A stretch of DNA of 20,000 nucleotides from an uncultured virus (IMG/VR IMGVR_UViG_3300011470_000007) (taxonomy: Duplodnaviria; Heunggongvirae; Uroviricota; Caudoviricetes), in IMG/VR virus record IMGVR_UViG_3300011470_000007, one strand, 5' to 3'. Position numbers and translations under genes: made by a program. Below, in pieces: positions 1 to 20,000 of the stretch. Numbering within the stretch: position 1 is the first letter of the stretch; every line of letters starts with the position of its first letter. The notes under the pieces were generated by a model that was not told the origin of the DNA, made no database searches, and was given only the letters and a program-made list of their open reading frames with translations.

Positions 1-1566
1 AATAAATTCACCGAACTGACTAAACAGCTAGAAAATTCTGCTGGCGCTGCCAAAAAGGTCGCTGATATCCAGATGGATAACCTCGCAGGTGATATTGACC
101 AGCTCAAGGGCGCATGGGAATCCTTTTCAATCGCGCTAGGCGGAAAAGGCGGCGTACTCAATGCTACCCTACGCTCATTTGTGCAAGGATTGACCGATAC
201 TATCAATAAAATCACGGCTTGGGCACAAGCTAACCCAGAGCTAGTCAAAACTATTGGTAGTTTGCTACTTAAATTCATCAAATTAAATCTGATTTTGTTT
301 ACTATCAAATACAGCGTGGCACTGGTACTAGGTTCATTTTTCGGTATGCTTGCTCACTTTATCAAGTTTGGTATAGCCATAATGGTAGTCAACGCCATTC
401 TTGCTCGTTTTGGTATCACATTCTGGGGTAAATTTCGCTTGATGGGGCAAGCGGTCATGATGTTTGCGCGGTTATTTGGTCGAGCGTTTATATTTTTGGC
501 GCGTCAATCTATTCCATTTGTCATTACTGCTATTGGTCAATTAGCAACCGTATTGCTTACTACTCCCATTGGCTGGGCAATTATGGCAATCGCCGTGGCA
601 GCCTTATTGATTTATAAATACTGGGCACCTATCAAGGCGTTTTTTATCGGATTTTGGGACGGGTTTAAAGCAGGGCTTGCCCCATTAATGGTGACATTGT
701 CAAGTCTGTGGTCAATGCTTGGGCAGATTTTTGCGCCGCTCAAACCTGTTATCGACGCCATTGTTTTTGCCATTGGGTGGCTTGCCAGTGCATTCATGTC
801 GTTATTTGCCCCAGCACAAATGACCCAAGCCCAACTTGCAGGGGCAACTAGTGCGGGACAATCGTTTGGTATGATATTAGGCACAATTGTCGGACTCATT
901 GGACAGGTGGTGGCAGGACTCGTCGGCGCCTTGGCTTTAGGACTGCAAACTATTGGTCAAGCTATCGGCACTTTCGCCGCGATGGTCGTCGTACATGGAG
1001 GGCAAGCGGTTGCCTATGTTGCAAGCCTACCCGGTCGATTTATGGCATTTTTAGCAGGGCTACCCGCTCAGATGTCAGCCATGGGCGGTCAGATTATGGA
1101 TGGACTCAAAAACGGCATTATGAGCCGTATAAATGGCGTTGTCTCAAGCATACAATCCGCAGCGTCAAGGATAAAATCCGCTTTTGCAGGAATGATGGGT
1201 ATCCACTCCCCTAGCCGTGTATTCATGGATTACGGCGACAACATCATGGCAGGGCTTAACAACGGCTTACTTGCCAACAATGCCCCATTGCAGTCAATGA
1301 TTCGCACGTCTGACAACTTACGCAACGCGATGGACACCAGCGCGATTAAGTTTGACAACCGCAAACCCATCACCGCAAGCATGGCAAACGGCTCACAAGG
1401 TTATGGCGGTCAGTCGGTAGCCCCAATCAACATCAACATCTACCCACAGCCCAACCAATCCCCTGCCGACATTGCCCAGCTAGTCGCCCAAGAACTGGCT
1501 AAAGCAAAACTAGGGCAAACCACAAATAACACCGCTTTATATGACTTACCACAGGCTTGGACATAA
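1..1566 (+). CDS. Phage tail tape measure protein, C-terminal part (5' truncated by window)
   Basis: Frame is open from base 1 (NKFTELTKQLENSAGAAKKVADIQMDNLAGD). Ala/Gly-rich hydrophobic helices, C-terminal GIHSPSRVF motif, directly upstream of gpU. Confidence 0.93.
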   Translation, partial: NKFTELTKQLENSAGAAKKVADIQMDNLAGDIDQLKGAWESFSIALGGKGGVLNATLRSFVQGLTDTINKITAWAQANPELVKTIGSLLLKFIKLNLILFTIKYSVALVLGSFFGMLAHFIKFGIAIMVVNAILARFGITFWGKFRLMGQAVMMFARLFGRAFIFLARQSIPFVITAIGQLATVLLTTPIGWAIMAIAVAALLIYKYWAPIKAFFIGFWDGFKAGLAPLMVTLSSLWSMLGQIFAPLKPVIDAIVFAIGWLASAFMSLFAPAQMTQAQLAGATSAGQSFGMILGTIVGLIGQVVAGLVGALALGLQTIGQAIGTFAAMVVVHGGQAVAYVASLPGRFMAFLAGLPAQMSAMGGQIMDGLKNGIMSRINGVVSSIQSAASRIKSAFAGMMGIHSPSRVFMDYGDNIMAGLNNGLLANNAPLQSMIRTSDNLRNAMDTSAIKFDNRKPITASMANGSQGYGGQSVAPININIYPQPNQSPADIAQLVAQELAKAKLGQTTNNTALYDLPQAWT

Positions 1567-1997
1567 TGATTTTATCGTTAGGACAATTTGTATTTAGCGT
1601 CGACACGCTCACCTTTAACGAGCTACAACGCTCCCGCAGTTGGAGCTTTGCCAGCAACGATATCGCGCAAGGCAGACCCCAATACCAATTTACAGGCACG
1701 GGCGAAGAGACGATATCAATTCCGTTTTTGATATACCAGGAACACGGCTTTGGCAATCGCCAATCGGTGGATGATTTGGCAGAGATGGCAGATACAGGCG
1801 CAGGATATGTACTAATAGATGGCAGCGGCTATATTTATGGGGTGTTTGCCATTGATAGCATTGATGATAACCGTAGCTTTTTGACAATCAATGGTGTACC
1901 GCGCAAAGTTGACGGCACACTCAAATTGACACGGGTTGATGACAACCGCATCCAAGCGGACAAATCATCCGATATTCCAGAAAGCCAGCAATATTAA
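1566..1997 (+). CDS. P2 GpU-family tail protein
   Basis: MILSLGQFVF...ELQRSRSW...QFTGTGEETISI...LIDGSGYIYG pattern. ATG 1566 overlaps the tape-measure stop (TAATG) and is preferred over TTG 1557. Confidence 0.9.
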   Translation: MILSLGQFVFSVDTLTFNELQRSRSWSFASNDIAQGRPQYQFTGTGEETISIPFLIYQEHGFGNRQSVDDLAEMADTGAGYVLIDGSGYIYGVFAIDSIDDNRSFLTINGVPRKVDGTLKLTRVDDNRIQADKSSDIPESQQY

Positions 1998-2006
1998 GGT
2001 GATATC

Positions 2007-3050
2007 ATGCTAAGAACCCCCATCATCCGCCTAACCGCCGATAACGAGCCACTCGACGACGCCATCATGTCACGTTTGATGGATGTATCTGTTACCGATA
2101 ACAAGTCAGGCGATGCCGATGAGCTGTCTCTCACACTTGATGACCACGACGGCAAACTTGCCATGCCAAAGCGTGGCGTCAAATTGCAATGTTGGATGGG
2201 TTATATCGATGCCGGTGTCCATGACATGGGGATATATACTGTCGATAGCGTTGAATGGGGCGGCACACCCGACACCATCACTGTAAAAGCCAAATCAGCC
2301 GATATGAAAGGCAGTCTTAAGTCTGGACGCACCCAAAGCTATCATGATAAAAAATTGGGCGAAATTGCCAAAGAAGTCGCCACTCGTCATGAGCTGGAAC
2401 TTGCTATGACTGACTACTTGATGAACATTGAAGTCGGGCACATCGATCAGACTGATGAGTCCGACCTGCACTTACTGACTCGCCTTTGTTGGCAGTTTGG
2501 GGCGGTCGTCAACGTCAAACACGGTAAGTTACTTATCTTTCAGCCTTACGAGAACAAAACTGTCTCTGGGCAACCGCTTACCCTGACTGTACTAAAACGT
2601 GACAAGGGCGACCAGTTCCGTTTCAGTATTGAAGACCGACAAGGTGACGTTGATAACGTACAAGCCACTTACCATGACGCCAAGCAAGCCAAGAAAGTAA
2701 CGGTCAACACCGACAAGGACGGGCAAAAAGCCAAAAGATTAAAGGGCAATTTTAAGGATGAAAAGACTGCTACCGCCGCCGCCAATGCTGAGAAAAAACG
2801 CATCGAGGGTGAACAAGGCAAATTTAGCATTAACTGTGCGTTTGGTTATCCAGCAATTAGTACTGAGTCGCCCATTGAACTTCAGGGGTTCAAGGTTGAA
2901 ATTGATAGTTTGAAATGGACAGTGGACAAAGCCACGCATAGCTATAGCAAATCGCAGGGATTGACCACGCAGCTTGACTTGACCGCACCGATAAATGGAG
3001 AGTTTGGCGCCAAACCTGTTGATAAAAAAGATAGTAAAGCCGCTATTTAA
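2007..3050 (+). CDS. P2 GpD-family (late control D / baseplate hub) protein
   Basis: DNKSGDADELSLTLDD, HIDQTDESDLHLLTRL motifs; follows gpU; SD AAGGTG upstream. Confidence 0.92.
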   Translation: MLRTPIIRLTADNEPLDDAIMSRLMDVSVTDNKSGDADELSLTLDDHDGKLAMPKRGVKLQCWMGYIDAGVHDMGIYTVDSVEWGGTPDTITVKAKSADMKGSLKSGRTQSYHDKKLGEIAKEVATRHELELAMTDYLMNIEVGHIDQTDESDLHLLTRLCWQFGAVVNVKHGKLLIFQPYENKTVSGQPLTLTVLKRDKGDQFRFSIEDRQGDVDNVQATYHDAKQAKKVTVNTDKDGQKAKRLKGNFKDEKTATAAANAEKKRIEGEQGKFSINCAFGYPAISTESPIELQGFKVEIDSLKWTVDKATHSYSKSQGLTTQLDLTAPINGEFGAKPVDKKDSKAAI

Positions 3051-3065
3051 CGAGTTTTTGTTAGC

Positions 3066-3082
3066 TATAATTATGCTAAAAT
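3066..3082 (+). promoter_or_regulatory. Putative sigma70 promoter (TATAAT 3066-3071; extended -10 TGcTAAAAT 3074-3082)
   Basis: The extended -10 would place the start at ~3088-3089, the first base of the structured RNA that follows. Confidence 0.5.
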
Positions 3083-3087
3083 AGTTA

Positions 3088-3173
3088 TGCTTGGGTGTGT
3101 CGAGATAAGCCAACTTCCCAGATTGGACGAATAAGACTGCCGTCTCATCGTGTACGGATTTCAGCCCCAAGCA
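3088..3173 (+). ncRNA. Putative C4/CI-like tRNA-shaped antisense RNA (RNA-A)
   Basis: Closing stem TGCTTGGG 3088-3095/CCCAAGCA 3166-3173. Arm GTC 3099-3101/GAC 3135-3137 encloses CCAA 3110-3113/TTGG 3123-3126. Arm CCGT 3140-3143/ACGG 3154-3157 with loop CTCATCGTGT. Unpaired ATTTCAG 3158-3164. Same layout as 7926-8004. Confidence 0.65.
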
Positions 3174-3249
3174 CTTCATCAAGCGATAATATGCACACTA
3201 ACTTAGTCGTAACCTGCCAATCTAACACCACTCACATTTCAATACCACT

Positions 3250-4308
3250 ATGACCCCAGCCTCTCAAAAATTTAAAAATGCCTTCCTTATATTTTTCGGT
3301 TGGTTCTTTGGTATTACCTTCATGTTTACCGCTATTGGTGGTATGGTTAACGGTAATATTATACCTGCACTCATTATTTTTCTAGGTTCGTCATTGTTTA
3401 TTCCGAGTATCCGTCAATGGGTTATCAAAAAATTAAACCATAAAGTTACAAGTAAACCATTAGTGATTGGCGGAGTAATTTCCACGGTTGTAGCGTTCGC
3501 TATGCTATCACCCCAAGAGCCTACCACAAACAGCCCTCACACTACTAATGTTAGCCAAACAGTACCACAGGCAGCAACTCAAGCTCTAAGTCAACCCAAG
3601 CCTATATCTGTCAAAGCTGAACCCATCTCTTCATCCCCTACTTCCCCACAGCAAGCAACCGCACCCATAGCACTAAACACCCAAATGCAAGGCGATATAA
3701 GCTGTAAGGTGGTGGGAATTTCAGATGGTGACACACTCACTTGTCTCACCAATGACAAATCCCAAATCAAAGTACGTCTCAACCAAATTGACGCTCCAGA
3801 AAAATCACAGGCCTTTGGTACCGCCGCCAAGCAGGCATTATCGGGTTATGTGTTTGGCAAAACAGTTGGCTTAAAAACCAATGGTACCGATAAATATGGA
3901 CGTACCGTCGCTGAAGTGTTTGTCGGCGATAAAAATATCAACAAAGCAATGGTCGCCGATGGTTATGCTTGGGCATATCGTGAATATATGACGGATAACG
4001 ACTATGGTGACCTAGAGACTAGCGCACGCTCAAATACAAAAGGCTTATGGTCAGAACCTGACCCAATCTATCCGAGTGATTTTAGACGGGGCAAACGTGG
4101 CGAACAAACCGCCCCTGTCCAAACGCAAACCATTACCCAACAAGTCGAGCAAAAAGCCGTTGCAGATTCAGGTGGTAGCTGTGGCTCAAAACGATATTGC
4201 AAACAAATGGCAACCTGCGCTGAGGCACGCCATTATTTGAATGATTGTGGGGTTAGTCGACTGGATAGAGATGGTGATGGTGTACCGTGTGAAAGTTTGT
4301 GTCAATAA
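3250..4308 (+). CDS. Membrane-anchored thermonuclease (SNase-like) with C-terminal Excalibur Ca-binding domain
   Basis: About three N-terminal hydrophobic helices, P/S/T/Q linker, SNase motifs DGDTL, RLNQIDAPE, DKYGRTVA, GYAW; C-terminal CKQMATCAEA...LDRDGDGVPCE. Confidence 0.9.
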   Translation: MTPASQKFKNAFLIFFGWFFGITFMFTAIGGMVNGNIIPALIIFLGSSLFIPSIRQWVIKKLNHKVTSKPLVIGGVISTVVAFAMLSPQEPTTNSPHTTNVSQTVPQAATQALSQPKPISVKAEPISSSPTSPQQATAPIALNTQMQGDISCKVVGISDGDTLTCLTNDKSQIKVRLNQIDAPEKSQAFGTAAKQALSGYVFGKTVGLKTNGTDKYGRTVAEVFVGDKNINKAMVADGYAWAYREYMTDNDYGDLETSARSNTKGLWSEPDPIYPSDFRRGKRGEQTAPVQTQTITQQVEQKAVADSGGSCGSKRYCKQMATCAEARHYLNDCGVSRLDRDGDGVPCESLCQ

Positions 4309-4405
4309 ATATTATTATTTTGAATCAAAATTATTGTAGATAAAAACCATAGCCTCTCAACGCTTAGAAATCAGAGTGTTTTAATAAAAAATTTATTTTT
4401 TTTGT

Positions 4406-4455
4406 CTCGATATTCTAACGAAAAAAAGGTAATATAGGCGTTAGAATTGCGAGGT
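4406..4455 (+). promoter_or_regulatory. Inverted repeat overlapping the methyltransferase ribosome-binding site
   Basis: CTCG-at-ATTCTAACG 4406-4420 / CGTTAGAAT-tg-CGAG 4439-4453; SD GAGGT at 4451-4455. Confidence 0.45.
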
Positions 4456-4460
4456 GTAGT

Positions 4461-5486
4461 ATGCAAATTGAAGCCGTTGATCTGTTCTGTGGTGTAGGTG
4501 GTCTGACTGCAGGATTAATAAAGTCTGGAATTACTGTTAAAGCAGGTTACGACATAGAGCCAAGCTGCAAATTTGGCTATGAGCATAATAATAAAGCGAC
4601 TTTCGTTTTAAAGGACATTGCACAAGTTAGTGCAGATGAAATAAATTCTTGGTATTCGAAAGGAGCCATTCGTTTGCTTGCTGGCTGTGCTCCTTGTCAG
4701 CCATTTTCAAGTTATAGTAAAGGACGTGATGCGAAACTAGATAAAAAATATCCACTTCTCTACCATTTTTCAAGATTAATTGAGGAAGTATATCCTGAAT
4801 TAGTTACGATGGAGAATGTACCAGACGTTACTTCTCACCAAGTTTATCATGATTTTGTCTCTAAACTTGAATCTTTAGGATATATCATTGCCGCTCAAAA
4901 AGTTGACTGTGTGAAATACGGCATTCCACAAACTCGCAAACGCCATGTATTACTTGCAACTCGTATTTCAGAAACAATAAGCTTGATTCCGCCCACGCAT
5001 GATAAACCAGTTACAGTCAGAGAGGCTATTAAAGGATTACCTGTGCTATACGCAGGAAAACAAAATAAAAATGATCCATTACATATTTGCTCTGAGCTTA
5101 GCGACCTTAATATGCGTCGCATTAAAGCGTCGAAAGCAGGTGGCACTTGGAAAGATTGGTCATCGGATTTAATCGCAGAGTGCCATAAGAAAGATTCTGG
5201 TAAATCGTTTAGAAGTGTTTATGGTCGTATGGAATGGGATAAACCAGCACCTACTATTACGACTCAATGCTATGGTTTTGGTAATGGTCGATTCGGTCAC
5301 CCTTCGCAGCATAGAGCGATTTCAATGCGTGAGGCGGCAATCTTCCAGACATTTCCAGAAGATTACAAATTTACCGATGGTAAGGTGTTTATTAAAAAAG
5401 TGAGTAGAATGATAGGTAATGCTGTACCTGTTAGGTTGGGAGAAATTGTAGGACTTAGTTTTTTTACTAAACAAAACTATCAATAA
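4461..5486 (+). CDS. DNA (cytosine-5)-methyltransferase
   Basis: Motif I DLFCGVGG, IV GCAPCQPFS, VI MENV, VIII PQTRKRH, IX REAAIFQTFP, X IGNAVP. Confidence 0.96.
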   Translation: MQIEAVDLFCGVGGLTAGLIKSGITVKAGYDIEPSCKFGYEHNNKATFVLKDIAQVSADEINSWYSKGAIRLLAGCAPCQPFSSYSKGRDAKLDKKYPLLYHFSRLIEEVYPELVTMENVPDVTSHQVYHDFVSKLESLGYIIAAQKVDCVKYGIPQTRKRHVLLATRISETISLIPPTHDKPVTVREAIKGLPVLYAGKQNKNDPLHICSELSDLNMRRIKASKAGGTWKDWSSDLIAECHKKDSGKSFRSVYGRMEWDKPAPTITTQCYGFGNGRFGHPSQHRAISMREAAIFQTFPEDYKFTDGKVFIKKVSRMIGNAVPVRLGEIVGLSFFTKQNYQ

Positions 5487-7422
5487 GAGTCTTAATTTTG
5501 TCTGCCTCTTTTTCTTTGACCAAAAAATCAGCATATGCTGATTTTGCTTTTAGAAGCATTTCATCATAAGTTGAGATAGTATATTTGGCTGCCGCTAGCT
5601 TTGCCTCGTTCTCCTTTTGATCGCCTTCAATCCTATCACCTATCAAAAATACAACTTTGATTCTATCTTTACTGGCATGAGGATCTACTGCTTGCAAGCA
5701 TTTAAATAAAGTTTCTTTATATAAATCACCTTGTCTCATCAAATCATATATATCTAACTTTTTTGGCAATTTAGGGCGCTTTAATTCGATAATAATATGG
5801 TCATCTCCAATATTCCTATATCGTAAGTCAAACCGTCCTTTTTGTTGTTCTGGGGTTAGTTTAGCTTTCACTTTTTCGTCAAAAGCTTTATGTATATTCT
5901 GTTCTTTGAGCTCACTCCCTGCTACCCTCTCCCAAGTTGGGTCAATTAGCCATAGATGAGAATAAATGAAATCTCTAATTTTATTTTCGTAATCATTTTG
6001 GTTAATTTTATTTTCAATAATTTTTATTGTTTCCAATCTTGCTCTAACAACATCATGATAAAGTGAAATTTCATAAGAATCATAACTAGAAAGTATTCTT
6101 ATTAGTTCCGACGGTCCAGCATCTATAGCATCTGCAAGTTCAATGTTGCTTTTACTTAATCTTAATCTTTCAAATGCCAATATGGTACTTCTAAATAATT
6201 CTTTTCTATCATTTTCCTTAGGTTCATCAATTTGGAGATTAGATACTGTTTCCAAAAGAGCTTCCGCTTGCTTTTGATGAGGTACAGGTAATTCTTCTAT
6301 CCATTTTTTTAATTGGGGGTATTGTTTAACAACTTCTTCTTTATCAAATTTTTTTCTTTCAATCGACCAAATTTGATACATCTCGTTCATTAATTTCTTA
6401 CCAAACTTTAACAAAGCTTGATATCGTACATCGTCTTCACGAACTCTTTGTCTATCACTAGTAGCAATATCTTCACCATCATTTTCATCTAAGAAATCTG
6501 CTTGGATTACACCAGTAATGTAAGCTTTCATCAGCCTATTTTCAGATATTTTATCTAATATATTTTCTTGAAACACTCGTCCCCTTGAAATAACTGATAT
6601 ACCATTCAAATTACCCATATCATAAGTATTTAAATCCTTAGGTTTCAAAGCAGTTCCTAACCACCCATCAAAAGAGTAAACTTGATTATCATATATAATT
6701 TGATGGTCCGAAAAATTAAAAATTTTTACATCATCAGGAAAATTTATAGAGTCATTATTAGAAAATTTCCAAGCAAATTGCAAATTGGTAAAATCATCCC
6801 TATCAGTTTGAACAATTTTCTCATTATTTATATATACATTAAAATTATCCTTGTCACCGATAACTGAAAATCGTCTTGCAATCCTTTTTTTCATAGCAGA
6901 TATAGATTGTCCTAAACGACTCGTCAGAAGTCTTGATAATATAAATCTGGTACCGCTATTTTGTGTAAACTCTTCAACATTAATCGGCATTGGATGATAT
7001 GTTGTACCATTCGTTATATGATTTTTAAGTTGAGTTACATCAATACTTAAAGAATGGGCATCTTGGTTTTCTTTTTTAGATGTAATTTCTACATATTCAG
7101 CTATTGAAAATAAAGCAAGTTTACCGATTCCTTTTCTTCCCATTACAGGTCTACCCTTTGGACTAAATGGGTGATTTAATCTTCTTTTGTATGCAACCTT
7201 TAAAAATTTATTATTAAGATCATTTACTGACATACCATGACCATTGTCTGTAATAGTTATAATTGATTTATCATCACTAATATTAATATGAACTTCAGTT
7301 GCATCTGCATCCCATGCATTCGCAATAATCTCTGTTAAAGCAGCTGCTGTATTGCTATAAAGATTTAGACCAAGATGTTCTACTGCCGCTAAATCAACAG
7401 AAAAAGTATATTGCTCAGACAT
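5467..7422 (-). CDS. GHKL (MORC/MutL-type) ATPase fused to C-terminal PD-(D/E)XK nuclease; probable restriction partner of the methyltransferase (HgiDII-like architecture)
   Basis: Bergerat motifs EIIANAWDA, DNGHGM, GRKGIGK, GT; C-terminal GRFDL...IIIELKRP...QGDLY. SD GAGG upstream; 3' end overlaps the MTase by 20 bp. Confidence 0.85.
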   Translation of the reverse strand: MSEQYTFSVDLAAVEHLGLNLYSNTAAALTEIIANAWDADATEVHINISDDKSIITITDNGHGMSVNDLNNKFLKVAYKRRLNHPFSPKGRPVMGRKGIGKLALFSIAEYVEITSKKENQDAHSLSIDVTQLKNHITNGTTYHPMPINVEEFTQNSGTRFILSRLLTSRLGQSISAMKKRIARRFSVIGDKDNFNVYINNEKIVQTDRDDFTNLQFAWKFSNNDSINFPDDVKIFNFSDHQIIYDNQVYSFDGWLGTALKPKDLNTYDMGNLNGISVISRGRVFQENILDKISENRLMKAYITGVIQADFLDENDGEDIATSDRQRVREDDVRYQALLKFGKKLMNEMYQIWSIERKKFDKEEVVKQYPQLKKWIEELPVPHQKQAEALLETVSNLQIDEPKENDRKELFRSTILAFERLRLSKSNIELADAIDAGPSELIRILSSYDSYEISLYHDVVRARLETIKIIENKINQNDYENKIRDFIYSHLWLIDPTWERVAGSELKEQNIHKAFDEKVKAKLTPEQQKGRFDLRYRNIGDDHIIIELKRPKLPKKLDIYDLMRQGDLYKETLFKCLQAVDPHASKDRIKVVFLIGDRIEGDQKENEAKLAAAKYTISTYDEMLLKAKSAYADFLVKEKEADKIKTLIDSFV

Positions 7423-7513
7423 AAAACCCTCAATATTTTTAAACTAAATTATTAGATAAGTATCATTTTGGACATCAAAAAGCCAATCAAGACTGATTGG
7501 CTTATGCAAAATT

Positions 7514-7714
7514 TTATTTATTTTCAAACATTGGAATAACTGATCTATTGGAAGAAACTAAAGTGTCAAAGTTTTGTTTAATATCTATTACACTACCATC
7601 TAAAAAATATATTCTACATGTAGAGCTATTTTCTTTATCTATACACAAAATATTATCTAAATTAATAAAAGTTTTTATACTATTAGTTCTCTCTACTTTA
7701 ATAAACTGCGCCAT
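7514..7714 (-). CDS. Small hypothetical protein (66 aa, beta-rich, loosely FlbD/LytTR-like pattern)
   Basis: ATG with AAGGA SD; FINLDNILCI...CRIYFLDG pattern; co-oriented upstream of the GHKL gene. Confidence 0.6.
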   Translation of the reverse strand: MAQFIKVERTNSIKTFINLDNILCIDKENSSTCRIYFLDGSVIDIKQNFDTLVSSNRSVIPMFENK

Positions 7715-7767
7715 TTCTATATTCCTTATAAATGTCTGTTAATTTGTCAACAATATAACAAATTAAC

Positions 7768-7796
7768 TTGCAACCGACAAACAAAAGATTTATGAT
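7768..7796 (+). promoter_or_regulatory. sigma70 promoter for the C4-like RNA operon
   Basis: TTGCAA 7768-7773, 17-bp spacer, TATGAT 7791-7796; start ~7803. Confidence 0.65.
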
Positions 7797-7803
7797 TTAC
7801 TTA

Positions 7804-7853
7804 CTACTAAACAATCAGCGGTTCAAAAATCACCCCGTTAGCGTGCTTTTTTT
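7804..7853 (+). promoter_or_regulatory. Upstream antisense target and U-tract attenuator-like leader (P1 a1b1 / P4 seqA-like)
   Basis: ACTAAACAATCAG 7806-7818 is repeated exactly at 8024-8036. CAATCAG is complementary to CTGATTG 7979-7985. T7 run at 7847-7853. Confidence 0.55.
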
Positions 7854-7925
7854 GTGCCTAAAATTTACCAAGCTATTGTTATCATTATGGCATTGGTGGA
7901 TAATACGCACGTCAAAAACGTCTTA

Positions 7926-8004
7926 TGACGGGTCGAGAGAACCGAATAAAATACCCTATGGGAAATAAGTTCCGCCGCCTGATTGCGGTAGTTGAAGCCC
8001 GTCG
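7926..8004 (+). ncRNA. Putative C4/CI-like antisense RNA (RNA-B)
   Basis: Closing stem GACGGG 7927-7932/CCCGTC 7998-8003. Arm GAAC 7939-7942/GTTC 7969-7972 encloses CCC-TAT-GGG. Arm GCCGC 7974-7978/GCGGT 7985-7989 with loop CTGATT. CCTGATTG is complementary to CAATCAGG 8030-8037 over the SD of the next gene. Confidence 0.75.
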
Positions 8005-8045
8005 CCTACTAAGCGACAAATTAACTAAACAATCAGGAGGTCATC

Positions 8046-8567
8046 ATGACCACAATCGCTTTGGCAACCAAGCCAAATCTATTAAGCCAAATCAAACGCC
8101 GTATCTATGGCATTCCCCATCGCCGCCACGCAGCCAAGCGCATAGAGGCAGCACAACATAACATCGTCAATCACCTGACTAAACAAACCAACAGGCTACA
8201 CACCCCCTTACCTATCCAAGTCAGCACACTATGGCGCATCATTAATAATGCCATCATCGCAGGGCAATTAGATTTAACTACACTTACCGATCGACCAAGC
8301 CAACTTAAACAAGGCTTACTTTATCTATCATTTGAGCGCGTTAGTGGATTATTAGACGACGTATCGTTACCCATAGCTGATCTAACGAGCCTCGAATTTC
8401 GCACCATCATGACCTTATTGGGTGGCGTCGAAGCAGAGATTATCAGTGAGCAATCAATCGATACCACGGGTCAAGGTGAGCCACGCCTTGCCTACCGTTT
8501 ACCCATCGCCACGCTAATTAATCTCAATCAACCAATAGTTAAAGCCCAATTAGCGGAGGTGGCATAA
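8046..8567 (+). CDS. Hypothetical protein, first gene after the C4-like RNA (icd/kil/ant position)
   Basis: SD AGGAGG 8035-8040, 173 aa, stop overlaps next ATG. Confidence 0.8.
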   Translation: MTTIALATKPNLLSQIKRRIYGIPHRRHAAKRIEAAQHNIVNHLTKQTNRLHTPLPIQVSTLWRIINNAIIAGQLDLTTLTDRPSQLKQGLLYLSFERVSGLLDDVSLPIADLTSLEFRTIMTLLGGVEAEIISEQSIDTTGQGEPRLAYRLPIATLINLNQPIVKAQLAEVA

Positions 8568-8752
8568 TGTCAGAGGAAATCTTAGCCCTAATCAATCGTT
8601 GCAAAGCCTATCTGGCAGTTGACCGCTACGGACAAGATAAAGTGCAGACAATGAGAGGATACTTATTGGCACTCCAGCATCTAGGATTGATTGACCCGTG
8701 GCTGGCCTATTGCATCATCACCAGTTATGAAGAGGAGCTTGCCAATGATTAA
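8567..8752 (+). CDS. Hypothetical phage protein (61 aa)
   Basis: SD GGAGGT; TAATG coupling to the upstream gene. Confidence 0.7.
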   Translation: MSEEILALINRCKAYLAVDRYGQDKVQTMRGYLLALQHLGLIDPWLAYCIITSYEEELAND

Positions 8753-9095
8753 GCTCCCTATTGCTCGCACCCATATCGCAGGAAAACGTCGCTTTGTTTT
8801 TTATCTCAGTGACATCGTTAAGCATATCAACGACTTAACAAACGATAACAATCCACATGACAAATCATGTCGTGAGATCAGCGTTGAACGATTGCAGGAT
8901 ATGGTTAAGACGGTTAAATTAAGAGGACAACAAGATTATATTTACGTGCCAAATCGCGATGACACTGCCTTAAATTTATCAGCGACGCAAGCACTATTGA
9001 TTATTTATGGTAATAACACGGCAAGCTATGCAGAGCATGAAGCGGCTTGGACGATGTTTCACCAAATCACTGACTTTATACAAGGAGTAAAATAA
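8745..9095 (+). CDS. Hypothetical phage protein (weak Bro-N-like FVFYLSDIVKHI segment)
   Basis: ATG 8745 with SD GAGGAG preferred over 8691; stop coupled to next ATG. Confidence 0.7.
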   Translation: MIKLPIARTHIAGKRRFVFYLSDIVKHINDLTNDNNPHDKSCREISVERLQDMVKTVKLRGQQDYIYVPNRDDTALNLSATQALLIIYGNNTASYAEHEAAWTMFHQITDFIQGVK

Positions 9096-9343
9096 TGACC
9101 CCCAATCAAGCATCTATCAGTAGCGAACTATTGCGTATCTCAAGCTATGCGGGGGTCATGTCACGATTGGCGAATAATGGCAACAGCACCAAAGTAGACA
9201 CGGCGCAATTACAAACCATCTTTTCTGATATCGCCAAAGTAACAGGTTTAGCATATGCAGAAATTCAATCTATCATTAACGATGATTGCCCATTCGTCGA
9301 TAATTATGATAAGCCACCAATGTCATCTCAAACAGGCAACTAA
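9095..9343 (+). CDS. Hypothetical phage protein (82 aa)
   Basis: SD AAGGAG, TAATG coupling, followed by terminator. Confidence 0.7.
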   Translation: MTPNQASISSELLRISSYAGVMSRLANNGNSTKVDTAQLQTIFSDIAKVTGLAYAEIQSIINDDCPFVDNYDKPPMSSQTGN

Positions 9344-9357
9344 ATAGTTAGTTCCAG

Positions 9358-9388
9358 AAAAACCCTTGTCAACTGACAGGGGTTTTTT
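9358..9388. terminator. Bidirectional intrinsic terminator
   Basis: AAAAACCCTTGTC-aact-GACAGGGGTTTTTT between convergent genes. Confidence 0.88.
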
Positions 9389-9711
9389 TATAACAGTGAC
9401 TTCGCCATTTTCATAAGTCTCTCACGGTCATCAACGCCAAGCCCACGATAAATATCAAGCCAAGCTTGCTCATCAGGTGGCAACACAACTGCCCCACCTT
9501 CGACCCGTTGACCCGTCACCACATAACCTACGTCATAGCCCAAACCTCCTAACTTGAGCAAAAATTCAAGGTCGGGTGAACGCTTACCTGTTTCATAGTT
9601 GGAAAGTGTGGCAATAGCTACATCAATCGCTTTCAACACATCCGTTTGTTTTAAGCCAAGTCGCAATCTTTCGGAGCGTAGCCGCTCGCTTATAATTTCG
9701 TTGTTTAACAT
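9388..9711 (-). CDS. XRE-family HTH prophage repressor
   Basis: ISERLRSERLRLGLKQ...LSNYETGKRSPD...GYDVGYVVTG. ATG 9711 has SD AAGGTG, preferred over GTG 9723. No C-terminal peptidase domain. Confidence 0.9.
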   Translation of the reverse strand: MLNNEIISERLRSERLRLGLKQTDVLKAIDVAIATLSNYETGKRSPDLEFLLKLGGLGYDVGYVVTGQRVEGGAVVLPPDEQAWLDIYRGLGVDDRERLMKMAKSLL

Positions 9712-9800
9712 TTTTATAAACACCTTATTGACTTAAACATTTTTATAAGTCAAAATAAACCTTGTTAATTTGTTAAAAATCTAGCAAAAACATTTTAACA
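9703..9800. promoter_or_regulatory. Lysis/lysogeny switch: early promoter and candidate operators
   Basis: TTGACT 9728-9733, 17 bp, CAAAAT 9751-9756. Direct repeat AACATTTTTATAA at 9707-9719 and 9736-9748. Inverted repeat TTGACTTA 9728-9735/TAAGTCAA 9746-9753. Confidence 0.65.
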
Positions 9801-9838
9801 CCTTTTCTAACCAACCCTTTAAAAAAAGGACAATCACG

Positions 9839-10066
9839 ATGACAACCAAAATGTTAGCGGTGCGTACCCCTGAAAGCATGCACACCTACCTCAAAGTCAC
9901 AGCCTACAAAAAAGGCTCAAGCATTCAAGAATTGGTCAATGAGATATTAGCCGACCATCAAGCAAAAGACCCAGAATACCAAGGCTCTCTTAATGACTTG
10001 GTCACTGACTCCCTTACCGCATTGGCATCAATCACCCAAGATGAGGAGGTGTCTCGTGGCGTATAG
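9839..10066 (+). CDS. Ribbon-helix-helix-like DNA-binding protein (Cro/Cox position)
   Basis: MLAVRTPESMHTYLKVTAYKKGSSIQELVNEIL fits the beta-alpha-alpha RHH pattern; first gene divergent from the repressor; SD AAGGA. Confidence 0.7.
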   Translation: MTTKMLAVRTPESMHTYLKVTAYKKGSSIQELVNEILADHQAKDPEYQGSLNDLVTDSLTALASITQDEEVSRGV

Positions 10067-10319
10067 ACAGTATCAAGATGTCCGCGACCATCGTATCTAT
10101 GCCTACCTCAATCAAAAAGAGCTAGACGCATTTTTAGAAGCCATGCGCATCCAAGATTTAGCCATTCAAGGTAAAGCAGCACGTCAGATGATTGTGGAGA
10201 GAAGCCAACAAATCATCGCCGAGCACCGTAAGAATAACCCACAGTCAGCGATGAAACAAACTGTGAAATATCACCTGCCACACGGTGGTTTTACCGTGCT
10301 AAACCCAACCAAGCAATAG
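10056..10319 (+). CDS. Hypothetical phage protein, possibly RHH-like
   Basis: GTG 10056 with SD GAGGAGGT preferred over 9993; RDHRIYAYLNQKELDAF pattern. Confidence 0.65.
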   Translation: MAYRQYQDVRDHRIYAYLNQKELDAFLEAMRIQDLAIQGKAARQMIVERSQQIIAEHRKNNPQSAMKQTVKYHLPHGGFTVLNPTKQ

Positions 10320-10326
10320 AGGTCGT

Positions 10327-10548
10327 ATGTCAACGGCATATATCAGATGTCCGCATTGCGGCAGCAAAATGACTACCGCACGGCACCGTCAGATGAATGA
10401 GCTATTAAAAGAACTGACAGCCACTTGTCGCAATGCAGATTGCTTATTTAGCGCCAGCGTCTATGTCGAGATAGCAAGACAAATCCAACCAAGCCTTGCC
10501 CCAAAACCTGAAATAACGGGGCAGCTTATAAAAGGACAACCACGATGA
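10327..10548 (+). CDS. ogr: Ogr/Delta-family zinc-finger late transcription activator
   Basis: CPHC...C-RNAD-C...EIARQIQPS; SD GAGGT. Confidence 0.88.
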   Translation: MSTAYIRCPHCGSKMTTARHRQMNELLKELTATCRNADCLFSASVYVEIARQIQPSLAPKPEITGQLIKGQPR

Positions 10549-13205
10549 GTATTAATGACCAAGTCGTCTCGCGTCTGAAATCCGAGTACGGCTTTAAACA
10601 AGTCGGCGAATGGCTACGTGAAGGCGTATGCCCAGACTGTAGCAAAAAGTCACTTTTCACCCATGCCCATAGCCCCCGCGTCGTCAAATGCGGGCGGCTC
10701 AATAAATGTGGTTTGGAAATCCATGTTAAGGAACTATTTGACGATCTATTCAAAGACTGGTCAAAAACCTACGTCCGCACTGAAACCAACCCCAACGCTA
10801 CTGCTGACGCTTATCTAACAGAAGGACGTGGCTTAGATATCAGCAAAATCAAAGGTAGTTATACCCAAGAATCTTTTTTTGACAATAAAATCAACCAAGG
10901 CACTGCTACCGTTCGTTTTGCCTTACCCAACGGTGGCTGGTGGGAGCGTTTTATCGACCAAGCTGAGCGTTTTGACAAAAAAGCCAACTTCAAATATGGC
11001 TACAAAATTAATGGCTACTGGTGGTGGCACCCTGCAAACGCTTTGATGCCAAAAGAAATATGGATTTGTGAGGGTATCTTTGATGCTATCGCATTAGCAG
11101 AGCATGGGTTTGCCACTGTCAGCCCACTAAGCTGCGTTAATTTCCCAGAAAATTCATTATACGAATTAAAGGCAAAATACGATGAGAAACGCCAAACATT
11201 ACCAACTCTTGTATGGGCTTTTGACAATGATGCCGCAGGGCAACGCTACACCAAGCAATTTATCGAACAAGCCAAAAAAATCGGATTTGAGAGTGCCGCT
11301 GCCCAACCGCCGTATGACAAACACAAAAAGCTTGACTGGAACGACCTGCACGAACTCGGGCAACTAACAGACGAGCATCTCAAAAAATACCGCTACTTTG
11401 GTGACTTGCTCACCGCAAAATCACCGACGGACGCAGCGGTCATCCGCTATATGCACAGGAAAATTAACCAATTTTATTTTGAGCATGACAACCGCACCTA
11501 CTGGTTTGAACTTGATACTAATAAATTGTCAAAACTAATGGATGTGCCTGACCATGAGGTTGAAGACATCATGGGTAATATGCCAGACGAAGACGAACAG
11601 ATGGCGAAATTTGTCCGTCAGACATCCAACACGCATGAGATTTTAAATGCCAAGATTGAAGCCCTGTATTTTCAGCGCAATGACGTCACAGACGAATCCT
11701 GGTACTTCACCCGTGTCACTACTAACAAAGGCGACAAGCAAACCACCATCACCGGTGACCAGTTATCTAGTCCCAGTAAATTAAAACCGCGTTTGTTATC
11801 GGTTTTTGCGGGTGTACTTTGGACAGGGTCAGCTATGCAATTAGATATCATCGCCAAGCACCAAATGGAGGGGCTAAAAGAAGTCAAAACCACGGACTTT
11901 ATTGGTTACGCCAAAGAGCACCAAGCCTATATCTTTAATGATGTGGCAATATCCAAAGGCAAAGTCGTCGCCAAAAATAGCCAAGACTATTACAAAATCG
12001 GTCGCCTTGAAATCAAATCATTGGCCAATGACCCTGTATTGCACATCAACACCAAAGACAAGCCTGATTTTAGTTGGTGGCATAACTTTCATCGCGTTCG
12101 CGGTGCATACGGTACGATTGTCATGGCTTGGTGGCTTGGCACTTACTTTGCCGAGCAAATCCGCGGACTTGATCGCTCATATCCATTCTTTGAATTGGTA
12201 GGACAAGCAGGCGCAGGTAAATCACGTCTGCTTGAATTTATGTGGAAACTCTCAGGTCGAGAAGACTACGAAGGGTTTGACCCATCCAAATCTACAAGCG
12301 TGGCGGTGTACCGCAACTTTGCCCAAGTCGCAAACCTACCTATCGCCCTAATCGAAGGCGACCGTAACGACGAAGACGGCAAAGCCAAATCATTCAAAAC
12401 CTTTGAGTGGGACTCACTCAAAGACGCATTTAATGGTCGCTCCATCCGCTCTAAAGGCGTCAAAAATAACGGAAATGACACTTACAGTCCGCCATTTCGT
12501 GCCGCCGTGATGATATCCCAGAATGAAGAAATCCAAGCCAGTGAGGCGATGCTAACCCGTATTATTCACGTCAAACTCACCCGCGACGGTCAGACGCTAG
12601 AGACCAAGCACATCGTCGACAGCCTTGATCGATTGCCCATCGAGCTAACCAATCGCTTTATGGCGCATGCACTGAAAAATGAACAAGCGATTTTAGAAAC
12701 TTACCAACAGCGAATCCGTATGTATGAGGCACGCTATCACGAGTTTGGTGTTACCCATACTCGTATTGCCCTCAATCATGCACAAATAGCCGCCATGATT
12801 GACTGTTTGCAAACACATGTACTGTCTGGATTGATGACGGACCAACAAGCCGAGCAAGCTAAGCAAGCATTATTTGAAATGGCGCAAACCCGAGTTCAAC
12901 GCTTACAAGCCGACCACCCAGACGTTGATAAATTCTGGAGCGTATTTGAATTTTTAATGTCAACAGGCAAGTTTGTTTGTCATACCAATATAAACGACCC
13001 AAGTCGCAAAATCGGTATCAATCTCAACCATTTTTATAAGGTGGCAAGGGAAAATTACCAAGACTTACCAGACATCACCCAAATGAAACGCCTGCTAAAA
13101 AATAGTAGCCGTTATAAATTCGTTGATAGCAATATCAGCGTTATGTCAGTAATTGATGGCTTTAAAACCATGAAGTGCTGGATTTTTACTAAACCTACTG
13201 AATAG
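10545..13205 (+). CDS. Replication protein: Zn finger + TOPRIM primase + P-loop helicase (P4 alpha-like organisation)
   Basis: CPDC...CGRLNKC; TOPRIM ICEGIFDA, AFDNDAAG, DWNDL; Walker A GQAGAGKS; ATGA overlap with ogr. Confidence 0.9.
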   Translation: MSINDQVVSRLKSEYGFKQVGEWLREGVCPDCSKKSLFTHAHSPRVVKCGRLNKCGLEIHVKELFDDLFKDWSKTYVRTETNPNATADAYLTEGRGLDISKIKGSYTQESFFDNKINQGTATVRFALPNGGWWERFIDQAERFDKKANFKYGYKINGYWWWHPANALMPKEIWICEGIFDAIALAEHGFATVSPLSCVNFPENSLYELKAKYDEKRQTLPTLVWAFDNDAAGQRYTKQFIEQAKKIGFESAAAQPPYDKHKKLDWNDLHELGQLTDEHLKKYRYFGDLLTAKSPTDAAVIRYMHRKINQFYFEHDNRTYWFELDTNKLSKLMDVPDHEVEDIMGNMPDEDEQMAKFVRQTSNTHEILNAKIEALYFQRNDVTDESWYFTRVTTNKGDKQTTITGDQLSSPSKLKPRLLSVFAGVLWTGSAMQLDIIAKHQMEGLKEVKTTDFIGYAKEHQAYIFNDVAISKGKVVAKNSQDYYKIGRLEIKSLANDPVLHINTKDKPDFSWWHNFHRVRGAYGTIVMAWWLGTYFAEQIRGLDRSYPFFELVGQAGAGKSRLLEFMWKLSGREDYEGFDPSKSTSVAVYRNFAQVANLPIALIEGDRNDEDGKAKSFKTFEWDSLKDAFNGRSIRSKGVKNNGNDTYSPPFRAAVMISQNEEIQASEAMLTRIIHVKLTRDGQTLETKHIVDSLDRLPIELTNRFMAHALKNEQAILETYQQRIRMYEARYHEFGVTHTRIALNHAQIAAMIDCLQTHVLSGLMTDQQAEQAKQALFEMAQTRVQRLQADHPDVDKFWSVFEFLMSTGKFVCHTNINDPSRKIGINLNHFYKVARENYQDLPDITQMKRLLKNSSRYKFVDSNISVMSVIDGFKTMKCWIFTKPTE

Positions 13206-13215
13206 GAAAAATACG

Positions 13216-13425
13216 ATGACCGACATTATCGACCAAGCCAATGACGTCGCCCAACAATCCATCGAGCGAGCAATTGCTAACGCCCCAAAATTCAATCGCC
13301 CATCGTTGACAGAATGTAAAGACTGTGGCGAACCAATCCCACTAAAACGGCAACAACTTGGCGGCGTTACTCGCTGTATTGACTGCCAGGAATACCACGA
13401 CAAGAAGCACCGACATGGCAACTAA
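13216..13425 (+). CDS. TraR/DksA C4-type zinc-finger protein
   Basis: MTDIIDQA; CKDCGEPIPLKRQ...RCIDCQ. Confidence 0.92.
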   Translation: MTDIIDQANDVAQQSIERAIANAPKFNRPSLTECKDCGEPIPLKRQQLGGVTRCIDCQEYHDKKHRHGN

Positions 13426-13609
13426 AACATTAGCGCTGGGCACACAGGTATTTAAAAAATTCCAACCATGCCCATGCGATGTTTGCAAAAACTATCGACC
13501 TGCTCACCTCTGCACCTATATCCCAGAAGTGGGCATCATCTGCGACCAATGCCAAGTAAAACTTTCACAGGACACCCATCATGAAAATGCAGCTCTTCAA
13601 ATCCCATAG
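13415..13609 (+). CDS. Small Cys-rich hypothetical protein
   Basis: ATG 13415 overlaps TraR end; CPCDVC...HLC...CDQC suggests zinc binding. Confidence 0.6.
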   Translation: MATKTLALGTQVFKKFQPCPCDVCKNYRPAHLCTYIPEVGIICDQCQVKLSQDTHHENAALQIP

Positions 13610-14129
13610 CGATATCTTTTTAAGTGCCAATATCAAAAATGTTGTCAGCCACATCAACGCCATCTCAGAACCAGGCACACTCAAAAGCGTTGAGCAATTA
13701 GATCGCGAGACCTTAATTCGTATGGACGGCAGACTGTTTGACCTGCACGACTTAAACCGTTATTACCAAAACAAAGCCCGCAATGAAGGCTTTACCTTCG
13801 GTGACGATTTATCAATACGGGTTAAAGGTAAAATTGTGCCTGTTGTAGCCGATAAGACTAGAACCTTATTGCATATTTTTATCGACAAAATAGCTGAAGG
13901 TCAGACCATCCTTGCTTACGATGAATACGCCAAAGACTACACCAAACAGCAATTCATGACAGCCATTAAGAGAATCACAGATAAAATGGAAGTACACATC
14001 CAGCGTGAAGATAAAAAATACTATCTAAAACTGCCGTTGGCGTATCGTATCACCAAAAAATCACCAAATGATCACCAAAAAATCACCCATTTCACACAGC
14101 CAGTAATTAGCGAATTATCAATGGCTTAA
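13581..14129 (+). CDS. Hypothetical phage protein (182 aa)
   Basis: Long ORF with AGGA SD; last gene before terminator. Confidence 0.75.
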   Translation: MKMQLFKSHSDIFLSANIKNVVSHINAISEPGTLKSVEQLDRETLIRMDGRLFDLHDLNRYYQNKARNEGFTFGDDLSIRVKGKIVPVVADKTRTLLHIFIDKIAEGQTILAYDEYAKDYTKQQFMTAIKRITDKMEVHIQREDKKYYLKLPLAYRITKKSPNDHQKITHFTQPVISELSMA

Positions 14130-14161
14130 AAGTCCACTGGTAAAAATATCACCAAATCACC
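14049..14161 (+). repeat. ATCACC repeat array (four copies at 11-bp period plus two more)
   Basis: ATCACC at 14049, 14060, 14071, 14082, 14148 and 14156, with A-rich spacers. Confidence 0.8.
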
Positions 14162-14179
14162 TTTATTTTTTACCACCAC

Positions 14180-14207
14180 AAAAACACGGTTAAATAACCG
14201 TGTTTTT
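14180..14207. terminator. Intrinsic terminator (symmetrical) between early operon and integrase
   Basis: AAAAACACGGTTA-aa-TAACCGTGTTTTT. Confidence 0.8.
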
Positions 14208-14273
14208 AACCCTTCGTTTGTCCCAAAAACGCGCGTAAAAAGACCTATCCAAATCTGAAATTAAGGATACCTC

Positions 14274-15440
14274 ATGCAAAAAATATCATCAGGCATTGAA
14301 CCGCTCAAAACCGCCATCAGAATTTGGTGGAAAATCGACGGTGAGCGTCACCGCGAGACTATACATAACAGCCCACCCACCGATGCCAACCTTGCCACCG
14401 CCAAAGCCACTGCAGAAATGATAGCCCAGCAACTACGCATGGGTATTTTTGACCGTGATACCGTATTCCCCGACTCATCAAAAAGAGCTGACCGCTATTT
14501 TGGATACTATATCCACCAATGGCGAAAAGTTGAGACCAACAAAGTCGCCAAAATATCATTTGACACCTACGACAGCAAAGTCAAAACCCACATCGAACCA
14601 TATTGGGGCATGAAACCTATCGCTAAGATTGGCGTAGAAGATATAGAGGAATGGGTTTATAACGTACTATTACAAAAACTATCGACCAAAACAGTCAAAG
14701 AAATTCTCATGCTATGGCGCAAAATTTACAGCTACTGGGCAAGACATCAAAAAACCATCAACGACCCAACCAAGTACATATCACTAGGACAAACTGACCC
14801 AGATGATATCGACCCATTTGACCGCGACGAAATAACAAGGATATTAAACCACCCAACAACCCCTACCCTGCATAACCTTTATACAGTCATGCTGTGGAGC
14901 GGATTATCATTCCACGAACTGATAAGTTTAGCGGTCGAAGATTTAGACCTAGAAAAAGGCTGCTTATTCGTCAATCGCAGCTTTGTTCGTGAACAATACC
15001 GCGTAACAAAAAACCGCCGCCGCAAACGCCAAGTCGACTTACTGCCCCAAGTCATAACAGCGCTAAAAAATCAAATCGAGCAGGTGAGCAACAACCAAAA
15101 AAACAGCATCCAAATCACCGACCGAGATAATAAAAAAATAAAATCTCAAACCCTCACGTGGCTTTGGTATGACGATACATCAAAAACCCACTTTACCTAC
15201 AGCCAATTATCTCGGCGCTGGAAGTCGCACTTGGAATCCTGTGGCATACGCTACCGACCACTCAATAACGGCAGGCACACCTATGCAAGCCAAGTGCTAT
15301 CAACAGGTGCAGTGACAGCAGAATGGCTTGCCAATCAGCTTGGACATACCAACACTGACATGATTCACCGTCACTACGGCAAATTTATTCCCAAGGACGC
15401 AAACCACATCATAAAAAACCTAGCCAACGCCCTGCAATAA
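14274..15440 (+). CDS. int: Tyrosine recombinase / phage integrase with N-terminal arm-binding domain
   Basis: IRIWWKIDGERHRE arm domain; WSGLSFHEL, TK, GRHTYAS, QLGH, HY; next to tRNA 3' end. Confidence 0.93.
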   Translation: MQKISSGIEPLKTAIRIWWKIDGERHRETIHNSPPTDANLATAKATAEMIAQQLRMGIFDRDTVFPDSSKRADRYFGYYIHQWRKVETNKVAKISFDTYDSKVKTHIEPYWGMKPIAKIGVEDIEEWVYNVLLQKLSTKTVKEILMLWRKIYSYWARHQKTINDPTKYISLGQTDPDDIDPFDRDEITRILNHPTTPTLHNLYTVMLWSGLSFHELISLAVEDLDLEKGCLFVNRSFVREQYRVTKNRRRKRQVDLLPQVITALKNQIEQVSNNQKNSIQITDRDNKKIKSQTLTWLWYDDTSKTHFTYSQLSRRWKSHLESCGIRYRPLNNGRHTYASQVLSTGAVTAEWLANQLGHTNTDMIHRHYGKFIPKDANHIIKNLANALQ

Positions 15441-15451
15441 TTTCACCACAC

Positions 15452-15487
15452 AAAAAAAGCCACTCAAAACGAGTGGCTTAATTTTTT
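15452..15487. terminator. Intrinsic terminator between integrase and tRNA
   Basis: AAGCCACTC 15457-15465/GAGTGGCTT 15471-15479, flanked by an A-run and a T-run. Confidence 0.8.
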
Positions 15488-15651
15488 GACCATATTACAG
15501 CCCATATAAACGCAAAAACCTCACAACTGCAAAAACAGCGCGAGGTCTTATATACCAACGGTTATTATTAACTATGCTAAAACCACTCAGCCCATGAAAA
15601 TCACCTTCGTGGGCTACACACTTCGCAAACCGTTGCTATAAGCGGGATATA

Positions 15652-15728
15652 TGGTGGCGATGAAGAGACTTGAACTCTTGACCTCACGATTATGAGTCGT
15701 GCGCTCTAACCAGCTGAGCTACATCGCC
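15652..15728 (-). tRNA. tRNA with CAT anticodon, probably elongator tRNA-Met (Ile2 not excluded); likely attachment site
   Basis: Reverse complement GGCGATGTAGCTCAGCTGGTTAGAGCGCACGACTCATAATCGTGAGGTCAAGAGTTCAAGTCTCTTCATCGCCACCA, 77 nt; full cloverleaf, encoded CCA, G1-C72 pair (not initiator). Confidence 0.97.
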
Positions 15729-15795
15729 ATGTTTGGCAAATTTGCAGGATTTAGGCAGAATTTTGAAAGTATTTCTTGCCTGTCATGGGGTGCAT

Positions 15796-15824
15796 ATTAT
15801 GCGTATTTAACCCTATGTCGTCAA
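15796..15824 (-). promoter_or_regulatory. tRNA promoter
   Basis: Minus strand TTGACG (15824-15819), 17 bp, CATAAT (15801-15796), followed by GC-rich discriminator ATGCACCCC. Confidence 0.75.
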
Positions 15825-16074
15825 GCATTTTGTCACATTTTTTTTCATTTTCTCAAAATTTAATTTTTTGCCCGTCATGGCTGAGCATTGCCTGACTGTT
15901 GACTTCAAAATCACTTGAAATGACAAAAACCCGTGAACGTCACTTGAATTTTTGCATATATTTACCATAATAGTATCAACGTGCCAAAATATTATATTGG
16001 TTACTGTCATACTCCCCTAATCTCTCAACCTTATGATTTATCACAACTATAAGAACCCATAAAAGGAAGCACTC

Positions 16075-17259
16075 TTGAGCGATACCATCAGCAGAACGGT
16101 CGATTTATCATCTCTAAAAGCCCATCAACTCAAAACCCTATTGGGCGAATACAATAACCACATTAAGTACCTTGAACATCGCCTGTCAGTCCACATTCAC
16201 CAACGCAAAACTGATTTTGTGATTTCAGGTGAGCTTGATTCAGTCACACGTGCTGAGCGTATCTTGGCACAGCTTGCCGATGAAGCACAAAGCAACGACG
16301 TCATCTCGCCAGAAGATTTGCACCTGCTCGTGCAAACGAGTTTTAGCCGCGAGCAAGATTTAGCGCTAGAAAATGATGCCGCTAGTGAAAATGGCAGCGA
16401 GCGCGCAGATAGTACTGATTTCACCCCAATTAGTTTGAGAACCCGTAAAGGAAAAATCATTCCCCGCGGTTACAACCAACAGCAATATGTCAAAAAAATC
16501 TTACTCTCTGATGTTTCGTTTGGCGTAGGGCCTGCAGGGACGGGTAAGACTTACTTGGCGGTGGCTTGTGCGGTGGATATGCTAGAGCGCAATGAGATTG
16601 AGCGTATTTTGCTTGTGCGCCCGGCGGTAGAAGCAGGGGAAAAACTGGGCTTTCTACCGGGGGATTTGACCCAAAAAATTGACCCTTATTTACGCCCTCT
16701 TTATGACGCTTTATATGAAATGCTAGGGTTTGAAAAAGTGGCAAAACTGATTGAAAAACAAGTCATTGAAGTAGCCCCCCTCGCCTACATGCGCGGTCGT
16801 ACCTTAAACAATTCGTTTGTGATTTTGGATGAAGCACAAAACACTACTCCTGAGCAGATGAAAATGTTTTTGACCCGTTTGGGTTTTGGCTCGCGGGCGG
16901 TCATCACGGGCGATATGTCACAGGTGGACTTACCTCGCGGCACCAAGTCAGGCTTGCGTCATTCGCTAGAAATTCTGGCGGATATTGAAGAGATTAATGT
17001 GACACGGTTTGATAGCAAAGATGTGGTACGCCATCAATTGGTTCAAAAAATCGTGCAAGCTTATGATAAATACGATGAAGCGCAAGAAGCGATTAAAGAA
17101 GCCAAAAAGCAATCGCGCCTACTCGAACAAAGCCAAGCACAGTCCCAAGCAGCAAGTTCGGCTAACGGGGTGACGGATAACAATGCACCGATTGATAAAG
17201 CCCCGATTGATAACACACCGATTGATAACGCACCCATTGATATAGGTATTGCGGAGTAG
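16075..17259 (+). CDS. ybeZ: PhoH-family ATPase (YbeZ)
   Basis: [40 protein letters not shown]; upstream of ybeY. Confidence 0.96.
17182..17241 (+). repeat. In-frame 15-bp tandem repeat x4 ([20 protein letters not shown])
   Basis: AATGCACCGATTGAT, AAAGCCCCGATTGAT, AACACACCGATTGAT, AACGCACCCATTGAT. Confidence 0.9.
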
Positions 17260-17262
17260 CTT

Positions 17263-17889
17263 ATGTCATCAGCTTTGCCAACCCAAATTGATTTAGCAGG
17301 TGATTTAGCAGGCGCTGTGCCGCAAGCGCCGCTTAGTCAAGTACCGATGAGTCAAGTGATAATTAGTTTTGCCGAAGGCTTAATTGAACTGCCAACTTTT
17401 GGCGAACTTGAAGCCTTCTACCAACAAGACAAGATTGTCGCTATTTTGCAACAAGTGATGCATTATTTTCAAACCCACGGAGATACCACCGAAATACCTA
17501 GTCAACTGGGTGAATTTATCTTTCAAAAAACCGTTGAATTAGAAATTTATGTCACGGAGCCTGTGGAAGCTCGCGCCATCAATTTGGATGCGCGTGGCAA
17601 AGACTACGCCACCAATATTTTATCCTATGCCAGTGAATTGCCTGAAGCTGTACTAGAATTACTGCCTGCATTGCCGCTAGGTGAATTAGTGATTTGCCAT
17701 GCGGTGGTGGTCAGTCAAGCCGCTGAGCAAGGCAAGACAGTAGAGCAGCATCTGACCCATTTGCTGGTGCATGGTATGCTGCATTTGCTGGGTTTTGACC
17801 ATGAACTTGGGCAAGCTGAGCAAGATGAAATGGAAGCGATTGAAATCGCTGTCCTTGATAAGTTATCCGTTGCCAACCCTTATGAGTAA
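17263..17889 (+). CDS. ybeY: rRNA maturation endoribonuclease YbeY
   Basis: RGKDYATNILS, LGELVIC, HGMLHLLGFDH zinc motif; exact start uncertain. Confidence 0.95.
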   Translation: MSSALPTQIDLAGDLAGAVPQAPLSQVPMSQVIISFAEGLIELPTFGELEAFYQQDKIVAILQQVMHYFQTHGDTTEIPSQLGEFIFQKTVELEIYVTEPVEARAINLDARGKDYATNILSYASELPEAVLELLPALPLGELVICHAVVVSQAAEQGKTVEQHLTHLLVHGMLHLLGFDHELGQAEQDEMEAIEIAVLDKLSVANPYE

Positions 17890-17897
17890 AATTTCAA

Positions 17898-18992
17898 TTG
17901 AGTAAATCTATCACCAAATCAGGTATTGGCATCATCTACGCGGGCGGCACTTTTGGCAGTTATGGCAAACCGCTTGCTAGCTTAGATGCTGATATTTTTT
18001 TACCTGTGTTATCACAGATTTTACAGACCCATTTTGCCACTTACCCCAACCATGCACATGACCCTGTGGATTGGCGGATATTGGATAATGATGTCATTAA
18101 AGACAGTAGCCAGTTAACGCCTGCCAATTTTGCGCATTTTTATCAATTGATACTACAAGCCATTGCGCAAGGGCTTCGCCAATTTGTGGTACTAACAGGC
18201 ACGGATACGCTCAGCTACCTCGCGGCTTTTTTGGCAGAGTGTTTTGCGGGTAGTCATATCAGTATTGTGGTGACAGGCGCAATGAGACCTTTGCTTGATA
18301 GCAATGTGTTAACTGATTACCTTATCGACACGCAGAGCGATGCCACGCAGAATTTATTTGATGCCTGCAAATTAGCCCGTCATGGTGAGCCTGGGGTACG
18401 GGTGTGTTTTTCTGGTGAAGATTGGCCTGCCCAAACTGTGCAAAAAATTCATAGCCATGATTTAATGGCGTTTGTGGGGCACCACCGTGCTGGTTATCCC
18501 GCCAATAGCTATACCGCAAAAATCACCCAGGCTCAGCATCAACTTTGGCTAGAAGATCGGTTGAGTGAATTGCCGCAAGTGTTTGACAGCTTGTCCCATG
18601 CCAACATTGCCACACTCTATTTGACGCCCGTAGATACGCAGTTGCTCGCCACTCGCTTGGATAATTTATTGTCTGAAAAACCTGATGCCATCATTATTTT
18701 GGCATTTGGTGCAGGCAATGTGCCGTATGCCGAATCCATCAAAAACCAATTATTACAGGCGAAAAAACAAGGCTGTCTGGTTGCAGTGACCACCCAATGC
18801 GCGTATGGCGGCGTGAGCCAAGCGTATGAAGCGGGGGCATGGCTGGCTCAATGTGAGGTTTTGATGACGGGACGATTGACCTTACCTGCCATATTTGCGC
18901 GTCTGCTTTGGTTGATTGGCAGTTATGATAACCCTGCTCGCCGCCGTCAGCGCTGGGCGCATTGTCTAAAAGATACCCACACCGTCGCCTAA
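17898..18992 (+). CDS. L-asparaginase family protein (cytoplasmic type)
   Basis: YAGGTF, DSS, TGTDTL, VVTGAM, FGAGNVP, TTQC motifs; no signal peptide. Confidence 0.88.
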   Translation: MSKSITKSGIGIIYAGGTFGSYGKPLASLDADIFLPVLSQILQTHFATYPNHAHDPVDWRILDNDVIKDSSQLTPANFAHFYQLILQAIAQGLRQFVVLTGTDTLSYLAAFLAECFAGSHISIVVTGAMRPLLDSNVLTDYLIDTQSDATQNLFDACKLARHGEPGVRVCFSGEDWPAQTVQKIHSHDLMAFVGHHRAGYPANSYTAKITQAQHQLWLEDRLSELPQVFDSLSHANIATLYLTPVDTQLLATRLDNLLSEKPDAIIILAFGAGNVPYAESIKNQLLQAKKQGCLVAVTTQCAYGGVSQAYEAGAWLAQCEVLMTGRLTLPAIFARLLWLIGSYDNPARRRQRWAHCLKDTHTVA

Positions 18993-19053
18993 TAACTGAT
19001 TAGTTGTTATACTAGGCTTTTTTATCGTAGGTTTTGGCAAAATTGGCTTTTTT

Positions 19054-19860
19054 ATGACTGTAAATACTTATGCGATCAGCATCGAATTTATTGGTACTCG
19101 CTATCGCGGCTGGCAACGACAACAAGAAGTTGATAGTATTCAGCAGCATGTTGAAGCAGCGTTATCAAAGATAGCCAATGAACCCATAGAAGTCATTGCT
19201 GCAGGTCGTACTGATGCCGGCGTCCATGCGTCAAATATGATTGCCCATTTTCAAACCAGTGCCACGCGTCAGCCTTATAATTGGCTGCGTGCCGCAAATT
19301 CTCTACTACCTGATGATATCGCGGTGCGCTGGATACAAGTGATGCCTGCTGAGTTTCATGCGCGCTTTTCTGCCATTGCTCGACGCTACCGCTATATTAC
19401 CCTCAATCACCCCTTTCGACCTGCGATACTCAATCAGCAAATTACTCATGAATACGCCCCACTGAATGTCCAACTGATGCAGCAGGCAGCGACCTATCTA
19501 GAAGGCACTCATGATTTTACCAGTTTTCGTGCCGCTTCTTGCCAATCTAACCAGCCTGTTCGTCATGTCCATTTTGCCAAATTGATTCAGCATGGTGAAC
19601 TGTTGGTACTGGATATCCAAGCCGATGGTTTTTTGCACCACATGGTGCGAAATATTATGGGTACGTTGTTTGAAATTGGGCGCGGTGAAAAGCCAGTCGC
19701 ATGGATTGAAGCATTGCTGCTGAGCAAAAACCGCTCACTTGCGGCAGCAACCGCCGCTGCCGATGGGCTGTACTTTATCAATGCGCTGTATCCACCCCAA
19801 TTTCAATCACTGTTGCCGGTAACAAGGCTATCCCCTATTTGGCTAAATTTGCCTGAATAA
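19054..19860 (+). CDS. truA: tRNA pseudouridine(38-40) synthase TruA
   Basis: YRGWQRQ, AGRTDAGVHA, FHARFSA, FLHHMVRNI. Confidence 0.98.
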   Translation: MTVNTYAISIEFIGTRYRGWQRQQEVDSIQQHVEAALSKIANEPIEVIAAGRTDAGVHASNMIAHFQTSATRQPYNWLRAANSLLPDDIAVRWIQVMPAEFHARFSAIARRYRYITLNHPFRPAILNQQITHEYAPLNVQLMQQAATYLEGTHDFTSFRAASCQSNQPVRHVHFAKLIQHGELLVLDIQADGFLHHMVRNIMGTLFEIGRGEKPVAWIEALLLSKNRSLAAATAAADGLYFINALYPPQFQSLLPVTRLSPIWLNLPE

Positions 19861-19922
19861 GGACGCGATGCGTGCAAATCTTTTAGCTGTTTTTTTCAAT
19901 TGATTGATTTAGGGCTTAAAAG

Positions 19923-19951
19923 TTGCGATAACACACGCATCAGCGTATAAT
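19923..19951 (+). promoter_or_regulatory. sigma70 promoter
   Basis: TTGCGA 19923-19928, 17 bp, TATAAT 19946-19951. Confidence 0.7.
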
Positions 19952-19987
19952 CTGCATTTATACATTTGACTCATAGATATAGGTATT

Positions 19988-20000
19988 ATGGCAAAAAAAG
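19988..20000 (+). CDS. Start of next gene (MAKK...), possibly translation initiation factor IF-1
   Basis: SD AGGT plus ATG; only four codons visible. Identity is inferred from the MAK start and position after truA. Confidence 0.4.

Follow-up and report, generated by a model that had tools for sequence, protein, structure and literature searches.

A putative detached c4-like RNA of the sRNA-Xcc1 lineage with predicted pairing to early-gene start codons in a Moraxellaceae P2-like prophage

Introduction

The locus studied here raises the question of whether a short structured element behind a tail gene of a P2-like prophage is an RNA gene, and with what such an RNA would pair. Immunity of P2-like phages is, in the textbook account, a matter of protein-repressor control, and RNA immunity is known from P1 and P7 (c4) and from the satellite P4 (CI). 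An initial annotation of this DNA proposed a C4-like RNA, detached from its usual operon and retargeted to block translation of the replication gene in addition to the protein repressor. Here the element was analysed in the window (the whole 20,000-nt stretch of DNA) and in related phages.

Genomic setting of the RNA element

The window is the right part of a P2-like prophage, and the closest public sequences belong to the Moraxella osloensis group. The tail genes gpU (1557-1997) and gpD (tail gene D, 2007-3050) are followed by three cargo genes, which code for a secreted SNase/Excalibur nuclease (3250-4308), a C5 cytosine methylase (4461-5486) and, on the minus strand, a GHKL ATPase (5467-7422). 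The 199 nt that separate gpD from the nuclease gene contain the RNA element. An HTH repressor gene on the minus strand (9388-9723) is divergent from the early operon, whose first gene is an Arc-like ORF (9839-10066, plus strand) with a weak Arc-like PHROG match. The operon also contains ogr (10327-10548), the gene for an 886-aa Toprim primase (ORF 10545-13205, plus strand), the ATG of which overlaps the ogr stop codon (ATGA), and a gene for a DksA/TraR-like zinc-finger protein (ORF 13216-13425, plus strand). An integrase gene (14274-15440) and a tRNA gene on the minus strand (15655-15728) complete the assigned features, and small ORFs without an assigned function are also present in the window.

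Conservation of the element

Comparison with related DNA confirmed positions 3088-3173 (plus strand) as a conserved, discrete structured RNA gene of about 85 nt, an orphan member of the sRNA-Xcc1 / c4-like antisense lineage. In a DNA search of 61 related genomes the stretch was present in three, and the homology was bounded by the closing stem in each. A pattern scan of viral contigs recovered the whole element in eight of nine matches, and additional scans of viral contigs returned the same eight contigs. The corresponding scan of genome contigs gave 27 matches, three with the element and 24 by chance. From metagenomes, 94 stretches matched the pattern; 80 were fetched and searched, ten of them carried the RNA, and no new loop type occurred among the 80. 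A covariance model built from five window-type and Mu-type sequences (R1) found matches in 11 of 151 Moraxellaceae genomes, and the window RNA scored 105.7 bits with R1 and 88 bits with the broad model R2. Blastn of the stretch against a phage collection gave no match, and R2 did not find the RNA in 14 more distant P2-like prophage loci (L087-L100).

In the window type the RNA follows gpD immediately and is encoded on its strand, an arrangement shared by five further lineages, L081/L071, L069, L086, L085/L084 and L082/L083. Further orphan copies were found in L066, L126, L182 and L136/L157/L173. As the initial annotation had noted for the window, the RNA there is detached from any neighboring target; a complementary site beside the RNA was likewise found in none of the orphan copies inspected. 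A homologue with a different loop (the Mu-type copy) is carried by an unrelated Mu-like prophage in M. osloensis, about 100 nt inward from its end. The only match found in a target search with this copy was 7 nt long, at the Shine-Dalgarno (SD) sequence of a neighboring convergent 81-aa ORF.

Fold and covariation

The element consists of a closing stem and two arms, all on the plus strand. The closing stem (helix 1) is formed by 3088-3095 and 3166-3173. Arm 1 (3099-3137) has an outer stem GUC/GAC (3099-3101 with 3135-3137), conserved internal loops GAGAUAAG / ACGAAUAA and a variable inner hairpin at 3110-3126 (helices 3 and 4 in the covariation test). Arm 2 (3140-3157) has the stem CCGU/ACGG and a 10-nt loop, CUCAUCGUGU (3144-3153), which is the proposed antisense loop. 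It is followed by a single-stranded segment, AUUUCAG (3158-3164), referred to as segment J.

Covariation was examined in an alignment of 19 distinct sequences (A3). With this alignment, which includes members above the gathering score and was fitted to the model, a circumstance that favours the structure, 96.9% of cells were paired, compared to 65.9% with shuffled partners. Changes on both sides were found in 18 of the 20 pairs, a number reached by none of 500 shuffles, and controls with slid partners were at most 41.7% paired. The closing stem showed both-side changes in all seven of its pairs, with 100% of cells paired, and the arm-2 stem (helix 5) in all four. The inner hairpin of arm 1 occurs in several unrelated forms among the copies and is missing in the Mu-type copy, and the internal loops GAnAUAAG / ACGAAUAAG are invariant. 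The compensatory changes in all helices show that the fold itself is under selection.

Folding of the single sequence was less favorable to the same structure. The minimum free energy (MFE) of -24.3 kcal/mol (z -1.54) was unremarkable, and although the closing stem was present in the MFE structure, the MFE and the single-sequence ensemble paired most of the loop and of segment J. The consensus fold of the window sequence, at -18.4 kcal/mol, lies 5.9 kcal/mol above the MFE. However, the helix specific to the MFE structure (GAGAU/AUUUC) had no covariation support and did no better than shuffled columns. Because covariation backs the consensus and not this helix, the family fold, as judged from the alignment, is a closing stem, arm 1, an arm 2 hairpin and a 7-nt single strand. 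This is the fold first described for the locus, so that the structure proposed earlier holds for the family, though not for the single sequence, in which the loop and ATTTCAG would be mostly paired; the RNAfold check suggested at that stage reproduced the closing stem, and stem covariation was found in homologs.

Several other identities were considered and dropped. A tRNA-like gene, a hammerhead or other small ribozyme, a CRISPR-repeat mimic and an attachment site were set aside from the sequence alone, and a riboswitch was dropped as it had no Rfam support.

Relationship to sRNA-Xcc1 and C4 RNAs

The Rfam searches of the window gave a tRNA and a chance lncRNA match and nothing else. Neither C4 nor sRNA-Xcc1 was found at the gathering threshold or, over positions 2950-3350, at E up to 10, and the C4 model (RF01695, clan CL00128) had no match in the window, nor in the loci of nine relatives at E up to 1. 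P1 c4 scored 68.8 bits with the C4 model in the same tool. The broad model R2 scored P1 c4 at 5.8 bits. The search with C4-type models that the initial annotation had called for therefore gave no match, and of its designation "C4-like" the architecture stood, but the lineage was replaced by sRNA-Xcc1.

This reassignment came from the copies retrieved with R1. Two of them pass the Rfam sRNA-Xcc1 model (RF02221) with 65.3 and 58.1 bits (gathering score 53), and five further copies score 33-39 bits. In a search of 176 kb, R1 finds the accepted members L067 (E 0.0034) and L068 (E 0.00037); intermediates are found at E <= 1e-7. The window RNA does not reach the gathering score of RF02221 (53 bits), but it has the architecture of the family and detectable homology to it. 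Because copies retrieved with R1 are assigned to RF02221 while the window RNA scores nothing, the window RNA is best described, on these comparisons, as a diverged relative of the sRNA-Xcc1 lineage that is missed by the curated model.

The resemblance to sRNA-Xcc1 includes a closing stem of about 9 bp, an arm 1 with A-rich internal loops and an inner hairpin, an arm-2 hairpin and a U-rich single strand, and both RNAs are borne by mobile elements. They differ in that the canonical members found here adjoin their target gene, upstream of it, whereas the window copy has no adjacent target. sRNA-Xcc1 was reportedly first described in integron cassettes of Xanthomonas campestris. Its published description, as quoted in passages of two papers, calls it a trans-acting sRNA under HrpG/HrpX control (PMC7313666, PMC12189769); the targets given in those of PMC12189769 are predicted only, and no experimentally shown bacterial target is named there or in those of PMC7313666.

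The c4 RNA of P1 and P7 (RF01695), encoded in the immI operon c4-icd-ant, is built from a closing stem, a hairpin 1, a hairpin 2 with a large loop and a single strand of about 7 nt; in the Rfam C4 consensus the hairpin 2 loop has 12 nt and the single strand 7 nt. In the P1 record, the target segment a2 comes directly after c4 and b2 22 nt further, 10 nt before icd. In relatives of the window RNA, loop and single strand are likewise directed at two segments, here at the ribosome site of an antirepressor-type gene, much as with a2/b2, and the window RNA would, like c4, form an immunity layer beside a protein repressor. Unlike in P1, however, the promoter abuts the RNA, the predicted targets are distant, multiple and on the start codon itself, and, of the two antisense segments, the loop alone is supported. 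A sequence relationship between P1 c4 and the window RNA was not detectable. The location upstream of an antirepressor gene, as in c4-icd-ant, was not observed either: no antirepressor family occurred among the window ORFs scanned, and the RNA is followed by the nuclease, C5 methylase and GHKL ATPase genes.

Antisense pairing in the canonical relatives

Canonical relatives, in which the RNA precedes a gene, showed how the family would work. In all 11 canonical copies examined (nine by RNAduplex, in sets of six and three, and two by eye), bipartite complementarity to the ribosome site of the downstream gene was found. The arm-2 loop pairs over or beside the Shine-Dalgarno sequence or the start codon, and the single strand after arm 2 pairs about 3-12 nt farther upstream (4 nt in the copies examined by eye). 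The loop and its target vary by copy, for instance CUGUUUA/UAAACAG, CUUAUGA/UCAUAAG and CUAUUGA/UCAAUAG.

The gene 50-80 nt downstream was of an antirepressor type in all five canonical copies scanned with Pfam, with KilA-N, with Bro-N with or without ORF6C, or with P22_AR_N plus ORF6C. Two other downstream genes had no PHROG match, so that the count is five of seven scanned copies (five by Pfam, two by PHROG), the remaining copies being unscanned. Judged by sequence, the canonical sRNA-Xcc1 relatives share both the logic and the architecture of P1 c4, in agreement with the view of c4-like RNAs as antisense RNAs that guard the next gene.

Loop matches in the window

In the window, CTCATCGTG (3144-3152) recurs once, as its reverse complement at 10541-10549, which spans the primase ATG as the initial annotation had pointed out. 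Duplex energies of the loop with 71 ORF starts, taken from both strands, were ranked. Loops that contain CAU tend to find start codons anyway, which is a bias to bear in mind with such rankings.

The primase start ranked first of the 71, with the predicted target CACGAUGAG (10541-10549, plus strand) over the start codon and a duplex energy of -14.3 kcal/mol. The second rank was taken by a match ACGAUGAG(A) at 11179-11187 (plus strand), at the ATG of a 61-aa ORF (11182-11367); this second 9-nt match had also been seen before, and 8 nt of it (11179-11186) are an exact complement in the scan with the loop. The ORF, a candidate gene, lies in another frame inside the primase gene, its ATG is preceded by an SD-like AAGG, and it has no PHROG match. 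Rank 3 was an 8-mer, CACGAUGA (9835-9842, plus strand), over the start codon of the Arc-like gene (ORF 9839-10066), and rank 4 a 7-mer, ACGAUGA (13213-13219, plus strand), over that of the DksA/TraR-like gene (ORF 13216-13425). Three of these four starts belong to called genes. The early region, with 11 of the 71 starts, contains all four, and a top four made up of early starts was not obtained with any of 500 shuffled loops.

The number of matches carries no such signal. The whole RNA gave 11 9-nt k-mer hits on the plus strand, compared to about 11 on both strands for shuffled RNAs, which is chance level, and the bare existence of 9-nt matches therefore proves nothing. The warning that short matches occur by chance was well founded. 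The loop matches are short, 7-9 nt, and the signal is in their placement, not in their number. In this respect, the ranking against shuffled sequences proposed earlier came out in favor of the primase start. The replication gene remains the best-ranked partner of the loop, but it is not the only one: the predicted target set consists of early-region starts, namely those of the Arc-like first gene, the primase, the DksA-like gene and the internal ORF.

Loop matches in related phages

The locus of each orphan copy was scanned for exact complements of its own arm-2 loop of at least 7 nt. L081 carries ACACGATGA in three places, namely at the first early gene, at the primase and at the gene that follows the primase. 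Four copies of CGATGAGT are present in L086, and three of these are again at those three genes. In L085, L084, L082 and L182, (A)CCACGAT-G is found at early ORF starts, that of the first early gene among them, and the primase start in the L085/L084/L082 group has a 5-nt match only. The primase start is therefore conserved as a partner of the loop in L081 and L086, and weak in the L085/L084/L082 group. The site at the first early gene (the equivalent of 9835-9842) is also present in L079, L081 and L086, that at the DksA-like gene has equivalents in L081 (9 nt) and L086 (8 nt), and the site at 11179, the start of the internal ORF, is conserved in L079. The phages have 1-5 sites of at least 7 nt at starts with an SD and an ATG, while shuffled loops gave means of 0.02-0.6 (P <= 0.007 in five of seven phages, 0.014 for L085 and 0.095 for L069). 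However, all orphan loops but one share AUCGUG, and most phages are therefore not independent tests.

The exception is L069, whose loop is UUUGUUUUCCG. Within its 20 kb, that strand has no more than two copies of GGAAAACA. One covers the ribosome site of the orthologous first early gene and the other that of the orthologous primase, and GGAAAAC stands before the ATG of the gene that follows the primase. CACGATG was absent from the L069 early starts (first early gene, primase and gene after the primase). The P value against shuffled loops is only 0.095 because the target sequence is A-rich; the chance of the hits falling on the two orthologous genes was informally estimated to be below 0.01. 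The loop/target covariation anticipated by the initial annotation thus took the form of a matching change at two genes, but as far as these sequences go it rests on a single event, that in L069.

Two further comparisons were less informative. A matrix of cognate and non-cognate 30-nt duplex energies had no diagonal and was uninformative because long internal loops and GC-rich stem bases dominate the energies. The counts of ACGATG per locus differed only mildly between phages with and without the RNA, a difference that is confounded by relatedness.

These data bear on the possibility that the RNA is real and that its functional partner is a host mRNA, the transcript of another prophage or a protein, in which case the early-start matches would be a by-product of a CAU loop meeting a start motif that the early genes share for other reasons. 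We consider this unlikely. A fixed partner would require the invariance that is seen in segment J and in the internal loops GAnAUAAG / ACGAAUAAG, and the loop core AUCGUG is indeed nearly invariant across quite diverged phages; yet where the loop does differ, in L069, loop and targets change together. The frequency of short matches would fit a by-product, but it is at odds with the top four of 71 starts all lying in the early region, which no shuffled loop equalled in 500 trials, and with the same genes being matched in L081 and L086. Finally, the Mu-like prophage homologue has a different loop and no clear early-gene target, whereas all 11 canonical relatives pair as antisense RNAs through exactly this arm-2 loop.

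The second segment

Segment J corresponds to the second antisense segment in the canonical relatives and in P1 c4, and it is invariant among the orphan copies. Its complement CTGAAAT is present at 10508-10514 (plus strand), inside the 3' end of ogr and 26 nt upstream of the 10541-10549 site, as noted initially. This CTGAAAT is conserved in L081 and missing in L069 and L086. Also as noted initially, CGGATTTCAG (3155-3164) has a reverse complement, CTGAAATCCG, at 10575-10584 (plus strand), which begins at +31 in the primase ORF and covers Arg-Leu-Lys-Ser codons. The CTGAA core of this site is kept in relatives by coding constraint; L086 has a compensatory 8-nt match and the other relatives match weakly. 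In three phages, the loop site of the gene that follows the primase has CTGAA 5-9 nt ahead of it.

A consistent partner of J across the relatives was not found; the matches were inconsistent or lay in codons kept for the protein. Bipartite pairing, which was found in 11 of 11 canonical relatives, is not supported for the window RNA: J is invariant among the orphans, its matches fall largely in codons that are conserved otherwise, and the placement of matches supports the loop segment only. Because J has no consistent partner, the orphan copies do not seem to reproduce the two-site mode of c4.

Proposed function

On balance, the orphan RNA is probably a trans-acting translational repressor of early genes. 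It would be transcribed from its own extended -10 promoter as a stand-alone antisense RNA of about 85 nt, and it would descend from the sRNA-Xcc1 lineage, whose usual form blocks translation of the adjacent gene, often an antirepressor, at two sites. In the P2-like phages of Moraxellaceae a copy would have become detached, and now lies after tail gene D at the border of the cargo. Its loop CUCAUCGUGU is complementary to the AUG of the early starts together with the bases immediately ahead of it and one or two beyond it, and pairing of loop and start region in trans may keep 30S subunits and the initiator tRNA off the early mRNAs. The lytic and replication operon would thereby be held down both in the resident prophage and in related phages that enter the cell, and immunity would gain a second layer in addition to the HTH repressor (9388-9723). 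The sequences show the gene, the placement of its promoter, its fold, its relationship to the family, and the complementarity with its location. That the RNA is made, that the pairing represses translation, and that this matters in lysogeny, or in a late shut-off of early genes through read-through of the tail operon, is what we infer.

Taken together, the locus is, judged by its sequence, a detached, trans-oriented, c4-like RNA gene of the sRNA-Xcc1 lineage, and its most likely role would be a loop-to-start-codon translational block of several early genes, the replicase included. The core of the original proposal, a detached copy retargeted against the replicase, is retained, but the family, the number of targets and the role of the second segment had to be corrected.

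The P4 CI RNA is a small structured immunity RNA that restrains an operon with a primase-helicase gene and is also active, in trans, against the genomes of superinfecting phages. It works by transcription termination at sites that flank its own gene in the same operon. The window RNA, likewise small and structured and predicted to act against an operon with a primase gene, differs in its position, since it lies outside the early operon, 6.7-10 kb from the matched sites, with no flanking targets. As the matches are on start codons several kb away, a translational block would be expected rather than termination of the P4 CI type.

The nearest precedent that we found, in the part of PMC7313666 that treats the APSE phages, is a remark that a c4-family sRNA matches a distant DNA polymerase gene (PMC7313666). 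As in the present proposal, a c4-type RNA is there suggested to pair with a distant replication gene and not with a neighboring antirepressor. In that account, however, the RNA is an Rfam C4 member in another type of phage, the proposed site is at the 3' end of the gene and not at the start codon, and a multi-gene pattern is not described (PMC7313666). No published description of such an RNA in P2-like phages was found in open-access full texts.

If the orphan RNA holds down the early operon, an RNA layer would be added to P2-type immunity. It would also be an example of how a cis-linked antisense module can come loose and be redirected to several genes that have a motif in common at their starts, and sRNA-Xcc1, a widespread RNA family, would gain a concrete working model.

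A more far-reaching reading, which we hold tentatively and which falls short of being probable, is that of an RNA regulon in the P2-like phages of Moraxellaceae, in which a start-codon "address" shared by the early genes is read by one distant anti-start loop and the specificity of immunity can be switched. P1 and P7 differ in c4 and are heteroimmune. If the regulon reading is true, switching of loop and address would likewise create heteroimmune phage types, the RNA would be the first case of RNA-based immunity to be described in P2-like phages, and it would be a trans-acting, multi-target form of the c4 principle. An example of what such a switch would look like is L069, with GGAAAACA addresses and a UGUUUUCC loop.

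Promoter, transcript ends and the cargo border

The extended -10 element reported just before the RNA was found: TGcTAAAAT at 3074-3082 (plus strand) ends 5 nt before 3088, and an alternative -10, TATAAT, is present at 3066-3071. A -10 hexamer, mostly in the form TGnTATAAT, lies 5-6 nt before the closing stem in every copy inspected by eye. A promoter consensus scan, in which a -35 is obligatory, for that reason gave no plus-strand promoter at the RNA. The c4 RNA matures by cleavage of a longer transcript. For the window RNA, the position of the conserved -10 suggests that transcription begins at the base of the closing stem and that the primary 5' end is located there, so that trimming by RNase P would not be needed to form it. 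Many copies have a terminator-like (intrinsic) hairpin within about 20 nt after the RNA (by eye). In the window no terminator was found after the RNA, and its 3' end would therefore need processing; none was found between gpD and the RNA either. A search of sequencing runs returned no transcript evidence for the stretch: four wastewater runs labelled RNA-Seq cover 2600-3172, but these are contigs, probably of DNA, and are uninformative on transcripts.

The same pairing could instead serve to shut off early translation late in infection, and not the immunity of a lysogen, with the RNA supplied in bulk by read-through from the late tail operon. We regard this as distinctly unlikely. It would explain why all P2-type orphan copies are placed directly after gpD on the same strand with, in the window, no terminator in between, but under read-through the -10 that every copy keeps at its closing stem would be needless, and 5' processing would be needed to release the RNA from a long transcript. 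The Mu-type copy, moreover, faces the late genes of its phage rather than following them.

A repressor RNA with its own promoter also has to be weighed against the idea that the element mainly provides the cargo with a promoter and leader, or serves it as a recombination anchor, the fold being a relic of a decayed canonical module. In the window, transcription from the promoter would run on into the nuclease gene at 3250, as no terminator intervenes, but many copies have either a terminator right behind the RNA or a next gene of opposite orientation. Similarly, homology among the related phages ends at 3171/3172, in the 3' strand of the closing stem, and is followed by many different right flanks, as an anchor would predict; a relic, however, would not be expected to show compensatory changes in all helices. 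This explanation is very improbable.

At least seven different right flanks follow the RNA in related contigs, and four different continuations after 3171/3172 were found in four sequencing runs. Because homology stops at this point with differing flanks, the RNA marks the edge of a variable cargo region, a hotspot of defence and moron genes, which matters for the reading of prophage islands in the Moraxella group. Some of the orphan-bearing phages also hold a canonical module, with the RNA and its gene, inside the cargo.

Genomic context of the RNA gene

The 3' end of the RNA is exactly the left border of a variable cargo region (window 3171-7422). In the window this region contains genes for a secreted SNase/Excalibur nuclease (3250-4308), a C5 cytosine methylase (4461-5486) and a convergent GHKL ATPase of 651 aa (5467-7422; phrog_6203); in related phages the same position holds other genes. 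The methylase and the ATPase may work together as a restriction-modification or defence pair. Six small ORFs in a row on one strand (window 7497-9343) separate the cargo genes from the repressor, and none of them had a Pfam or PHROG match.

In two genomes (G113:C1 and G141:C1, loci L063 and L064), a canonical RNA, one located just upstream of the gene it would pair with, and a KilA-N gene adjoin the tail gene gpD and converge on it. Because of this arrangement, the site behind gpD seems to be a preferred home of the RNA module, in both orientations.

Additional copies and variants of the RNA

Second, canonical copies of the RNA were found in the cargo regions of four related loci (L081:15238-15314, L077:12269-12347, L069:9739-9833 and L086:3949-4028). 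Each has its own -10 box, and its loop and single strand match the ribosome site of the downstream gene. Two of these downstream genes, encoding 179 and 173 aa, had no PHROG match.

One variant of the inner hairpin in arm 1 (L001, L032 and L077) contains CAUCGUG, a core which is also common to the arm-2 loop. The arm-1 segment, which is mostly inside the hairpin stem, may be a duplicate of the antisense loop.

A homologue of the RNA (L041:255-325, with loci L040, L041 and L102; G006:C1 around 2253254) was also observed within a Mu-like prophage, about 100 nt from the prophage end; this prophage interrupts a MoxR gene. The homologue has a shorter arm 1 and the loop GUCCUC, and com/mom-like genes adjoin it. 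Only one of its matches stands out, a 7-nt match at the Shine-Dalgarno sequence of an adjoining convergent ORF of 81 aa. The GCGTTATAAAT motifs repeated at the prophage end look like transposase sites.

Start motifs at and within the primase gene

Inside the primase gene, a 61-aa ORF in another frame (window 11182-11367) is preceded by an SD-like AAGG and carries the ACGATGAG start motif, the same as in the early genes; this ORF is conserved in L079. In another related locus, L085, a CCACGATG motif was found at an ATG that lies within the primase gene and in its reading frame, with 387 aa left. These two ATGs may be internal starts or may belong to overlapping genes. At the beginning of the primase gene, its ATG overlaps with the stop codon of ogr (ATGA, window 10545-10548), and therefore the proposed RNA site also spans a translational-coupling junction.

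Follow-up and report, generated by a model that had tools for sequence, protein, structure and literature searches.

Two c4-like small RNAs of the sRNA-Xcc1 type flank a cargo block in a Moraxella P2-like phage and may act on different gene start regions

The window analysed here is a stretch of 20,000 nucleotides from an uncultured virus (IMGVR_UViG_3300011470_000007). An earlier note on this DNA had claimed that two RNAs with one scaffold and different guide loops bracket an accessory block. The elements concerned are as follows.

3089..3172, plus strand: RNA1, c4-like / sRNA-Xcc1-type, 'type B' internal-loop form, without flanking target sites (covariance models)
RNA1 helices, plus strand: P1 3089-3095/3166-3172; P2 3099-3101/3135-3137; P3 3110-3113/3123-3126; P4 3140-3143/3154-3157
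3173..7739: swappable cargo block (homology breaks, Pfam and PADLOC)
3250-4308, plus strand: secreted SNase/Excalibur nuclease (Pfam, PADLOC)
4461-5486, plus strand: C5 DNA methyltransferase (Pfam, PADLOC)
5467-7422, minus strand: restriction enzyme with a HATPase_c_3 domain (Pfam, PADLOC)
7927..8003, plus strand: RNA2, c4-like / sRNA-Xcc1-type, 'type A' internal-loop form (RF02221 and our own covariance models)
RNA2 helices, plus strand: P1 7927-7932/7998-8003; P2 7939-7942/7969-7972; P3 7954-7956/7960-7962; P4 7974-7978/7985-7989

The cargo here is a restriction-modification system and a nuclease. Homology to related prophages breaks at 3171/3172 and 7737/7740, and metagenome contigs diverge at the same positions. 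When the window and nine related loci were compared, an RNA1-like RNA was found in all ten sources and an RNA2-like RNA in eight, 1.1-4.7 kb beyond the RNA1-like RNA. Thus, with homology breaks at both flanks, the bracketing claimed for this block was borne out. The conserved flanks mark a cargo hotspot, which holds the restriction-modification system in this phage.

RNA1 (3089-3172) and RNA2 (7927-8003), both on the plus strand, have one common fold. They share AATAAG (3130-3135 in RNA1 and 7964-7969 in RNA2), GCCG (3139-3142 and 7974-7977) and AGCCC (3163-3167 and 7996-8000), and every motif position given in the earlier note was verified in the window. The A-rich internal loop of the first arm is conserved. 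The stem sequences differ while P1 to P4 pair in both RNAs, as the note had said: P1 is GCTTGGG/CCCAAGC in RNA1 and GACGGG/CCCGTC in RNA2, P2 is GTC/GAC and GAAC/GTTC, P3 is CCAA/TTGG and CCC/GGG, and P4 is CCGT/ACGG and GCCGC/GCGGT, respectively. The P4 loop is CTCATCGTGT (3144-3153) in RNA1 and CTGATT (7979-7984) in RNA2. The fold is a three-way junction composed of the closing stem P1, the P2-P3 arm with its A-rich internal loop and the hairpin P4, and we propose that the P4 loop (b′) and the subsequent 3′ junction (a′) would serve as guides.

Single-sequence folding gave z values of -1.29 and -1.34, which are not significant, and the minimum-free-energy structure predicted for RNA1 departs from the scaffold. 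When a plain MAFFT alignment was analysed with RNAalifold, P1 alone was recovered because the inner helices were misaligned. Therefore, we built a starting model on three co-linear sequences and aligned the homologs anew. In the resulting alignment of 25 distinct homologs, which was fitted to the model and so favours the structure, compensatory changes on both sides were observed in 20 of 20 base pairs, 98.2% of the cells pair (slid controls, 40-46%) and none of 500 shuffles reached the observed covariation. G-U pairs are common in this alignment, and the three-sequence model scored 6.7 bits on the minus strand versus 31.8 bits on the plus strand. Therefore, the strand is fixed.

An independent covariance model was built from three RNAs of other genomes only. 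In the window search, this model gave 31.8 bits for RNA1 (E=2e-7) and 16.6 bits for RNA2 (E=0.0057). These were the top two of 11 matches with E up to 10, and the third scored 10.4 bits (E=0.38). The earlier note had said that a shared scaffold would be refuted if a model from homologs of one RNA failed to detect the other; when this test was run, a model from homologs of one type detected both RNAs.

Next to these models, Rfam was searched. Model RF02221 (sRNA-Xcc1) aligned with RNA2 over its full length at 48.9 bits (E=7.5e-8), which is about 4 bits below the gathering score of 53 bits, so that the match falls short of the cut-off. RNA1 gave no Rfam match at E<=10 or at the gathering threshold, and model RF01695 (C4) gave none at E<=10 in 2950-3350 or 7750-8150. 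At the gathering threshold, tRNA-Met alone was found in the window; a tRNA or tmRNA identity of the two RNAs was rejected. The RF02221 consensus fold (closing stem, arm with A-rich loop, second hairpin and 3′ junction) fits both RNA1 and RNA2. A model that included the above-cut-off members L001 (73.6 bits) and L002 (69.7 bits) gave 52 bits for RNA2 and 50.5 bits for RNA1, from an alignment that contained one RNA1 ortholog. Relatives above the RF02221 cut-off are present in 10 of 61 genomes of the genus. Wider sampling by gpD and by primase scans returned the same few phage contigs; a genome-collection scan returned distant P2-like phages only (Motiliproteus and Paraburkholderia), with no RNA at E<=1; and a metagenome scan with a 17-mer returned 22 stretches, five of which contain an RNA. 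Judged by homology, RNA1 and RNA2 are members of the sRNA-Xcc1 branch of a c4-like superfamily.

Around RNA2, we identified the following features.

7768..7796, plus strand: distal promoter-like site TTGCAA-17-TATGAT; its transcript would begin at the a1b1 sites
7803..7821, plus strand: upstream sites a1 ACTAC (7803-7807) and b1 CAATCAG+CGG (7812-7821), complementary to the RNA2 junction and loop
7831..7864, plus strand: conserved terminator-like element CACCCCGTTAGCGTG + T7 + GTGCCTAAAAT after a1b1, found after b1 in most family loci
7876..7904, plus strand: proximal promoter-like site TTGTTA-17-GATAAT, about 20 nt before RNA2 (consensus match only)
8004-8007, plus strand: RNA2 tail GCCT
8023..8040, plus strand: downstream target, a2 AACTA (8023-8027) and b2 CAATCAGG (8030-8037)
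8046..9343, plus strand: ORFs 8046-8567, 8567-8752, 8691-9095 and 9095-9343, no assigned family

The proposed main target of RNA2 is the next gene downstream, on the same transcript. The b2 site CAATCAGG (8030-8037) overlaps the Shine-Dalgarno sequence AGGAGG (8035-8040) upstream of ATG 8046. Promoter-like sites lie 20 and 125 nt upstream of RNA2; because the promoter scan of this region gave six sites versus 3.6 expected, the distal site is to be read as a consensus match only. The ORFs in 8046-9343 have no Pfam, PHROG or PADLOC match. ORF 8046 has 15 unnamed homologs, and domain and fold searches found no recognisable antirepressor domain in it. No known fold matched its structure model (pLDDT 72) at E<=0.001, and the weaker matches were winged-helix proteins; the best Atlas match (0.89, RegA-type repressors) is a lead only.

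Other members of the family show the same layout. Family members have sites on both sides, upstream and downstream, that are complementary to their P4 loop and 3′ junction, and the downstream site adjoins the Shine-Dalgarno sequence of the next gene, with GAGG and ATG directly after b2. Complementarity of at least 7 nt to the RNA's own locus was observed for b2 in 16 of 25 rows (cross-locus controls, 4.2%), for b1 in 17 (7.0%), for a2 in 11 (8.5%) and for a1 in 10 (4.1%). Four RNA2-type loop versions precede the same gene, and each is fitted by its own b1 and b2. Antirepressor-type domains are encoded in 13 of 23 downstream ORFs of family loci (P22_AR_N, 3; Bro-N, 4; KilA-N, 5, one also with AntA; Rha, 1). 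The RCCC tail is present in most members, and C4 (RF01695) members, which have the GCCGT..ACGG hairpin and the ACCC tail in common with them, occur in the same tandem arrays. On the evidence of these sequences, the family members behave like phage P1 c4 RNA. This principle is already known and is not new here.

For both RNAs, transcription, processing and repression are predictions; for RNA2 they are as follows. The operon at 8046-9343 is presumably under the control of RNA2, and its leader would be the source of the RNA. The loop CCUGAUUG and junction UAGUU would pair with CAAUCAGG and AACUA, 20-34 nt downstream, and this pairing would cover the Shine-Dalgarno sequence of ORF 8046 and block translation. 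A further set of the sites, located where the long transcript begins, may permit self-control. The P1 immI region has the arrangement proposed here, and the gene under control in relatives would usually be an antirepressor. RNA2 might instead act mainly by early termination of transcription, via a1b1 on the nascent leader. The hairpin-like element and seven-T run that follow a1b1 in most family loci (7831-7853 in the window) point in this direction. However, b2 overlaps the Shine-Dalgarno sequence in nearly all loci and the terminator scan did not call the element at 7831..7864, and we consider termination as the main mode unlikely, although the two mechanisms are compatible.

Unlike the ribosome block proposed for RNA2 at 8046, the action proposed for RNA1 is in trans. 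The features on which this proposal is based are listed below.

3077..3082, plus strand: candidate -10 box TAAAAT, read from sequence, 6 nt before the RNA1 5′ end
3144..3153, plus strand: RNA1 P4 loop CTCATCGTGT, proposed guide b′
3158..3164, plus strand: RNA1 3′ junction ATTTCAG, possible second guide a′, conserved in all three lineages
9835..9842, plus strand: CACGATGA, complementary over 8 nt to the RNA1 loop; spans ATG 9839, the start codon of the first early gene (cox/Arc-like)
10508..10549, plus strand: primase start region, a-like CTGAAAT (10508-10514) and b CACGATGAG (10541-10549), 9 nt, including ATG 10545
10575-10584, plus strand: further CTGAAATCCG by the primase start
13198..13219, plus strand: start region of the DksA-like gene, CTGAA (13198-13202), AGGAAAAA and ACGATGA (13213-13219), including ATG 13216

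The promoter scan called no full -35/-10 site before RNA1 in the window, and the -10 box is therefore a candidate. A second box, TATAAT, lies at 3066-3071. TATAAT or TAAAAT was found 6-7 nt before the RNA1-type RNA in four different upstream contexts. No terminator follows RNA1 in the window, and terminators follow the RNA1-type RNA in three other loci (G001, L043 and G007). In the RNA1 flanks, the best matches are 4-7 nt long and lie outside the loop, so that no cis site was identified. RNA1 orthologs retain the fold with swapped P3 hairpins; between the window and M. atlantae lineages, the stems P1, P2, P3 and P4 differ and the loop CTCATCGTGT is identical. Only two alleles of RNA1-type loops were found among the sampled loci.

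Fifteen start regions of the window were tested against the loops. The RNA1 loop matches the starts 9839, 10545 and 13216 only, the RNA2 loop matches 8046 only, and 23 other family loops gave no match. Thus, the claim that each loop has its own start-region target agrees with these counts, and the separate matches fit two separate circuits. In eight related loci, all 17 non-self plus-strand copies of CACGATGA lie on cox-like, primase or post-primase start codons; because these loci are kin, the 17 copies are not 17 independent events. The tail genes of five loci (about 10 kb) contain no copy. The a-SD-b layout of the DksA-like start also occurs before different post-primase genes in G001, L044, L050 and L051.

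A third lineage has a gpD with 64% identity. Its RNA1-like loop reads UUUGUUUUCCG, and the plus strand contains two copies of GGAAAACA, one at the Shine-Dalgarno sequence of the cox-like gene and one at that of the primase gene. Within a lineage, the RNA1-type loop matches these two start regions over 8-9 nt, versus 4-6 nt when the loop classes are crossed (window or M. atlantae against the third lineage). In 8, 2 and 35 of 5000 trials, a shuffled loop did at least as well as the real one at both starts. Guide-target complementarity of RNA1 therefore persists through a change in both partners, in the two loop classes sampled. Together with the four RNA2 loop versions, which likewise track their own sites, this accords with the retargetable scaffold that the note had envisaged.

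Other comparisons weigh against the proposed targets or do not discriminate. A matching CTGAAA(T) precedes several start regions and is overall not enriched; CTGAAAT occurs three times per strand, RNA1 itself excluded. The a..b pattern did no better than the reversed control in G001 (47 versus 65) and G002. A lead at G001:C273 came out of the same pattern search. In a k-mer scan of the window, matches of 8-11 nt were frequent by chance. Duplex energies lay at the 56th percentile of the background for cox (-11.5 kcal/mol), the 4th for primase, the 14th for dksA and the 8th for RNA2 on 8046; thus, they do not single out the proposed targets among the start regions, even that of RNA2.

We propose that RNA1 is an orphan copy lying where the tail operon ends and probably served by a -10 box of its own. 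Through its loop UCAUCGUG, it would pair in trans with CACGAUGA in three start regions (cox-like, primase and post-primase) and so dampen early lytic activity, either in the resident phage or in a related one that enters. Alternatively, RNA1 may be a real RNA whose target lies elsewhere, in host mRNAs or in the antirepressor operon of a competing phage, the match to early starts being incidental. RNA1 lacks cis sites, the phage start regions have no advantage in duplex energy, and the available text of an Acinetobacter study proposes such roles for C4-like sRNAs (PMC5320573). However, loop and start-region motif change together in the third lineage, and the non-self 8-mers fall on early start codons in 17 of 17 cases, with none in the tail genes of five loci; we regard a target elsewhere as rather improbable. 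Still less probable is that RNA1 is the remnant of a decaying RNA-antirepressor module, retained only as a conserved left flank for cassette recombination. The homology break exactly at its 3′ end, the loss of the RCCC tail from RNA1 in the window lineage and the lack of Rfam detection would suit a remnant, whereas the compensatory variation of the stems around a fixed loop, and the -10 box at fixed distance with terminators in several loci, argue for a maintained transcription unit. Finally, a reading as cis-acting leaders or riboswitch-like sensors would suit the 5′ untranslated location of both RNAs in the window and the lack of a terminator after RNA1 there, but the gene after RNA1 varies by locus, a terminator directly follows it in several loci, the loops co-vary with target sites and no riboswitch family matches, and this reading was rejected as highly improbable.

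Accordingly weighed, our main reading is that RNA1 and RNA2 are c4-like small antisense RNAs, RNA2 acting on 8046 and RNA1 in trans on early gene starts; we give it a probability of roughly 0.6. It draws on the fold, the covariation, the family membership by homology, the site layout and the gene contexts observed here. A wider reading is put forward tentatively, at somewhat less than even odds. Here, the c4 scaffold would have been turned in RNA1 from a single-target, same-transcript element into a phage start-site silencer, and the whole sRNA-Xcc1 family, including the Xanthomonas integron copies before symE, would use the c4 mechanism on the downstream gene and would not consist of virulence sRNAs. 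If so, a lysogen would gain from RNA1 an immunity that does not depend on the repressor and that extends to related Moraxella P2-like phages whose repressors differ, and one short loop would read a motif common to cox-like, primase and post-primase starts.

These results would give sRNA-Xcc1, which is widely annotated, a testable mechanism; in the excerpts available, matches come from Xanthomonas, Xylella, aphid-symbiont phages and other sources, and the virulence roles are vague. They suggest that Moraxella P2-like phages carry RNA-based immunity modules of the P1 kind, and that a second layer of immunity may operate at the translation start sites of early genes. The natural guide/target pairs on one scaffold (four for RNA2 and two for RNA1) may be handy for the study or reuse of orthogonal RNA regulators.

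Several known systems resemble the one described here. P4 CI and N15 CA are short, processed RNAs of phages, and sites complementary to each lie on either side of it within one leader. Phage P4 is associated with phages of the P2 type, and its primase operon is under the control of P4 CI. Unlike the ribosome block proposed for RNA2, P4 CI and N15 CA RNAs act by premature transcription termination.

sRNA-Xcc1 (RF02221) has the same consensus structure and sequence motifs as RNA2. According to the excerpts available, it was first found in a Xanthomonas campestris integron cassette, is seen as an 88-nt RNA on a Northern blot in Xanthomonas (PMC2996969) and is described as a trans-acting, virulence-linked sRNA. 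The accessible portions of the literature that name sRNA-Xcc1 beside C4 or isrK draw no link to the c4 mechanism.

Group 1 C4-like sRNAs of Acinetobacter baumannii come from the same bacterial family as the host of RNA1 and RNA2. As far as the available text of that study goes, they comprise many copies of the c4 scaffold whose guide loops vary, and for some of them no cis target is evident; they match the C4 model, unlike RNA1 and RNA2; and no link to start regions of phage early genes is proposed (PMC5320573).

The closest parallel is c4 of phages P1 and P7 (immI; RF01695). In contrast to P1/P7, the phage carrying RNA1 and RNA2 is P2-like, and RNA1 has several distant candidate targets in place of flanking sites. 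C4 RNAs alternate with sRNA-Xcc1-type RNAs in the same arrays, and a C4 member lacks the conserved A-rich internal loop found in the first arm of RNA1 and RNA2. The 5′ end of c4 is cut by RNase P out of a longer precursor; for RNA2, the promoter-like sites 20 and 125 nt upstream and the RCCC tail of most members are no more than indirect hints of such processing. Like RNA2 and the family, P1/P7 c4 has a closing stem and hairpins and, as described in the accessible part of the source, two single-stranded guides with complementary sites upstream and downstream (PMC5320573). By the same partial account, it controls an antirepressor operon, as 13 of 23 family loci may do, whereas ORF 8046 of the window has no known domain; its b site covers the ribosome-binding site of the gene next downstream, as that of RNA2 would do; and small changes in its loop give new specificities (PMC5320573), as the loop versions of RNA2 appear to do.

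A P2-like prophage, of which the window takes in the right end, is followed by host sequence. The earlier note had read two RNAs of the window as one scaffold with different guide loops. Its motifs and coordinates were all correct: RNA1 and RNA2 have a common order of elements, namely a closing stem (P1), an arm (P2-P3) with an A-rich internal loop, and a hairpin (P4), and the stems differ yet pair. The P4 loop (b') and the 3' junction (a') are complementary to b and a sites, respectively.

Features of the window (a1/b1, upstream sites of RNA2; a2/b2, downstream sites)
1-1566, tape measure gene, first prophage gene of the window; gpU lies between it and gpD
2007-3050, gpD, just before RNA1
3089-3172, plus strand, RNA1
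3250-7422, cargo: secreted SNase/Excalibur nuclease, C5 DNA methyltransferase and 651-aa restriction enzyme with HATPase_c_3 domain (PADLOC REase_II, E = 3e-106)
7803-7807, a1, ACTAC
7812-7821, b1, CAATCAG+CGG
7927-8003, plus strand, RNA2
8023-8027, a2, AACTA
8030-8037, b2, CAATCAGG, overlapping the AGGAGG before ATG 8046
8046-9343, four small ORFs of unknown family, after the cargo block
9388-9723, minus strand, HTH repressor
9835-9842, RNA1 loop site, start of the cox-like gene
From 9839, Arc/cox-like gene, then Ogr
10541-10549, RNA1 loop site, primase start
10545-13205, primase, after Ogr; DksA-like gene next
13213-13219, RNA1 loop site ACGATGA, start of the DksA-like gene
14274-15440, integrase, after the DksA-like gene
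15652-15728, minus strand, tRNA-Met, adjoining the integrase gene; phoH and ybeY (host flank) lie beyond

Neither RNA gave a significant z-score when folded as a single sequence (-1.29 and -1.34), and RNA1's minimum-free-energy structure departs from the scaffold. Therefore, the case depends on homologs. At the gathering threshold, Rfam detected only tRNA in the whole window. At a relaxed threshold, RNA2 (7927-8011) matched the full model of sRNA-Xcc1 (RF02221; 48.9 bits, E = 7.5e-8, cut-off 53), and RNA1 had no Rfam match at E <= 10. When 61 relatives of the genome nearest to the window were scanned, RF02221 was found in 15 at E <= 0.01 and in 10 above the cut-off; 14 control genomes gave none. 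The copies are often clustered, several within a few kb, and their internal loops are of two types, AAUACAAYACC...GRAAUAA (type A, RNA2-like) and GARAUAAG...ACGAAUAA (type B, RNA1-like). The earlier note would have given up the common scaffold if a model of one RNA type missed the other RNA. This did not occur, because a covariance model seeded with three type-B RNAs, all from other genomes, detected both RNA1 (31.8 bits, E = 2e-7) and RNA2 (16.6 bits, E = 0.0057) in the window. They ranked first and second of 11 matches at E <= 10 (third, 10.4 bits, E = 0.38). After realignment of 30 matches (25 distinct), 98.2% of cells were paired and 20/20 pairs showed compensatory changes in this alignment, which was fitted to the model; none of 500 shuffles was as good, and slid controls paired at 40-46%. 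Of 151 Moraxellaceae genomes scanned with a second covariance model, 32 contained the family; by genus, it was present in 5 of 21. In P2-like prophages of Motiliproteus and Paraburkholderia (gpD 38% identity), no family RNA was found within 10 kb at E <= 1.

The two RNAs were also said to bracket the accessory block, and the gene map agrees. In the window, a type II restriction-modification pair and a nuclease lie between them. Across the window and related loci, the RNA1-RNA2 spacing is 1.1-4.7 kb and the intervening genes vary. Homology of one genome (G002) to the window ends at 3175, and contigs from several metagenome runs have break points at 3171/3172 and 7737/7740. Because spacing and genes vary and homology breaks at these positions, the region is a cargo hotspot whose conserved flanks consist of the two RNAs with their control regions. 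Additional joins within RNA2 were seen in metagenome contigs. Other genes occupy position 3250-7422 in related prophages. The tRNA-Met gene is likely the prophage attachment site.

RNA2 has sites on both flanks. The a1/b1 pair sits at the 5' start of a transcript predicted from a TTGCAA-17-TATGAT site, and the promoter scan placed a second promoter-like site about 20 nt before RNA2; these matches are weak because six were found and 3.6 were expected. The first gene downstream of RNA2 (MTTIALAT...) is shared with related prophages, where RNAs with four different loops stand in front of it, each matched by b1 and b2: CCTGATTG with CAATCAG(G), CTAGTCT with AAGACTAG, CTGTTTG with CAAACAG, and CTGTACT with AGTACAG. 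After a1b1, positions 7831-7864 hold a conserved element, CACCCCGTTAGCGTG, seven T and then GTGCCTAAAAT, and near-identical copies follow a1b1 in most family loci; this element may act as a weak terminator, or it may serve as a binding site. The 173-aa product of ORF 8046 (8046-8567) falls into a small, unnamed family of 15 homologs, and its structure model (pLDDT 72) gave only weak winged-helix-like matches (E of at least 0.1). An Atlas lead for this ORF, to RegA-type translational repressors, had a score (0.89) under the useful level.

RNA1 lies after gpD in 10/10 sources (the window and nine related viral loci) and is also present in the genome G001, and no flanking complementary sites were found for it. 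A TATAAT or TAAAAT box is located 6-7 nt 5' of RNA1 in four distinct upstream contexts; the promoter scan called no promoter before RNA1 in the window. Terminators follow RNA1 in several loci, and none does in the window. The P3 hairpin is exchanged among orthologs. Orthologs of the M. atlantae lineage (gpD 73% identical) have compensatory differences in P1, P2 and P4 but the same loop, CTCATCGTGT; the only other RNA1 loop allele seen was TTCATCGTG. A third lineage, contig G007:C9 (gpD 64% identical), carries an RNA1-like RNA (16.9 bits, E = 0.0048) with the loop TTTGTTTTCCG and the same P1 and junction.

The proposal that each loop has its own start-region target is supported in the window. 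The RNA1 loop matched 3 of 15 start regions, the RNA2 loop matched only 8046 and 23 other family loops matched none; shuffled RNA1 loops got three matches in 0.4% of 2000 trials. The RNA1 loop complement, CACGATGA, occurs 17 times on the plus strand of eight related loci (RNA1's own antisense excluded), and all 17 occurrences are on start codons of cox-like, primase or post-primase genes. Because these loci are kin, few independent events lie behind the 17 occurrences. The G007:C9 locus has two plus-strand copies of GGAAAACA, one at the Shine-Dalgarno sequence of the cox-like gene and one at that of the primase. Loop-start region matches are 8-9 nt within a lineage and 4-6 nt across the two loop classes, and with shuffled loops, matches at least as long as those observed were obtained at both start regions in 8, 2 and 35 of 5000 trials. 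Duplex energies failed to single out the proposed targets, and a-sites for RNA1 were not enriched. The start regions 9815-9842, 10520-10549 and 13198-13219 have a common pattern, A-rich / GGA(C/A)AA / (N)CACG-ATG-A, which precedes unrelated post-primase genes in other phages of the group, as if this shared early start region were a portable module junction. At 10575-10584, 31 nt into the primase gene, a CTGAATCCG-type site with the exact sequence CTGAAATCCG is a perfect 10-nt complement of the P4 3' side and junction of RNA1. Since only CTGAAA is retained there in the M. atlantae lineage, this site may reflect coding constraint.

Most family loci have short stretches of complementarity, to the P4 loop and to the 3' junction, on both flanks. 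With guide loops from the model alignment and sites of at least 7 nt, own-locus sites were found in 16/25 rows for b2, 17/25 for b1, 11/25 for a2 and 10/25 for a1; the cross-locus control rates were 4.2%, 7.0%, 8.5% and 4.1%, respectively. Among the rows that lack sites are the RNA1 ortholog, two RNAs with no ORF after them, and two matches that are weak or misaligned. A conserved element and a run of T lie after the upstream a1b1 pair, and the downstream b site runs immediately into GAGG and then ATG. The first downstream ORF is of antirepressor type in 13 of 23 loci (P22_AR_N 3, Bro-N 4, KilA-N 5, Rha 1); in the remaining loci, two ORFs carry different domains and eight carry none. Up to 11 copies occur in a single genome (G113).

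Thus, the observation of the earlier note was confirmed and its interpretation is supported, and the underlying principle is the already known c4 one. A full-text search gave three papers naming sRNA-Xcc1 beside C4 or isrK, and passages from two of them make no link between it and the c4 mechanism. Assigning the sRNA-Xcc1 branch to this mechanism appears to be new, as does an orphan RNA copy apparently aimed at early-gene start sites. In Xylella annotations, C4, isrK and Xcc1 matches are interleaved as well (PMC12189769), and symE lies downstream of Xcc1 in Xanthomonas integrons, according to bioRxiv 10.1101/2025.06.18.660453. Tandem arrays, each of two to three RNAs of Xcc1 and C4 type, stand in three genomes (G010:C3 846486-848703, G007:C2 41671-42876 and G032:C1 475261-475624), where most array RNAs each precede a different antirepressor gene. 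In G010, where members of C4 (RF01695) share tandem arrays with Xcc1-type RNAs, one C4 member has a GCCGT..ACGG hairpin, an ACCC tail and flanking sites as in the Xcc1 type but lacks the A-rich internal loop. As outlined in PMC5320573, P1 c4 RNA has three stems and a'/b' loops, its b' occludes the ribosome site, and it is processed by RNase P; by that outline, the sRNA-Xcc1 family has the same arrangement of flanking sites and ribosome site as P1 c4.
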